A DNA stretch of 64,000 nt. Source: an uncultured Anaerolineales bacterium (GTDB lineage: Bacteria; Chloroflexota; Anaerolineae; Aggregatilineales; Aggregatilineaceae). Below, one piece after another: positions 1 through 64,000 of this stretch. Numbering within the stretch: the stretch's first letter is position 1; each line of letters opens with the position of its first letter. The notes beneath the pieces are model-generated. The model saw only the letters and a program-made list of their open reading frames with translations. It had not been told where the DNA came from and did no database searches. Made by a program: the position numbers and the translations under genes. Where the stretch lies: assembly GCA_937135955.1 (NCBI GenBank), contig CAKZOB010000065.1, positions 9,818 to 73,817 of the forward strand. The letters are read 5' to 3'.

Positions 1-743
1 AGCACGCCCTGGCCATCGGCGCGGACTTCCTGGCGACCGGTCACTACGCCCGCGTAGAACGCGCCCCCAACGGCACCGCCCGTCTGCTGAAGGCGCGCGA
101 TGCGGCCAAGGATCAGAGCTACGTGCTCAGCGTGCTGACCCAGGAAAAACTCCAGCGGGCCTTGTTTCCAGTGGGCGACTATACGAAAGCGGAAGTGCGC
201 GCCCTGGCTCAGGCTCGCAGCCTGCCCGTCGCCTCCAAGCACGACAGCCAGGACCTGTGCTTCCTGGCCGACGGCGACTACCGTCGTTTTCTGCGCCAGC
301 ACGTCCCCGACGCAGTGCGTCCCGGCCCCATCCTCACCCGCGACGGGCGCGAACTCGGTACACATAGTGGCCTGCCCAACTACACCATCGGCCAGCGCAA
401 AGGGCTGGGCATCAGCTACCCCGAACCGCTTTACGTGCTGGGCACCGACCCCGTCCGCAATGCGCTGATCGTGGGCACGGCGGACGAGTTGGGATGCTCG
501 GCGTTGCTCGCCGGGCGCGTCAACTGGATCGCTGGCGCGCCGCCCGCACCGACCTTCCGCGCCGAGATCAAGATTCGCTACAAGGCCCGCCCCGCATGGG
601 GCACGGTGAGCGCGCGCGAGGATGGCACGGTTGCCGTGCGCTTCGATGCGCCGCAGCGCGACATCACTCCCGGTCAGGGAGCGGTATTCTACCAGGGCGA
701 GGTCTGCCTGGGCGGAGGAATCATCCTCCGCGCCGGAGAATGA
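1..743 (+). CDS. mnmA: tRNA-specific 2-thiouridylase MnmA, C-terminal part (5' end lies outside the window)
   Basis: The frame is open from the window edge (ATGHYARV...DQSYVLSVL...IGQRKGLGI...GQGAVFY), which is typical MnmA. Stop TGA at 741-743. Confidence 0.85.
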
Positions 744-758
744 AGACGCCAGCCGCGC

Positions 759-1601
759 TCAGTAGGCTGTCGTCTGCAGCAAATGCCGCACATCGTCGCG
801 GAACAGCAGCATCACCAGCGTGCCGAACACAATATATGGCCCATAAGGCAGCGGCGTGAACAGCCGATAGCGTCTGCCCGCCAGTGACCGCCCGAAGATA
901 TAGAGCAGCGATCCCACCGCCCCTGCCACAACTGTGATCAGCGCCGCGAAGATGAACGCCCGCCAGCCCAGCATCAGGCCGCTCAGCGTGGCGAGCATCA
1001 CGTCTCCAAAGCCAAAGGCCACCTCGTCGCGTCCCATCAGGGTCGAGAAAGCTGCGCCGCCCAGGAACATCGCCAGGAAGAGCAGGAAGCCCAGCACGCC
1101 CCCCCACACGTACTCCTGAAACGATTTGCCCGCCTGCGGGGAGATAAGCGCCACCAGCAACGCGAACAGACACGAGGGCACGATCACGACGAACAGGATC
1201 AGACGGTGCTCCAGGTCTATGACGGTGATCAGCGCCAGGATGGCCACGTAGATCAGCCAGGCCCACAGCGCCGGTTCGTCCGGAAAGGCGATCACCAGTC
1301 CGGCGTAGGCCAGCCCCAACGTCAGTTCCAGCAATGGATGACGCCAGCCCAGCCGGTTGGGGCGCGGCGCGGCAGCCTCCTGCCCCTCGGCGGGATCAGG
1401 GAGTATCGGCGGACCGGCGCGCAGGCCCAGGGCAAAGGCGCTCAGTCCCAGCCAGGCTCGCTTCGGGCGCGGACTGCCGTCCGGATAGTGGGGCAAATGC
1501 AGGCGCTCCCCCTCTGGCAAATCGTCCGCCAGGGCATTGAGCAGCGCCCCCACCAGCACCCCCAGAATTCCAGCCATCACCGCCAGTACCGCTGTCGGCA
1601 T
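759..1601 (-). CDS. A24-family prepilin signal peptidase-like membrane protein
   Basis: 280-aa polytopic protein with an N-terminal LNALADDLP segment and a FGFGDVMLATLSGLMLGW (GxGD-type) motif. Convergent with mnmA. Confidence 0.7.
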   Translation of the reverse strand: MPTAVLAVMAGILGVLVGALLNALADDLPEGERLHLPHYPDGSPRPKRAWLGLSAFALGLRAGPPILPDPAEGQEAAAPRPNRLGWRHPLLELTLGLAYAGLVIAFPDEPALWAWLIYVAILALITVIDLEHRLILFVVIVPSCLFALLVALISPQAGKSFQEYVWGGVLGFLLFLAMFLGGAAFSTLMGRDEVAFGFGDVMLATLSGLMLGWRAFIFAALITVVAGAVGSLLYIFGRSLAGRRYRLFTPLPYGPYIVFGTLVMLLFRDDVRHLLQTTAY

Positions 1602-1632
1602 TGTTGTCCCCCCTGTCGGGCAGGTGTGCGCA

Positions 1633-1809
1633 TCAATAAGCGAGCTGGGGCAACGACTCCGGAGGTCCCAAGAAGAACGGCGGGGTGGGCGTTGGCGTCC
1701 CCGGCGGAGGCGGCAAGAGGGCCACTGCTCCGCCCAGCACGATCACCGTGATGACCAGAATCAACAGAATGAACAGGATCAAACGCCCGGCTCCGGGTCT
1801 CCGCCGCAC
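1633..1809 (-). CDS. Possible 58-aa small membrane protein just upstream of the prepilin peptidase gene (below the ORF-track length cut-off)
   Basis: GTG start preceded by GGAG. Translation is RRRPGAGR, then a hydrophobic helix LILFILLILVITVIVLGGAVALL, then a Pro/Thr-rich tail. Third codon positions are G/C-rich. It ends 29 nt before the peptidase ATG. Confidence 0.25.
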   Translation of the reverse strand: MRRRPGAGRLILFILLILVITVIVLGGAVALLPPPPGTPTPTPPFFLGPPESLPQLAY

Positions 1810-1917
1810 GACTATCGCTCCTGCCGTTGCTCGTCACGCCGCGCATTATACCAGAAACAGGCGCAAGGCTGCTGTCAGCAAGACAGAGGGAAGTCAGGCG
1901 CTTGTCAGCTACCACAA

Positions 1918-1946
1918 TTGCCCCCCGCTCTGCTACACCCTATAAT
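1918..1946 (+). promoter_or_regulatory. Sigma-70-type promoter for the NfeD-flotillin operon
   Basis: TTGCCC (1918-1923), 17-nt spacer, TATAAT (1941-1946), about 55 nt upstream of the ATG at 2002. Confidence 0.6.
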
Positions 1947-2001
1947 GACAGCAAAGGTCTGCGCGGTTCACAAGCCCGCCTGGACTCTTGAGGAAAACCC
2001 T

Positions 2002-2616
2002 ATGGACATCTTGCTAGCAAACGCGCTCAGCGATTTCTTCGGCGAGAATCCGCTGTACATCGTCTACGCCGCCGCTCTGCTCATCGGCCTGATCTACGCC
2101 GTGTTCCTGATCTTCTTCCACGGCATCGGCGATGCGCTCGGCGATCTCGACCTCGACCTGCACGCCGACATGGGCGACATTGATCTGATTGACGCCGATG
2201 GCGCAGCCGAAGCCACAGGAGTCAGTATGCTGGCCGTTGCCAGCTTCATCTCCTCTTTCGGCGCGTTCGGCCTGATCGCGGCTACCCTGCTCGGTGCAGG
2301 CGACGTGCTCAGTTTTGTGGTCGCCCTGGCTGGGGGCATCGTTATTGGCATCGCGGCGCAGATTTTCTTCCTGTACATCCTGTCACCTACCGTCAGCAGC
2401 GAAGTCCGTCAGACGCGCCTGATTGGTCAGGTAGCCGAGATCACCACCCCCATCCCCCCTAACGGCGTCGGACAGATTGCTTTCGTCGCCCAGGGCAGCC
2501 GCGTGACTTATTCGGCCCGCGCCACCGACGAGACCCGCGCCCTGGAACGGGGTACGCCGGTACGCATCGAGCGCATCGTCGGCGGGATGGCTTACGTCAC
2601 CGCAATTGACGGGTGA
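2002..2616 (+). CDS. NfeD-family membrane protein (YuaF-like, flotillin partner)
   Basis: Internal ATG at 2002 with a GAGGA SD 7 nt upstream. Hydrophobic N-terminal half plus a C-terminal OB-like segment (GQVAEITTPIPPNGVGQIAF...GTPVRIERIVGG). The upstream part of track ORF 1537-2616 overlaps the promoter and the divergent gene. Confidence 0.75.
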   Translation: MDILLANALSDFFGENPLYIVYAAALLIGLIYAVFLIFFHGIGDALGDLDLDLHADMGDIDLIDADGAAEATGVSMLAVASFISSFGAFGLIAATLLGAGDVLSFVVALAGGIVIGIAAQIFFLYILSPTVSSEVRQTRLIGQVAEITTPIPPNGVGQIAFVAQGSRVTYSARATDETRALERGTPVRIERIVGGMAYVTAIDG

Positions 2617-2701
2617 GCGCTTCGGCGTCGCCCTCGTCCTTCACCGGCACAGTGTGATCCCAGAGCCGCTTCGTCTACCTACTCAGAAAGGATAGCAATT
2701 T

Positions 2702-4078
2702 ATGGAAGCCGTAGGTGCACTCGTCATTCTGCTGTTTTTGTTCATCCTCTTCACCCTGGTGGCGGTCTACGCCAGTCGGGTGCGGAAGGTTGGCCCCAAT
2801 GAGGTGCTAGTCATCTCCGGTCGCCGCACGCGCAACCCCGAAACCGGTGAGATTGAGCCATACCGCATCGTCAAAGGGGGACGAGCCTTCATCTGGCCTA
2901 TTCTGGAGCGGGTGGACACGCTTTCGCTGGAGATCATGACCATCGAGATCACCACGGAAGATGTGTATACCCGTCAGGGCGTGCCGGTGACACTCGAAGG
3001 TGTGGCGCAGATCAAGATCGCCAGCGACGACGTTTCGATCCGCACCGCCGCCGAACGCTTCCTTTCCAAGACGCGCGCGGAGATCATCAACGTGGCGCAT
3101 GAGACGCTCGCCGGTCATTTGCGCGCGATCATCGGCAACATGACCGTTGAGGAAATTTATCGCGAGCGCGATAAGTTCGCCCAGGAAGTGCAGAGCGTCT
3201 CGGCCAGCGACCTGGCCAACATGGGCCTGGGCATTGACACCTTCGTCATCAAAGACGTGCGCGACAAAGAAGGCTACCTCGACGCGCTGGGCCGCCCGCG
3301 CGTGGCCGAAGTCAAACGCGACGCCACCATCGCCGAGCAGCTCGCCGCCACCCGCGAAGCGGAAGCCCGCCGCGACTATCAGTTGCAGCAAGCCGAGTAC
3401 GACAGCGAAGTCGCCCGCAAGCAGACTGAAGCCAACCTGGCCGGCCCCCTGCAGGAACGCATTGTCAATCAGAAGATCCGCGCCGAAGAGGTGCAGATCG
3501 AACTGATCGAGAAGCAGAAGCGCATCGAAGTGCAGGAGCAGGAAGCCCTGCGCATGGAAAAGGAACTGGAGGCCACCGTCCGCAAACCGGCGGAGGCCGA
3601 GCAGTACCGCATCCAGACCATCGCCAGCGCCCAGAAGTTCGAGATAGAGGCGCGCGCTGAGGGTGAAGCAGCAGCCATCCGCGCCCGCGGTGAAGCCGAA
3701 GCGGAAGCCATCCGCGCGCGCGGTCTGGCCGAAGCTGAAGTGATACTGCAAAAGGGGTTGGCCGAAGCCCAGGCTATGGAGAAGAAGGCCGCCGCTTGGC
3801 AGAAGTACAACCAGGCCGCTGTCATCCAGCAGATCGTCGAGGCGCTGCCCCAGGTTGCCGCGGCCATTGCCCAGCCGTTGGCGCAGACCGAGCGCATCGT
3901 GATCATCAGCAGCGGCGACGGGGCTGGCGCGGGCGCATCGAAGCTGAGCACAGATATTACCAACATCATCGCCCAGGTGCCCGCGACGGTCGAGGCGCTC
4001 ACCGGTCTGAACCTCACCGAGACCATCAGCAAGCTTCCAGACGTCCTCACCAGCAAGCCGCAAGAACCAGAAGCGTAG
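2702..4078 (+). CDS. Flotillin-like SPFH/band-7 protein
   Basis: N-terminal TM, an SPFH core, then EA-rich coiled-coil repeats (EARAEGEAAAIRARGEAEAEAIRARGLAEAEV), directly downstream of NfeD. Confidence 0.85.
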   Translation: MEAVGALVILLFLFILFTLVAVYASRVRKVGPNEVLVISGRRTRNPETGEIEPYRIVKGGRAFIWPILERVDTLSLEIMTIEITTEDVYTRQGVPVTLEGVAQIKIASDDVSIRTAAERFLSKTRAEIINVAHETLAGHLRAIIGNMTVEEIYRERDKFAQEVQSVSASDLANMGLGIDTFVIKDVRDKEGYLDALGRPRVAEVKRDATIAEQLAATREAEARRDYQLQQAEYDSEVARKQTEANLAGPLQERIVNQKIRAEEVQIELIEKQKRIEVQEQEALRMEKELEATVRKPAEAEQYRIQTIASAQKFEIEARAEGEAAAIRARGEAEAEAIRARGLAEAEVILQKGLAEAQAMEKKAAAWQKYNQAAVIQQIVEALPQVAAAIAQPLAQTERIVIISSGDGAGAGASKLSTDITNIIAQVPATVEALTGLNLTETISKLPDVLTSKPQEPEA

Positions 4079-4100
4079 AGCTATCTGTTCCGGGCTTCGC

Positions 4101-4134
4101 AGAGGCCGCGCCAGGCGTGGCCTCTCTTTGTTTC
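4101..4134 (+). terminator. Rho-independent terminator after the flotillin gene
   Basis: AGAGGCCGCG / CGTGGCCTCT 10-bp stem (one G-U pair), 5-nt loop, followed by CTTTGTTTCC. Confidence 0.6.
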
Positions 4135-4261
4135 CGCAACTGGCGCTGACAGAACGCGCTCCCCGCGCTAACATAGGCCCGCTGCCCGCTGCTGATCGGG
4201 CGTCCAGCTTAGTACGTATAACCGGGCAGCGCCTGACTGTGTTCCTGGAGGACATCACCTT

Positions 4262-5821
4262 ATGCCCTCGTTGCGCCGAACATTTTTCGCAGTGCTGATG
4301 ATCGCCGCCCTGCTGACAGCATCGGGCCTGCCTTTGGCAAGCGCCCGTCAGTCCGACGCCATCATCATCGGCACCACCGATCTGCCTACTTCCCTCGACC
4401 CAGCCGAAGCCTACGACTTGATGACCTGGGAGGTGCTCAGCCATCTCTACGTGGGCCTGGTGCGTCAGCTCGCCGGCACGCTCGACTACGAACTGGCCCT
4501 GGCCGAGCGCCACACTGTCAGCGCCGACGGGCTGACGCATACGTTCACCCTGCGCGACGGGCAGACCTTCAGTGACGGCACGCCGATCACCGCCCAGACT
4601 TTTGTAGACTCAGTGAAGCGAGTGCTGGCGCTACGGCGTCCCGCTGTTGCGTTGATCGAGCCGTATGTGGCGGATGTGACCGCCCCTTCGGAACGCGAAC
4701 TGATCTTCACCCTCAAGCGCCCAACGCCTTACTTCCTGCAACTGCTGGCCCTGCCCGCCTATTACCCGCAGCATCCGGCGTTGGTCAGCGCCGATACACC
4801 ACAACCGTTCCCGGCTGAGATCATCGGCAACGGCCCGTACCGGTTGCAACGCTTCGCTGTGCGTCAGGAGATCGTGCTGCAAGCCAATCCCGCCTATGCG
4901 CTTGGCCCCGCCCCCCGAACGGAAACCATCGTGCTGCGCCAGTTCAGCCGTTCGCAAGACCTGCGCGAAGCCTTGCTCCACCGCGAGGTAGACTTTGCCT
5001 GGCGCGCCCTGCTGCTGGACGACGTGAAGCGCCTCGATGGACAGCCTGGCCTGCGGGTGCTCGATCTTCCTGCGACGCGCACCTTCTATCTCTACCTGAA
5101 CCAGAACCGCGAACCCACCGACGATCCCCTGGTGCGCGAAGCCCTCACGTTGCTGATTGACCGTAGCGCTCTCGCGGGCATCCTGGGCAACCATGCCACG
5201 CCGCTGACGGCGCTGGTGCCCTCTCAATTCGAGATGGCTTACGTCCCCCTGTGGCCGGACGCGCCCGACATCCCCACCGCCGAAGCCACTCTGCGCGCCG
5301 CCGGTTACAAGGAACGGGGAACCCCCAAGCTGAGCATTACCGTCGGCTTCTCACTACCCCTGTATGGCGTGCCCTACGCGGACGCGGTCACCCGGCTGGT
5401 GCGGGCCAGCTTCCAGCCTACCAGCTTCGTAGATTACGCAACTTTCACCGACATTGACGGATCCACCTTCACAGATATACTGCAAGAAGGGGGCATCGGC
5501 CTGGCCATCTTCGCCTGGACGCCGGTAGTGCCGCACCCTTACGCTTACCTGTTCCCCTTGCTCCATTCGTCGCAGGCATTGCCCGCCAACGGGCGCTTCG
5601 CCCGCCCAGAGCTAGACCTGCTGCTGGATCAGATCGCCGGACAACCGGACGCTAGAGCGCAGGCTGCTCTCTACGCTCAATTGGCCGAATGGGTGCTTGA
5701 CGATCATGCCCTGGTTCCCTTGTGGCAGGATCATCTGCAGGTCGTCGCCTGGGACACGATAGAGGGGATCGCGGTAGCGCCGAACTACTGGCTGAGCTAC
5801 GGTCAGCTTGCCCGCCGCTGA
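4262..5821 (+). CDS. ABC-transporter substrate-binding protein, family 5 (peptide/nickel type); orphan, with no permease or ATPase gene adjacent
   Basis: 519 aa with a signal peptide (MIAALLTASGLPLASA) and an SBP_bac_5-like core (IIGTTDLPTSLDPAEAYD..., GPYRLQRF). Confidence 0.75.
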   Translation: MPSLRRTFFAVLMIAALLTASGLPLASARQSDAIIIGTTDLPTSLDPAEAYDLMTWEVLSHLYVGLVRQLAGTLDYELALAERHTVSADGLTHTFTLRDGQTFSDGTPITAQTFVDSVKRVLALRRPAVALIEPYVADVTAPSERELIFTLKRPTPYFLQLLALPAYYPQHPALVSADTPQPFPAEIIGNGPYRLQRFAVRQEIVLQANPAYALGPAPRTETIVLRQFSRSQDLREALLHREVDFAWRALLLDDVKRLDGQPGLRVLDLPATRTFYLYLNQNREPTDDPLVREALTLLIDRSALAGILGNHATPLTALVPSQFEMAYVPLWPDAPDIPTAEATLRAAGYKERGTPKLSITVGFSLPLYGVPYADAVTRLVRASFQPTSFVDYATFTDIDGSTFTDILQEGGIGLAIFAWTPVVPHPYAYLFPLLHSSQALPANGRFARPELDLLLDQIAGQPDARAQAALYAQLAEWVLDDHALVPLWQDHLQVVAWDTIEGIAVAPNYWLSYGQLARR

Positions 5822-5836
5822 CGCTCTACAGGAATA

Positions 5837-5865
5837 CAGAAGCCGCGCCCAGGACGCGGCTTCTG
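5837..5865. terminator. Hairpin between convergent genes, a possible bidirectional terminator
   Basis: CAGAAGCCGCG / CGCGGCTTCTG perfect 11-bp stem with a 7-nt loop. Confidence 0.5.
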
Positions 5866-5897
5866 TCGTCAAAGCAGGAAGTCACCTCGGAGCAGTG

Positions 5898-6248
5898 TCA
5901 CGGCTTGGAATCGTAGCCGGGGCCGTTCTTGAAGAACTCATAATTCCACTTGATGTCCTGGGTCAGGTCAACGATCTCGCCCCCCTGGGCGGCAACGCGC
6001 TGCTTGGTATCGAACGGAACGCGCTCCTGTCCAGCGGACATTTCATAGGCGCTGGGCACCTCTTCTTCGACAAAGATAGCCTCGAAGGGGCATTCGGGCA
6101 CACACGCCCCACAGTCAATGCAGGTGTCGGGATCGATGAAGTACCAGGGCCACTCGTTTTCAGGAAAACCGGGCACGATACAATCAACGGGGCACACTTC
6201 CACGCAGGCCCCGTCGCGCAAACACAGGCTGGTGATGATGTGAGTCAT
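5898..6248 (-). CDS. 7Fe-type ([3Fe-4S][4Fe-4S]) ferredoxin with a C-terminal extension, paralog 1
   Basis: ATG at 6248 with AAGGAG upstream. Motifs CLRDGACVEVCP and CIDCGACVPECP. About 70% identical by eye to the ORF at 8466-8813. Confidence 0.85.
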   Translation of the reverse strand: MTHIITSLCLRDGACVEVCPVDCIVPGFPENEWPWYFIDPDTCIDCGACVPECPFEAIFVEEEVPSAYEMSAGQERVPFDTKQRVAAQGGEIVDLTQDIKWNYEFFKNGPGYDSKP

Positions 6249-6380
6249 GTGTTCCTGCTCCTTATGGTGGTGTCCACCCAAAAGCCCTTCGGGCACTACT
6301 TGGTTTTCCGATACCCCGCACGATACCACATGCCCTCTTCAACAGTGACGGCACCAGGGCATCACGGGACATCAACCATC

Positions 6381-6410
6381 ACTATAGCAAACCAGGCTAC
6401 ACTTGTGCAA
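6381..6410 (-). promoter_or_regulatory. Promoter for ferredoxin paralog 1
   Basis: Minus strand reads TTGCAC, 18-nt spacer, TATAGT. Confidence 0.5.
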
Positions 6411-6436
6411 GCGTTATGAATATGATCATTCCCCTG

Positions 6437-8272
6437 TCATCGGGCGGAATCTTCGCCGCGATGAGCCGGTAGAGTAAAGCTGAAGGTGCTACCCTGCTCT
6501 GGCACACTTTCCACCCCTACACTGCCACCCAGCTTCTCGACGATACGCCTGACAATGGACAACCCCAACCCATGTCCGCCGTGATGATGCGTCGCCTTGC
6601 GGTTGAACTCGTCAAATAGGTGCTCCTGCACTTCCGGAGCAATACCCGCCCCGTTGTCTTTGACCCAGAAGCGAATCAGGTCGCCCTCGTGGGTTGCGCC
6701 CAGTTCGATGCGCGGTGGAGAACCTCCATACTTGATAGCATTGCTCAGGAGATTCTCCCACACTTCCTCCACCCAGGGCGCATATCCCAACGCCACCGGC
6801 CAGCTTCGCGGCATACTGATCTCAGCTCCCTTTTGTTGAATCTGTCTGCTCAGCCGCGACCTGGCCTCGGCCACGATCAGCTCCATCTTCAGAGCGCTGA
6901 GCCTGACATCCTCCTGCCGGACGCTCGCCAGCAACAGCAGTTCATCCACGATGCGCACGATCTTGAACGCCATGTTCAATTGATCGTCCGCTAACTGTGC
7001 CGTTTCTTCATCACCTAGCTCGCGCAGACGATCCGCTAGCAGTTCACTCAGGCCAATGATGACCGAAAGGGGATTCTTGAGATCGTGCGCCACCGTATGG
7101 GCGAAGGCGTCCAGTTCGGCGATCAGCTTCTCCCGTTCCTCGATCTCCCGCTGCAAAGCTACATTCTTCAGCCGGTAAATCTCCGCCTGCTGACGCGCCT
7201 TGTCAGCCTCGTGTGTGGCCTCCAGGCTGCGCACGCGGAAAGAGAACATCTCCAGAGAGGCATCCTGATTCAGGACATGGAATTGTTTGTAATGCTCCAG
7301 GCTCTCGCGCAGGTGTCCCGTGCGCTCGTACGTCTCGGCGAGTGCCGCGTGAATCTCGGCCAGCACAGGTTTGCTGCCGATCTCCCCCGCCACCTCACGC
7401 GCCTGCTCCAGCGCCAGCAACGCCTGCCCTGCTTTGTCTTGATCGAGCAGCAGGCGGCCAATGTCCAGCAAGGTAGCTGCCTCGAACTGCCGATAGCCGC
7501 GCTCTCTGGAAAGCGCCAGTGATTGCTCGAAGTAACGCAGTGCCTGTTCGGAATCCCCTGCCGCGCGGTAAATCTTGCCAATGTTGCCCAGCGCTTCCGT
7601 CTCGGCGCGCGGATAGGCGATCTCGCGATCCAGGGCCAGGCTCTGCTGCTCATAGGCCAATGACTGTTCGTAATCGCCTCGCAAGAAGTACGCTTTACCG
7701 ATGCTGTCCAGGGCCTGCGCCTCACCATGCTTGTAATTCAACTGCCGGTGCATGGCCAGGCTGCATTCGAGTTGCGCCAGCGCTGCCTCCCGATCGCCCA
7801 AATGCAACAGCATGTAGCCGGTATCGTTGAGCACACTGGCGATCAGTCGCGGATCACCGCTCATTTCAGCCAGTTGCTGAGCGCGATAGCCCAGTTCCAG
7901 GGCCAGCGAAGAGTTACCCAGGAAGTAGTGAATCCCCGCAATGTGATTGACCGTATAGGCTTGCTTGCCACGCTCACCCAACACGTCGAAGAGAATCGCC
8001 GCTTGTAGCCCCAGTTCGAGCGCTTCCTGATATCTTGACTGATCCCATGCCAGGACCGAACGGATCAACAGGCTGTAGGCCAGCCCATATTGGTAGGGAG
8101 CCTCGCCGGCATTCGCCACTTGCCCGGCTTCTTCAGCCAGGCTCTGGCTGCGCTGAGGGTCACTGTGCAACAAAGCCCAGGCCTGATCGTTGAGCCGATC
8201 GACCTGTTCTTCGCGCGATAGGGCTGTCAGGTGCTGCAGATTGAGGGAGTCAAAACCCATGGCACCGCCCAT
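6437..8272 (-). CDS. Cytoplasmic TPR-repeat sensor histidine kinase (orphan; no response regulator adjacent)
   Basis: Multiple TPR-like repeats, then a coiled coil, the H-box FAHTVAHDLKNPL, an N-box (LLSNAIKYG) and G-boxes (DNGAGI, GHGLGLSI). The start is ambiguous (TTG 8287, ATG 8272 or 8260). Confidence 0.8.
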   Translation of the reverse strand: MGGAMGFDSLNLQHLTALSREEQVDRLNDQAWALLHSDPQRSQSLAEEAGQVANAGEAPYQYGLAYSLLIRSVLAWDQSRYQEALELGLQAAILFDVLGERGKQAYTVNHIAGIHYFLGNSSLALELGYRAQQLAEMSGDPRLIASVLNDTGYMLLHLGDREAALAQLECSLAMHRQLNYKHGEAQALDSIGKAYFLRGDYEQSLAYEQQSLALDREIAYPRAETEALGNIGKIYRAAGDSEQALRYFEQSLALSRERGYRQFEAATLLDIGRLLLDQDKAGQALLALEQAREVAGEIGSKPVLAEIHAALAETYERTGHLRESLEHYKQFHVLNQDASLEMFSFRVRSLEATHEADKARQQAEIYRLKNVALQREIEEREKLIAELDAFAHTVAHDLKNPLSVIIGLSELLADRLRELGDEETAQLADDQLNMAFKIVRIVDELLLLASVRQEDVRLSALKMELIVAEARSRLSRQIQQKGAEISMPRSWPVALGYAPWVEEVWENLLSNAIKYGGSPPRIELGATHEGDLIRFWVKDNGAGIAPEVQEHLFDEFNRKATHHHGGHGLGLSIVRRIVEKLGGSVGVESVPEQGSTFSFTLPAHRGEDSAR

Positions 8273-8410
8273 CCGCTGAGGGGACAATACGTCAGCCTAG
8301 ATTGAGATAGGATGTCTCTACGCTTCGAAGAGTATAGAGCCAACCACATCCGCCACGCAACCCGCCTCAGACACCCGTAAGCGCACCGCACACCAGTCAA
8401 AATCTGTGAC

Positions 8411-8447
8411 CAAAAACAAAAAAGGGCGAGTCATGAAGCTCGCCCTT
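8411..8447 (-). terminator. Rho-independent terminator of ferredoxin paralog 2
   Basis: Minus strand has an AAGGGCGAG / CTCGCCCTT 9-bp stem and 8-nt loop, followed by TTTTTTGTTTTTG. Confidence 0.8.
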
Positions 8448-8465
8448 GTCTCGTCTGCGAGTCAG

Positions 8466-8813
8466 CTACGACTTGGCGTTGTAGCCAGGGCCGTTACGGA
8501 AGAACTCGTAGTTCCACTTGATGTCTTCCGTCAGGTCAACGACTTCACCGCCCTTGGCAGTGTAGCGCTGCCCACCGTGCGGCACGCGCTCCTGACCGGG
8601 CTTCATCTCGTAGGCATCGGGCACCTCGTCTTCGGCAAAGATCGCCTCGAAGGGGCACTCGGTTGCACATGCGCCGCAGTCAATGCAGGAGTCGGGGTCA
8701 ATGTAATACCAGGGCCATTCGCTTTCAGGAATGCCGGGCACAATTGCCTCGGAAGGGCACACATCCGCGCAGACACCATCGCGCAGGCACAGGCTGGTCA
8801 CCACATGTGACAT
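8466..8813 (-). CDS. 7Fe-type ferredoxin with a C-terminal extension, paralog 2
   Basis: Motifs CLRDGVCADVCP and CIDCGACATECP, with a GGGAGA SD. Monocistronic, with its own terminator. Confidence 0.85.
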   Translation of the reverse strand: MSHVVTSLCLRDGVCADVCPSEAIVPGIPESEWPWYYIDPDSCIDCGACATECPFEAIFAEDEVPDAYEMKPGQERVPHGGQRYTAKGGEVVDLTEDIKWNYEFFRNGPGYNAKS

Positions 8814-8944
8814 GGCAGTTTCTCCCTGAGAAATTCAGTTTTCAACACTGCCTTTCACTATACCCTACCTGTCTGGCCTGTCATGTGAAAAAAAACACGG
8901 AGAAGATTGACGATAGGCACACATCGTCCACCTTCTCCACCACA

Positions 8945-8982
8945 CCAAAACGGGCCGCACGGGATGGGTACCCGTCCGGCCC
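8945..8982 (-). terminator. Terminator-like hairpin after sodA
   Basis: GGGCCGCACGGG / CCCGTCCGGCCC stem (one mismatch), followed on the minus strand by GTTTTGGTG. Confidence 0.5.
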
Positions 8983-9005
8983 GCCGGATCTTTGTCCAGC
9001 AGCGT

Positions 9006-9620
9006 CTAGCCGCCAGCAGCCGCCTTGAACCGTTCGGCCACGTCGGCCCAGTTGACCACGTTCCACCACGCCTCGACATAGGCGGCGCGGTTGTTCTGAT
9101 ACTTCAGGTAGTAGGCGTGCTCCCACACGTCCAGCACCAGCAAGGGGCGCACCCCCCATTGCGTCAGGTTCTGGTGCTTCTCGGACTGTAACACTTCGAG
9201 TTGACGAGCCAGTGGCTCCCAGACGAGCAGCGCCCAGCCGCTCCCCTCAACCTGATTGGCCGCCGCCGAGAAGTGCGCCTTGAAGGCGGCAAAGCTGCCG
9301 AAATCCCTGGCGATCTGCGCCGCCAGGTCGCCAGTGGGTTCGCCACCGCCGCCATTGCCAGGGGGAGCCATGTTCGGCCAGAAGATGCTGTGCAGCAGAT
9401 GCCCCGATCCATGAAAAGCCGCCTCGCGCGACCAGTGCTTGACCAGCCCCAGATCGCCCGCGGCGCGCGCCTGCTCCAGCTTCTCCAGGGCATTGTTCAG
9501 GCCATTGACGTAGGCCAGGTGATGCTTGTCGTGATGCAGACGCATGGTCTGCTCGTCAATATGCGGCTCCAGCGCATCATATGCATACGGTAGAGGAGGC
9601 AGTTCATATTTGATCGCCAT
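9006..9620 (-). CDS. sodA: Fe/Mn superoxide dismutase
   Basis: ATG at 9620 with an AAGGAGA SD. Sequence MAIKYELPPLPYAYDALEPHIDEQTMRLHHDKHH...DVWEHAYYLKYQN is diagnostic. Confidence 0.93.
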   Translation of the reverse strand: MAIKYELPPLPYAYDALEPHIDEQTMRLHHDKHHLAYVNGLNNALEKLEQARAAGDLGLVKHWSREAAFHGSGHLLHSIFWPNMAPPGNGGGGEPTGDLAAQIARDFGSFAAFKAHFSAAANQVEGSGWALLVWEPLARQLEVLQSEKHQNLTQWGVRPLLVLDVWEHAYYLKYQNNRAAYVEAWWNVVNWADVAERFKAAAGG

Positions 9621-9827
9621 TTTTCGTTCTCCTTGTGCGTTTTTGCACACCCGGTGCGGGTGTTAGAACACCAGCGGGGACAGCGGCCCACCTATCGCAC
9701 AGGCCAGCATAAATGAAGTCAAAGGCGGGCAGCGCTGTAATGCCCACACAGGGGATTATAGGTAATTCAACCCGCAGCGCCCAATAAGAACTGTGTTGGA
9801 AGGCCGCCGGGCCGCAGCCCAGCCCGT

Positions 9828-9870
9828 CCCCAAACAACAAAACGGGCGCGGCCTCTTGCCGACCGCGCCC
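9828..9870 (-). terminator. Rho-independent terminator after mreB
   Basis: GGGCGCGG / CCGCGCCC stem, followed on the minus strand by GTTTTGTTGTTTGG. Confidence 0.65.
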
Positions 9871-9884
9871 TTCGGATGGCCCGG

Positions 9885-10892
9885 CTACAGTCCCACCATC
9901 GTCCGCCGCAGCAAGGCCAGGTCTTCCAGGGCACGCCCTGCCCCCACCGCCACAGCCACCATCGGGTCTTCGGCGCGATAGGCGGGCACGCCCACCTTCT
10001 GGGTGATATATATGTCTATGCCGCGCAATAGCGCGCCCCCGCCCGTCAACACAATGCCCCGGTCTATGATGTCCGCCGCCAGTTCCGGCGGGGTCTTCTC
10101 CAACACGCTCTGCGCCGCGCTGACGATGGTTTCCAGGGGTTCGCGGATGGCCTCGACCACTTCGCTGGTGGTGATGGTGATCGTGCGGGGCAGCCCGCCC
10201 ACCTGGTCGCGTCCCTGGATTTCCATGCTCAGCTCTTCGCCGATATCCACCGCCGCGCCAATCTGAATCTTCACCGACTCGGCGGTCGGCTCGCCAATGA
10301 CCAGGCTGTACTTACGGCGCACGTAGTTGATGATCGCCTCATCCAGGCGCATCCCCCCCATGCGAATGCTGTCAGCCACCACGATCCCGTTCATCGCCAG
10401 GACTGCCGCTTCGCTGGCCCCACCCCCCAGGTTGAAGACCATGTTGCCCGCCGGCGTGCTGATCGGCAGCCCTGCCCCCAAGGCCGCCAGCAGCGGCTCC
10501 GGCAACAAATACGCCTGCCGCGCTCCTGCGCGCACCGCGGCCTCGTGCACGGCTCGCTTTTCGACGCTGGTCACGCCGTAGGGCACGCTCAACATGACCT
10601 CTGGCCCGCGGAAGTGCATCCGCCCGCTCACCTTGCGGAAGAAGTAGCGTAGCATGGCTTCGGTCACTTCGTAGTCGGCGATCACGCCATCGCGCAGCGG
10701 GCGTAAAACCTCGATGTGTTCCGGATGACGCCCGTACATGTCGCGCGCTTCCTGCCCCACTGCCACCACGCGCTCTTCTTCGATGGTGAGCGCCACCATA
10801 GACGGCTCCTGGAGCACGATCTGCCCGTCGGCGTAGATCATGACCTTGTTCGTGCCCAGGTCTACCCCCAGTTTTCGCGAGAACAGTCCCAT
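9885..10892 (-). CDS. mreB: Rod-shape-determining actin homolog MreB
   Basis: Internal ATG at 10892: [20 protein letters not shown]...[10 protein letters not shown]...[12 protein letters not shown]. Confidence 0.92.
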
Positions 10893-10965
10893 ATGAAAGT
10901 CGCTTTCCCACGTCGCCGGATTGCGTGTTGTGTCACAACGTATACCGCAAGCCACGGCAACACGC

Positions 10966-11003
10966 GAAAAAACAACGCACCGGGAACGTGTCCGGCGCGT
11001 TGT
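10966..11003 (-). terminator. Rho-independent terminator after atpC
   Basis: Minus strand has an ACAACGCGCCGG / CCGGTGCGTTGT stem followed by TTTTTTCG. Confidence 0.7.
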
Positions 11004-11034
11004 TTCGTGCCCGGCATGATTTCCTACCGCGCAA

Positions 11035-11481
11035 TCAGGATTCCTCGTCTTCCAGGCTGCGCACCCGCTGCCCTCGCCCCTGCACCCGGCTGTAGACTCT
11101 GGCGGCAATTTCTGCCCGCCGCAGATCCTGGGCGATCTCCGCGCGCTGCGCCTCGGAGGGGCTTTCGGCCATCAAGTCACGCGCGCGCTTGCGTGCCGCT
11201 TCGATCTCCCCCATGTCCAGCTCGTAGACTGACTCGGCATCGTCTGCCAGGACAGTCACCTTGTGCGGGCGCACCTCCACCACGCCACCATACACGACAA
11301 AGCTGACCACATCCTTGCCCTCGACGATGCGCAGTTCGCCGAAAGCAAGCGTTGTCAGCAGCGGAGTATGGTTGGGCAGCACGCCCATTTCACCTTCGCT
11401 GCCGGGGATGATCACCATGTCGGCGCGGTCCGTGTGATACAGCCGCCGCACGCGCGATACCACCTCTACTTCCAGCGGCAT
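11035..11481 (-). CDS. atpC: F1 ATP synthase epsilon subunit
   Basis: ATG at 11481 with a GGAGAG SD. Sequence MPLEVEVVS...[18 protein letters not shown]. Last gene of the atpAGDC cluster. Confidence 0.88.
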
Positions 11482-11537
11482 GGTCGTCTCTCCTCTGGCT
11501 GGCACGCGCGTTCAGATTGCGCCCGGCCAGCCCGCCG

Positions 11538-12998
<1,461 letters not shown>

Positions 12999-13958
12999 TC
13001 AGTCCTCTTCCGCTTGTCTCAGCGCTTCCACGCCGCCCACGATGTCCAGAATTTCACTGGTGATTGAAAGCTGCCGCGCCTTGTTGTATTCGAGCTGCAG
13101 CACCCCACCCAACGATTCGGCGCTCTCCGAAGCATTGCGCATGGCGATCATGCGCGCGCTGTGCTCGCTGGAGAGGCTCTCGCGGATCGCCTGCAAAATC
13201 TGTAGCTCGGTGAAGCGCGGGATGATCTCATTGAGAATGGCTGCCGCGCTCGGCTCGTAGATGTAGTCGCGGTTGCGGTAACGCACCTCAGGCTCTGGCT
13301 CGACCAGTTCCATGATCTCGCGGCTGCGCGCCTCAAACGGACGCAATGGCAGCAGCGGCAAGACGCGCGGCTGTTGCGTCACCGTGTTGATGAAATTGGT
13401 GTAGGCGATGAATACCTCATCTACCGGCTCGGTCAGGAACTCGTCGAAGACCACCCTGGCGATCTGTGCGATGTCGCCCAGATCGGGGTCGGCAGGCAAG
13501 TGCGAGAATTCCGCCACGATCCGCTGATCGCGCAGATAGGAGGGGGCCGTCTCGTCGCGCTCCAGGCGGGCAAGGTAGCGCCGGATCAGGTCGCGTCCCT
13601 TGCGTCCCACCGTGATCCAGTGCACAGGCCGTTCGTACTGCTCGACGAAACGAATGGCGCGCCGCACGATGTTGGCGTTGTATGCGCCAGCCAGGCCGCG
13701 ATCGCCGGTGATGAGCAAAACCGCGATACACCGCACCTCTGGCCGCACTTCCAACAACGGGTGCAGCGGCACACCGGTGCTCTGCGCAGCCACATTGACC
13801 AGCACATCATAGGCGTGCTGCGCATAGGGCCGACTAGCCAGCACCGCCGCCTGCGCCTTGCGCACCGACGAAGCCGACACCGCTTCCAGCGCGCGCGTCA
13901 CCTGATTGATGTTCTTCACCGACCGGATGCGGCGTCTGATCTCACGTGTCGAGGGCAT
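12999..13958 (-). CDS. atpG: F1 ATP synthase gamma subunit
   Basis: MPSTREIRRRIRSVKNINQVTRALE...ITSEILDIVGG. Confidence 0.93.
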   Translation of the reverse strand: MPSTREIRRRIRSVKNINQVTRALEAVSASSVRKAQAAVLASRPYAQHAYDVLVNVAAQSTGVPLHPLLEVRPEVRCIAVLLITGDRGLAGAYNANIVRRAIRFVEQYERPVHWITVGRKGRDLIRRYLARLERDETAPSYLRDQRIVAEFSHLPADPDLGDIAQIARVVFDEFLTEPVDEVFIAYTNFINTVTQQPRVLPLLPLRPFEARSREIMELVEPEPEVRYRNRDYIYEPSAAAILNEIIPRFTELQILQAIRESLSSEHSARMIAMRNASESAESLGGVLQLEYNKARQLSITSEILDIVGGVEALRQAEED

Positions 13959-13984
13959 TTGCCTTCCCCCTTCTGGTCAGCCCG

Positions 13985-15511
13985 CTAGTCGGCGGCGTGC
14001 AGTTCGGACCACGCCACATTGAACCCGTCAATGGCCTCGGTCAGCAGCGCTTCGATCTCCGGCGTCATCTGGTAATTGACCGTCTTCACTCGCTCTTCCA
14101 GATCGGGGTAGTTGCTGTGCAGGTAGGTCAGGAATTCCGCTTCCCACCGCTTGACTTGCGGCACCGGCACGTGATCCAGCTTGCCGCGCGTGCCGGCGAA
14201 GATCAGCGCCACCTGATCCATCAGCGGCGTAGGCTGATACTGCGGCTGTTTCAGAATTTCCTGCAGGCGCATCCCACGGTCAAGCTGCTGCTGCGTGGCC
14301 TTATCCAGGTCGGAGCCGAACTGCGCGAAGGCGGCCAGGCTGCGGAACTGCGCCATGTCCAGGCGCAACATGCCCGCCACCGTCTTCATGATCTTGCGTT
14401 GCGCGTCACCGCCTACACGGCTGACGCTCAGACCCGTGTTCACCGCCGGACGCACGCCCGAATAGAACAGGTCGCTTTCCAGGTAAATCTGCCCGTCGGT
14501 GATCGAGATCACATTGGTGGGGATATAAGCGGACACATCGCCCAACAGGGTTTCGATAATCGGCAGCGCCGTCAGGCTACCACCGCCGCGCTCGTCCGAA
14601 AGCTGCGCGGCGCGCTCCAACAGGCGGCTGTGCAGGTAGAACACGTCGCCCGGATACGCCTCGCGCCCCGGCGGACGGCGCAGCAACAGCGATACCTGGC
14701 GATAGGCCCAGGCGTGCTTGGACAGGTCGTCGTAGATCACTAGGGCGTCGCGCCCCTGCTCCATGAAATACTCGCCCATGGCGCAGCCAGCGTAGGGGGC
14801 AATGTACTGCAGCGCCGCCGGATCAGAAGCCGACGCCACCACCACAATGGTGTGTTCCATCGCGCCGTATTGCTCCAGCGTCGCCACCACGCCGGCCACC
14901 TGCGCGCGCTTCTGGCCGATGGCCACATAGATGCAGATCAGGTCTTGCCCCTTCTGGTTGATGATCGTGTCAATGGCGATGGCCGTCTTGCCCGTCTGCC
15001 GGTCGCCGATGATCAGTTCGCGCTGCCCGCGCCCGATGGGGATCATCGCGTCAATGGCGCGGATGCCGGTCTGCACGGGGCGGTACACGTTGCGGCGCTC
15101 GATCACGCCGGGCGCGATACGCTCGATGGGCAGATACCCGTCCGCCACGATCGGCCCTTTGCCATCAATGGGATTGCCCAGCACATCCACCACGCGCCCG
15201 ATCAACCCATCGCCCACCGGCACCGACACAATGCGCCCGGTGCCGCGTACCTCATCGCCCTCTTTAATGTCCACGTAATCACCCATGATGATCACGCCGA
15301 CGTTGTCCTCTTCCAGGTTGAAGGCGATGCCCATCACGCCGTTGGAAAACTGCACCAGTTCCTGGGCGCGCACCCGCTCCAGCCCGCTGACACGGGCAAT
15401 GCCGTCGCCCACTTCGACGACATAGCCCACATCTACTGCTTTGATCTCACGCTCGAAGCCCTTGATCTGCTCCAAAAGCCCCTTGGTGATCTCTTTGGTT
15501 AGCTCCGCCAT
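13985..15511 (-). CDS. atpA: F1 ATP synthase alpha subunit
   Basis: Internal ATG at 15511. GDRQTGKT Walker A and a conserved alpha core. The upstream extension in the track ORF lacks coding character. Confidence 0.96.
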
Positions 15512-15686
15512 ATAGCCTGTTCTCCTCACCGCCAGGGAAAACGTTCCCGAATAAATCAGGCAAGGCGCGCCGCCCCGCGCCGCCGCGATAAGGGCACAGC
15601 ACGGCATCCCTGATCATGTCCGAGATGCAGATCGCGCCGCGCCGCCGACTGATCGGTAGTCACATCCGATCCGGTCGCCAGCCAGT

Positions 15687-15706
15687 ATTGTAAAATATAG
15701 AACAAT
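15687..15706 (-). promoter_or_regulatory. Candidate Rex operator overlapping the atpA -10 box
   Basis: Minus strand reads ATTGTTCTATATTTTACAAT. The core TTGTTCTATATTTTACAA matches 14 of 18 positions of TTGTGAAATATTTCACAA. A rex gene lies 1 kb upstream. Confidence 0.45.
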
Positions 15707-15722
15707 TAAAGGCAATTTTCAA
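15694..15722 (-). promoter_or_regulatory. Strong sigma-70-type promoter for atpAGDC
   Basis: Minus strand reads TTGAAA, 17-nt spacer, TATATT, in an AT-rich island about 180 nt upstream of the atpA ATG. Confidence 0.7.
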
Positions 15723-15752
15723 AAAACTTATGATAATTTCTGGGCTGCCTGC

Positions 15753-16640
15753 TCAGCCCTCATTCTCGTCGTGATTGTTTTCATCGGGGTGCCGACCGGC
15801 CAGCCGCGACACCTTGCGCCCGCCGCCCAGTCCCACGCTACGCTGATACGCCGCCCAGATGGCCCGCGAGACCACCGTGCGCAGGCCGCCCTTTTCCAAC
15901 TGATAGAGCGCTTCCGCCGAAGTCCCACCGGGGCTGGTGACTTCGTTGCGCAGCATGGCCAGGTGCGCCCCTGACTGCGCCGCGTATTCCACCGAGCCGC
16001 GCATGGTCTGCAAGACGAGCTTTTCCGCCACATGGCGCGAAAAGCCCAGGTGCACCCCTGCGTCCACCATCGCTTCCATGAACAGGAAGATATAGGCCGG
16101 GCCGGTGCCGCTGAGCGCCGTCGCCATATCCAGGTAGTCTTCGTCCTGCACGAAGATTTCTTCGCCGAAGGCGCGCAGGAGCATTCGCGCCTGTTCGCGC
16201 TGCGGTTCGGGGACTTCGGACGTGGCCGTCCACACGCTGATACCTTGCCCGATGCGCGCCGGCGTGTTGGGCATCACCCGCACCACCGACGCATTGGCCA
16301 GCCCGTCGGCGATCTTCTTGATGGGCGCGCCCGCTACAATGCTCACCACCAGCGAGCAGGTGCGCGCTCCGCCCCGCACTTCCGGCAAGACCTTGTCGAG
16401 CACCTGCGGCTTGACCGAAAGGACCAGGATATCGGCTTTGGTCGCTGCTTCCAGATTATCCGTGGTCGTGCGGACGCCGTAACGCGCCGCCAGTTCGTCC
16501 AGCCGTTCCTGGCGTGGGTCAGCGGCGATGATCTGCGCTGGCAGGATCATTTGCTGCTTCAGCAGACCGTGAATCATGGCCTCGCCCATATTGCCGCTGC
16601 CGATGAAGGCGATGGTCAAATCTCCAAACATGCCCGTCAT
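15753..16640 (-). CDS. proC: Pyrroline-5-carboxylate reductase
   Basis: IAFIGSGNMGEAMIHGL Rossmann motif and SPGGTSAEAL near the C-terminus, plus a charged C-terminal tail. Confidence 0.9.
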   Translation of the reverse strand: MTGMFGDLTIAFIGSGNMGEAMIHGLLKQQMILPAQIIAADPRQERLDELAARYGVRTTTDNLEAATKADILVLSVKPQVLDKVLPEVRGGARTCSLVVSIVAGAPIKKIADGLANASVVRVMPNTPARIGQGISVWTATSEVPEPQREQARMLLRAFGEEIFVQDEDYLDMATALSGTGPAYIFLFMEAMVDAGVHLGFSRHVAEKLVLQTMRGSVEYAAQSGAHLAMLRNEVTSPGGTSAEALYQLEKGGLRTVVSRAIWAAYQRSVGLGGGRKVSRLAGRHPDENNHDENEG

Positions 16641-16689
16641 CCCCTCGCAATCGCTGGCGCTGATGATCCTGCACTACGCCGTAGCAGGC

Positions 16690-17316
16690 TCACGGCGTCA
16701 GGTAGTACGTCATGTGTTGCAGGTGCGCTGCCGGATCAATGTATTGCACCCGCACTCCCGGCGGCACCGTGATGGTGATGGGTGCGTAGTTCAATAGCGC
16801 CTGCACGCCTGCCTCGACCAGCTTGTCGGCGACGCTTTGCGCCTCCGAAGCGGGCACAGCGATCATGGCGATGCGAATGTTCTGCCGCGTGATTTCCTCG
16901 ACCAACTGACTCATGGGCAGCACGGTCAACTCGCCGATACGTTCGCCCACCTTGGCCGGGTCGGCGTCGAACAAAGCCGCCACCCGGAAGCCGCGCGCCT
17001 GAAAACCGCGATAGTGCGCAATGGCCCGCCCCAGGTCGCCAATGCCCACGACCGCCATCAGCCACTCCCGATCCACTTTCAGAATCTGGCGCAGTTGCTC
17101 ATACAGGTAGCGAACATTATATCCCGTCCCCTGCTTGCCAAACTCGCCGAAATGCGACAGGTCTTTGCGTATCTGCGCCGAACTAATCCCCAGGCGCTCA
17201 CCCAGTTCGTGCGAGGAAGTGTACTCGCGATTTTCCTGGATCATACGGTTGAGGGCACGTAGATAGATTGGCAAGCGCCCGATCACAATATCTGGAATAG
17301 CGGCTTTGTTTCCCAT
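16690..17316 (-). CDS. rex: Redox-sensing transcriptional repressor Rex
   Basis: Internal ATG at 17316. Sequence [19 protein letters not shown]...[33 protein letters not shown]...[10 protein letters not shown]. Confidence 0.92.
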
Positions 17317-17396
17317 CCAGTCGCGGCTCCCTTCTCGCCCGACGGCTGCGCTCTCATCGTCCTGATAATATGCCCGAAAATACAGCTCACGGAGAA

Positions 17397-17414
17397 ATGT
17401 GAATAGTATAACAA
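17397..17414 (-). promoter_or_regulatory. Candidate autoregulatory Rex operator
   Basis: Minus strand reads TTGTTATACTATTCACAT (plus strand ATGTGAATAGTATAACAA). It overlaps a TATACT -10-like hexamer and resembles the site at 15687-15706. Confidence 0.45.
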
Positions 17415-17480
17415 GCCTAGCACGCTTCGCACATAAAAACAATAATCATTCCAAAAAACTCGCCAACCCCGCTCTGATCA

Positions 17481-17509
17481 TTGCCTGGGCGACTGCGCCC
17501 TGTTATCAT
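17481..17509 (+). promoter_or_regulatory. Promoter for the amidase gene
   Basis: TTGCCT, 17-nt spacer, TATCAT. Confidence 0.5.
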
Positions 17510-17544
17510 CCCCTCAGCGCCTGTGCCTGCCTGGAACACCTGCC

Positions 17545-18321
17545 ATGCCTCAATCTCGTCCGGTTACCCGCCTCACCCGCCGCGACCTGCTTGGTCTGGC
17601 AGGCATGGCCGCCGCCGGGAGCGGGCTGGCCTGTCTGGGTACGGTGCTCGGCTACCTGGCCCTGGATCGTCTGGTCAGTCCGCAACGCCCTACTGTCACG
17701 CCGTCCCCTCCCCCAACACGCCCCGCTGTGCTCAAGCAGATCGATCGCCCCGGCATCCTCTCCCGACAGGACTGGGGCGCGCGCACCCTGAATCACGAAG
17801 CACCCAATGAGTTTGGCTTTTACAGCGCCGAAAACCCCGACGGCTGGCGCGTCTACGACGAAGACCTGCGCATCGTCTACCGCACCGTTGTCGTTCATCA
17901 CTCCGTCCTCTACGAAGACGACGATCTGTCCACCATGCGCGCCATCCAGGAGCAGCATATGGACTTGCGCGGTTGGGCGGACATCGCCTATCACTTCGGC
18001 GTCGGCCAGAGCGGACAGGTCTTCGAAGGCCGCTCGCTGACCGTGCGCGGCACGCACGTAGAAGGCTTCAACACGGGCAGCGTGGGCGTTGTCTTCCTGG
18101 GCGACTTCTCTGTGAACCACCCCTCCTCTTTTCAGTTCGAAGCCGGACGCCGCCTGATCGACTGGCTGGCGCTGCGCCTGGAACTCACATACCTGGCCGG
18201 ACACAGCGATTTCAACCCCGACACTGACTGCCCTGGCCGGTATCTGCGCGAGCTACTGCCCATACTGGCACAGTCTGCGGGCCTGTCGCTGGGCACGGCA
18301 GGTTACTTCGCCGGAGACTGA
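17545..18321 (+). CDS. Secreted N-acetylmuramoyl-L-alanine amidase (Amidase_2/PGRP domain) with a Tat-type signal
   Basis: TRLTRRDLLGLAGMAAAG twin-arginine signal; VVHHS...GWADIAYHFGVG...GTHVEGFNTGSVGVVFLG...GHSDF...CPG. Confidence 0.82.
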   Translation: MPQSRPVTRLTRRDLLGLAGMAAAGSGLACLGTVLGYLALDRLVSPQRPTVTPSPPPTRPAVLKQIDRPGILSRQDWGARTLNHEAPNEFGFYSAENPDGWRVYDEDLRIVYRTVVVHHSVLYEDDDLSTMRAIQEQHMDLRGWADIAYHFGVGQSGQVFEGRSLTVRGTHVEGFNTGSVGVVFLGDFSVNHPSSFQFEAGRRLIDWLALRLELTYLAGHSDFNPDTDCPGRYLRELLPILAQSAGLSLGTAGYFAGD

Positions 18322-18380
18322 TTGCTCTGGAATCAAAAACGCCCCACCGACGGGAGCGCCCTGTTCCCCAGGCTACCCAT

Positions 18381-19076
18381 TCAGATCAACATCCGGCGTC
18401 CACGATACCATACGTACAGCGCCGCCCCTATCACGACAGCCAATGCCCCCAGCGCCACTGCCACTACGGACGGCTCGCCGTCACCGGGCAACGCCTCGCC
18501 AGGCGGGTAGCCAGTCGAGGGCAGCCCGGTAGGAGTGAATAACTCCCCTACCGCGCTCTGCGAAAAGGTGCCCGACGGCCCCTGGCCCGCCAGCACCGCC
18601 TGCATCACCAGCACCCCATTGGGTGGAGAACGTAACACCCTCGTGCGTACCAGCACCCGCGCTGTCTGCCCGGGGTACAATTCTGGCACAGTGAAGACCC
18701 CCGCCCGGTCGCTCACTGTTACCGCACCATGCGCGTTGTCGGCATCCTCAATACGCAGCTCGGATGGCGCTGTCAGCGTGATCAGCAGGTCATGCCCTGG
18801 CGCAGTACCCATATTGCTCACCGAGATCGCCCATATGACGGGTTCGCCAGGCAGACCCAGCGCACCTTCCACCAGCATACCGGTCACCGACAGCGTCGCC
18901 TGAAAGGTCGGCTCTCCCCGGCAGGCCGGACACAGCCGCTCGCCTGTGCTGTCTGCCTCCACCGGCACAGGTTGTCCCGTCCCCGGCAGGCGCTCAGCCG
19001 CCCAGGTTGTGCTGGCGGGCAATGATCCCCATAAAAGCACTGCGCTGGTCAGGATCAGCGCTGTCCTGACACGCAT
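18381..19076 (-). CDS. DUF11-like surface protein with an LPXTG-type sorting signal
   Basis: Internal ATG at 19076. Signal peptide, a DUF11-like beta domain, then LPSTG, a TM helix and an RGRR tail. Confidence 0.7.
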   Translation of the reverse strand: MRVRTALILTSAVLLWGSLPASTTWAAERLPGTGQPVPVEADSTGERLCPACRGEPTFQATLSVTGMLVEGALGLPGEPVIWAISVSNMGTAPGHDLLITLTAPSELRIEDADNAHGAVTVSDRAGVFTVPELYPGQTARVLVRTRVLRSPPNGVLVMQAVLAGQGPSGTFSQSAVGELFTPTGLPSTGYPPGEALPGDGEPSVVAVALGALAVVIGAALYVWYRGRRMLI

Positions 19077-19157
19077 GATTCCCCTTAGTTCCTGGTAATC
19101 TTTGGTCTCATTATACCTGGGTACCACCGGGCCGAAAAAAACTGCCCCTGTCCTTGG

Positions 19158-19267
19158 GTGCTTGCAAAGGTTGACTCCCCTCGCCCCGCGACGCAGCCGC
19201 GAGGGAGAGGGGATGCAGAGGTGAGGGGCAGCAGACTGCTGCAAATCGCCTGTCACATTTTGCACGC
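19158..19267. mobile_element. MITE-like repeat, short (about 110 bp) deletion variant, copy A
   Basis: About 90% identical by eye over about 90 nt to the right part of copy B. Ends GTGCTTGCAAAGGTTGAC / CTGTCACATTTTGCACGC are inverted. Flanked by CCTGTCCTTG / CCTGTCACTTG. Confidence 0.7.
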
Positions 19268-19395
19268 ACCTGTCACTTGTCACACATGACCCGCCCTGTT
19301 ACCATTGGCTCAGAGCGAAAAACGCCCTGGTTACGCGGCTATACGTCAGACTCGCCCCGCGACTGACGTTACGTTTGGGCAGAAAGTGCGCCCTC

Positions 19396-19953
19396 ATGCA
19401 AACACGAGCAGACAGAACGCGGCTAAACGCTACCTTCGAGGATGTCAACGCGCGCATCATCGAAGGGTTGGGCCAGCTTGCCAGTTACTTTGGGTTTTCC
19501 AAGGTGATGGGTCAGTTATTCGGCGTGCTCATGCTCAGCCCAGAACCGCTCAGTCTCGACCATCTGATGGAACGCCTGGGCCTGTCCAAGGCCAGCGTCA
19601 GCACGCACATGCGCACCCTGGAGCACATGGGCATTGTGCGCGAAGTGTGGGTGAAGGACGACCGCCGCAAGTACTACCGTGCCGAAAGCGACTTCTGGCA
19701 AATCCTGACCAATATCCTGCGCAGCCGCGAACTGCGCGACGTCAATCAGGCGCTCCAGGTGCTTGATGACAGCGCCGGGCGTCTGCAACAGGCACTGCCC
19801 GGCATGAGCGACGAAGACCGCCAACTGGCCGAGTTCTATCTGGAACGGCTGGGGCAACTTCAGGAGTTCTTCCGGCTGGCGCAGGTATTGCTGATGTCGC
19901 TCATCGGACACGCGCAGGGTCAGCCGGGGACGTCCGATCACGCCGGGCCGTGA
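19396..19953 (+). CDS. GbsR/MarR-family winged-helix transcriptional regulator
   Basis: FGFSKVMGQLFGVLMLSPEPLSLDHLMERLGLSKASVSTHMRTLEHMGIV is an HTH. Start is ATG 19396 or TTG 19375. Confidence 0.65.
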   Translation: MQTRADRTRLNATFEDVNARIIEGLGQLASYFGFSKVMGQLFGVLMLSPEPLSLDHLMERLGLSKASVSTHMRTLEHMGIVREVWVKDDRRKYYRAESDFWQILTNILRSRELRDVNQALQVLDDSAGRLQQALPGMSDEDRQLAEFYLERLGQLQEFFRLAQVLLMSLIGHAQGQPGTSDHAGP

Positions 19954-20086
19954 CCGGTCATGCGCATTACCGCCCGATGACCAGCACTGTTATAATTTGT
20001 TCAGAAAGTTATGAAAGACACAAACAGAATGCTCTGCAGGTGCACAGCTCAGGTTTGTGTCTTCAGCCCAATCAGCGCGAGGCAGC

Positions 20087-21034
20087 ATGACCAGCGAGAT
20101 ACCCCTCCAGGCAGTTGAAGAACTCTTGCTCAGCGTGACGCGCAGCGCCGTGCCTTTGCTCAGTGAGACGACTGCGCATATTTTGTCGGCAGGCGGCAAG
20201 CGTCTGCGTCCGCGCCTGGTGTTGCTGGCCTACGCTGCCGCGGGTGGCACCAACATAGATGAGGCTGTCCCCCTGGCCGCTGCCGTAGAGATCATTCACA
20301 CCGCCACCCTTGTGCACGACGACATCAACGATCACGGCACCCTGCGGCGCGGTCGCGAGACCGTCAATTCGCGCTGGGGCAGCACTTTCGCTCTGCTCAC
20401 CGGTGACTTCATGTTCACCAAGACCTACGAGATCATGGCTCCCCAGCCCGCCGAACTCAACCGCATCCTGGCCCGTGCGGCCACTCAGTTGGTGGAAGGG
20501 GAGACGCTGCAGATTCAGGCCGCCCGCCAGGGCACGCTCGACCGCGATACCTACTACGAAATCATCGCCAGGAAGACAGCAGCGCTCTTTGTCGCTTGCA
20601 CCGAGCTGGGAGCCACTGCCGCGGGCGCGCCGCCAGAATGGGTTGAAGCACTGAGCACCTACGCTTTCAACCTGGGATTGGCCTTTCAGATCGTAGACGA
20701 CATCCTCGACCTCATCGGCGACGAACAGACCCTGGGCAAGAATGCAGGTATGGACCTGGCCCAGGGGCGCGGGCTGGGTGCGGTGCGCGACGACAGCAAC
20801 GCCCCCGACGCCCTGCCCGCCACTGCCCTGCAGGTCACGTCGGATACAGCGGGCGGGCCTTTCAAGGAATCGCTGCTGGCTGATCACTCGTTGGAAACCG
20901 CTATCGCACTGGGACGCGCCAAAGCCCAGGAACTGGTCGAGCGCGCGTTGGCCAGCCTGGACATACTCCCCCCCTCGCCCGCCGTCGAGGAGCTGCGCCA
21001 CCTGGCCCGGCAGGTCATCAGCCGCGATCGCTGA
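20087..21034 (+). CDS. trans-Polyprenyl diphosphate synthase (chain length not determinable from sequence)
   Basis: GGKRLRPRL; first DDxxD motif (LVHDDINDHGTLRRG); second motif FQIVDDILD. ATG at 20087 with a GAGG SD. Confidence 0.88.
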   Translation: MTSEIPLQAVEELLLSVTRSAVPLLSETTAHILSAGGKRLRPRLVLLAYAAAGGTNIDEAVPLAAAVEIIHTATLVHDDINDHGTLRRGRETVNSRWGSTFALLTGDFMFTKTYEIMAPQPAELNRILARAATQLVEGETLQIQAARQGTLDRDTYYEIIARKTAALFVACTELGATAAGAPPEWVEALSTYAFNLGLAFQIVDDILDLIGDEQTLGKNAGMDLAQGRGLGAVRDDSNAPDALPATALQVTSDTAGGPFKESLLADHSLETAIALGRAKAQELVERALASLDILPPSPAVEELRHLARQVISRDR

Positions 21035-21073
21035 TGTGGCACGACCCTCCTACCGGCTTGTTTCCCCTCGCTT

Positions 21074-21273
21074 GGGCGCGTGCAAAAGTTGACAGCGGCT
21101 TTGCTGTGCCCGATGACCCTCATCCCTCAGCCCCTTCTCCGCGCTGCGGGCGAAGGGGAGCACTCGCGCGATAAATAGTCCCTTCGCCCCGCGACGCAGT
21201 CGCGAGGGAGAGGGGATTGAGGGATGAGGGGCAGCAGACTGCTGCAAATTGCCTGACACATTTTGCACGCGCA
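21074..21273. mobile_element. MITE-like repeat, full-length (200 bp), copy B
   Basis: Terminal inverted repeats GGCGCGTGCAAAAGTTGACAG / CTGACACATTTTGCACGCGCA. Perfect 10-bp direct repeat CCCCTCGCTT at 21064-21073 and 21274-21283. Two internal GC-rich hairpin modules plus the palindrome GCAGCAG-A-CTGCTGC. Confidence 0.8.
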
Positions 21274-21290
21274 CCCCTCGCTTCTGCCGG

Positions 21291-21319
21291 TTGACGCCTG
21301 CTGCCCGCCGCGTTAGACT
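21291..21319 (+). promoter_or_regulatory. Promoter for obg (possibly a leaderless transcript)
   Basis: TTGACG, 17-nt spacer, TAGACT. Only 9 nt separate the -10 box from the ATG, and there is no SD. Confidence 0.5.
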
Positions 21320-21328
21320 CCGGCTGCT

Positions 21329-22591
21329 ATGACCTTCGACGAAGCGACTATTCACGTGCGCAGCGGTGACGGCGGTGCCGGCATCGTTCATTTTCGGCGC
21401 GAGAAGTATGTGCCGCGCGGTGGCCCCAGTGGGGGCGACGGCGGCAAAGGGGGCGACGTCTATCTTGTCGTCAAACCCACTCTCAACACGCTGAGCGCCT
21501 TTTCCCACCAATCGCGCTTCCGCGCCGAGAATGGCGCGCCCGGCGGCCCTCACAACAAGACGGGCCGCAATGGGGCGGACCTCTTCATTGAAGTGCCGCC
21601 CGGCACCATCGTGCGCGACGCGGACACGGGCGAAGTGCTGGCCGACCTGACCAGGCCGGGGCAGCGCGTCTTGGTGGCGCGCGGCGGGCGCGGTGGGCGC
21701 GGCAACGCCCGCTTCGCCACCAGCACCAATCAGGCTCCGCGCATCGCCGAGAAAGGCGAACCGGGCGAGGAACGCACCTTGCATCTGGAACTGAAACTCA
21801 TCGCCGATGTGGGCATTGTGGGCGTGCCCAATGCGGGCAAGTCCACCTTGCTTTCGGTCATCAGCAACGCCAAACCCAAGATCGCCGACTATCCCTTCAC
21901 CACTCTTCAGCCCAACCTGGGAGTCGTCGTATTGGATGACCGCGATCTGGTCTTCGCCGACATCCCTGGCCTGATCGAAGGGGCACACAGCGGCGCAGGG
22001 CTGGGCCACGACTTTCTACGCCACATTCAGCGCACGCGCGTGCTGGTGCATTTGCTCGATGGCGCTGCGCCCGACCCCATCGCTGACTTTCATCAGATCA
22101 ACACAGAACTGGCCCTCTTCGACGATGCGCTCGCCAGTAAACCGCAAATCGTGGTGCTCAACAAGCTCGACCTGCCCGAAGCGCAGGCCCTCTGGCCGAA
22201 GGTGCACGCCGAATTGACCTGCCTTGGTTACGAAGCCCTGGCCATCTCCGCCGCCACCGGGCAGAACGTGCGCGCTGTGATCTACCGTGCGGCCCAACTG
22301 CTCGACAGCCTGCCCGCCGAAGCGCCCGAAGTAGCCGAGCGCCCTGTCTTCCAGCTCGAAGACGATCCGCTCGCTTTCACCGTCACCGTGTTAGGTGACG
22401 GCGAATTTCGCGTATCGGGCAAGCGCATCGAGCGCGCCGTCGCCATGACCTACTGGGATTACGATCAGGCGGTCGCGCGTTTCCAGCGCATCCTGGCATC
22501 CATGGGCATCACTGCCGCGCTAGAGCAGGCCGGCATCAAACCTGGCGACACCGTCTACATTGGCGACATGGAACTGGAATGGGGCGAATAG
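21329..22591 (+). CDS. obg: GTPase Obg/CgtA
   Basis: Gly-rich Obg fold ([18 protein letters not shown]); G1 motif GVPNAGKST; DIPGLIEGA; NKLD. Confidence 0.95.
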
Positions 22592-22643
22592 CCCGGCTAT
22601 GGGCTATGATGTCCAGCGTTGCCCCTGCTCGCAGGAGGGAGTC

Positions 22644-23438
22644 ATGATCGGTCGTGCTTGCGTTGCGCTAGGCGTCGCGTTCTTGCTGACCCTGCTGCTG
22701 CCCGCTTGCAACGACTCGCCTCCACGCGGCTTGGTTCTGGAGGAAGAAGAAGAGACGGAGCTTCTTAGCGTGCGCATTGATGCGCAGGGGAACATTTCTT
22801 TTCGCGTCCCCTCCGACGCGAAAATGCCGGAATTGCTGGGCACAGGCGAGCCGGACGACGCCTTCAACCCCACGTCGTATTATGGCGTCTCCAATACATT
22901 GACCATCCGCATCAACGGGCGCGACCTGTTCTTCAATCTGCATGGTACACTGTTCCGGTTGGAATACCGCTCGCTGGCCTATCACACTACCAATCTCATC
23001 CAGTATGGCAAAGACCTGATCTTGGTGGTCGAGCCAGGCCTGCGCACGTCAGATACGGTCACGTTGCTGCCGATCAACGAGCGCCTCAAGACCGAAGCTG
23101 TCTGGGTCACTCTGGAATACGTGGAACTGGACGGACAGACCGTCCGTGTCTTCTTTGACGTAGCCCGCGCCCCGGACTCTACTGCGCCGCCTGTCACCTT
23201 CACTCCCAACCAGAGCTGCCTGCATGAGACCCAGAGCGGTCTGCTCTCCATCGGCGAGGCCGAGAGCTACGAGTATATGCCGTCGGCGGTCACCCTGTCG
23301 GTCAACGAGCCGGGTGAGCATCTGCACGGCTACGTCGAATACCCGCGCCGCCTGCTACGCCCAGACTATCGCTACGAATTCCGCTACGAGTGCGCAGACG
23401 CCTATACCTTCGAGTTGCCTTTCAAAGTCGAGCAATAG
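22644..23438 (+). CDS. Hypothetical lipoprotein
   Basis: ATG at 22644 after AGGAGGGA. Lipobox LLLPAC. No recognisable domain. Confidence 0.55.
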   Translation: MIGRACVALGVAFLLTLLLPACNDSPPRGLVLEEEEETELLSVRIDAQGNISFRVPSDAKMPELLGTGEPDDAFNPTSYYGVSNTLTIRINGRDLFFNLHGTLFRLEYRSLAYHTTNLIQYGKDLILVVEPGLRTSDTVTLLPINERLKTEAVWVTLEYVELDGQTVRVFFDVARAPDSTAPPVTFTPNQSCLHETQSGLLSIGEAESYEYMPSAVTLSVNEPGEHLHGYVEYPRRLLRPDYRYEFRYECADAYTFELPFKVEQ

Positions 23439-23444
23439 CGAGGG

Positions 23445-24074
23445 ATGATGCCAGACCCTATGCGCGCATCCGCCGAGCGCCTGGGAGTCTTCGGCGGCAC
23501 GTTCGACCCACCCCACCTCGGCCACCTGATCCTGGCCGAGACCGCCGCCGATTGCCTGGGCCTGAGCCGGGTCTTGTTCGTCCCCGCCGCCGATCCGCCG
23601 CACAAACGCCCGCCGATCATCCGCGCCGCCGCCGGTCACCGCCTGGCCATGACCGAACTGGCCATCGCGGATAACCCGCGCTTTGCCCTCTCACGCGCTG
23701 ATATAGACCGGCCCGGCCCGCACTATACTGTGGACATGCTACGCCTGCTCCAACAACAATACCCTGCCGCAGCTATGTTCCTGCTGCTTGGTGGCGATTC
23801 GCTGCGCGACCTCCCCACCTGGTCGCGCCCCACAGAATTGATCGCGCTGGCATCCCTGGCCGTTATGCGGCGACCCGGCATCAAGCCAGACCTGAACGCG
23901 CTGGAGCACGCCATACCAGGTCTCCGCGCGCGTCTGCACTGGATTCCGGCCCCGCCAATTGATCTGTCTTCCTCGACCATCGCCGATCTCATCGCCGCGG
24001 GACGCAGCGTCCGCTACCTGGTGCCCGATCGCGTCCTGGATTACATCCTGACACATAGGCTTTACAGGGAATAG
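23445..24074 (+). CDS. nadD: Nicotinate-nucleotide adenylyltransferase
   Basis: GVFGGTFDPPHLGHL, plus an SSTxxR-like segment (SSSTIADLIAAGRSVRYLVP). Confidence 0.9.
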   Translation: MMPDPMRASAERLGVFGGTFDPPHLGHLILAETAADCLGLSRVLFVPAADPPHKRPPIIRAAAGHRLAMTELAIADNPRFALSRADIDRPGPHYTVDMLRLLQQQYPAAAMFLLLGGDSLRDLPTWSRPTELIALASLAVMRRPGIKPDLNALEHAIPGLRARLHWIPAPPIDLSSSTIADLIAAGRSVRYLVPDRVLDYILTHRLYRE

Positions 24075-24076
24075 CC

Positions 24077-25921
24077 ATGCTACACAGAATATCTACCAGC
24101 CAACAAATCGTGCGGCTTCAATTGCCTATCGCTCTTATCCTGTCGCTGATCCTGCTCATCTCTCTGGTGCCTTTACCAGTTGCCGCCCAGGAGGTTTCGC
24201 CCAGTCCCGTCCCGACCGACACGCCGGAACCGCCCACGGCCACTCCCTTGCCGCCGCCTACGTTCACCCTGCCCGCGCCGACCCTGGTACCGCCTACCCC
24301 TCTGCCCACCGTCACCCCTACCCCCCTCACGGTTGCCGCCGAGTCTGGACTGGCAAACGTTCAGCGCGACGGCGTACTGCGCGTAGGGACGTACTTCAAC
24401 GCCTATCCCTTCGCTTGGCTCAACGAACAGGGCCAGGTGGCAGGCTACGAGATTGACGTGCTCAATGCCATCGCCATCGAGTTGGGCGTCGGGCTGGAAT
24501 TCGTGCAGGTTACCCATCACAACGCGCGCGACACGCTGCTCAGCGGCCTGGTAGATGTGCTGGCCGGTCAGCAGTTCCACACCCGTGATGGCGAAACCTG
24601 GTTCGATTTCACCCATCCCTACTATCTCAATACCGAGCGGATGGTCGTGCTGACCGAAGCGCCCTACGTCACCCTGCAAGACCTGGCCGGTCAGCCCGTC
24701 GGCGTGACCATCGGCAGCCGCAGCGAACACGCCCTGCGCCTGTGGAGCGAGCAGCACGGCGTGACGTTCGACATCCGCTTCTACTTCAGCGAGAGCGCCG
24801 CGCTCGACGCGCTGGCCGCTGGCGAGGTACAGGGCATGGTCGGCACACTCGACAGTCTGCGCCGCGCTGGTCGCCAGGGCATGCGCCTGATTGACGAACC
24901 GGTGCTGGAAGAATATCATGCCATGGTCGTGCGCCGTCACGATGTCAACCTGCGCGACGTGCTCAACCGCTCGCTGCAACGCCTGAAGGCCAGCGGTCGG
25001 CTAGACGAAATCTTCAGCGCCTGGTTCGCCGAAGACCCGGTCAACTTCGATGTCCTGGTGCCCGTCTACGAGCGCCTCTATGAAGACGAACGCGCCCTGG
25101 CCGACTTCCCCGCCGACATGCCCATCCCTGCTGTTTCCGTGCAAACGCGCATCGCGCAAGGGCAGCCGGTGCGCGTGACGGGCATCGTCCCCGCCGGGCA
25201 GGAAACGTCCGCCTACTGGGCCCTCATGAACGACTTCAACCGGGCGCTGGTCGAGGAAATGGCGCGGCGCTGGGGAGCTACCGTCGAATACCTGCCCAAT
25301 CCACCTGAGAACGCGGCGGCGCTGGTTGCCGGAGGACAGGCCGACCTGGCTGTGGGAGTCAGTCCCGCCTGGGATGCCACCTTGCGGCTGGAGTACTCGC
25401 TGCCCTACCTGACCCATGGCGACCGCCTGATGGTCCCCCAGGGATCGCAGATCACCACTGGTTTCGCCGACCTGCTGGGTACTGGCTGGTGGATCGGCTA
25501 CTTCGCCGACAAGCCGGGCGACGCCGACCTCATCCGCAAGTACGCCGAGATGTTCAACGTCAGCCGTAATATCAACGATCCCTTTGCCATCAACCGCGAA
25601 GCCGACGCCATCAACACCCTGACCGTCGCGCGCAACGTAGATGCCATCTTCGGCGACAGCCTGCGTCTGAACGGATTACTGCGCCAGGCCGGCGACAGCG
25701 CGGGAGTCAAGATTCTGCCCACCGAATACGGCGATGACCGCCCCATCACCTTCGCTACGCCCTATGGCGACGCCGATTTTCGCAACCTGATCGACTCCAC
25801 GCTGCAAGACATGGCCCGCGACGGCACGTATCAGACGTTGTGGCAGACTTACTTCGGCCTGGGCGACCCGCTGCCGATCCTCTACTTCGCCCCCATCAAT
25901 CCCGATCTGCCCGCCGAATGA
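24077..25921 (+). CDS. Secreted tandem family-3 solute-binding protein (two PBPb-like domains) with a PT-rich linker
   Basis: Signal/TM segment, a Pro/Thr-rich region, then two SBP_bac_3-like halves (LRVGTYFNAYPFAW...; VRVTGIVPAG...). Confidence 0.7.
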   Translation: MLHRISTSQQIVRLQLPIALILSLILLISLVPLPVAAQEVSPSPVPTDTPEPPTATPLPPPTFTLPAPTLVPPTPLPTVTPTPLTVAAESGLANVQRDGVLRVGTYFNAYPFAWLNEQGQVAGYEIDVLNAIAIELGVGLEFVQVTHHNARDTLLSGLVDVLAGQQFHTRDGETWFDFTHPYYLNTERMVVLTEAPYVTLQDLAGQPVGVTIGSRSEHALRLWSEQHGVTFDIRFYFSESAALDALAAGEVQGMVGTLDSLRRAGRQGMRLIDEPVLEEYHAMVVRRHDVNLRDVLNRSLQRLKASGRLDEIFSAWFAEDPVNFDVLVPVYERLYEDERALADFPADMPIPAVSVQTRIAQGQPVRVTGIVPAGQETSAYWALMNDFNRALVEEMARRWGATVEYLPNPPENAAALVAGGQADLAVGVSPAWDATLRLEYSLPYLTHGDRLMVPQGSQITTGFADLLGTGWWIGYFADKPGDADLIRKYAEMFNVSRNINDPFAINREADAINTLTVARNVDAIFGDSLRLNGLLRQAGDSAGVKILPTEYGDDRPITFATPYGDADFRNLIDSTLQDMARDGTYQTLWQTYFGLGDPLPILYFAPINPDLPAE

Positions 25922-25927
25922 CTGCAC

Positions 25928-25976
25928 GAGCCTGGCGACGACTCGCCCTTTCGAGCGTGAAGTTGTCGCCAGGCTC
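25928..25976. terminator. Long hairpin between convergent genes
   Basis: GAGCCTGGCGAC / GTCGCCAGGCTC perfect 12-bp stem with a 25-nt loop. Confidence 0.45.
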
Positions 25977-26009
25977 GCCGCTACAGACAGAAAACGTCAT
26001 GTTCAGCGA

Positions 26010-28586
26010 TCAAGCGTCGCCGTAGTCAACCGACCAGTCCAGATGCAGGAAGCGAGCGAAAAGCTGCGCCCGCCAGACGTAGCGCAGCACCAGCAGCCAG
26101 GCAACGGTTATGCCAACCACAACCGCCCAGTCCTGAGCTTCGAGCGGCAGCAGTTCGAACAACCGTCGCAGCGGCTCATAGGCCATGATCACCGCGAACA
26201 GACCGCCTAGCCCCAGGGCCAGCAACGTCGGTCGTGCATCGCCGCTGTAGCGATCCCCACCCGCCAGCCAGGGCAACGGCGGCTCGACGAACATCACCAG
26301 GGCCAGCCCCACCAGCACCGAGAATACCGTCAGCACCGACTGAGAGAACAGCACGGCCACTTCGTAGCGAAATTGATCCGGCGTGTAGATTTCGTAGTCA
26401 ATGCCCGCGTAGACCTGGAACGAGGCCACATCTTCGCGCAGCACAGGGATTGTCCGCCCCTCGTTGACGATGCTGTTGAAGACGTACACATAGAGCAAGA
26501 AAGCGAACAGGAAGGTGACGATCCCCGCTGGAAAGGCGAAATGCAACACCGAGCGCAAGAGAGATTGCCGCGATCGCTCTGGCCGCGCCCACAGGGCGAT
26601 GGCAAAGGTCGGGACGCCGATGGTGAGCAGCGCCACCAGCGTGATATGTTTGGGCACATAGGGGAAGCCGACACCCACCACCGAAGTTGAGAGAATCATC
26701 AAGACCAGCGTGACAGCGCGCGCCAGATACAGCCGCAGGATGTCGCGCATCCCGCTGACGATGCGCTGCCCTTCCAGCAGCGCCTGCGGCAGCGCAGCGA
26801 ATGAATCGCCCAGCAGCACCATGTCGGCCACGCTGCGGGTCGCGCCGCTGCCGCTCTCCATGGCAATGCCCAGATCGGCCCGCTTCAACGACAGCACATC
26901 GTTGACGCCATCGCCGATCATCGCCACGTAGTGCCCCTGGCTCCGCAGCGCCTTGACCAGCCGCTCTTTTTGCAGCGGCGTGATACGCCCGAAGATGCTC
27001 GCTTCTTCTGCCACCCGCGCCAGCTCTGCGTCGCTCAGGTCTTCCAGTTCCGTCCCAGAGACCACCCCATCAGTGGCCAACCCCACCTGCCGGGCCAGCG
27101 CCGCGACTGTATGCGGGTTGTCACCGGAGATGATCTTCAGCGCGACCCCTGCGCGGGTGAACTGCGCCAGCGTCTCGCGGGCATCGGGGCGCAGCTCGTC
27201 GCGGAAGGCTATCAGCCCCAGCGGTTGCAGCGAGGGCAACACTGGCTGCCCCTGGCTGTCGTGCAGGTAGATCACAGCGGGGTTATAGGCGAAGAGCACC
27301 ACCCGCAGCCCGGCCTCGATCCACGGGGTGACGTCGGGCAGCGCCTCCAGGGCAACGTCGAGGTACGGCGCGAGCATCTCCGGCGCGCCGAGCACATAGG
27401 TCCCGCTACGCCGCTCGTCGCTGAAGACGAGCGCACTCCACTTGCGCGCCGACGAGAAGGTCACCTCGTCCAGGACGCGCAGCTTTTCGCCCGGCAACGC
27501 TGTCAGCAGGGCCTCAGTCGTTTTGGTGGTGGTACTGGCGTTGCAGGCGAAATCGCCCAGCGCCCGCTCCAGGGCTTCGCGCGTCCATTCCACCGTCAGC
27601 ACGTCGTGATAGGCGATCTTGTTGGCGGTGAGCGTGCCCGTTTTGTCCATGCACAGCACATCCACGTTGCTGAGCGACTCGACCGAATTGGCCTGCTGCA
27701 CCAGCGCCCCCCGCGCTACCATGCGCACGGCCCCCATCGCATAGGCCACGATCACCATGAAGAACAACCCGTTGGGCACCAGCCCGGCGATCACCGCCGC
27801 CGTCTGCACCCGCCGCATCAGGGGAATCTCGGAGAGCAGCGAGGAAATGAACAGCAGAAGGCCGAAGAACATGGCAACCAGCATCAGCATGCGGATGACG
27901 AAGTCCACGTCGCGTTGTAGCGGCGTCTTGACTACGCGAAAGGTGCGCGCTTCTGCCGCTACCTTGTTGGCGAAACTCCTGGCTCCCACGCGCCGTATCA
28001 CATACAGGGCCGTGCCGGACACCACAAAACTGCCGGATAGCAGCGAATCGCCTGCCTGCTTGGGGATATGGTCAGACTCGCCTGTCAGCAGCGACTCGTC
28101 CACTTCGATCTGCCCGCTGCCCACAACGATGCCATCCGCCACGATCTGATCGCCCGCGTGCACAACCACCACATCCCCGCGCACCAGCTCCGCCGGATCA
28201 ATGGTGCGCTCCTGTCCCTCGCGGATGACGGTGACTTTGGGGCGGGTGAGCAAGGCGATCCGGTCGAGCTTGCGCTTGGCGCGTACCTCCTGGATGACGC
28301 CAACGATAATGTTCATCAGGATCAGGCTGACGCTGGCCAGCGCCTCGTCCGGACGCCCGATCGCTACCATCACCGCGCCGATGCTGAACAGCACCAGGTT
28401 GATCAGCGTCAGCACATTCTGCCGCAGAATATCCGCCAGCGAGCGGCTGGTGGGCAACTGAAAGTCGTTGCCTTCGCCTCGCGCCCGCCGTGTCCGGACT
28501 TCCAGCTCGTCCAGGCCGGTGATCTGGCTCATCTCGTTGAGCCGCTGCACTGTCGTGGCCATCGAACCATGCCCTGAGGACAACAC
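26010..28586 (-). CDS. Cation-translocating P-type ATPase (HAD superfamily), specificity unknown
   Basis: DKTGTLT phosphorylation motif, TGES, GDGVNDV, about 10 TM segments. GTG start preceded by GAGGAGG. Confidence 0.88.
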   Translation of the reverse strand: MLSSGHGSMATTVQRLNEMSQITGLDELEVRTRRARGEGNDFQLPTSRSLADILRQNVLTLINLVLFSIGAVMVAIGRPDEALASVSLILMNIIVGVIQEVRAKRKLDRIALLTRPKVTVIREGQERTIDPAELVRGDVVVVHAGDQIVADGIVVGSGQIEVDESLLTGESDHIPKQAGDSLLSGSFVVSGTALYVIRRVGARSFANKVAAEARTFRVVKTPLQRDVDFVIRMLMLVAMFFGLLLFISSLLSEIPLMRRVQTAAVIAGLVPNGLFFMVIVAYAMGAVRMVARGALVQQANSVESLSNVDVLCMDKTGTLTANKIAYHDVLTVEWTREALERALGDFACNASTTTKTTEALLTALPGEKLRVLDEVTFSSARKWSALVFSDERRSGTYVLGAPEMLAPYLDVALEALPDVTPWIEAGLRVVLFAYNPAVIYLHDSQGQPVLPSLQPLGLIAFRDELRPDARETLAQFTRAGVALKIISGDNPHTVAALARQVGLATDGVVSGTELEDLSDAELARVAEEASIFGRITPLQKERLVKALRSQGHYVAMIGDGVNDVLSLKRADLGIAMESGSGATRSVADMVLLGDSFAALPQALLEGQRIVSGMRDILRLYLARAVTLVLMILSTSVVGVGFPYVPKHITLVALLTIGVPTFAIALWARPERSRQSLLRSVLHFAFPAGIVTFLFAFLLYVYVFNSIVNEGRTIPVLREDVASFQVYAGIDYEIYTPDQFRYEVAVLFSQSVLTVFSVLVGLALVMFVEPPLPWLAGGDRYSGDARPTLLALGLGGLFAVIMAYEPLRRLFELLPLEAQDWAVVVGITVAWLLVLRYVWRAQLFARFLHLDWSVDYGDA

Positions 28587-28611
28587 CGGATGCCTCCTCG
28601 TCTTTCCCTGC

Positions 28612-29550
28612 TCAGTACGGACGTTGCCACAGAAAGCGCAACAACTCGCGGAAGTAATGGCGCTGCGGCATGTAGGTCAGCAAGGTATCTTCGAAGCGAA
28701 CCGGTCGCACGCCGCAATAATCATAGAGATTCCCCAGCTTCGCCGTGCGGTTACCGGCCAGGATGTCCAGCCACTGCGAGGTCATCGGCCAGCGTCGCAC
28801 CACCCGCTTGACCCAGCGGTTGAGCGACCGCAACAGGTAGGGCGGCACCGGCACGATGATCCGGTGGGCTCCCGTCACCCGCATCACAGTGCGCACCATC
28901 TCGTTGTAGGTCAGGTACTCCGCCCCTCCTACCTCGATGGTAGTATCTACCAGGTCTATCCGCTCCAGGCTGTTGACCAGCGCCGCCGCCAGGTCTTCGA
29001 CGTAGAGCGGATGCAGCAGGCTCTCGCCTCGGCCCGGCTGCAGAAAGAAGACGGGATTCGAGCGCAGCAGCATGGCGATTCCATTCACGAAGCGGTCTTC
29101 CGGGCCGAAGATCACACCGGAACGCACGATGGTATAGGCGATGCCGCTGTTGCGCACCAGCGTTTCGACCTGCCCTTTGACGCGCAGCAGATCGTAGGCC
29201 GACGCCGGTTCAGCCCCCAACTGACTCAGGGTAAACAGTCGCCCAATGCGCGCTGCGCGTGTCGCCGCGATGATGTGCTGTGTGCCTTCGATGTCCACCC
29301 GTTCCAGGTCGCGGCGCGACCCCCACCACTGCGCGCTGACCAGGTGAAAAACCGTGTGCACACCCTGCATGGCCTTGTAGAGCGCCTGCGCATCGTCCAG
29401 TTGCCCGGCCACCACGTCCACCCCCTCAGGCCAGGCCGGAAGGCGTCCCCGCCTGGGCTGTATGTAGACTCGAACAGGGTAACCGGCCTGGCACAGGCGC
29501 GGCACCAAGTGCCGCCCCACCAGCCCCGTAGCTCCAGTGACTAGAATCAT
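28612..29550 (-). CDS. NAD(P)-binding NmrA/NDUFA9-like SDR-family protein
   Basis: MILVTGATGLVGRHL Rossmann motif; 312 aa. Confidence 0.7.
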   Translation of the reverse strand: MILVTGATGLVGRHLVPRLCQAGYPVRVYIQPRRGRLPAWPEGVDVVAGQLDDAQALYKAMQGVHTVFHLVSAQWWGSRRDLERVDIEGTQHIIAATRAARIGRLFTLSQLGAEPASAYDLLRVKGQVETLVRNSGIAYTIVRSGVIFGPEDRFVNGIAMLLRSNPVFFLQPGRGESLLHPLYVEDLAAALVNSLERIDLVDTTIEVGGAEYLTYNEMVRTVMRVTGAHRIIVPVPPYLLRSLNRWVKRVVRRWPMTSQWLDILAGNRTAKLGNLYDYCGVRPVRFEDTLLTYMPQRHYFRELLRFLWQRPY

Positions 29551-29784
29551 GGCGCTGCCTCCGCCGCGCGATTATATACGACCCTTCCCGCCTGCCAAGT
29601 AGGGTGTCCGCTGCCCCTTGCAACCATTTCGTCCCGGCAGGGTTATAGTCCATGCACACATCGAGCCGCTCAATCTGCGGTATAATTGATGTCCTACCCC
29701 CGCCTGAACCAGAGGGCGGGGCCGGAAAACCTGGGCGCTGTAGTTGGTCGGGGCAGCGCCAGCCTGACAGTGGAGGAAGAACCT

Positions 29785-31029
29785 GTGAACTTCAAACGGG
29801 TGGTCGTCACCGGCCTGGGGATCATCTGCCCGGTAGGCAACTCGCCAGACGAAGCCTGGCAGAATGCGGCCAACGGCATCTCTGGTGCACAGCATATCCC
29901 GGAATTTGAGGAACTGGGACTGAAGGTGACTTTTGGCGCGCCGATCAAGAACTACGATCCCGCGCAGCACCTCAGCAAGCGCGATCTGCGCCGCACCGAT
30001 CCGGTGACGCAGGTAGCGCACTACGTCTGCAAGCAAGCCCTGGAAGACTCCTGCCTGGACATCAGCAAGGAGAATCCCTGGGACATCGGCGTCGTCATCG
30101 GCACGGGCATCGGCGGCTTCGAGACCCTCTTCGATGGCATCAAGAAATTCCTGGAAGAAGGCCATGCCACCGTCAGCCCGCTGCTGCTGCCCATGATGTT
30201 GCCCGATAGCCCGGCGGGCAAGATCGCCATAGACTTCGGCCTGCGTGGCCCCAACATGTCCATTTCTACCGCCTGCGCCACTGGCAACAACAGCATCGGC
30301 GAGGCATTCGAGATGGTTCGCCGCGGCGCAGCCGTGGCCATGCTGGCCGGTAGCTCCGAAGCAGCGTTGCTCGGCCTGACTATCGCCAGCCTCTCGAACA
30401 TGGGCGCCATCTCGCGCCGCAACGACGATCCGCAGGGAGCGTCGCGCCCCTTCGACGCCGACCGCGACGGTTTCGTGGTTGGTGAGGGAGCAGCCGCACT
30501 GGTGCTCGAAGAACTCGAACACGCCAAAGCGCGCGGCGCTCGCATTTATTGCGAACTGACCGGCTACGGTTCGACCTGCGATGCCTATCATGTGACCGCG
30601 CCTATGGAAAACGGCGAAGGCGCGCAGGAAGCCATGCGCCGTGCCCTGCGCGGCGCTGGGCTGAAGCCCGAAGACATCAGCTACATCAACGCGCACGGCA
30701 CCAGCACGCCGCTCAACGATGTTAGCGAGACGCGCGCGATCAAAGCCGTCTTCGGTGACCACGCCTATCGGATACCGATCAGCTCGACCAAGTCCGTCAC
30801 CGGTCATCTGATGGGCGCAGCAGGCAGCGTCGAAGCTGTCCTCAGCATCAAGGCGATTACCGAGCAATTCATCCCGCCTACCATCAACCTGCATGTGCCC
30901 GACCCAGAGTGCGATCTGGACTACACGCCCAATGTCGGCAGACCCGCAGCCGTCCAGCACGTGATGAGCAACTCGTTCGGCTTCGGCGGGCATAATGCTG
31001 TGCTCGTATTCAGCAAGTACGAAGACTGA
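29785..31029 (+). CDS. fabF: 3-oxoacyl-ACP synthase II
   Basis: GTG at 29785 after GGAGGAAG. VVVTGLGIICPVG, active-site ACATG, HGTSTP, NSFGFGGHN. Confidence 0.93.
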   Translation: MNFKRVVVTGLGIICPVGNSPDEAWQNAANGISGAQHIPEFEELGLKVTFGAPIKNYDPAQHLSKRDLRRTDPVTQVAHYVCKQALEDSCLDISKENPWDIGVVIGTGIGGFETLFDGIKKFLEEGHATVSPLLLPMMLPDSPAGKIAIDFGLRGPNMSISTACATGNNSIGEAFEMVRRGAAVAMLAGSSEAALLGLTIASLSNMGAISRRNDDPQGASRPFDADRDGFVVGEGAAALVLEELEHAKARGARIYCELTGYGSTCDAYHVTAPMENGEGAQEAMRRALRGAGLKPEDISYINAHGTSTPLNDVSETRAIKAVFGDHAYRIPISSTKSVTGHLMGAAGSVEAVLSIKAITEQFIPPTINLHVPDPECDLDYTPNVGRPAAVQHVMSNSFGFGGHNAVLVFSKYED

Positions 31030-31076
31030 TCAGGGGTGCCGGGACATTCCGGCACCCACACTGGCAAGGTTCACCC

Positions 31077-32330
31077 ATGATTGACAACATCCCACGCTCA
31101 GGCCAGCTGAAGCGCGGTCGTGCCACAGCGGCCAGGCGACCGCGCCCCCTGCGCTATGCCCATATCGTCGGCTGGGGCATGGAAGTGCCCTCGCAGGTGC
31201 TCACCAATAGCGACCTGGAGGCCATCGTGGACACCACCGACGAATGGATCACTTCGCGCACTGGCATCAAAGAGCGCCGTATCGCCGCCCAGCGCGAGAC
31301 CACCACCAGCCTGGCAACCCGCGCCGCCCAGAAAGCCCTCGATGTCGCCGACATGCTGCCCAGCGACATTGACCTGATCATCGTCGCCACAGCTACCCCA
31401 GAGCACATCTTCCCCAGCACGGCCAGTCTGGTACAGGACTACCTGGGCGCGACCAACGCGGGGGCATTCGACCTCAGCGCCGCCTGTTCGGGCTTTGTCT
31501 ACGCCCTGGACATGGCCGCCAGCAAAATCCAGACCGGTGCCATCAACACGGCTATCGTCATCGGGGCCGAGACGCTCAGCCGGGTCGTGGACTGGGCCGA
31601 CCGCAACACCTGCATCCTCTTCGGCGACGGCGCAGGAGCGGTCGTGCTGCGCGGCAGCGATACGCCCGGCGGTGTGCTCAGCACCGTGCTGCGTTCCGAC
31701 GGCTCCGGTTGGGATATGCTCACCCTGCCCACCGTCAACAGCCGCGACACCTACCTGCAAGACGGCTTGCACGAGATGCACCGCATTTATATGGACGGGC
31801 GTGGGGTGTTTCGCTTCGCCACCCATGTGATCGGCGACAGCATCCGCGATGCGCTCACCCTGGCGGGCCTGACACCCGACGATCTGGCGCTGGTGATCCC
31901 TCATCAGGCCAATCAGCGCATCATCGAACATGCTGCCAAAGCCCTCAAGATTCCTGAAGAGCGCGTCTACAGCAACATCGCTCGCTATGGCAACACGTCC
32001 GCCGCGTCCATCCCCATCGCGCTGGCCGAAGCCGTAGAACAGGAACGGCTGCACGCCGGAGACATCATCGCCATGGTCGGCTTTGGGGGAGGTCTATCGT
32101 GGGCCGCCGCGGTGATCGAGTGGACAGCGGTACCAGGGCGACCGGCTTATTCGATCACCTGGGGCCGCCGCCAGGGAGCCTATGCTTACGCCGGCGTCCG
32201 GCGTCCTCTGATCCGCTGGTGGCGCCGCCTGATGTTGCTCTCGCCTACCACGTGGATTCTCAAAGCGCGCGCTTTCCTGCGTCGCCGCCGCGCTCAATTG
32301 AGCAATCTGCGCAAAACCAGGGACAACTGA
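31077..32330 (+). CDS. fabH: 3-oxoacyl-ACP synthase III with N- and C-terminal extensions
   Basis: TTDEWITSRTGIKERR, AACSGF, HQANQRI, GNTSAASIP, GGGLSW, then a 68-aa Arg/Trp-rich tail. Confidence 0.88.
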   Translation: MIDNIPRSGQLKRGRATAARRPRPLRYAHIVGWGMEVPSQVLTNSDLEAIVDTTDEWITSRTGIKERRIAAQRETTTSLATRAAQKALDVADMLPSDIDLIIVATATPEHIFPSTASLVQDYLGATNAGAFDLSAACSGFVYALDMAASKIQTGAINTAIVIGAETLSRVVDWADRNTCILFGDGAGAVVLRGSDTPGGVLSTVLRSDGSGWDMLTLPTVNSRDTYLQDGLHEMHRIYMDGRGVFRFATHVIGDSIRDALTLAGLTPDDLALVIPHQANQRIIEHAAKALKIPEERVYSNIARYGNTSAASIPIALAEAVEQERLHAGDIIAMVGFGGGLSWAAAVIEWTAVPGRPAYSITWGRRQGAYAYAGVRRPLIRWWRRLMLLSPTTWILKARAFLRRRRAQLSNLRKTRDN

Positions 32331-32337
32331 CGAGCAC

Positions 32338-33573
32338 TCAGCGGGCAAAGTGCGCCACGCACTCGATGTGATACGTTTGCGGGAACATGTCCACTGGCGT
32401 CACTGCCAGCAAGCGGTAGCCGTGCGCTGCCAGCCGCTTGGCGTCGCGAGCCAGCGTGGCTGGTTCGCAACTCACATAGACCACCGTGCGCGGAGCAAGC
32501 GCCACCAGCGCGTCGAGGGCCGCGGCTTCTACACCTGTGCGCGGTGGGTCGAGTACGGCTGCGTCGTAAGGCCCTTCCAGTTCGGGCAGCACATCTTCGA
32601 CCGCACCCTCGATCAGATCGACGTTGTCGAGATCGGCCAGGTTCACATCGGCGTCGGTCACTGCGGGCGGATAGCTCTCCACCGACGTGACCAGCGCCGC
32701 CCGCTCGGCCAGAAAAGCCGTGAACAGCCCCACACCCGCATAGAGATCGAGCACCGTTTCGTCCCCGCGCAGATTGAGCGTCTCCAGCACCAGCCGAACC
32801 AGCGCCTCGGCCTGCGGCAGATTGACCTGGAAGAAACCGCCCGCCGTCACCCGGAAGGCACGCCCCGCCACCCGGTAGGTGACATGACTCGATCCAACCA
32901 GGTTGACCGGCTCATTATCGCTTAGCAGCAGATTGACCGAGACTGGCATGGTCACTTCCAGTTCCGGAGCCTGATCATCCTGCGTGCTCAGCACCAACAT
33001 CAGGTCTCCGTCCGAGCCGACCTGAGCGCGCACGCGCGTCAGACCGGCCATCTCGTCGAAATTTAATTCGTCCAGCAGGGCGCGCAATTCCGGGCGCAGG
33101 ATATGGCATTCTTCGATAGGCACCAGCGTTTCGTTGTCCGTGCCCACAAAGCACAGGTTGCCCGCCTCGTCCACATGAAAAGTCGCGTGATAACGGTACT
33201 CCCAGGGATCGGGGCTGGGAATGGTAGGGCGCACGGGCGGGTTGGCTATGCCACCAATACGCCGCAGTTGATCCACTACTACGTCGCGCTTATAGGCCGG
33301 CTGCGCAGCATACTCGATGTGCTGGAAATGGCACCCTCCACACCGACCAGGACCGAAGTGCGGGCAACGCGGCGTCACCCGCTGCGGAGAAGGAGTCAGG
33401 ACGCGCTCGCACCAAGCGAAGGCGAACCGTCCGCGATCATCGTGAATGCGCGCCAGGATGCGCTCGCCAGGGATAGTATAGGGCGTGAAGATGACACGCC
33501 CGCCATGCCGGGTCAGCGTTTGCCCGCCATGCACCATCTCCGACGGCGTGATCTCAATTGTCTGGCCGGTCAT
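32338..33573 (-). CDS. RumA/TrmA-family 23S rRNA (uracil-C5)-methyltransferase-like enzyme with a TRAM domain and Fe-S cysteines
   Basis: CPHFGPGRCGGCHFQH cluster, SAM motif VLDLYAGVG, VYVSCEP, catalytic-Cys context. Confidence 0.8.
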   Translation of the reverse strand: MTGQTIEITPSEMVHGGQTLTRHGGRVIFTPYTIPGERILARIHDDRGRFAFAWCERVLTPSPQRVTPRCPHFGPGRCGGCHFQHIEYAAQPAYKRDVVVDQLRRIGGIANPPVRPTIPSPDPWEYRYHATFHVDEAGNLCFVGTDNETLVPIEECHILRPELRALLDELNFDEMAGLTRVRAQVGSDGDLMLVLSTQDDQAPELEVTMPVSVNLLLSDNEPVNLVGSSHVTYRVAGRAFRVTAGGFFQVNLPQAEALVRLVLETLNLRGDETVLDLYAGVGLFTAFLAERAALVTSVESYPPAVTDADVNLADLDNVDLIEGAVEDVLPELEGPYDAAVLDPPRTGVEAAALDALVALAPRTVVYVSCEPATLARDAKRLAAHGYRLLAVTPVDMFPQTYHIECVAHFAR

Positions 33574-33695
33574 AGGCGCTCCTCACCCTATCTGGCGAAT
33601 GGTGGCCGAAGTATAGCGTACATCCAACAGGGCGCGAAGGGTCAGCCCTGGCAGGCATCCGCCACCTCTCGCCAGGCATGTATCGTCTACCCTGC

Positions 33696-33724
33696 TTGAC
33701 GTTCCAGAACATTAGTGCTACACT
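33696..33724 (+). promoter_or_regulatory. Promoter for the nurA-like gene
   Basis: TTGACG, 17-nt spacer, TACACT. An AGGAGG SD lies 6 nt before the GTG at 33768. Confidence 0.6.
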
Positions 33725-33767
33725 GACTTCCGTCTGAAGCCATTCACCTGAGTGCAGGAGGCCGCCG

Positions 33768-34994
33768 GTGACGCTCGAATTCGACAAAGTTGTGTCGCAG
33801 GTACAGGCCATGGGTCATGCCCTCGCCGCGCGCAGCGCCACGCAGAGCGAACGCCTGGCGCTGGCCTGGGAGCGGCTATCGCTGCTGGAAGACCTGGAAG
33901 CAGTACACCAGCGCATCGCCCTGGTGCGCGAGCGCGATGCCGGCTTCCGCGGAGTGGCGCTGTTGCACGAACCTGCTAACCGCGCCTACCCCTTACCCCC
34001 CCTGCCCAAACGCGCCACCATCCTGGCCGCCGATGGCTCGCAGGTCTACCCGAACGCGCACGCTGCCGCGCTCTATTACCTGATCAACGTGGGCGTGTTC
34101 ATCTACTACCATGGCACGGACGCCCTGCCGATCCCCCTCACTCAGCCCTCCCTGCACTACACCGACGACAAGCTTTACGACAAAGAGGGCCGTCTGATTA
34201 CCAACGCGGCGGTCAATGCACGGCGCACCGAGCAGGAACTGGCCACCTTGGTAGATAAGGTTAAACAGCACCGTCCGAGCGACGGGCCACTGCTGGCGCT
34301 GCTAGACGGTCCGCTGTTGTTCTGGGCCGGCAAGGATGTGCCCGACGGCAAAGAGTTGCAGGCCCAATATCTGGGGCACCTGATTCGGCTACACGATCTG
34401 CACGCCAACGACCCTGCCGACCGCGACCGTCCCGTCTGTCTGGCCGGTTATGTGGATCGCCCGTCGAGCGCTTTTCTGATCAGCCTGCTGCACCTGATGA
34501 GCCTCGCCCCCGACGATGTGCGCAAAGCCAGGCTGGAGACTAACGGCGACCTGGAAGGGTTGACCGACCAGCCGTTGCTCTTCAAGCTGCTCAAGCCGGG
34601 CGAACGCTCGGCGTTGCTGGTGCAGCAGTCGCCCCAGAACAAACTGTATCACGACAAAGACCCCAAATATGAGATCGCCTGTTTCTACCTGAACGTGAGC
34701 GCAGCGCCACCCTATCATCTGGCGCGCGTGGAGGTGCCCATGTGGGTCGCCCGCCAACCGGCGCTGGTAGATATCGTGCACGCCCTGATTTACAGTCAGT
34801 GCCAGTTTATGTGGCGCTACCCCTACGCCCTCACCCGCGCCGACGAACTGGCCGTCGTGCGCGATCACGAACGCGCGCAGCTCAACGAATTGATCGAGAT
34901 CGAGCTGCGCCGTCATCAGCAAACTGTCGCGCAGTCGGAGAAGCTGGAATCGAAGGCCGCGCGTCATGGGCGCACTCACTACGACCGCCGATAG
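33768..34994 (+). CDS. nurA: NurA-domain 5'-3' nuclease
   Basis: ILAADGSQV (catalytic Asp context), [30 protein letters not shown]. 408 aa. Confidence 0.75.
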
Positions 34995-35002
34995 GAGATT
35001 TC

Positions 35003-35481
35003 ACCGCCGAGACACAGAGAGCGCAGAGGAAAATATTGTGGAGAAAGATCATTCTGTCCGTATGCTCACACAGCAGATCATTGGTGCAGCGATCGAAGTG
35101 CATCGGGCGCTTGGCCCAGGGTTACTGGAATCGGCCTATGAGACATGTTTGTGCCACGAGCTGTCACTGCGCGAGATCCCATTCGACAGACAGAAGCAAC
35201 TTCCCGTTGTATACAAGGGTGTAGAAATAGAGTGCGGATACAGACTGGATTTGCTGGTAGCCGACACAGTAGTCGTTGAACTCAAGGCCGCGGAACAATT
35301 GCTGCCTGTTCACCAGGCACAGGTTCTATCGTACTTGCGTCTGGGTGGTTGGGAAGTTGGTCTGCTCATCAACTTTCATGTACCTGTCCTCAGGCAAGGC
35401 ATAAGACGCATTGTCCTTGGACTCAAAGAGGCTTGAACACTCTCTACAAGAAGAACCGTGCGTCCTCTGCGTCTCCGCGGT
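35003..35481 (+). mobile_element. Low-GC mini-cassette bounded by inverted repeats, carrying the GxxExxY gene
   Basis: ACCGCCGAGAC...GCAGAGGA (35003-35030) pairs with TCCTCTGCGTCTCCGCGGT (35463-35481). The interior is about 51% GC by hand count over 240 nt, against about 63% in the flanks. Confidence 0.5.
35038..35436 (+). CDS. GxxExxY-family protein (PD-(D/E)XK-like fold)
   Basis: [29 protein letters not shown]...[17 protein letters not shown]...[13 protein letters not shown] at 35038 after AGAGGA; ATG 35062 is the alternative start. Confidence 0.8.
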
Positions 35482-35513
35482 TCAATAGTCTATGTGCTTG
35501 GCAGGAGAAACCT

Positions 35514-36116
35514 ATGGCAGAACAACAAGCTCTTATCGGCCAGGTATTGCGGGCCAGCACGGTCGGCTTTGTGTGCGGCACGCGCAGCCAGTCCATCGAG
35601 CATCCGGCGTTCGGTGCATTCGTGCGCACCCAGCCAGACGGCGCGTCCAGCATGGCGGTGATCGGCCTGATTCACGCCATCAGCATTGACGACGACCCGC
35701 TAGTGCGCCAGATGATCCTGGCCAACAACATGAATCCGGCCACCATTCGCGATCAGCGCGAGAATCGCATGGTGCCGCTGGAGATCAGCGTGCTGAACGT
35801 CGGCTATGAGCAGGACGGCAAACTGTATCAGGCATTACCGCCCCGCCCGCCGCTGAGCCTGGACCCGGTCTATCTGTGCGATGCAGCAACCATAGCCCGT
35901 TTCACTGCACGGCTCGATTTCCTGCGCCTGGTGCTTTCGGCGGGCGATGTACCGACCGAAGAATTGCTGGCAGCCGCCCTGAAGAATGCGGCAGACGTGC
36001 GCCCGCTCGCAGAGCGACGGGCCTTTCTGATAGAGGCGGGTCGCCAACTGGCCGGTCTGCTCAGCCAGGAGTTGCCGCGCTTACAATACGTGCTGCGTCT
36101 GCTCACGCCCGCCTAG
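35514..36116 (+). CDS. Stand-alone HAS-barrel-like protein (resembles the HerA N-terminal domain, no ATPase domain)
   Basis: ATG at 35514 after AGGAGA. The N-terminal ~130 aa parallel the barrel region of the ATPase at 37355. The C-terminal ~70 aa are helical. Confidence 0.5.
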   Translation: MAEQQALIGQVLRASTVGFVCGTRSQSIEHPAFGAFVRTQPDGASSMAVIGLIHAISIDDDPLVRQMILANNMNPATIRDQRENRMVPLEISVLNVGYEQDGKLYQALPPRPPLSLDPVYLCDAATIARFTARLDFLRLVLSAGDVPTEELLAAALKNAADVRPLAERRAFLIEAGRQLAGLLSQELPRLQYVLRLLTPA

Positions 36117-37230
36117 CAGGGCGATGCAGCGTCGCAAGATAGCGCCTGCGTGGCAACGAAACCAGACCGTCTTCCCAGGCGAAGTACCAGGCGGCGGCGA
36201 ACAGAATAATGGGGTACAGCAAGTCCACAGGGGCGACGCGCGTGCCCAGCGCCAGGCGCAACAGGGGCGTGAACGTCGTCGCATAAGCCAGAGTAGCGAG
36301 GCGGCGACTGCGAGCAGCAATGAACAACACTGCTGGAATGAGGTTGACATAATGATTGCCGGTCGCATACTGGGCAAAAACCAGATTGGTCGCCAGGGCG
36401 ATGCTCAGTGTCCAGCGGTGCAGCCCGACCCGCCACGCCAGCCACAGCGCCAGTGCCACACAAACTGTTGCCAGCAAGATCAGCGGCCAGAAAGGGAAGT
36501 CTATGCTGCGGGCAATGCGCCACAGGGTAAGCGTCAGGTAGGCCTTGTCCGGAGGATCAAGCTGATACATTTCCAGGTAGCGTAGCGGCCAGTCTACGCC
36601 GAGAATCACGAACGAGGCCAGCAGCGAGATCACCGGCAACACCAGAACCTTCGCCTGTTCGGCCCGCGACCAGTGACGGATAGCGATCAGATAGACAGCG
36701 GCGACCAGCACCACGTTGATGGGTTTGATTGCCATTAGCCAAAAGGCCAGCGATAGCATCCAGGGCCGACGCTGATGAATGGCCCACCAACCAAGCGCAA
36801 CGCCCAGCGGCACAAAACCATCAACCTGAACGCGAATGAGCACATCGAAAGTGTGCAGATTGAGCAAGGCAAAGACCAGAGCATATCCGGGAAACGATCG
36901 CTTTTCGCGCACCAGATGCGTGCTGGCCAGCAGCATCACCATCGTACCGACTATGAACACCGCCTGTCCAACGCGCAGCGAGAGGGCCGTCAAAGGGACG
37001 AAAAACAGCAAAACCCAGGGAGCATTATAAAAGCCCAAAGTCTGTCGATCATAGAGCTGTGTTTCTCCGGCCAGAAGCTTCTTAGTGACCGGATGGAAAG
37101 TGAAGTAGTAGTCAACGCCGATCGGCCAGACCCTGGCCATCAGCACCACCAGCAAGAGGGTCACAGCGACCAGCATGGCCAGTGCCAGAACTGCAGAGAT
37201 GGCCCGCGAACGAGAAAACACGTCAGACAT
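36103..37230 (-). CDS. Polytopic membrane protein, GT-C/DUF2029-like putative glycosyltransferase
   Basis: 375 aa with about 10 predicted TM helices. The 3' end overlaps the convergent gene by 14 nt. Confidence 0.5.
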   Translation of the reverse strand: MSDVFSRSRAISAVLALAMLVAVTLLLVVLMARVWPIGVDYYFTFHPVTKKLLAGETQLYDRQTLGFYNAPWVLLFFVPLTALSLRVGQAVFIVGTMVMLLASTHLVREKRSFPGYALVFALLNLHTFDVLIRVQVDGFVPLGVALGWWAIHQRRPWMLSLAFWLMAIKPINVVLVAAVYLIAIRHWSRAEQAKVLVLPVISLLASFVILGVDWPLRYLEMYQLDPPDKAYLTLTLWRIARSIDFPFWPLILLATVCVALALWLAWRVGLHRWTLSIALATNLVFAQYATGNHYVNLIPAVLFIAARSRRLATLAYATTFTPLLRLALGTRVAPVDLLYPIILFAAAWYFAWEDGLVSLPRRRYLATLHRPARRA

Positions 37231-37354
37231 GGGAAATGCCTTAATTTATTGATTGCCTGGAAATACGATCTATCACCAAACCATTATAGCCCTTAGGAGA
37301 AACGACCTCGGCTGTCCAGCCATGAAAAAAGGATGAATTCACGGGGAAAATGCC

Positions 37355-39058
37355 ATGACTGCACGCGATCCGCTCTACCCATACCCGGACTCGGACAATC
37401 TGGACGAATGGTTTCCGCGCAGTGCCACGACCTCTCCTGCCACGCCAGTGGCTGGCCAACGGCTGGGCGTAGTCGTTGGCGGCTCGCTCAGCCGAGGGCT
37501 GGATGTCAAGCTCGATCCGGCCACACCCATCGAAGAGCTGGCCGTCGGGCGCTATGTCGTGGTACATGGGTACAAAAAACGCTTCTTCTGCATGATCACC
37601 GACGTGATGCTCGACGCCACCAACCCCGCCATCCGCAGCGACCCGCCCGACCTCAGCGACTCGTTCCTGCGCGAAGTCTATAGCGGCACGGCGGCCTTCG
37701 GCACCATTCACGTCGCACCCATGCTCAGCCTTGACGAAGGCGAGGACGAACCCAAACCAGTGCGCACCATCCCCAGCCACTTCACCCCTGTCGTGATCGC
37801 CTCTGCCGAAGACGTGAACGATGTCTTCGGCCAGGAAGATGCCACGCATTTCCATATTGGCGCGCCGCTAGAACTGGAAGAGACAAAGGTACACCTAGAC
37901 CTGCGCCGCCTGGTAGAACGCTCCGTTGGGGTGTTCGGCAAGAGCGGCACCGGCAAGAGCTTCCTGACGCGCATCCTGCTGGCGGGCATCATCCGCAACG
38001 ACGTGGCCGTCACGCTGATCTTCGATATGCACAATGACTATGGCTGGGCGGTCAAGACCGAGAGCGGCGTGCAGGCGAAAGGACTCAAACAACTTTTCGG
38101 CAGCCGCGTCGCCATCTTCACCCTCGACCCCGACGCCACGCGCCGGCGCGGTGCCACCTACGATCACGCCGTTACCATCGGCTACGACGAGATCGAGCCG
38201 GAAGACCTGGCCATGCTCAAGACGACCCTCGATCTCTCCGACGCTATGATTGACGCCGCCTACGAGCTGCACAAGCTGTGGGGCAAGGGCTGGATTGGCC
38301 GCCTGATTGACGCCACGCCAGAATTGCTCGACGTGCTCAAAGAAGAACTGGCCGCCAGCTTCGTATCTGTGCTGGCGCTCAAGCGACGGGTGCAACGCTT
38401 CGAGCGCTACGATTTCCTCAAACCGCAGGCGGTCGAGGACTCCGCCAGGAAAATCCTGGAATACTTAGAAAACCGCAAGAACGTCGTGCTGGAATTCGGT
38501 CGCTACGGCAACGCCCTGGACGCCTATATCCTGGTTGCCAACTACCTGACGCGCCGCATTCACCAGATGTACGTCGAGCGCGTGGAAAAAGCTCTGGGCG
38601 ATTCAGCCCTTGAGCCGCCCCAACTGCTGATCACCATCGAGGAAGCGCACAAATTCCTCGACCCGCAGATCGCCCGGCAGACCATCTTCGGCATCATCGC
38701 CCGCGAGCTGCGCAAGTACAATGTCACCCTGCTGATCGTGGATCAGCGGCCCAGCGGCATTGATGAAGAGGTGATGAGTCAGATCGGCACGCGCGTCACG
38801 GCGTTGCTCGACAACGAGCGCGACATCGCCGCCGTGCTCACCGGCATCAGCGGGGCGGCTGGTCTGCGCGAAGTCCTGGCCCGGCTCGATACCCGTCAGC
38901 AGGCACTGATCATGGGCCATGCTGTGCCCATGCCCGTCGTGGTGAAAACGCGCACTTACGATGCCGACTTCTACGCCAGCATCAGCCCTGCCGCCATGTC
39001 AGAGACAGACACAGCCGCCCCGCGCCCCAGCGATCCGGAATCGCGGCGGCTGCGCTGA
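37355..39058 (+). CDS. herA: HerA-family (DUF87) hexameric ATPase/translocase
   Basis: N-terminal barrel; Walker A FGKSGTGKSF; Walker B LLITIEEAHKF; LLIVDQRPSGID. Confidence 0.8.
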   Translation: MTARDPLYPYPDSDNLDEWFPRSATTSPATPVAGQRLGVVVGGSLSRGLDVKLDPATPIEELAVGRYVVVHGYKKRFFCMITDVMLDATNPAIRSDPPDLSDSFLREVYSGTAAFGTIHVAPMLSLDEGEDEPKPVRTIPSHFTPVVIASAEDVNDVFGQEDATHFHIGAPLELEETKVHLDLRRLVERSVGVFGKSGTGKSFLTRILLAGIIRNDVAVTLIFDMHNDYGWAVKTESGVQAKGLKQLFGSRVAIFTLDPDATRRRGATYDHAVTIGYDEIEPEDLAMLKTTLDLSDAMIDAAYELHKLWGKGWIGRLIDATPELLDVLKEELAASFVSVLALKRRVQRFERYDFLKPQAVEDSARKILEYLENRKNVVLEFGRYGNALDAYILVANYLTRRIHQMYVERVEKALGDSALEPPQLLITIEEAHKFLDPQIARQTIFGIIARELRKYNVTLLIVDQRPSGIDEEVMSQIGTRVTALLDNERDIAAVLTGISGAAGLREVLARLDTRQQALIMGHAVPMPVVVKTRTYDADFYASISPAAMSETDTAAPRPSDPESRRLR

Positions 39059-39064
39059 ACTGTG

Positions 39065-39721
39065 TCACGCCATCGTCACGGGGAACTCGATCTGGCACCA
39101 GCGATCGAAAGCGGATAAGGGGCGGTTGAGGCAGGCGTACTCGGCATAGACCGCCCGTCCATCCCGACGGGTGTAGCCATCGCCAGCGAACAGCGGGTTG
39201 AGGTGCAGGGTGTGTTCCAGAAACGCCCGCGCTTCTGCCGCTGGGCCGCCCCGCCGCATGATCTCCGCATAAGGCAGCATCTCCAGCGCAGCGCGCGCTG
39301 CCATCAATCGCTCAGCCCACTGCGGATAGGCATTCGCCGCCAGAGCCAGCACATTGGCCCATGTGGCAGGTACCATGTCCACCGGCGGCACCAGCATCAG
39401 GCGAAAGCGCGTCCCCCGCGCCAATAATGCCTTCACCTCAGCGGGCGTATATCCGATCTGCGCCAGCACCTCCGCGCCAGCCCGTCCCAACAAGTCTACT
39501 AGCGCCTCCGCGTCGAGCATGAACACTACCCGACGCGCCGGATCGTCGCTCAACGTGGTGAAGTCGGCCTCGGTCACGCCACGCAGCACCCGGCCACACA
39601 CGCCGCCCAGAGTCAACAGCGGGCGCTCGCCCCGCCCGAAGCACTCAACGAACGCCCGCGCGTATGCGCCACACCAGGTCTCCGCGTCCGCGCTGGAATA
39701 TATGACCCGCAATGTCACCAT
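39065..39721 (-). CDS. Hypothetical protein, no recognised domain
   Basis: 218 aa. Its ATG overlaps the stop of the upstream HAD gene (ATGGTGA). The gene ends 6 nt from the herA stop. Confidence 0.5.
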   Translation of the reverse strand: MVTLRVIYSSADAETWCGAYARAFVECFGRGERPLLTLGGVCGRVLRGVTEADFTTLSDDPARRVVFMLDAEALVDLLGRAGAEVLAQIGYTPAEVKALLARGTRFRLMLVPPVDMVPATWANVLALAANAYPQWAERLMAARAALEMLPYAEIMRRGGPAAEARAFLEHTLHLNPLFAGDGYTRRDGRAVYAEYACLNRPLSAFDRWCQIEFPVTMA

Positions 39722-40407
39722 CCCCTGTTCCGTAGCAGTTTCGGCAACTCCAGCAGCGACCTGATCTCCAGCACCTGCGGATCGCCTTGCGGCCTTTCAG
39801 CGCGCCGGTTGAGCCACACGCCTTGCAATCCGGCCCGCTGCGCTGCCAGCGCGTCAGTGTCCAGCTTGTCGCCGACATAGACACAGTGCGCCGCTACAGC
39901 CCCCGCCTGTGCGCACGCAGCCCGGAAAATAACAGGATCGGGCTTGCCGACTCCGGCCACGTCCACCGTCATGATCACCGCGAAGCGCCTGGCAATGCCC
40001 GTCGCTTGCAGCTTGCCCAGGGTAGCCGACGTTGCATTGTTCGAGATCACGCCCAGAGTTTCGCCCTGCAGGGCGTCCAGGCAGAGCAGCACGTCCGGAA
40101 ACAACGCCCAGCCGCGTTCATACTCTGCCAGATAAACGCCAAACAGCGCGTCGGCCTCTGCATCGCTCAGTTCCGCGCCGAAGAAATCGCGTATGCGCCG
40201 CCGCCGCTGTTCCTGGTAACTGCATTCACCGGCGGCGAATGCGGCGAAGTGCCGTTCCGCCGACTCGTGCCAGCGGGCCAGGAACTCGTCCTCGGACAGG
40301 GCAACGCTCAGACGGGCCATGTGGCGGCGGTACAGCGCCAGAGCGCCTTTTTCGGCTGCGCTATGATGATCGATCAGGGTGTCGTCTACGTCGAAGAAGA
40401 TAGGCAT
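39715..40407 (-). CDS. HAD-superfamily hydrolase
   Basis: Internal ATG at 40407. Motif I FFDVDDTLID; SNN...; KPDP; VGDKLDTD. Confidence 0.8.
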   Translation of the reverse strand: MPIFFDVDDTLIDHHSAAEKGALALYRRHMARLSVALSEDEFLARWHESAERHFAAFAAGECSYQEQRRRRIRDFFGAELSDAEADALFGVYLAEYERGWALFPDVLLCLDALQGETLGVISNNATSATLGKLQATGIARRFAVIMTVDVAGVGKPDPVIFRAACAQAGAVAAHCVYVGDKLDTDALAAQRAGLQGVWLNRRAERPQGDPQVLEIRSLLELPKLLRNRGW

Positions 40408-40529
40408 GGCTCTGTCTCCGGCCTGGCTGCACCGCGCGATCATACCACAGGAACACCGGCCTTTTATCCACAATCTTTCCACAGGAGTTATCTACAGGCT
40501 GTGCAGAACCGGCTATCTCCAGGCCAGCA

Positions 40530-40558
40530 TTGCCAAGCGCCCGCCGCTTCACTATAAT
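40530..40558 (+). promoter_or_regulatory. Promoter for alaS
   Basis: TTGCCA, 17-nt spacer, TATAAT, about 45 nt upstream of the ATG at 40604. Confidence 0.65.
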
Positions 40559-40603
40559 CGCACCGACCTGAACACACGTAGCACACATGGAAAGCATATC
40601 CTC

Positions 40604-43567
40604 ATGAAAAAAATGACCAGCGCCGAAGTGCGCGAGGCTTTTCTGCAATTCTTTGAGGAGATGGGCCACAAGCGCGTGCCCTCTTCGTCGCTCGTGCCCG
40701 GCAACGACCCTACCTTGCTCTTCACCAATGCGGGCATGGTGCAGTTCAAAGACGTTTTCCTGGGGCTGGACAAACGCCCCTACACCCGCGCCACCACCGC
40801 GCAGAAGTGTATGCGCGTCAGCGGCAAACACAACGATCTGGAAAACGTCGGCCCTTCGCCGCGGCATCATACGTTCTTCGAAATGCTGGGCAATTTCAGC
40901 TTTGGCGACTATTTCAAGCGCGAGGCGATTCGCTACGCCTACGATCTGCTGACCAAAGTCTACGAGATGCCCCTCGAACGCCTGGCCTTCACCGTCTACG
41001 AGAGCGACGATGAAGCCTACAACATCTGGACGCGCGAGATTGGCGTGCCGCCCGAACGGGTAGCGCGCATGGGGCCGAAGACCAACTTCTGGCAGATGGC
41101 CGAAACAGGCCCCTGCGGCCCGACTTCGGAGATTCACTTCGACCTGCGCCCCGAAGAAGGCGTTGATACCATCATCCCGGCGTTGCGGGCAGAAAGCGAC
41201 CGCTTCCTGGAAATCTGGAATCTGGTCTTCATGCAATACAACCGCACGCAGCCCGACCCGGAACATACAGGTCAGTGGGACGAACCGTTGCCCGCCCCCG
41301 GCGTGGACACAGGCGCGGGCCTGGAGCGCATCGTCAGCGTGCTGCAGGGCACCTCGGCCAACTACGAGACCGACCTGTTCATGCCCATCATTCACCGCGT
41401 GCAGGAACTGACCGGTCATACCGACGCCGAGCGCGACGCCAACATCGTCCCCTACCGCGTCATCGCCGACCACATGCGCGCCGCAACCTTCCTCATCGCC
41501 GACGGGGTGCGCCCCGGCGCGACCGGGCGCGACTACGTCTGCCGCATGGTCATCCGCCGCGCGGTGCGCTTCGGCACCAAGCTGGGTTTCGACGCGCCCT
41601 TCCTGGCCGATGTGGCCGACGCCGTGATTGACACCATGAAGGTGGCCTATCCCGAATTGCTGGACAGCCGTGAGACCATCCGGCGCACCATCACCAGCGA
41701 AGAAGTGCGCTTCCGCCGCGCCATGGATCGCGCCCTGAGCGAACTCGACGCCATGCTCGACGACCTGACCGCTCAGACGCGCCAGACGCTGCGTCAGTTG
41801 CTCGCGCCCGCTTTCGGCACAGGCGAGCCGAAAGCGCCCGTCCCAGCGCAATCCAGCGACGGCGACCTGGCCGATCAGCTTTCCCGTATTGATCAGGCGC
41901 TGGCCGCGTCGGGTGCGCGGGGGATGTTGGACACACTCATCGAACGACTGGGGCAGGATGTCCGGCTGAGCGACATCATCGCTGCCCTGCCTCCGGAAAG
42001 CCCGCTACGCGATACGCTGGCTTTGGTCGGGCAGCTTCCGGGCGATCTGGCCTTTCGCCTGCACGCCGAGAAAGGGTTGCCCTTGGAAATCACGCGCGAC
42101 ATCGCCCACGAACGCGGCTTCACGGTGGATGAGGTGGGTTTTCGCGCCGCGCAAAAAGAGCACGAAGCGATCAGCCGCGGCAAAGAGGGCGGCGCTTTTG
42201 GCAGTATCGAGATGGGCGAAGTCTACCGGCACACGCTGGACACGCTCCGCGCCCAGGGCTGGCTCAGCGATGGCGTCCAGCACGATCCCCATGGCCCGCT
42301 CAGCCGTCAGGCCCGCGTGCTGGCCATCCTGCGCGACGGTGAGCCGGTCGAGCGCGCCGCCGTCGGCGACAAAGTCGAAATCGTGCTCGACGCGACCCCC
42401 TTCTATGTCGAATCCGGCGGGCAGGTTAGCGATACCGGCGTCTTGCAGGGCGACGGCTGGACAGTAGATGTCGAAGACGCCCGTCAGCCGGTCGGCGGCC
42501 TGATCGTGCATATCGGCGAGGTAGTGGAGGGCAATCCGGCAGTCGGCGATGCCTGCACCGCCGCTGTAGATAGCGCCCGCCGCCTGGATATCATGCGCAA
42601 CCACACCGCCACGCACCTGCTGCACGCCCAACTGCGCGCCGTGCTCGGCCCGCACGTGCAGCAGCGCGGTTCGCTGGTCGCGCCCGACCGCCTGCGCTTC
42701 GACTTCAGCCACGATCAGCCGGTCTCGCCCGAAGAACTCGACCTGATCCAGCGCAATATCAACGAAGCCATCCTGGCCAATATGCGCGTCACGGCGGAAT
42801 GGAAAGACCGCGAGACAGCCAAGCGCGAAGGGGCGATGGCCCTCTTCGGCGAGAAATACGGCGAGCGCGTGCGCACCATCAACATCTGGCAGCCCGACGG
42901 CACGCGCTACAGCTACGAGCTGTGCGGCGGCACGCACGTTGACCAGACCGGCGTCATTGGTCCCTTCGTCTTCACCAGCGAGGGCAGCGTGGCCCAGGGC
43001 ATTCGCCGCGTCGAAGCGTTGACCGGACACGCCGCCGAAGCCTACATCCGCCGCAGCCTGCGTCGCCTGGACGAGGCCGCCGCGCGCCTGGGCAGCACGC
43101 CAGACGTGATCACTGACCGGCTGGTCGCGCTGCAAGAAGAACTCAAGTCGCAGCAACAGGAGATCGCCCGTCTGCGCCGTCGGGTAGCCCGCCTGGAATT
43201 CGACGCGCTACTGAGCGAGGCGCGCGAAGTGGGCGGCGCGACAGTGCTGGTGGCCCGCGTCAGCCCCACCAGTCCTGAGACGTTGCGCGAGATGACCGAC
43301 TGGTTCCGCGACCGCGTGCCGTCCGGCGTGATCGTGTTGGGGACAGTGGCCGATAGCGGCAAACCACAACTGGTCGCCGCCGTGACCAAAGACCTGACCA
43401 GGCGCGTGCACGCTGGCAATGTCATCAAGGCGGCTGCGCAGGTTGTGGGCGGCGGCGGGGGCGGTCGGCCCGACCTGGCCCAGGCCGGCGGCAAGGACGC
43501 AGCCCGGCTCGACGAAGCGTTGCAGCGCGCCTTCGACGCGATCGCACAGGCGCTCAGCGCTGCCTGA
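40604..43567 (+). CDS. alaS: Alanine--tRNA ligase (with an internal insertion of about 88 aa)
   Basis: MKKMTSAEVREAFLQFFEEMGHKRVPSSSLVP...TNAGMVQFK; editing-domain HTATHLL; C-terminal DHHA1-like GGGGGGRPDLAQAGG. Confidence 0.96.
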   Translation: MKKMTSAEVREAFLQFFEEMGHKRVPSSSLVPGNDPTLLFTNAGMVQFKDVFLGLDKRPYTRATTAQKCMRVSGKHNDLENVGPSPRHHTFFEMLGNFSFGDYFKREAIRYAYDLLTKVYEMPLERLAFTVYESDDEAYNIWTREIGVPPERVARMGPKTNFWQMAETGPCGPTSEIHFDLRPEEGVDTIIPALRAESDRFLEIWNLVFMQYNRTQPDPEHTGQWDEPLPAPGVDTGAGLERIVSVLQGTSANYETDLFMPIIHRVQELTGHTDAERDANIVPYRVIADHMRAATFLIADGVRPGATGRDYVCRMVIRRAVRFGTKLGFDAPFLADVADAVIDTMKVAYPELLDSRETIRRTITSEEVRFRRAMDRALSELDAMLDDLTAQTRQTLRQLLAPAFGTGEPKAPVPAQSSDGDLADQLSRIDQALAASGARGMLDTLIERLGQDVRLSDIIAALPPESPLRDTLALVGQLPGDLAFRLHAEKGLPLEITRDIAHERGFTVDEVGFRAAQKEHEAISRGKEGGAFGSIEMGEVYRHTLDTLRAQGWLSDGVQHDPHGPLSRQARVLAILRDGEPVERAAVGDKVEIVLDATPFYVESGGQVSDTGVLQGDGWTVDVEDARQPVGGLIVHIGEVVEGNPAVGDACTAAVDSARRLDIMRNHTATHLLHAQLRAVLGPHVQQRGSLVAPDRLRFDFSHDQPVSPEELDLIQRNINEAILANMRVTAEWKDRETAKREGAMALFGEKYGERVRTINIWQPDGTRYSYELCGGTHVDQTGVIGPFVFTSEGSVAQGIRRVEALTGHAAEAYIRRSLRRLDEAAARLGSTPDVITDRLVALQEELKSQQQEIARLRRRVARLEFDALLSEAREVGGATVLVARVSPTSPETLREMTDWFRDRVPSGVIVLGTVADSGKPQLVAAVTKDLTRRVHAGNVIKAAAQVVGGGGGGRPDLAQAGGKDAARLDEALQRAFDAIAQALSAA

Positions 43568-43642
43568 TCGCAAGACTATAGAAACGGGAAGACTTCCGAG
43601 GGCGTTGAGACTTCGGAAGCCTGACAACAACAGCCGCTGGCA

Positions 43643-45181
43643 ATGCCATCTGACCTGCACATCATCCAGCTCGACCCGCACGACGACTCGGTCACCGTCC
43701 GCGACCGGTTGACATTCGTGCCCGCGCGCCGGGTGTTGCTGGTCTGGCCTGCCAGCGGGTCGCCGCTGCGCCGCAAACTCGACCTGTTGCTGGTGCTGCG
43801 CCAGGCGAGTCGTCTGGGGCAGAGGCTGGCACTGGTTACAGGCGATCCGGCCATCATCGAGCACGCCCGCGATTTGCATATCTCGGTCTTTCCAGATGTC
43901 GAGTCTGCCCAACAGGCGACCTGGTTGCAGCCACGCCAGCGTGTTTTTGTCCCACCGCGCGACGAGCTGGCCCGCCTGGAACTGGCCGACGTCATCCTCA
44001 GTCAGCGTCTGCCGCCCTCGCCCGGCCAGGCCCGCCGCCGGATGTTGACGCGCTGGCTGGCCTTCCTCAGCGGCCTGCTGGCCCTGGTGATTGCGTTTTT
44101 CGCCGTCGCGCCCAGCGCCACCATCACCCTCACCCCGGCCAGCCGCCAGGTCTTCGAGACGGTGCAGATCGTGGCCGATCCGGCCCTGACCGACATAGAC
44201 ATCGAGAATTTCCGGATGCCCGCCGCGGTGATCACCCTGCAGGCCACTAGCCGCGTCACCATCGAGACGTCCGGGCGTGAACGGGCGGGCGCCACGCAGG
44301 CCCAGGGGCTGGTCACCTTCACCAACCTCACCGATGAGCCACTGCTGATCCCTTACGGCACGATCGTCGCCACTAGCACCACCTACCCCGTCCGCTTCGA
44401 AACGCTGGTCGAGACGACACTGCCCGCCGGTGATCGGGCCAGCGTGCAGGTGCCCGTCCGCGCTCTGCCCGAACACTCCGGCACCGATGGCAACGTCAGT
44501 CCTGGCGCGATCAACCGCGTGGAAGGCGAATTGGCAGGGTTGGTGCAGGTCACCAATCCCAACGCGACCTACGGCGGCGCGCTGCAGGAGCGGCGCATCG
44601 TCACCGCCGACGACCTGCAACGCCTGCTCGTGCTGGGCCGCCAGCAGGTCTTGCAGCGCGCCCGCGATACGCTGCTCTACCAGCTTTCCGGTGAGCGTTT
44701 CCTGGTGCCCGGCTCGTTGCGCATTGTCACCGAGCGGCCTGAATGGACGATCTTCAGCGCGTATGTGGGCGACACCGCCGAGAGCATCAGCCTGGACTTC
44801 CGCGCCGAAGTCCAGGCCGTGGTAGTGGACGAACGTCAGGCGCGGCAGGTCGCCTATGCCGGACTGGCCCCCTACGTTCAGCCGGGTCTGGAGATCGCCC
44901 CGGAAGCGCTCTCCTTCAGCCGAGAGGACATCCTGGATATCACGCCGGACGGACGGGTCACTTTTCTGATGACCGTCAGCGGCAGCGTGGCCGTCGCCAT
45001 TGATGAAGAATACGTGCGGCAGCGCACCCAGGGCGTCAGCGTGGACGAGGCACGGCGCAGGCTCGAACGCGAACTACTGCTCGACCCCTATCATCCGCCG
45101 CGCATCAGCACCTGGCCTCGCTGGTATCCCCGGATGCCTCTGTTGCCGGTGCGCATCACCGTCGAGGTGCGCCTGCCGTGA
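43643..45181 (+). CDS. Single-pass membrane protein with a baseplate-J (gp47/gpJ)-like domain
   Basis: TM WLAFLSGLLALVIAFFAV, then GTDGNVSPGAINRVEGELAGLVQVTNPNATYGGALQE, a baseplate-J-type signature. Its stop overlaps the ruvX GTG (GTGA). Confidence 0.6.
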   Translation: MPSDLHIIQLDPHDDSVTVRDRLTFVPARRVLLVWPASGSPLRRKLDLLLVLRQASRLGQRLALVTGDPAIIEHARDLHISVFPDVESAQQATWLQPRQRVFVPPRDELARLELADVILSQRLPPSPGQARRRMLTRWLAFLSGLLALVIAFFAVAPSATITLTPASRQVFETVQIVADPALTDIDIENFRMPAAVITLQATSRVTIETSGRERAGATQAQGLVTFTNLTDEPLLIPYGTIVATSTTYPVRFETLVETTLPAGDRASVQVPVRALPEHSGTDGNVSPGAINRVEGELAGLVQVTNPNATYGGALQERRIVTADDLQRLLVLGRQQVLQRARDTLLYQLSGERFLVPGSLRIVTERPEWTIFSAYVGDTAESISLDFRAEVQAVVVDERQARQVAYAGLAPYVQPGLEIAPEALSFSREDILDITPDGRVTFLMTVSGSVAVAIDEEYVRQRTQGVSVDEARRRLERELLLDPYHPPRISTWPRWYPRMPLLPVRITVEVRLP

Positions 45182-45666
45182 GCGAACGCCGCTTCCCTGG
45201 CCGCCTGCTGGGGATCGATTACGGCCTCAAGACTCTTGGCCTGGCAGTGTGCGACCCGACCGGCTTCATCGCCCGCCCACTGCGCATTCTACGCCGCACC
45301 TCGCGCCAGGCCGACTTCGCGCAGATCGCCGCGCTGATCGCCCAACAGGGCATCGTGGGCGTAATTGTCGGGCTACCCGTGCCTCCTCCCCCCCTCACCG
45401 ATTCGTCCCAGGCCGAACGGGTGCGGCGCTGGGCCGCGCGTCTGGCCGCGGCTGTTGACGTGCCCGTCTATCTGTGGAACGAGCGCTACTCGACCGACGA
45501 GGCCATTGCCTTGCTCGCCGAAGCGGGCAGACCGGTGCCCCGTCGGGAAGACGCCGTCGCCGCGGCGGTGATCCTGCAATCGTTCCTGGATGCACTGCGC
45601 GACGAAGGTTTCCCCTGGCCGGAACAGGTCGCGCCCGCACCAGAAGGAGATCAGCAAGCCCAATAA
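45178..45666 (+). CDS. ruvX: YqgF/RuvX-family nuclease (pre-16S rRNA / Holliday-junction resolvase-like)
   Basis: GRLLGIDYGLKTLGLAVCDP...VGLP...DERYST. Confidence 0.88.
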   Translation: MSERRFPGRLLGIDYGLKTLGLAVCDPTGFIARPLRILRRTSRQADFAQIAALIAQQGIVGVIVGLPVPPPPLTDSSQAERVRRWAARLAAAVDVPVYLWNERYSTDEAIALLAEAGRPVPRREDAVAAAVILQSFLDALRDEGFPWPEQVAPAPEGDQQAQ

Positions 45667-45766
45667 TCCCCTGCGGCGGGCGATCGGCGGGAGCGCGTCT
45701 TGGAGCGCGCGCAGTTTGCCCCTATACTAACGGGCGAATTGGGCTGCACTTTTCGGAGACAGAGCC

Positions 45767-46948
45767 ATGCATCAGCGCGACATCACGCGGGGTATTCTGG
45801 CGCTCATTTTCACCACCCTGCTGGGCATCCTGTTGGTTACCTGCGTGGTGGGAGGCGGGCTGTACCTGTGGGCGCGGCAGGAGGGGCTAAATCCCCTCAC
45901 CGCCATCCGGCTGCGTATTGCGCTGGCCCGCCAACAGGACGCGCTGACCTCGCCCGCCGGAACCGACCCCCAATACCGCCGCTTCGAAGTTCGCCCCGGC
46001 GACACGGCTTATACTATCGCCTACAATCTGCGCGACGCTGGCCTGATCTCCGACCCCGACCTGTTCGTGGACTACGTGCGCTACTATCGCCTGGACAACG
46101 ACCTGGAAGCCGGGACGTACTTCCTGCAACAGACGCGCACGCTCGAAGAGATCGCCTATGCCCTCACCGACGCCTCCGCCGCCTCGCTGACCTTCGGGAC
46201 GCTGCCCGGCTGGCGCCTGGAGGAAGTCGCGCAGAACGCGGTAGGGAGCAATCCCTTGCTGAACTTTGGGCCGGTGGAGTTCATGGCTGCCGTCACACCG
46301 CCGGGGGCAACCTTCCCGCCCGGCTTCAAGGAGCGTTTCGGCATCCCCGACCTGCTCAGCAATGGTCAGCCGCCCTCGCTGGAGGGGTTCATGTTCCCTG
46401 GTGAGTACAAACTACCGCCAGACGCCACCCCGCAGCAACTGGTCGAGGCCCTGCTGACCGCCTTCAGTCAGGCGATCACCGACGAGATGATTCAGCGCGC
46501 TGCTGGCCAGGGCCTGACGTTCTATCAGGTGCTCACGCTGGCCTCCATCGTGCAGCGCGAAGCGGTTGTCCTCGACGAAGCGCCGGTGATCGCCTCGGTC
46601 TACCTCAACCGCCTGCGCCGTGGCATGAAGCTGGACGCCGACCCTACCGTACAATATGCCATCGGCTTCCGCGATGGCACCTGGTGGCCCCGCCTGAGCG
46701 GCGAGGCTGACTACTACGCGCTCGGCGTCGTGCAGTCGGATGCCGCCTACAACACCTACCTCAAGCAGGATGGCGCGCCTCTCAGCGAGCTGTTGCCGCC
46801 CGGCCCGATTTGCTCACCAGGGCTGGCGGCGATCAATGCCGTGCTCAATCCTGCGCAGACAGAGTATCTCTACTTCCGCTCCTGCGACGACCTGCGTCAC
46901 ATCTTCACCATGTCGCTGGAAGAGCATAGCGCTGTCACCTGCCCCTGA
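45767..46948 (+). CDS. mltG: Endolytic murein transglycosylase MltG (YceG-like)
   Basis: N-terminal TM, LysM-like segment, ASIVQREA..., YNTY, PGPICSPG. Confidence 0.88.
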   Translation: MHQRDITRGILALIFTTLLGILLVTCVVGGGLYLWARQEGLNPLTAIRLRIALARQQDALTSPAGTDPQYRRFEVRPGDTAYTIAYNLRDAGLISDPDLFVDYVRYYRLDNDLEAGTYFLQQTRTLEEIAYALTDASAASLTFGTLPGWRLEEVAQNAVGSNPLLNFGPVEFMAAVTPPGATFPPGFKERFGIPDLLSNGQPPSLEGFMFPGEYKLPPDATPQQLVEALLTAFSQAITDEMIQRAAGQGLTFYQVLTLASIVQREAVVLDEAPVIASVYLNRLRRGMKLDADPTVQYAIGFRDGTWWPRLSGEADYYALGVVQSDAAYNTYLKQDGAPLSELLPPGPICSPGLAAINAVLNPAQTEYLYFRSCDDLRHIFTMSLEEHSAVTCP

Positions 46949-46954
46949 GGCCGT

Positions 46955-48193
46955 CTAAATGACGCCCTGCTGGCGGTACGTCGCCAGTGTCTCGCCATCC
47001 AGGCCCAGGACTTCGCGCAGCACCTCGTCGGTGTGCTGACCGAGCGCAGGCGGCGGGCGGCGCACTGTCGCCGGGTTCGGCCAGCACTGCACCGGCGGGC
47101 CAATGAGCCTGAGCGCCTCGCCGGGCATGTCCGGCGCTTCCATCACCAGACCGCGCGCCTGCACATGTGGATCGGTGAGCGCCGCGGGGACACTGTAGAT
47201 CGGCCCGGCGGGGATGTCCGCCGCCAGCAGCGCCTCAACCCATTCGCTGGCCGGTCGCTGGACAAAGATTGCCTCCAGCAGGGGGATCAATTCCTCCCGA
47301 TGTTCGACGCGGGCGGGATTGGTGGCGAAACGCGCGTCGGCCAGCAGGTCAGGCCGCCCGATGATGGTGCACAACCGGGCAAACTGCGCATCGCTGCCAC
47401 ACGCCAGCACGAACTCGCGGTCAGCGGCGCGGAAAGTCTGGTAGGGCACAATGTTAGGGTGTTGGTTGCCCAGGCGCGGCGGCGTCTCGCCGGAGACCAG
47501 GTAGTTGCTCGCCACGTTGACCAGCGCGGCAATCTGCGTATCGAGCAGCGACACGTCGAGGTACTGCCCCTGCCTGGTGCGCTCGGCGTGACGCACCGCC
47601 GCCAGAATCGCCGACGCCGCGAACAGTCCGGCGATCACGTCGGAGATGGCGACGCCCACCTTGGTTGGCGGACCGTCCGGCTCGCCGGTGATGGACATCA
47701 GCCCGCTCATGGCCTGGATCACGTAGTCATAGCCCGGTCGGTCGCGGTAGGGGCCAGTCTGCCCGAAACCGGTGATGCTGCAATAGACCAGGGCTGGGTT
47801 GCGCGCGCGCAGGTCGTCGTAACCCAGGCCGAATGCGGCCATCTGCCCCACCATGAAATTCTCGACAACCACCTGCGAACGGACTGCCAGTTCCCGCGCC
47901 AGCGCCCGCCCCGCCTCCGTCTTCAGGTTGAGCGTCACGCTGCGCTTGTTGCGATTGATGCTGATGTAGTAGGCGCTGAGCACAGCCTCGCCCGTCCCGT
48001 GCCAGGGCGGCCCCCATTGCCGTGTGCCGTCGCCCGTCCCCGGCTGTTCGACCTTGATCACATCCGCACCCAGGTCGCCCAGGATCATCGTGCAGAACGG
48101 CCCCGCCAGAATGCGCGAAAAGTCCAGCACCCGCACCCCTGCCAGCATACCTTTTGGCTCCGTCACCGCGTCCCCCTGCTGCAAAGCTGCCAC
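46955..48193 (-). CDS. Family III CoA-transferase (CaiB/BaiF type)
   Basis: GVRVLDFSRILAGPFCTMILGDLGADVIKVE and a conserved Asp region. The start is uncertain (GTG 48193, GTG 48166 or ATG 48148). Confidence 0.85.
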   Translation of the reverse strand: MAALQQGDAVTEPKGMLAGVRVLDFSRILAGPFCTMILGDLGADVIKVEQPGTGDGTRQWGPPWHGTGEAVLSAYYISINRNKRSVTLNLKTEAGRALARELAVRSQVVVENFMVGQMAAFGLGYDDLRARNPALVYCSITGFGQTGPYRDRPGYDYVIQAMSGLMSITGEPDGPPTKVGVAISDVIAGLFAASAILAAVRHAERTRQGQYLDVSLLDTQIAALVNVASNYLVSGETPPRLGNQHPNIVPYQTFRAADREFVLACGSDAQFARLCTIIGRPDLLADARFATNPARVEHREELIPLLEAIFVQRPASEWVEALLAADIPAGPIYSVPAALTDPHVQARGLVMEAPDMPGEALRLIGPPVQCWPNPATVRRPPPALGQHTDEVLREVLGLDGETLATYRQQGVI

Positions 48194-48249
48194 AAAAAGC
48201 GAGCGACCCGCCCGTCAGCAGGTCGCCTTTATCCGCAAAGACCCTTTCG

Positions 48250-48555
48250 CTACGAGTCGCCTTCGCCCTGCTTGTCTTCTTCTCCTTCGGCCTCGCGCAC
48301 GATCTCGACCCGCACATTGACCAGCAGACCGGCCAGCGCGCTGAGCGCGGCCAGCGTGGGCGCGGCCAGCACCAACACCCCGCCGCCTACCACGCCCACG
48401 GTCAGCGGCACTTCGAGCAAATATTTGCCCTTGGCATCTTTGATGCGCAACCGACGTACGTTGCCCTCGCGGATCAACTCCCGGACGCGCTCGATCAGTT
48501 GCCGTCCCTCGACCTCGAATTCTTCGACCACCGTGCGTTTCTTTTCCTCGCTCAT
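48250..48555 (-). CDS. DUF4342-like small protein
   Basis: FEVEGRQLIERVRELIREGNVRRLRIKD.KGKYLLEVPLTVG, then a hydrophobic segment and an acidic tail. GAGGAG SD. Confidence 0.65.
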   Translation of the reverse strand: MSEEKKRTVVEEFEVEGRQLIERVRELIREGNVRRLRIKDAKGKYLLEVPLTVGVVGGGVLVLAAPTLAALSALAGLLVNVRVEIVREAEGEEDKQGEGDS

Positions 48556-48724
48556 GGTTTACTCCTCGGCATGAGCCTGTTCCAGGCGCGAACCCACCAG
48601 TTCAATAGCTGTCTCTGCCAGGGACAGGGCCTTCAATGCCCGCCCCGCCAACCGAACCGCGCCGATCATGGTCTTGCGCTCTCCTCCGAAGCTCTGCCCA
48701 TAAGACCATACCTCATTCAGATTT

Positions 48725-49064
48725 TTAGCCCTCTTGTTCCAGAAGCACCTGGACTTCACGGCGCAGAATCGGTAGCTTTGTTTCCAGAATATCCCAGACG
48801 ATACGATCATCCACCTGAGCATAGCCATGATATGTTGCAGAAGGCGATGATGCGGCGGCACTCACTGCTGCGCGCCGCCAACGCCTCATCCAGGCGGGAA
48901 AGTTGTGCCAGAGCCTCGCCGATGATCTCAAACTGGCGTTCAACAGCGCTGCGCAGCATGGCGTCTCGCTGGTAATCTTCAAACCGCCTGCCCGCCGTGA
49001 ATTCGGCCACAAGGTCAGCGGCCTGTTGGATGTCGTACAGGTACTTCTTAGCCTTAAGCCGCAT
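48725..49064 (-). pseudogene. HEPN (DUF86) toxin gene, frameshifted and mutated in the RX4-6H motif
   Basis: The N-terminal part is in one frame (MRLKAKKYLYDIQ...RSAVERQFEIIGEA...RRIIAFCNIS-stop). The C-terminal part is in another frame (HGYAQVDDRIVWDILETKLPIL). The frames join near 48830, and Cys occupies the position where the motif Arg is expected. Confidence 0.7.
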
Positions 49065-49377
49065 AGAGCACCCACTCAGCACGCTTAATCGCTTCCAGGA
49101 AATAGGGGTTTTTGATGGCGAATGCCACTACCAGATCCACTTTGCATCCAAAAAGTTCCTCCAGCGCCTCAAGCAGGCCGAAGTATCGATCGACATAGCC
49201 CGTCGAGGGTTCTGGCTCGAACTCGACAAGGAAGTCGAGATCACTCTCCCCTGGCCGGAATTCCCCTGTTACCGCCGAGCCAAAGACTGCCAACCGCTGT
49301 ACTCGAAAACGTTGGCACAAAGCGATCAACTCATCCCGCTGCCGCTCGATTTCGTCAAGCAACCAGGCCCCCTCCAT
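49054..49377 (-). CDS. Minimal nucleotidyltransferase (MNT) antitoxin-type protein
   Basis: Internal ATG at 49377. LAVFGSAVTGEFRPGESDLDFLVEF. Its stop overlaps the HEPN start by 11 nt. Confidence 0.8.
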   Translation of the reverse strand: MEGAWLLDEIERQRDELIALCQRFRVQRLAVFGSAVTGEFRPGESDLDFLVEFEPEPSTGYVDRYFGLLEALEELFGCKVDLVVAFAIKNPYFLEAIKRAEWVLYAA

Positions 49378-49559
49378 AACCAAGACTTCGGATTGCGAAT
49401 GACGGATTGAGAACTGGGTGAAGGCGCTTTTCAAACGCGAACCTCGGCACCAGCATGACGCCATCCAGACCAGCCGTGCTATCCTATCACCGCGTCTCCG
49501 CTGCGATAGTAACCTGCAATATATACGCATGACCGGGCGCTTGGGTCGCGCCCCTGTTG

Positions 49560-50885
49560 CTATGCAGACGCAGCCATGATCGTGTCGTAGAAAGCGGGTA
49601 GCGGCGCTTGCGGTTCTGCACTGACGGTGACCGCCTCCGCGAGGATGACCCGCGCTCGCGCCAGTCGCTCGGCATCATTGGCGTGCACGGTGAACAGCGG
49701 GTCGCCCTTCGCCACCCTGTCGCCCACCTTCTTGTGCACCACCACACCGACTGCCGGATCGATCGTGTCCGTCTTGCGGGCGCGGCCCGCCCCCAGTTCC
49801 AGCGTCGCCTGCGCCACCTTGAGCGCGTTCACCTCCGCCGCGTAGCCGTTTTCTTCAGCGTACAACGGCTCCTGGTAACGCGCCTGTGGCAAGCGCTTCG
49901 GCTCGTCCACCTGACGCACATCGCCGCCCTGTGCCTGTACCAGTTCGCGGAACTTAGCCAGCGCTGCGCCAGAGTCAAGCAAACTTGCCAGTTCGTCCCG
50001 CGTCCTCTGGAAAGCGTCCGGACGGGTATCGCGCCGCCCCAGACGCACCATGTGCGCAGCCACAGTCAGGCAGTGCTCGCGCAGGTCAGCGGGACCGCCG
50101 CCGCGCAGCGCTTCAATGGCTTCGCGCACCTCCAGCGCGTTGCCCACCGCGCAACCCAACGGCTGATTCATGTCGGAAAGCAGCGCCACCATCGCCCGCC
50201 CCGCCCCGACGCCGATATCTACCATGATCTGCGCCAGCGCCCGCGCTTTCTCAACCGTCTTCATGAACGCGCCAGCGCCCACTTTCACGTCCAACACAAT
50301 CGCTTTGGCCCCCGATGCCAGCTTTTTGCTCATGATGCTGCTGGCGATCAGCGGCAGGCTGGGCACCGTGCCCGTCACATCGCGCAGGGCGTAGAGCGCC
50401 CCATCGGCAGGGGCCAGGGTGCGCGTCTGCCCGCAGAGCACGATCCCGTGTTCGCGCACCTGCCGTATGATCTCATCCTCGCTCAGCGCCACCCGATAGC
50501 CCGCAATAGACTCCAGCTTGTCAATGGTGCCGCCGGAGAAGCCCAGGCCGCGCCCGCTCATCTTCGCCACGGGCACGCCCGCCGCCGCGACCAGCGGCGC
50601 GACGACCAGCGTCACCTTGTCGCCCACGCCGCCCGTCGAGTGCTTGTCTACGGCGTACTCGATGGCTTCCGACAGGTCGAGTTGCTCACCGCTCTCGGCC
50701 ATGGCCAGCGTCAGATCGAGCGTCTCGCGCTTGCTCATACCGCGCAGAAACACGGCCATCAGCCAGGCTGCCGCCTGATAATCAGGTATCTCTCCTTTGG
50801 TGAAGCCCTCGATGAACCAGCGAATCTCTTCGGTGCTCAGTTCCAGGCCATCGCGCTTCTTTTCGATGATGTCGGTTGCTCGCAT
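49560..50885 (-). CDS. deoA: Thymidine/pyrimidine-nucleoside phosphorylase
   Basis: Internal ATG at 50885. IIEKKRDG.ELSTEEIRWFIEGFTKGEIPDYQAAAWLMAV; DKHSTGGVGDK; SGRGLGFSGGTIDKLE. Confidence 0.93.
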   Translation of the reverse strand: MRATDIIEKKRDGLELSTEEIRWFIEGFTKGEIPDYQAAAWLMAVFLRGMSKRETLDLTLAMAESGEQLDLSEAIEYAVDKHSTGGVGDKVTLVVAPLVAAAGVPVAKMSGRGLGFSGGTIDKLESIAGYRVALSEDEIIRQVREHGIVLCGQTRTLAPADGALYALRDVTGTVPSLPLIASSIMSKKLASGAKAIVLDVKVGAGAFMKTVEKARALAQIMVDIGVGAGRAMVALLSDMNQPLGCAVGNALEVREAIEALRGGGPADLREHCLTVAAHMVRLGRRDTRPDAFQRTRDELASLLDSGAALAKFRELVQAQGGDVRQVDEPKRLPQARYQEPLYAEENGYAAEVNALKVAQATLELGAGRARKTDTIDPAVGVVVHKKVGDRVAKGDPLFTVHANDAERLARARVILAEAVTVSAEPQAPLPAFYDTIMAASA

Positions 50886-51091
50886 GATCGCAATCCTTAT
50901 CATGATTTCTTGCACAGGTATCGCTGTCGGTGTGTAGTATAGCACGGCCTCCGCTCAGGCCGGGACCCATAGCTTGGAGGCCATTTGATCCCCCCCTCAC
51001 CCCGGCGCTGTGCGCCACCCTTTTCCCTCAATGGGCTGAGGGAAGCTTCTCAAACGGTCTTTGAGCGAACAGAGCACAGGAACACGCCGGG

Positions 51092-51284
51092 AGCGTGCAA
51101 AATGTGACAGACCATTTGCAGCAGTCTGCTGCCCCTCACCTCTCTATCCCCTCTCCCTCGCGACGGCGTCACGGGGCGAGGGGACTTACTTTCTCTCGCC
51201 CAGGTGCCCGCAGCGCGGGAGAAGGAGCTGGGAGATGAGGGTCATCGAGCACGACAAGGTAGCTGACAACCTTTGCCCGCATCC
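51092..51284. mobile_element. MITE-like repeat, full-length (about 193 bp), copy C, inverted relative to copies A and B
   Basis: The reverse complement aligns with copy B along its whole length. Ends are GCGTGCAAAATGTGACAG / CTGACAACCTTTGCCCGC. Flanked by AACACGCCGGG (51081-51091) and AACACGCCAGGG (51285-51296). Confidence 0.75.
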
Positions 51285-51360
51285 AACACGCCAGGGTAAT
51301 CGCATAAACCAGCCAGCAGAACCATGGGCAGAAGTAAGCGCAGTGTGATCTTCTGGTTGA

Positions 51361-51400
51361 CCTCACCCCCGCTCGGCGCTCGCGCGAGGCTGGGGTGAGG
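51361..51400. repeat. GC-rich REP-like hairpin
   Basis: CCTCACCCC...GGGGTGAGG 9-bp outer stem with inner CTCG/CGAG pairing. Confidence 0.5.
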
Positions 51401-51543
51401 TAAAGCGGCAAGCGGTTTAATGCAATCCCCCTGACTCAACACACCAACGCTGTGTGCGAATCGCCTGAAAGCGACTATAATCTGCGCGTCATCTGGCGAC
51501 TGTTCACACTCGACCATAGACAACAACTTTCAGGATTACTGCG

Positions 51544-52437
51544 ATGACCGCCGATCCAATGCACAAGAACGCTTCAAACAAACGCTCTCTGTGGCCACTG
51601 CCCCCCCGCGCGAGCTATCCGGTGGGCAAGACCCGTCGTCAGCGTCAGCAACAGTGGCGGCAACAGTCGAACGGTCTGATCATGGTGCTGGCCGCGACTC
51701 TCATGGCAAGCCTGTTCTTCATCATGGCCAATTGGCGAGAGGGTGGCTCGACCAAGGCAGTGAGCTGCACGACTTTTCCAGAGTTTTGCGTGCCCCTGGC
51801 CGGTGGCTCGGCAGACGCCCCCGCCCTCGAAGCGCCCGGCTCGCGCACCCTCGACGCGAAGAGCACAGCCGCACCAGGCGTCGTGCGCGGTGTAGATGTC
51901 AACGGCATACCCACCATCGGCGATCCCAACGCGCCGGTACACTTCGTCACCGTCTCCGACTACGCCTGCCCGCACTGCCAGGACTACCACGATACTGACC
52001 TGCAGCGCTTCATCAAGGACTATGTGCTCACTGGCCAGGCGACGCTTGGCTTCGTGTTGACCACCGGCACTGGACAGTTCTATTCGGAGACAGCCTCTCA
52101 GGCGGCACTGTGCGCCGGTGAGCAGGGGGCCTTCTGGGAAATGAGCGCCGAGATGTTCCGCCTGGCCCGCGGTCAGCAACTGGCCTCCGCTTTCTCGCTC
52201 AACCAGATTCGCGACTCCGCCGATGCCATGGGGTTGGACGGCCAGGCTATCGTCGCGTGTGTCTCGTCCAATCGCTACGCCTCATTCCTCCGGCAGTTTC
52301 GCGTCTTTGCCAACGATCACGGCGTCACAGGCACGCCCACCACGCTGGTCAGCTATGGCGACTCCAACCGCTGGACGATCGTGCAGCGCGATTACAACAC
52401 ACTCAAACAACTGACCGAAGCCGCGCAGCGCCGGTAA
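51544..52437 (+). CDS. Membrane-anchored DsbA-family thiol:disulfide oxidoreductase
   Basis: N-terminal TM and a thioredoxin-fold CPHC motif (DYACPHCQDYH). Confidence 0.8.
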   Translation: MTADPMHKNASNKRSLWPLPPRASYPVGKTRRQRQQQWRQQSNGLIMVLAATLMASLFFIMANWREGGSTKAVSCTTFPEFCVPLAGGSADAPALEAPGSRTLDAKSTAAPGVVRGVDVNGIPTIGDPNAPVHFVTVSDYACPHCQDYHDTDLQRFIKDYVLTGQATLGFVLTTGTGQFYSETASQAALCAGEQGAFWEMSAEMFRLARGQQLASAFSLNQIRDSADAMGLDGQAIVACVSSNRYASFLRQFRVFANDHGVTGTPTTLVSYGDSNRWTIVQRDYNTLKQLTEAAQRR

Positions 52438-52519
52438 TGCTATCCTGGCCTCCAGAAAACAACGCCCCCTCGGCCTGAGGGGGCGTATGGCTTGCTTTGG
52501 AGACTGCACGCAGTCGATC

Positions 52520-55168
52520 TTAGCCGCCCATCAAATCCTGTTCACCGGTGACAATGGGCAAATTCCGGACATCGTACGTCTGCCCACCACGGGTGATGAT
52601 CAGGTACTGCGCGGCGACCCAGCCATCGAGTTCGCCAGTTCGCGAGGTATAGGTCACCTGCACCCAGGAACCATCGCCGTTGCGCCCGTTGATCACCATG
52701 CTCTCGCCGGCGGGAATGCCCACCACCACGCGCCCGTCCGCGCTGGGACGGTCGCGCAGGTTCAGGTTCGCGCCGGGGTTGAGATTGACGGTGCCAACCA
52801 CCTTTTGCTGCTCCAGGGGGATAACGGGCTGCTGCCCTGGCGCTTCGAAGTAACCGCCTTCGGTCACGTCTACCACCACCAGGTCGGTGAGTTCGTAGGG
52901 ACGGCCCAGCTTGGAGAGCGACACATACTGCGCCGACACCCACCCAACCGTCGCGCTGCCGTCTTCCTGGCGATAGCGCACGTACAGCCAGTAAGGACTG
53001 GTCGGCTGACCTACCAGCCCTTCGCTGGGTGCTTCAGCGTAGCCCAGCACCTCAAGCTGCGCCAGGGCGGGCACCAGCGCCAGCGATTCAGCATCCGTCT
53101 TGGGGAAGCGGCGCAGTTGCAGGCTGACGCCCGGTTGCAGCTCGACGGTCGCAAGCACGGCGTCAAAACGCGGTGTGGGCGGAGTGATGTCCGTGCCGAC
53201 CGCCTCGCCCGGTTGGTTGAAGGGCACTTCGGGCAGCTCCCACAACTCTTCGAGATCGTCCAGCAAGCGGCCTTTCCACTCCACGCGCAGGAACTGTGCC
53301 GCCACCCAGCAACGCAGATAGCCACCCGACGGCGGTTCCCAGCGCACGGAGAGCCACAGGTCTTCGATCGCCTCTACGACCGGCGTCGGTTCCGGCGTCG
53401 CCTCACCCGTCTCTGGCACCAGCGGTTCGCCCGTGCGACCAAGCACCGTCAGCGTTGAGCCGCTGGGGATCAGCCCCAGTGACTTCTTGTCCGCGCCGGG
53501 CAGTTCGCGGCAGTGCAGGTTCGCCCCTGGATTCAGTTCCACATAGGCTACCGGTCCCGCCACTGCGGGGGTCAGGGGAGTCTGGGCAGGCTGTGCTGCG
53601 GCCTCAGCTTCGCCCTGCTGCGGCACCTGTACCAGTTCCGTATCGCCAGCAGGGGCGGGCGTCTCTGCAGGCTGCACCACTTCGCTGCTGGTTTCGGCGG
53701 GGGCCTCGGGGGGCGTCTCTACTGCTGGCGCTGCTTCGGCCTGCCCTTCGGCTGGCTGGACTTCCTCAGCAGGTGGCTGTGTGGCTTCCGGCTGCGGTGT
53801 CGGCTGCTCTGGAGCGGCGACCATCGCTGAAGTGACCTTGGGCAGGCTGGCGGTCGTCACGTTGATCTCCGTCCCTGCCACGCGCGCATCGAACGGCACC
53901 GCCGCCGCGCCGCCCCCGAAGATCAGCACCGAATAGTACACACCGCCATAGTAGGTTTCGGCGGGCACCAGCAGGTCTACCGGCGCTTTAACGCCGCTGA
54001 TGCTCACCAGGATCATGAATTCACCCGCGGGCACGTCTACGGTGCTGCTCTGCAACCCGCTCGCCAAGGCCGATGTCAGCGCCGTCCCGTTCTCGTCGGT
54101 CAACGACACGTCTACCGTCGCGCCGGGCACCGCGTTGATCACCGCCAGGCGCGCCTGTTCCGGCTGAATGCCCTCGATCTGGTCGGGGAAAGCCTGCAAG
54201 GCGAGCGTCCCCGCGCCCACCTCACCGACTGCGACAATGGTCACTGCTGGCGTAGACGGATCGAGTGTCACCTGACTGCTGGCAACCGGCGCATCCGCTG
54301 CAGGACTTCCAGCGGGGCGGGCAGCCAGCGTGTATGTCCCAGCAGGCAGGGCGATATGACCGGTCATTTCGCCCAGAGTCAGGCCCGGTACCAACAGGGT
54401 ATCATTGGCGTAAACGTCTACTGGCGGGGCGTCGGGGCTGCCGTGAGCCACCCGCACGCGGACGGTGTTCTCCGCCCCATTGATGGGAGTCTCCAACACC
54501 AGCGCCGACGGAGCGGTATCGCCTTCCAGCGTGCCGAGCGCCACAAAGGTATAGAGCATCCCGCTCACCAGCGAAACATCGCCAAAGCTGAGGATGGCGC
54601 TCTCTACCGCGCCGCCCGCAGGCACCATCACCAGGTTGCGCGCCCCCGCGCCAATGTTCACTGTGCCAAACTGCACGCCATAGGCGACGCCCTGCAGCAG
54701 CGGACCGCCTTCAGCCGTCAGCAAGTCCAGCGGCGGCGCATCGGCGATGGCGTTGATCGCCGTCAGGCGGGCCAGGCCCAGATCGATCGGATCGAGGACA
54801 TCTTCATAAAGCGCCGCTTGCAAAGACTCCGGCGTCCCCTGGACTACTACAGCGAAGGCCAGGCTGGGCACCAGCGGCACCGCCACCTCGATGAGCGGGG
54901 TTGCGTCGGCGGCAGCGCCACTCACCCGCAGCGCCACCTGATGATCGCCACCGGTCACTTTCAGGTGCGGCGTCACTTCGCCGAAGGCCAGGCCCGTCAC
55001 CGCCAGATTGCCATCCAGATAGACATCTACTGCGGGCGCACCAGGGACGGCGTGCAAAAAGCGCACACGCGACTCGGTCGCCTGGGCCTGCGCTGTACCC
55101 TGCGTCAGCGGTGCCGCCAACGCCAGAGCCAGCAAGACCGCCGTCACGAACCAGAGTTGTCGTTTCAT
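52520..55168 (-). CDS. Large secreted protein with DUF4397-like repeats, a PE/PA-rich linker and three SH3b-like domains
   Basis: Internal ATG at 55168 after GGGAGA. Signal peptide. Repeated RVRFLHAVPGAPAVDVY / RVRVAHGSPDAPPVDVY motifs. C-terminal NPGANL...GWV.AQY repeats. Confidence 0.7.
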   Translation of the reverse strand: MKRQLWFVTAVLLALALAAPLTQGTAQAQATESRVRFLHAVPGAPAVDVYLDGNLAVTGLAFGEVTPHLKVTGGDHQVALRVSGAAADATPLIEVAVPLVPSLAFAVVVQGTPESLQAALYEDVLDPIDLGLARLTAINAIADAPPLDLLTAEGGPLLQGVAYGVQFGTVNIGAGARNLVMVPAGGAVESAILSFGDVSLVSGMLYTFVALGTLEGDTAPSALVLETPINGAENTVRVRVAHGSPDAPPVDVYANDTLLVPGLTLGEMTGHIALPAGTYTLAARPAGSPAADAPVASSQVTLDPSTPAVTIVAVGEVGAGTLALQAFPDQIEGIQPEQARLAVINAVPGATVDVSLTDENGTALTSALASGLQSSTVDVPAGEFMILVSISGVKAPVDLLVPAETYYGGVYYSVLIFGGGAAAVPFDARVAGTEINVTTASLPKVTSAMVAAPEQPTPQPEATQPPAEEVQPAEGQAEAAPAVETPPEAPAETSSEVVQPAETPAPAGDTELVQVPQQGEAEAAAQPAQTPLTPAVAGPVAYVELNPGANLHCRELPGADKKSLGLIPSGSTLTVLGRTGEPLVPETGEATPEPTPVVEAIEDLWLSVRWEPPSGGYLRCWVAAQFLRVEWKGRLLDDLEELWELPEVPFNQPGEAVGTDITPPTPRFDAVLATVELQPGVSLQLRRFPKTDAESLALVPALAQLEVLGYAEAPSEGLVGQPTSPYWLYVRYRQEDGSATVGWVSAQYVSLSKLGRPYELTDLVVVDVTEGGYFEAPGQQPVIPLEQQKVVGTVNLNPGANLNLRDRPSADGRVVVGIPAGESMVINGRNGDGSWVQVTYTSRTGELDGWVAAQYLIITRGGQTYDVRNLPIVTGEQDLMGG

Positions 55169-55290
55169 AATCTCCCTACTCCTCACTATATCCCACCGCG
55201 CCCGTCCCCGCCCGGACGCCCCCATTCTATCGCAGACCCGTCAGCCTACCCAACGCCCCGCCGACGACTGCTCGTCGGCACGCAGAGGGG

Positions 55291-56577
<1,287 letters not shown>

Positions 56578-56604
56578 TCACACTCACTGATTGCGATGTT
56601 AGCA

Positions 56605-57399
56605 TCATCGGCCTCGCTTGAGCGCAGGCCCTTCCAGAAATAGCGCATAGCGCTGGAAACCGAGCTTTTCGTAAACGTGCAGGGCCGGGCTGTTGTCGCA
56701 CCGCACATTGAGCACCACCGTCTCGATGCCGGCGTCGAACGCCGCCCGCGCCACGGCTGCCGTGCACTGCGTACCGTAGCCGCGCCCCCGATAGGCCGGA
56801 TGCGTGAAGACGTTGCCGATCGCGACCACGCCTTCCTGCGGCGACCAGACGTGCGTGCCCGCTGTCGCCACCAGTTGGCCTTCCCGCCACACCCCGAAGA
56901 ACTTCCCTCGCGCGATCTGCGCCGGACTGAAGGCCACCACTTCTTCGCCGGGCGCGGCAGCATAGCGGTACAACGCGGCCAGTTCCCGCGCATGGTGCGG
57001 AGCAACCGGCTGCACGCAGCTCAACGGCGGGGGATCGAAGCGGGCGCGCGACAGCACCATCCGCCATTCTTCGTGCGCGTCCGCCGGGAGTTCGTAGTGC
57101 TCGGCCAGAATAGCAGCGTGCTCCGGCAACCACAGATAGTAGACCTCAACGGGCAAGACGACGCCCGCCAGCAGCGCGCGCAGCCCCTCCGCCGTGCCGA
57201 AAGCTGTCAGCACGGTCGGCTCCAGCCCCCGGTACAGCAGCAGGACGGACTCCAGCACGCCATCTTGCAGCGCCCCGTAAAATTCGCTCTCCGGCCACAG
57301 ATGATCGTCAAGATCGCCCAGGGCATAAGCAGTGAGCCAGCGATCGCGCTCCAGAAAAGCGCGAATCGCCGCGCGACGGGTCAGTCGCTCGACCTGCAT
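56605..57399 (-). CDS. GNAT-family N-acetyltransferase
   Basis: Internal ATG at 57399. IGNVFTHPAYRGRGYGTQCTAAV acetyl-CoA motif. The start overlaps the upstream stop (TGATG). Confidence 0.8.
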   Translation of the reverse strand: MQVERLTRRAAIRAFLERDRWLTAYALGDLDDHLWPESEFYGALQDGVLESVLLLYRGLEPTVLTAFGTAEGLRALLAGVVLPVEVYYLWLPEHAAILAEHYELPADAHEEWRMVLSRARFDPPPLSCVQPVAPHHARELAALYRYAAAPGEEVVAFSPAQIARGKFFGVWREGQLVATAGTHVWSPQEGVVAIGNVFTHPAYRGRGYGTQCTAAVARAAFDAGIETVVLNVRCDNSPALHVYEKLGFQRYALFLEGPALKRGR

Positions 57400-58373
57400 C
57401 ACGCTCCCTCTAGGGTGCTCAGCCAGCCATCCAGCGCCCCATTGTCGTCGAAGACCGTGCGAAAGCGGGCGACGAACTCCGGCAGCGTGTAGTGATGGTT
57501 TTGCGTGCCCTGCTGCTCCAGCACATACGCCGCCGCCACCGACCCGATCCGCCCGCACAGCCCCCAGTCGAAGCTGCAGGCCATCCCTTTGAGTAGCCCT
57601 GCCCGATAGGCATCGCCGACGCCCGTAGGGTCTACCACACGATCTACCGGACACACAGGGATGACAAAACACTCGCCTCCCGCATAGATGCGCGACCCCT
57701 CGCCGCCGTGTGTCACGATGATCGTCTTGCCCACTGCGGTCAGGCGGTCGAGCGTCAGCCCTGTCTTCTTGGCGATCATCTCCCACTCGTACTCGTTGAC
57801 CACCAGCAGGTGACATCGCTCAATGCCGTGCACCAGGAAATCCGCGTCCAGCCAGATCACCTGCTGACTTGGGTCGAACAGGAAGGGGACGCCCGTCCCA
57901 TGGCATTCTTCAGCCAGTTCAGACATAGCCATCGGGTCGTTGGGCGAGATCACCACCAGATCAGGCTTGCCTGGCACTGCTTCCGCCAGCCGATACCCTC
58001 TGGCATAGGCCATTGCGCCCGTATAGAACGACCCGATCTGATTGTTCTCCACATCTGTATTGGCGAAGAAAGAAGCCGTATACACGCCGGGAATGTCGCG
58101 CACCGCCGAGGTATCAACGCCGTGCTGTTCCAGCCAGGCCCGGTACTCGGCGAAGTCCTCGCCCGCCGTCGCCATCAGGATGGGGCGTTCGCCCAACAGG
58201 GCCAGGTTGAAGGCAATGTTGGCCCCCGACCCGCCCCGTTCGCGCGTCAGATGCTCGACTAGAAAGCTCACACTGATCCGGTCGAGCTTGTCGGGGATCA
58301 GATGATCGCGAAACCGACCAGGGAAACGCATCAGATAGTCGAAGGCGATCGAGCCGCTGACGACGATTTTCAT
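57399..58373 (-). CDS. PfkB-family carbohydrate/adenosine kinase
   Basis: Internal ATG at 58373. GGSGANIAFNLALLG; C-terminal DPTGVGDAYRAG. Confidence 0.85.
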   Translation of the reverse strand: MKIVVSGSIAFDYLMRFPGRFRDHLIPDKLDRISVSFLVEHLTRERGGSGANIAFNLALLGERPILMATAGEDFAEYRAWLEQHGVDTSAVRDIPGVYTASFFANTDVENNQIGSFYTGAMAYARGYRLAEAVPGKPDLVVISPNDPMAMSELAEECHGTGVPFLFDPSQQVIWLDADFLVHGIERCHLLVVNEYEWEMIAKKTGLTLDRLTAVGKTIIVTHGGEGSRIYAGGECFVIPVCPVDRVVDPTGVGDAYRAGLLKGMACSFDWGLCGRIGSVAAAYVLEQQGTQNHHYTLPEFVARFRTVFDDNGALDGWLSTLEGA

Positions 58374-58458
58374 GCACACTCCCCTTCCGCAAGACCGCAA
58401 GGCAGGGGAAGTATACCACCGAATTGGGGAGGTGTAAGACTGAATTCTGGCCGCTCGC

Positions 58459-59793
58459 CTAGGCCCAGAAGTCCGGCGGCAGCGCCAGACCGCGCTGTGT
58501 CTCCATCGGCGCGAGCGCCCAGGCTCCCCCGCGCCATTCCAGCAGAGGATGCAACCGCAGACCGTCCGCCTCGGACAGCCACTCACCGATCGTCATCAGC
58601 CGCAGCGTGTTTTCCGCGCGCCCCAGCAGCACCACAAACGGCAGATGGCGCAGAATAGCCCCGTTGACCACCTCCGGCTCGATCGCTGGTTCTGCGCGAT
58701 ACAGCATCAGCGTGAGGGCGCTGCGCAGACGATCGGTCCGCGTCGGCGCGCGCATCGTCCACAGGAAATGGGGGGTCTTTTCACTGCTCAGCGCTTCCCA
58801 TAGCGCAGGGGCTTCGTCTGTGCGGGCTTCGTCGAGCACAAGCCAGTCGGGCGCAGTAGCCAGCGCCGCGCGCATGGCGTCAGCAAGATCGCCTGGCGGA
58901 CTCTCCCCCCCAGCAGCACCAGGTACGAAGCGCCGCACATCGGCGGGCAACGGCAGTTCCGCAGCGCGTTCGGCCCAGGCCACACGCGCACCGCCCGCAC
59001 ATAGTTCGCGCACCAGCGCTCCGGCCAGCGTCGTCTTGCCCGCGCCCGCCTCTCCGGCAATGAGCAGGCCATGCCCTGCGCTCAGGATCGCCCGCAGCAG
59101 CAACACCCCTTGCGCAGGCAAGAATGCACCGCGGGCAGCCAGTTCGTCGAGCACAAGGGGCCGCGACGGATGCAGCCGGATCGTGGCGCTGATCAGAGCG
59201 CTGATCGGCGGGCCAACTGCGCTCACCCGCGCCGGACGCCCGCGCAGCAGCGCCCCCGCTTCAATAACCGGCACCGCGTCGCTCAGCGTTTGTCCGGTCG
59301 CTGCCAGCGCGCGCCGTAGCACGTCCGCCAGATGCGCCAGCCCATCGAAGCGTACCGCTGTCAGTTCAAGCGGGCCAGCCCCCCGTCGTACGCGCACCTC
59401 GTCTGGCCCAGTGATGGAAATCTCGGTGACGGTCTCGTCGTCAAGCAGCGCATCGAGCGGCCCGAAGCCGAACAGGTTGTGATAGGCTTTGTCCAGGATC
59501 GCCTGCTTCTCGGCAGGCGAAGGCGTAACCGCCTCCACAGCAAAGACGTATTCGGCCACCTCACGCAGCAGCGCGCGCTGACTCTCTTCGGTATCCAGTT
59601 CGGCCAGGATATCGTCGCGCCCGGCGGTCTCCTCGCGGAACTGACTCTCGACGCGCTCGCGCAACGCTTCCAGAGATATGCTGGGCCGCCCAGAGCGCCC
59701 CGGCAGCAGCGGCGACAGGTGTGGCTCCTCAGGGCGTTTTTCCCCGCTGTTGCCTGTCTCAGCCGGGCGATTGAGTCGGTCGAAAAGTGGCAT
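58459..59793 (-). CDS. Divergent CpaF/VirB11-like secretion-type ATPase
   Basis: CpaF-like N-domain (FGFGPLDALLDDETVTEISITGPDEVRV); Walker A GEAGAGKTT; Walker B WLVLDEA. The usual TGH/His-box region is replaced (SSEKTPHF...TMRAPT). Confidence 0.65.
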   Translation of the reverse strand: MPLFDRLNRPAETGNSGEKRPEEPHLSPLLPGRSGRPSISLEALRERVESQFREETAGRDDILAELDTEESQRALLREVAEYVFAVEAVTPSPAEKQAILDKAYHNLFGFGPLDALLDDETVTEISITGPDEVRVRRGAGPLELTAVRFDGLAHLADVLRRALAATGQTLSDAVPVIEAGALLRGRPARVSAVGPPISALISATIRLHPSRPLVLDELAARGAFLPAQGVLLLRAILSAGHGLLIAGEAGAGKTTLAGALVRELCAGGARVAWAERAAELPLPADVRRFVPGAAGGESPPGDLADAMRAALATAPDWLVLDEARTDEAPALWEALSSEKTPHFLWTMRAPTRTDRLRSALTLMLYRAEPAIEPEVVNGAILRHLPFVVLLGRAENTLRLMTIGEWLSEADGLRLHPLLEWRGGAWALAPMETQRGLALPPDFWA

Positions 59794-59815
59794 GTGCGCT
59801 CTTCCTCACCCAGGA

Positions 59816-60742
59816 TCAACCCTTCTTCCGCTTGCGCTCATCCCGCGCCTGCTGCGCCCGGCGCAGAATCTCGTCTACATCCACCGGATTGGGGTCAACC
59901 GGCGGCGCGGCAGGGCGAATCGAGGCGTCGGCGAGGTCTTCACGGCGCAGCGTCTTACCCAGCGCCCGCGCCCGCCGCTGCATTTCCTCGGCCAGCGCGC
60001 CGCTCTGCTCCAGCTCCCAGTAGAGCACGCTCCAATAGAGCACTTTGCCGCAACGCTCAGCGGCTTCGCGCACTTCGGGAGCTTCATCGCCCAAGAACGC
60101 CGCCGCCAAGTGTGGCAAGGCCCGCGGATTATTGAGCTGCGCCAGTTCCAGGGCGGCCTGTGCGCGCTCTTTGGGCGTGATGGCCGTGCGCAGGCGGCGC
60201 ACCCACACGTCAATCGGCATGTCGGAGGGTTTGGTGGCCGGTGCCCGTCGCACCGGACCGCGCGTTCCCAGCGACGACGAGGCCACGTCCGCGCCCGGCT
60301 GCAACGCGCCGAACATAGCCATCATGCCCAGGCTGGCCCCGCCGAGCAGCGCCCCGCCCACTCCCATAGCAACGGCCATGCCCGCCTTATGCCGCGCCAT
60401 GCGTTCTTTCAACGCCAGCAGGTCGCGATCCAGTTGTTGCTGAAAACGCTCCATCAATTCGGCTTCGGTGGCATTGGGCATGTCTTCCACGGCGCGATCG
60501 ACACCAAAATGACTGCACAGCGCGTCTACCGTCAGGTATCCCGCCTGCCGAGCCTGATGCAGACGCTGCCCGGCCCAGGCCATAGCTCGCCGTACTGCTT
60601 CGTCGCTCTCCGACGGATAGAGCGCGCGTAGCCGGTCGAGCGCCTGCGTCTCTTGCACCATGCCGATCACGCGGACGACATCCAGCCGTACCGCGGCGTC
60701 CGGATGGGACAATCCTTGCACAAGCGTGTCACAGATGGTCAT
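59816..60742 (-). CDS. HEAT-repeat protein with a central hydrophobic segment
   Basis: HPDAAVRLDVVRVIG and NPRALPHLAAAFLGDEAPEVREAA HEAT-like repeats; a Gly/Ala/Met-rich TM-like segment; a basic tail. Confidence 0.6.
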   Translation of the reverse strand: MTICDTLVQGLSHPDAAVRLDVVRVIGMVQETQALDRLRALYPSESDEAVRRAMAWAGQRLHQARQAGYLTVDALCSHFGVDRAVEDMPNATEAELMERFQQQLDRDLLALKERMARHKAGMAVAMGVGGALLGGASLGMMAMFGALQPGADVASSSLGTRGPVRRAPATKPSDMPIDVWVRRLRTAITPKERAQAALELAQLNNPRALPHLAAAFLGDEAPEVREAAERCGKVLYWSVLYWELEQSGALAEEMQRRARALGKTLRREDLADASIRPAAPPVDPNPVDVDEILRRAQQARDERKRKKG

Positions 60743-60984
60743 TCGTCCCTGCTCCGCATCTACCCCTGTGCGGGCTGCATCTATAATGACATAGAGATAT
60801 GCGTGTCTGTAACTATACGCGCGATCGTCCGCTCAGGCCAGCTATGCAGTGCCACATGACACATGGGAGCGATCCATTTGTCACTAAATTCTTGATAGCA
60901 ATCACGGTAAACTACTATTCAGCAATCTCGCCATTCTTCCTTCAACAGATTCCGGAGGTCTCCCACACCAAGGAGGATATTCTT

Positions 60985-62406
60985 ATGGAAGCCCTAGACC
61001 TCGCCCGGCTTCAATTCGCCATCACCACGACCTATCACTTCTTCTTCGTCCCCCTCACCCTTGGCCTGTCCATTCTGGTTGCCATCATGCAAACTATCTG
61101 GTACCGCACTGGCAACCCCGTCTACCGGCAAATGGCTCGCTTCTGGGGCAAGCTCTTCGTCATCAATTTCGCCATGGGGGTGGTGACTGGCATCGTCCAG
61201 GAATTCCAGTTCGGCATGAACTGGTCGGAGTATTCGCGCTTCATGGGCGACATTTTCGGCGCGCCGCTGGCCATCGAAGCGCTGCTGGCCTTCTACCTGG
61301 AATCCACCTTTATCGCGGTGTGGCTCTTCGGGGAAGGCCGCCTATCCAAAGGGATGCATCTGGCCGCTATCTGGCTGGTCGCCATCGGCTCGAACATCTC
61401 CGCTCTGTGGATTCTCATCGCCAACTCTTTCATGCAGCAGCCCGTCGGCTACCGCGAAGTATTGGACGCCAACGGAGCGCTGCTCAAGGTGGAGATGGAC
61501 AACTTCCTGGACGTGGTGACCAACCCCAATGTGCTGGTGCAGTTCCCGCACGTCTTCGCCTCCGGCATCACCACAGCAGCCTTCTTCGTGTTGGGCATCA
61601 GCGCCTGGCACCTGCTGCGCAAGACCGAACATCACGATTTCTTCGCCCGCTCCGCTCGCATGGCGACCGTCTACGGGCTGATCGGTGTCGTGCTGGTGAT
61701 CCTGGTTGGGCATTTGCAGGCGCAGCACATGGTCGAGACGCAGCCCATGAAAATGGCCGCCGCCGAAGGGTTGTTCGAGACCGAAGACCCGGCGTCGTTC
61801 TCCCTGTTGACCATCGGCGACTGGGAGCAGCGCGAGGAAGTGTTCTCCATCCGCATCCCGCGCCTGCTGAGTTTGCTGGCCTATAACCGGCTGGATGGCG
61901 AAGTGAAGGGCATCAATGACTTGCAGGCTGAGTACCAGGCACAATATGCCGATCGCTACGGCCCCGACGCCAACTATCGCCCGCCCATTGCGGCCATCTA
62001 CTGGTCCTTCCGGGCCATGGTCGGCGCGGGTTTCACCATGCTACTGCTCGCTGCGATCGGGTTCTACCTCATCTTGCGCGACCGACTGACCAGCGCGTCA
62101 CGTTTCCTCAAGGTGCTGCCCTTCGCCATCGCCCTGCCCTACATTGCCAATACCGCCGGCTGGCTGATGACCGAACTGGGACGGCAGCCCTGGATCGTCT
62201 TTGGCCTGCAGCGCACCGAGGAAGCCGTCTCGCCCAACGTCACGACGGAGATGGTCGCTTTCTCGCTCATTGCGTTCACGCTCGTCTACGGCGTGCTCAT
62301 GGTTGCTGATGTATATCTGCTGGCCAAGTTTAGCCGTCGCGGCCCCGCTGTTGCCGACGAAGAGGCGTTCGGTGGCGCAACCCCTGCCGCGGCAACTGCG
62401 CGCTAA
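60985..62406 (+). CDS. cydA: Cytochrome bd-type quinol oxidase subunit I
   Basis: ATG at 60985 after AGGAGG. LARLQFAITTTYHFFFVPLT; GWLMTELGRQPW (Q-loop end). Confidence 0.95.
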   Translation: MEALDLARLQFAITTTYHFFFVPLTLGLSILVAIMQTIWYRTGNPVYRQMARFWGKLFVINFAMGVVTGIVQEFQFGMNWSEYSRFMGDIFGAPLAIEALLAFYLESTFIAVWLFGEGRLSKGMHLAAIWLVAIGSNISALWILIANSFMQQPVGYREVLDANGALLKVEMDNFLDVVTNPNVLVQFPHVFASGITTAAFFVLGISAWHLLRKTEHHDFFARSARMATVYGLIGVVLVILVGHLQAQHMVETQPMKMAAAEGLFETEDPASFSLLTIGDWEQREEVFSIRIPRLLSLLAYNRLDGEVKGINDLQAEYQAQYADRYGPDANYRPPIAAIYWSFRAMVGAGFTMLLLAAIGFYLILRDRLTSASRFLKVLPFAIALPYIANTAGWLMTELGRQPWIVFGLQRTEEAVSPNVTTEMVAFSLIAFTLVYGVLMVADVYLLAKFSRRGPAVADEEAFGGATPAAATAR

Positions 62407-62424
62407 GAAAGGGAGAAAGATACC

Positions 62425-63438
62425 ATGGACCTGCCAGACCTGTGGTTTGTGCTGATTTCGATCCTGTTCATCGGCTTCTTCTTCCTGGAAGGGTTCGACT
62501 ACGGGGTCGGTATCTTGCTGCCCTTCCTGGGCAAGGACGACCGCGAGCGCCGCGTTATCGTCAACACCATCGGGCCGGTGTGGGACGCCAACGAAGTCTG
62601 GATGATCACCGCGGGCGGGGCGATCTTCGCCGCCTTCCCGCAGTGGTACGCCACCCTGTTCAGCGGCTTCTATCTGGCTCTGGTGTTGATCCTGCTGGCG
62701 CTGATTGTGCGCGGCGTAGCCTTCGAATTCCGCAGCAAAGATGAAAATCCGCGCTGGCGGCGCACCTGGGACTGGGCTATCTTCTTCGGCAGCGCGGTGC
62801 CCGCCCTGCTCTGGGGCGTGGCCTTCGGCAACCTGGTCGAGGGCACGCCCATTGACGCGCAGATGCACTTCACGGGCAACTTCTTCGACCTGCTCAGCCC
62901 CTACACGTTGATCGCTGGCCTGGCGGGATTCTGCGTCTTCCTGCTGCACGGCGCAGTCTTCCTCAGCCTGAAGACCGATGGCGTCATCCGACAGCGCGCC
63001 GAAGCATTGGCCGAGCGCTTATGGCTGGTGGTGGTCGTAGTGGCGCTGGCGCTGGCCGTCGCCAACTACGCCTACATTGACATCTTCGACGAGATAGGCG
63101 TCAACCCCGGCGTGATGCCGGTTGCGTCGGCGGCGGCTCTCCTGTCGGTCGGTTACTTCCTGCGCCAGAAGCAGTTCGGCTGGGCTTTCGCCTTCACCGG
63201 TCTGACCATCCTGCTCTCTGTCGCTACCTTCTTCTGGTTCCTGTACCCTAACGTCATGGTCTCCAGCACCGACGAAGCCTTCAACCTGACAGTGAACAAC
63301 GCGGCGTCCAGCCAGAAGACCCTGGAGATCATGACCATCGTGGCACTCGTCTTCGTGCCCATCGTGCTGATCTATCAGGGCTGGAGCTACTGGGTGTTCC
63401 GCAAACGGGTGACTGTCGAATCGCGACTGGAGTACTGA
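62425..63438 (+). CDS. cydB: Cytochrome bd-type quinol oxidase subunit II
   Basis: LWFVLISILFIGFFFLEGFDYGVGILLPFLG...GPVWDANEVW. Confidence 0.95.
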   Translation: MDLPDLWFVLISILFIGFFFLEGFDYGVGILLPFLGKDDRERRVIVNTIGPVWDANEVWMITAGGAIFAAFPQWYATLFSGFYLALVLILLALIVRGVAFEFRSKDENPRWRRTWDWAIFFGSAVPALLWGVAFGNLVEGTPIDAQMHFTGNFFDLLSPYTLIAGLAGFCVFLLHGAVFLSLKTDGVIRQRAEALAERLWLVVVVVALALAVANYAYIDIFDEIGVNPGVMPVASAAALLSVGYFLRQKQFGWAFAFTGLTILLSVATFFWFLYPNVMVSSTDEAFNLTVNNAASSQKTLEIMTIVALVFVPIVLIYQGWSYWVFRKRVTVESRLEY

Positions 63439-63464
63439 GCGATCTTCAGGGCATAGACAGTTGG

Positions 63465-63497
63465 GGGAGCACGCCGCCGGTGTGCTCCCTCGTTGTC
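63465..63497 (+). terminator. Terminator-like hairpin after cydB
   Basis: GGGAGCAC / GTGCTCCC 8-bp stem with a 7-nt loop, followed by TCGTTGTCTGG. Confidence 0.5.
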
Positions 63498-63502
63498 TGG
63501 CG

Positions 63503-64000
63503 CTAGGCGGGCAGCAACAAGACAGACCTGAGTTCTTCGAAGGAAGAAATGGTGAAGTCAGGAGGACACGCTGGATCGGGGTCGCCACGAAACAGACAGG
63601 TACTGATCCCCGCCCTGCGTCCTGCAATGACATCGAGTGTGCGATCGCCAATGGCCAGCACCCGTTCACGGGGCAATCGGTGACGCTCAATCAGGGCGTT
63701 GAAACCCGCCGGGTCGGGCTTGCGTGGAAAGCCGTCTTCGACAGTGAGACATTCGACGAATAGTCCCTGCACCCGGTACCATTCTAGCAGGTAGCTGACC
63801 GAATCACGCGAGCGGTGCGTGAACAGAAAGTTTTGCCCACCCGATTTGATGAAACGCTCACACAGGCAGATGACCCCGCTGAACGGCGGCTGATCCTGCG
63901 CGGTCACCTGGCGCTGATAATACATGACCCGCTCTGTCAGGGTCGAGTCCGCCAGACCAAATCGGGCAGAGAGTTCCTGGATGCAGGTAGCCAGCGTGTC
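63503..64000 (-). CDS. HAD-superfamily phosphatase (phosphoglycolate phosphatase-like), N-terminus outside the window
   Basis: The frame is open to the window edge. KPDPAGF and GDRTLDVIAGRRAG motifs. Confidence 0.7.
   Translation of the reverse strand, partial: DTLATCIQELSARFGLADSTLTERVMYYQRQVTAQDQPPFSGVICLCERFIKSGGQNFLFTHRSRDSVSYLLEWYRVQGLFVECLTVEDGFPRKPDPAGFNALIERHRLPRERVLAIGDRTLDVIAGRRAGISTCLFRGDPDPACPPDFTISSFEELRSVLLLPA

Follow-up and report, generated by a model that had tools for sequence, protein, structure and literature searches.

A HAS-barrel-only protein encoded between nurA and herA is a candidate third subunit of a bacterial NurA-HerA module

[quoted passage not shown] NurA-HerA is the archaeal DNA-end-resection engine. 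The NurA dimer docks on a collar formed by the HerA N-terminal HAS barrel, a domain that is found at the N terminus of P-loop ATPases both in HerA and in F1/V1-ATPase subunits. On balance, we favor a reading in which X serves as the third subunit, or as an adaptor, of a DNA-end processor built on bacterial NurA and HerA; X would then bind its partners as a ring and take part in DNA repair.

Within the window (the whole 64,000-nucleotide stretch of DNA that was analyzed), nurA (33768..34994, GTG start), X (35514..36116) and herA (37355..39058) are genuine open reading frames on the plus strand, at the positions given in the original prediction. The ATG start of X is preceded by AGGAG at 8 nt. 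The two interruptions are also where they had been placed, and both lie outside the module. One is a GxxExxY/PDDEXK_3 mini-cassette on the plus strand (35004..35482, with its ORF at 35062-35436; Pfam PDDEXK_3, 3.7e-44; TIGR04256, 1e-45), flanked by imperfect inverted repeats at 35004-35027 and 35459-35482 that were aligned by hand. The same repeat-bounded cassette occurs at other operon positions in other genomes. The other is a GT87-family (GT-C fold) membrane glycosyltransferase-like gene on the minus strand (36103..37230; Pfam GT87, 1.4e-9), convergent with X and overlapping it by 14 nt; only six genome loci have a GT87 gene between X and HerA, and its orientation varies. More generally, the operon gaps gather small nuclease-type genes (GxxExxY, GIY-YIG and Uma2). 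The module had been credited with accessory-region hallmarks, and this part of the prediction does not stand: the low-GC signal (0.51 in the GxxExxY cassette versus about 0.62 nearby) belongs to the inserted cassette and the GT87 gene. For the promoter assigned to nurA, a consensus scan finds TTGACG-17-TACACT at 33696..33724 (plus strand), with 9 of 12 consensus matches and a TG extension. However, the scan gave three promoter-like sites versus 2.0 +/- 1.3 in shuffles, and because this count is within expectation, the site is no evidence by itself and can only be called suggestive. The reported absence of mre11 and rad50 was borne out, with neither Rad50/SbcC nor Mre11/SbcD found among the ten largest other ORFs of the window and the immediate neighbors; neither gene was seen in the related loci inspected.

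For NurA, an RNase H-like 5'-3' nuclease of 408 aa, profile and predicted fold agree. The protein matches Pfam NurA (PF09376) across profile positions 2-254 of 254 (E = 1.2e-22, 81 bits versus a cutoff of 21), and the two strings quoted as its signature, of 20 and 10 residues, are present. The AF2 model (pLDDT 89.9), which has an N-terminal helical hairpin, finds as its top Foldseek matches in the PDB Sulfolobus NurA 2ygk (1.9e-10), TM1739 1zup and Pyrococcus NurA 3taz. Residues D89 (in ADGSQ), E157 and D180 (in LLDGPL) are kept in at least 97% of 71 orthologues; judged from motif position, they would be the Asp-Glu-Asp catalytic positions of the solved NurA proteins. The 567-aa HerA, a hexameric translocase of the FtsK/HerA superfamily, was likewise correctly identified. 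It matches Pfam DUF87 at residues 166-402 (1.7e-29) and Pfam HAS-barrel at 38-126 (1e-5, 26.0 bits versus a cutoff of 25.2), its PDB sequence matches are HerA proteins, and all three quoted motifs (GKSGTGKS, LLITIEEAH and DQRPSGID) are present. Walker A (G195-S202), Walker B (E429/E430) and the arginine finger (R465) are all intact and are kept in at least 97% of 53 orthologues.

X was said to mirror the N-terminal barrel of HerA and to have no P-loop. Sequence searches with the protein itself are silent on the first point: BLASTP does not detect similarity to HerA (E = 2.1), PF09378 gives nothing at E <= 1, and X has no match in Pfam, NCBIfam or PADLOC. Predicted structure and family-level comparison do support the claim. 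The AF2 model (pLDDT 84, pTM 0.80) consists of a beta-barrel at residues ~7-121 followed by a C-terminal helical bundle at 124-197, and its top 50 Foldseek matches in the PDB are all HerA-family chains (best E = 5e-6), with 127-141 aligned columns and a query-normalized TM of 0.43-0.46 among the best. The best structural matches of the barrel are the HerA chains of SIR2-HerA, DUF4297-HerA and TdpAB; both X and HerA also match the HerA structures of Sulfolobus and Thermococcus. Pfam HAS-barrel (PF09378) matches 24 of 70 diverse members of the X family (best 1.8e-5), several database members carry a precomputed match to it, and hhalign aligns residues 4-59 of X with 33-87 of the cognate HerA N termini (E = 4.6e-4, probability 33%). 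X is thus best described as a putative HAS-barrel-only relative of the HerA N terminus, an assignment that draws mainly on predicted structure, the sequence homology being weak. In keeping with the claimed lack of a P-loop, the 200 residues contain neither Walker A nor Walker B, and the helical bundle alone follows the barrel; lacking a P-loop ATPase domain, X is not a HerA. It is a separate gene in every full-length family member inspected and was probably born by partial tandem duplication of the herA 5' end. A few members have been named "HAS barrel domain" or "Helicase HerA barrel domain-containing protein" by automated pipelines; beyond these labels, the claim that the subunit is undescribed holds for Pfam, NCBIfam, PADLOC and the searchable literature.

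A gene-neighborhood survey established X as the conserved third gene of the module, as the original prediction had proposed. NurA lies directly upstream of X on the same strand in all 73 X-anchored genome loci, with gaps that are often 0-30 nt. Among NurA-anchored metagenome loci, X lies directly downstream of NurA in 48 of 58, and NurA stands alone in the other 10. HerA follows downstream in 42 of 57 loci, often with a 4-nt start/stop overlap, and the remaining 15 have NurA-X without a nearby HerA. Wherever a genome locus holds all three genes, X lies between nurA and herA, and further contigs of other lineages show the same. In distant lineages (loci L084, L085, L088 and L170), the X and HerA reading frames share 4-8 nt; one of these, L088, is an X-HerA pair without NurA, seen in one genome. 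More than 100 independent loci, from at least three phyla, share the NurA-X-HerA order, which persists at identities as low as 31% for NurA and about 45% for X. The X family, with 1479 homologues and 681 clusters at 50% identity, ranges over Chloroflexota, Armatimonadota and Thermostichus cyanobacteria; Thermostichus and Capsulimonas-like Armatimonadota have X alone in the local neighborhood viewed. Across loci, conservation is higher in X than in NurA, and its near-invariant charged residues are D60, D61, Q66, D80, R85, E90, R111 and R138.

The surroundings of the module are those of a core genome. Its neighbors include fabF, fabH, an rRNA/tRNA methyltransferase, a HAD hydrolase and alaS. Housekeeping functions account for the large ORFs of the window, and relatives preserve the synteny of the methyltransferase gene with nurA. 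One copy per locus was seen. Moving away from the window proteins, the identities of NurA, X and HerA drop together clade by clade, as expected for vertical inheritance, and no X homologues were found in plasmid, phage and IMG/VR contig collections. We infer that the module is chromosomal, passes on vertically and has a housekeeping role in repair or recombination, rather than being a mobile defense island.

What the analysis shows is how X is predicted to fold, how the genes are linked and conserved, and that the catalytic motifs of NurA and HerA are intact. In the mechanism that we propose, X would be co-produced with NurA and HerA and would form, through its barrel, a ring-shaped or collar-like assembly to which NurA binds. 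Placed between nuclease and translocase as an adaptor or second collar, this assembly would position NurA on the HerA motor or couple the two, and resection would proceed with HerA passing DNA to NurA at the expense of ATP. Several points count against this reading: HerA retains its own HAS barrel, so that a second one is not obviously needed; X is not always adjacent to its partners, as the loci without a nearby HerA, those with NurA alone and those with X alone make clear; the sequence homology of X to HerA is weak; and what bacterial NurA-HerA does is itself unsettled (PMC9960219). In a rival reading, X would be a HerA mimic that acts as a negative regulator of NurA, occupying the HerA-docking face and keeping the nuclease inactive or stored until HerA or a damage signal displaces X. 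The link of X to NurA is indeed stricter than that to HerA (73/73 versus 42/57), some NurA-X pairs have no HerA nearby, X has no motor domain, and in D. radiodurans the HAS barrel of HerA is the surface on which NurA docks (PMC9960219). Yet the L088 locus pairs X with HerA by an overlap and has no NurA, and translational coupling to HerA is common; since such an arrangement is more readily expected of a structural partner made in fixed stoichiometry than of an inhibitor that acts on NurA alone, we consider the mimic unlikely.

Still less probable, in our estimate, is that NurA-X-HerA is an anti-phage or anti-plasmid system of the HerA-plus-effector kind, with NurA as effector and X as sensor or assembly factor. 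The HerA motors of known defense systems are the best structural matches of the X barrel, HerA here matches PADLOC HerA models, and GxxExxY, GIY-YIG and Uma2 genes pile up in the operon gaps. However, the PADLOC scan matched no known defense system: the HerA matches are generic and partial, confined to the ATPase portion at the C terminus, and neither NurA nor X is matched. HerA scores only 83 bits with NCBIfam HerA_antiphage versus a cutoff of 800, and no SIR2 or DUF4297 effector gene lies next to herA. Moreover, the single copy per locus, the joint divergence of the three proteins and the housekeeping, lineage-stable contexts, with no copies found in the plasmid and phage collections, do not suit a defense function. 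Finally, an ordinary two-gene NurA-HerA pair with X as a chance neighbor might be read from the window itself, where unrelated insertions separate the three genes and X has no database annotation. The recurrence of the gene order, at such low identities and in several phyla, shows that X is no chance neighbor, and X has the predicted fold of the very HerA domain that binds NurA. On the X-anchored and NurA-anchored synteny counts, we reject this last reading as hardly credible.

If X is a third subunit, as we favor, it alters the expected composition of the NurA-HerA complex in several bacterial phyla, and it poses the concrete question of whether a free barrel bridges, caps or inhibits. It would also be a rare example of a motor collar domain that has evolved into a separate gene, and the hypothetical proteins of roughly 200 aa in the 681 clusters gain a structural and contextual assignment. 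More tentatively, and with slightly less than even confidence, we suggest an unrecognized three-subunit class of NurA-HerA, present at least in Chloroflexota, Armatimonadota and basal cyanobacteria, in which a free HAS-barrel ring derived by herA duplication would be the obligatory adaptor or gate between NurA and HerA. If such a class exists, it would provide the first instance in which the collar domain of a ring translocase works as a subunit in its own right. Deletion of NurA-HerA gives mild or contradictory phenotypes in Deinococcus and Thermus; a three-subunit class could help explain the obscure physiological role of the bacterial proteins, which is regarded as unsettled (PMC9960219).

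The Deinococcus-Thermus pair (drNurA-drHerA; T. thermophilus nurA-hepA) resembles the module described here in combining an RNase H-like NurA with a HAS-barrel/DUF87 HerA, in having nurA first, and in being chromosomal with no adjacent mre11/rad50. It differs in that a conserved 200-aa HAS-barrel-only gene here separates nurA from herA, whereas Thermus has no intervening gene and its nurA stop codon overlaps the start of hepA; NurA here has about 400 aa with its N-terminal helical hairpin, compared to 293 aa in Thermus (PMC5448004). Sequence similarity is low, and phmmer searches of the PDB set with NurA and HerA retrieved no D. radiodurans chain. The archaeal Mre11-Rad50-HerA-NurA operon shares the NurA and HerA folds and, presumably, a chemistry in which ATP hydrolysis drives DNA into a NurA dimer, but mre11 and rad50 were not found here in the window ORFs scanned or the related loci inspected. 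To our knowledge, no extra barrel-only subunit has been reported in archaea. HerA motors also drive the anti-phage systems SIR2-HerA, DUF4297-HerA and TdpAB, in which, as is presumed for this module, the partner protein is recruited by the HAS-barrel face of the HerA hexamer. There, however, the partner is SIR2, DUF4297 or TdpB, and neither NurA nor a free HAS-barrel protein takes part; the HerA described here is about tenfold below the NCBIfam equivalog cutoffs, and its context is core-genomic. The HAS-barrel domain (PF09378) itself is a fold common to HerA, the F1/V1-ATPase subunits and, by prediction, X, and unlike the barrels of those ATPases, that of X is free-standing, with its own C-terminal helical bundle in place of a P-loop ATPase.

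The region 33768-39721 comprises six ORFs. On the + strand, nurA (33768-34994) matches Pfam NurA (1.2e-22) and herA (37355-39058) matches DUF87 (1.7e-29) and HAS-barrel (1e-5). Between them, on the same strand, lies the gene for X (35514-36116), a 200-aa barrel-only protein for which Pfam, NCBIfam and PADLOC gave no match. The nurA/X gap holds a GxxExxY gene (ORF 35062-35436, + strand; PDDEXK_3, 3.7e-44; TIGR04256 GxxExxY, 1e-45), and the X/herA gap a GT87-type membrane gene on the − strand (36103-37230; GT87, 1.4e-9), whose end overlaps the X stop (36116) convergently by 14 nt (36103-36116). GC content, ~0.62 in the surrounding sequence, falls to 0.51 in the GxxExxY cassette and to ~0.545 in a stretch made up of the 5' part of the GT87 gene and the spacer before herA. 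An Rfam search of the region returned no match. All motifs quoted in the original prediction are in the window sequence, and the absence of rad50 agrees with our scan, which found no Rad50/SbcC among the window ORFs scanned. The promoter proposed for nurA, TTGACG-17-TACACT, does occur (33696-33724), but sites of this kind are no commoner here than in shuffled sequence. A 218-aa ORF after herA (39065-39721, − strand) has no Pfam, NCBIfam or PADLOC match; tblastn finds relatives only in the two closest compared loci, L004 and L005, at ~80% identity, and the ORF is outside the conserved module. Just past alaS, a 512-aa ORF (43643-45181, + strand) weakly matches Pfam Baseplate_J-like protein (1.4e-8) and might be part of a phage-tail-like element or a spurious high-GC ORF.

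Sequence searches with X do not reveal its kinship: BLASTP against the window HerA found no similarity (E 2.1), and an X profile had no match at E ≤ 10 among PDB sequences. An AlphaFold2 model built from 26 homologues (pLDDT 84, pTM 0.80) places residues ~7-121 in a beta-barrel and residues 124-197 in a helical bundle behind it. Foldseek of this model against the PDB gave HerA-family chains for all of the top 50 matches (best E 5e-6; 127-141 aligned columns in the best matches), including DUF4297-HerA, Sulfolobus HerA, Thermococcus HerA-NurA, SIR2-HerA and TdpA. Pfam HAS-barrel is matched by 24 of 70 X-family members (27-56% identity; best 1.8e-5), and a 70-sequence X alignment compared by hhalign with the cognate HerA N-termini gave E 4.6e-4, placing X 4-59 on HerA 33-87. 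This signal needed the 70-sequence alignment, since a shallow one (Neff 1.9) had given a nonsignificant E of 0.18. One X member is labeled "HAS barrel domain" by JGI, and that of Thermostichus vulcanus "Helicase HerA barrel domain-containing protein" by UniProt. Walker motifs are absent from X. The original call, made from raw sequence, that X is a barrel-only relative of the HerA N-terminus was thus right, given the structure model, the family-level profile matches and the lack of Walker motifs; the predicted structure and modest profile signals together assign X to the barrel fold.

The X family is large and its members are of conserved length: clustering at 90% leaves 1479 homologues, and clustering at 50% identity gives 681 clusters, of which 390 fall below 1e-10. 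When one genome was scanned for each species, at least 420 stretches held a relative. The 80 loci kept for analysis are all from Chloroflexota (Anaerolineae, Aggregatilineales, Thermoflexus, Caldilineaceae). In genome loci anchored on X, NurA lies directly upstream on the same strand in 73/73 cases whose upstream flank spans at least 1.5 kb, at a median gap of ~50 nt, often 0-30 nt, and HerA lies within 8 kb downstream in 42 of the 57 with at least 4 kb of flank. An independent metagenome scan anchored on NurA found X directly downstream in 48/58 loci with enough flank. NurA-X-HerA with a 4-8 nt X/HerA overlap occurs in an Armatimonadota MAG and two further divergent contigs; in locus L088, from a genome of 6.5 Mb, X and HerA overlap by 4 nt and no NurA is present. 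X stands alone at its locus in Thermostichus cyanobacteria and Capsulimonas-like Armatimonadota (L086, L087, L169). NurA-X without nearby HerA makes up 15/57 X-anchored loci (L023-L035, L039, L045, L061, L062), NurA with neither X nor HerA nearby 10/58 NurA-anchored loci (L092, L101, L102 and a subset of L115-L133), and L105 has a divergent herA upstream of nurA. From the upstream NurA, the downstream HerA, the overlaps and the lone-X loci, it follows that X is linked to both partners and that the trio is dispersible; at the loci, it is dispersed in some lineages. Chance adjacency of X is excluded. Identities to the window proteins drop together clade by clade, with X always above NurA: NurA 60-65%, X 70% and HerA 77% in the nearer clade; 44%, 53% and 64% in the next; and 31%, 46% and 35% in the distant one. 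Two apparent NurA-X fusions, proteins P0216 and P0227, were rejected, since they read as frameshifted assemblies rather than Rosetta-stone fusions. In L002/L003, from a soil metagenome genome, a 69-aa called gene without a Pfam match lies between nurA and X (7726-7935).

The operon gaps take up foreign genes repeatedly. In other loci (L001-L083), the NurA/X and X/HerA gaps hold 44 ORFs, among which PDDEXK_3/GxxExxY (10), GT87 (6), alpha-amylase (3), metallophosphatase (3), GIY-YIG (2) and SnoaL (2) recur, with Uma2, 23S_rRNA_IVP (23S-rRNA-IVS protein), pentapeptide and methyltransferase genes found singly. These insertions are a mixture of unrelated genes and selfish-looking ones, and their positions vary. 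The window GxxExxY/PDDEXK_3 cassette (35004-35482) is bounded by inverted repeats made of short tandem units, which read ACCGCCGAGACACAGAGAGCGCAG and, as the reverse complement of the partner arm, ACCGCGGAGACGCAGAGGACGCAC. A similar bounded cassette is present in L006, L022, L056, L063, L068, L070, L073 and L076; its operon position differs among loci, sometimes with two copies. Both arms carry units of the (C/A)GCAGAGG type in high-GC lineages and of the CAC(A/G/T)AAGG type in low-GC Anaerolineales; since the arms share lineage-specific units, they co-vary between lineages. The whole resembles a mobile or selfish mini-cassette bounded by hairpins. The "accessory-region hallmarks" originally ascribed to the module belong to the insertions in the two gaps, not to the trio.

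A defense role, which the original prediction had placed beside repair, is less likely. HerA does match PADLOC models, but only generic HerA ones and only through its C-terminal ATPase part; NurA and X match no PADLOC model, and the window HerA scores 83 bits on the NCBIfam anti-phage HerA model against a cutoff of 800 bits. The surrounding genes are housekeeping ones: fabF, fabH, an RNA methyltransferase, a HAD hydrolase, alaS and ATP synthase alpha/beta, with Obg, AdoHcy hydrolase, cytochrome bd and a P-type ATPase also in the window. The methyltransferase-NurA neighborhood is shared with relatives, and more distant lineages have other, likewise metabolic, neighbors. X homologues are absent from 72,556 plasmids, 50,697 phage genomes and IMG/VR contigs (the viral-contig search used the closer homologue set as query), and the X structure has no significant match among viral proteins. 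Setting, absence from mobile elements and the PADLOC and NCBIfam scores are more in keeping with a core function passed on vertically than with a defense island.

Both enzymes look active from their sequences: NurA D89, E157 and D180, and HerA Walker A, E429/E430 and R465, are kept across orthologues, and a NurA model (pLDDT 89.9) has solved NurA structures as its first matches. In X, a set of charged residues (D60, D61, Q66, D80, R85, E90, R111, R138) is near-invariant, and there are an LPPRPP segment and an invariant IDDDP motif; in the AlphaFold2 model, part of the near-invariant set lies in a helical insertion within the barrel that is modeled with lower confidence. These residues would be compatible with a partner-binding surface. 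Mapping the NurA-binding acids of Deinococcus radiodurans HerA (D78/E80/D81) onto IDDDP failed, as neither phmmer with HerA nor a profile search with the HerA N-terminal region retrieved that protein from the PDB set. The isoelectric points, 5.2 for the X barrel, 4.5 for the HerA N-terminus and ~9.7 for the NurA tail, gave no decisive pointer to binding partners. The NurA C-terminal tail (residues 390-408; 34935-34994) is basic, with S390, K392, K396 and R399 invariant and 400-408 predicted disordered, and may bind a partner or DNA. HerA residues 1-35 (37355-37460) form an extension ahead of the barrel, with (S)DNLD(D/E)WFPR conserved in the window clade, ELDxYF in the next and no extension in the most distant HerAs (~35% identity); it may be a docking peptide.

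The HerA hexamer carries a collar of HAS barrels, on which the NurA dimer docks. Here the X gene, between nurA and herA, encodes a free-standing, strongly conserved copy of the NurA-docking domain, and the spacing of its start and stop codons suggests that its translation is coupled to that of both. Judging by fold and gene context, we infer that the X barrel, probably as a ring, would contact NurA and/or HerA and act as an adaptor or second collar within the nuclease-motor complex; X is probably the product of a partial tandem duplication at the herA 5' end. The chief alternative casts X as a decoy or regulator keeping NurA away from HerA. The stricter linkage of X to NurA favors this alternative, but X-HerA coupling and the loci with X and HerA only speak against it.

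In D. radiodurans, NurA-HerA contact relies on acidic residues in the barrel and basic motifs in NurA (PMC9960219). The Thermus operon consists strictly of nurA and hepA, and the nurA stop codon overlaps the hepA start codon (PMC5448004). The literature searched (NurA/HerA operons, HAS-barrel, Chloroflexi, cyanobacterial HerA) describes no barrel-only third subunit, though an early passing mention may exist, and the curated libraries (Pfam, NCBIfam, PADLOC) hold no family for X. The three-gene NurA-X-HerA architecture differs from both the two-gene bacterial NurA-HerA operon and the four-gene archaeal operon.
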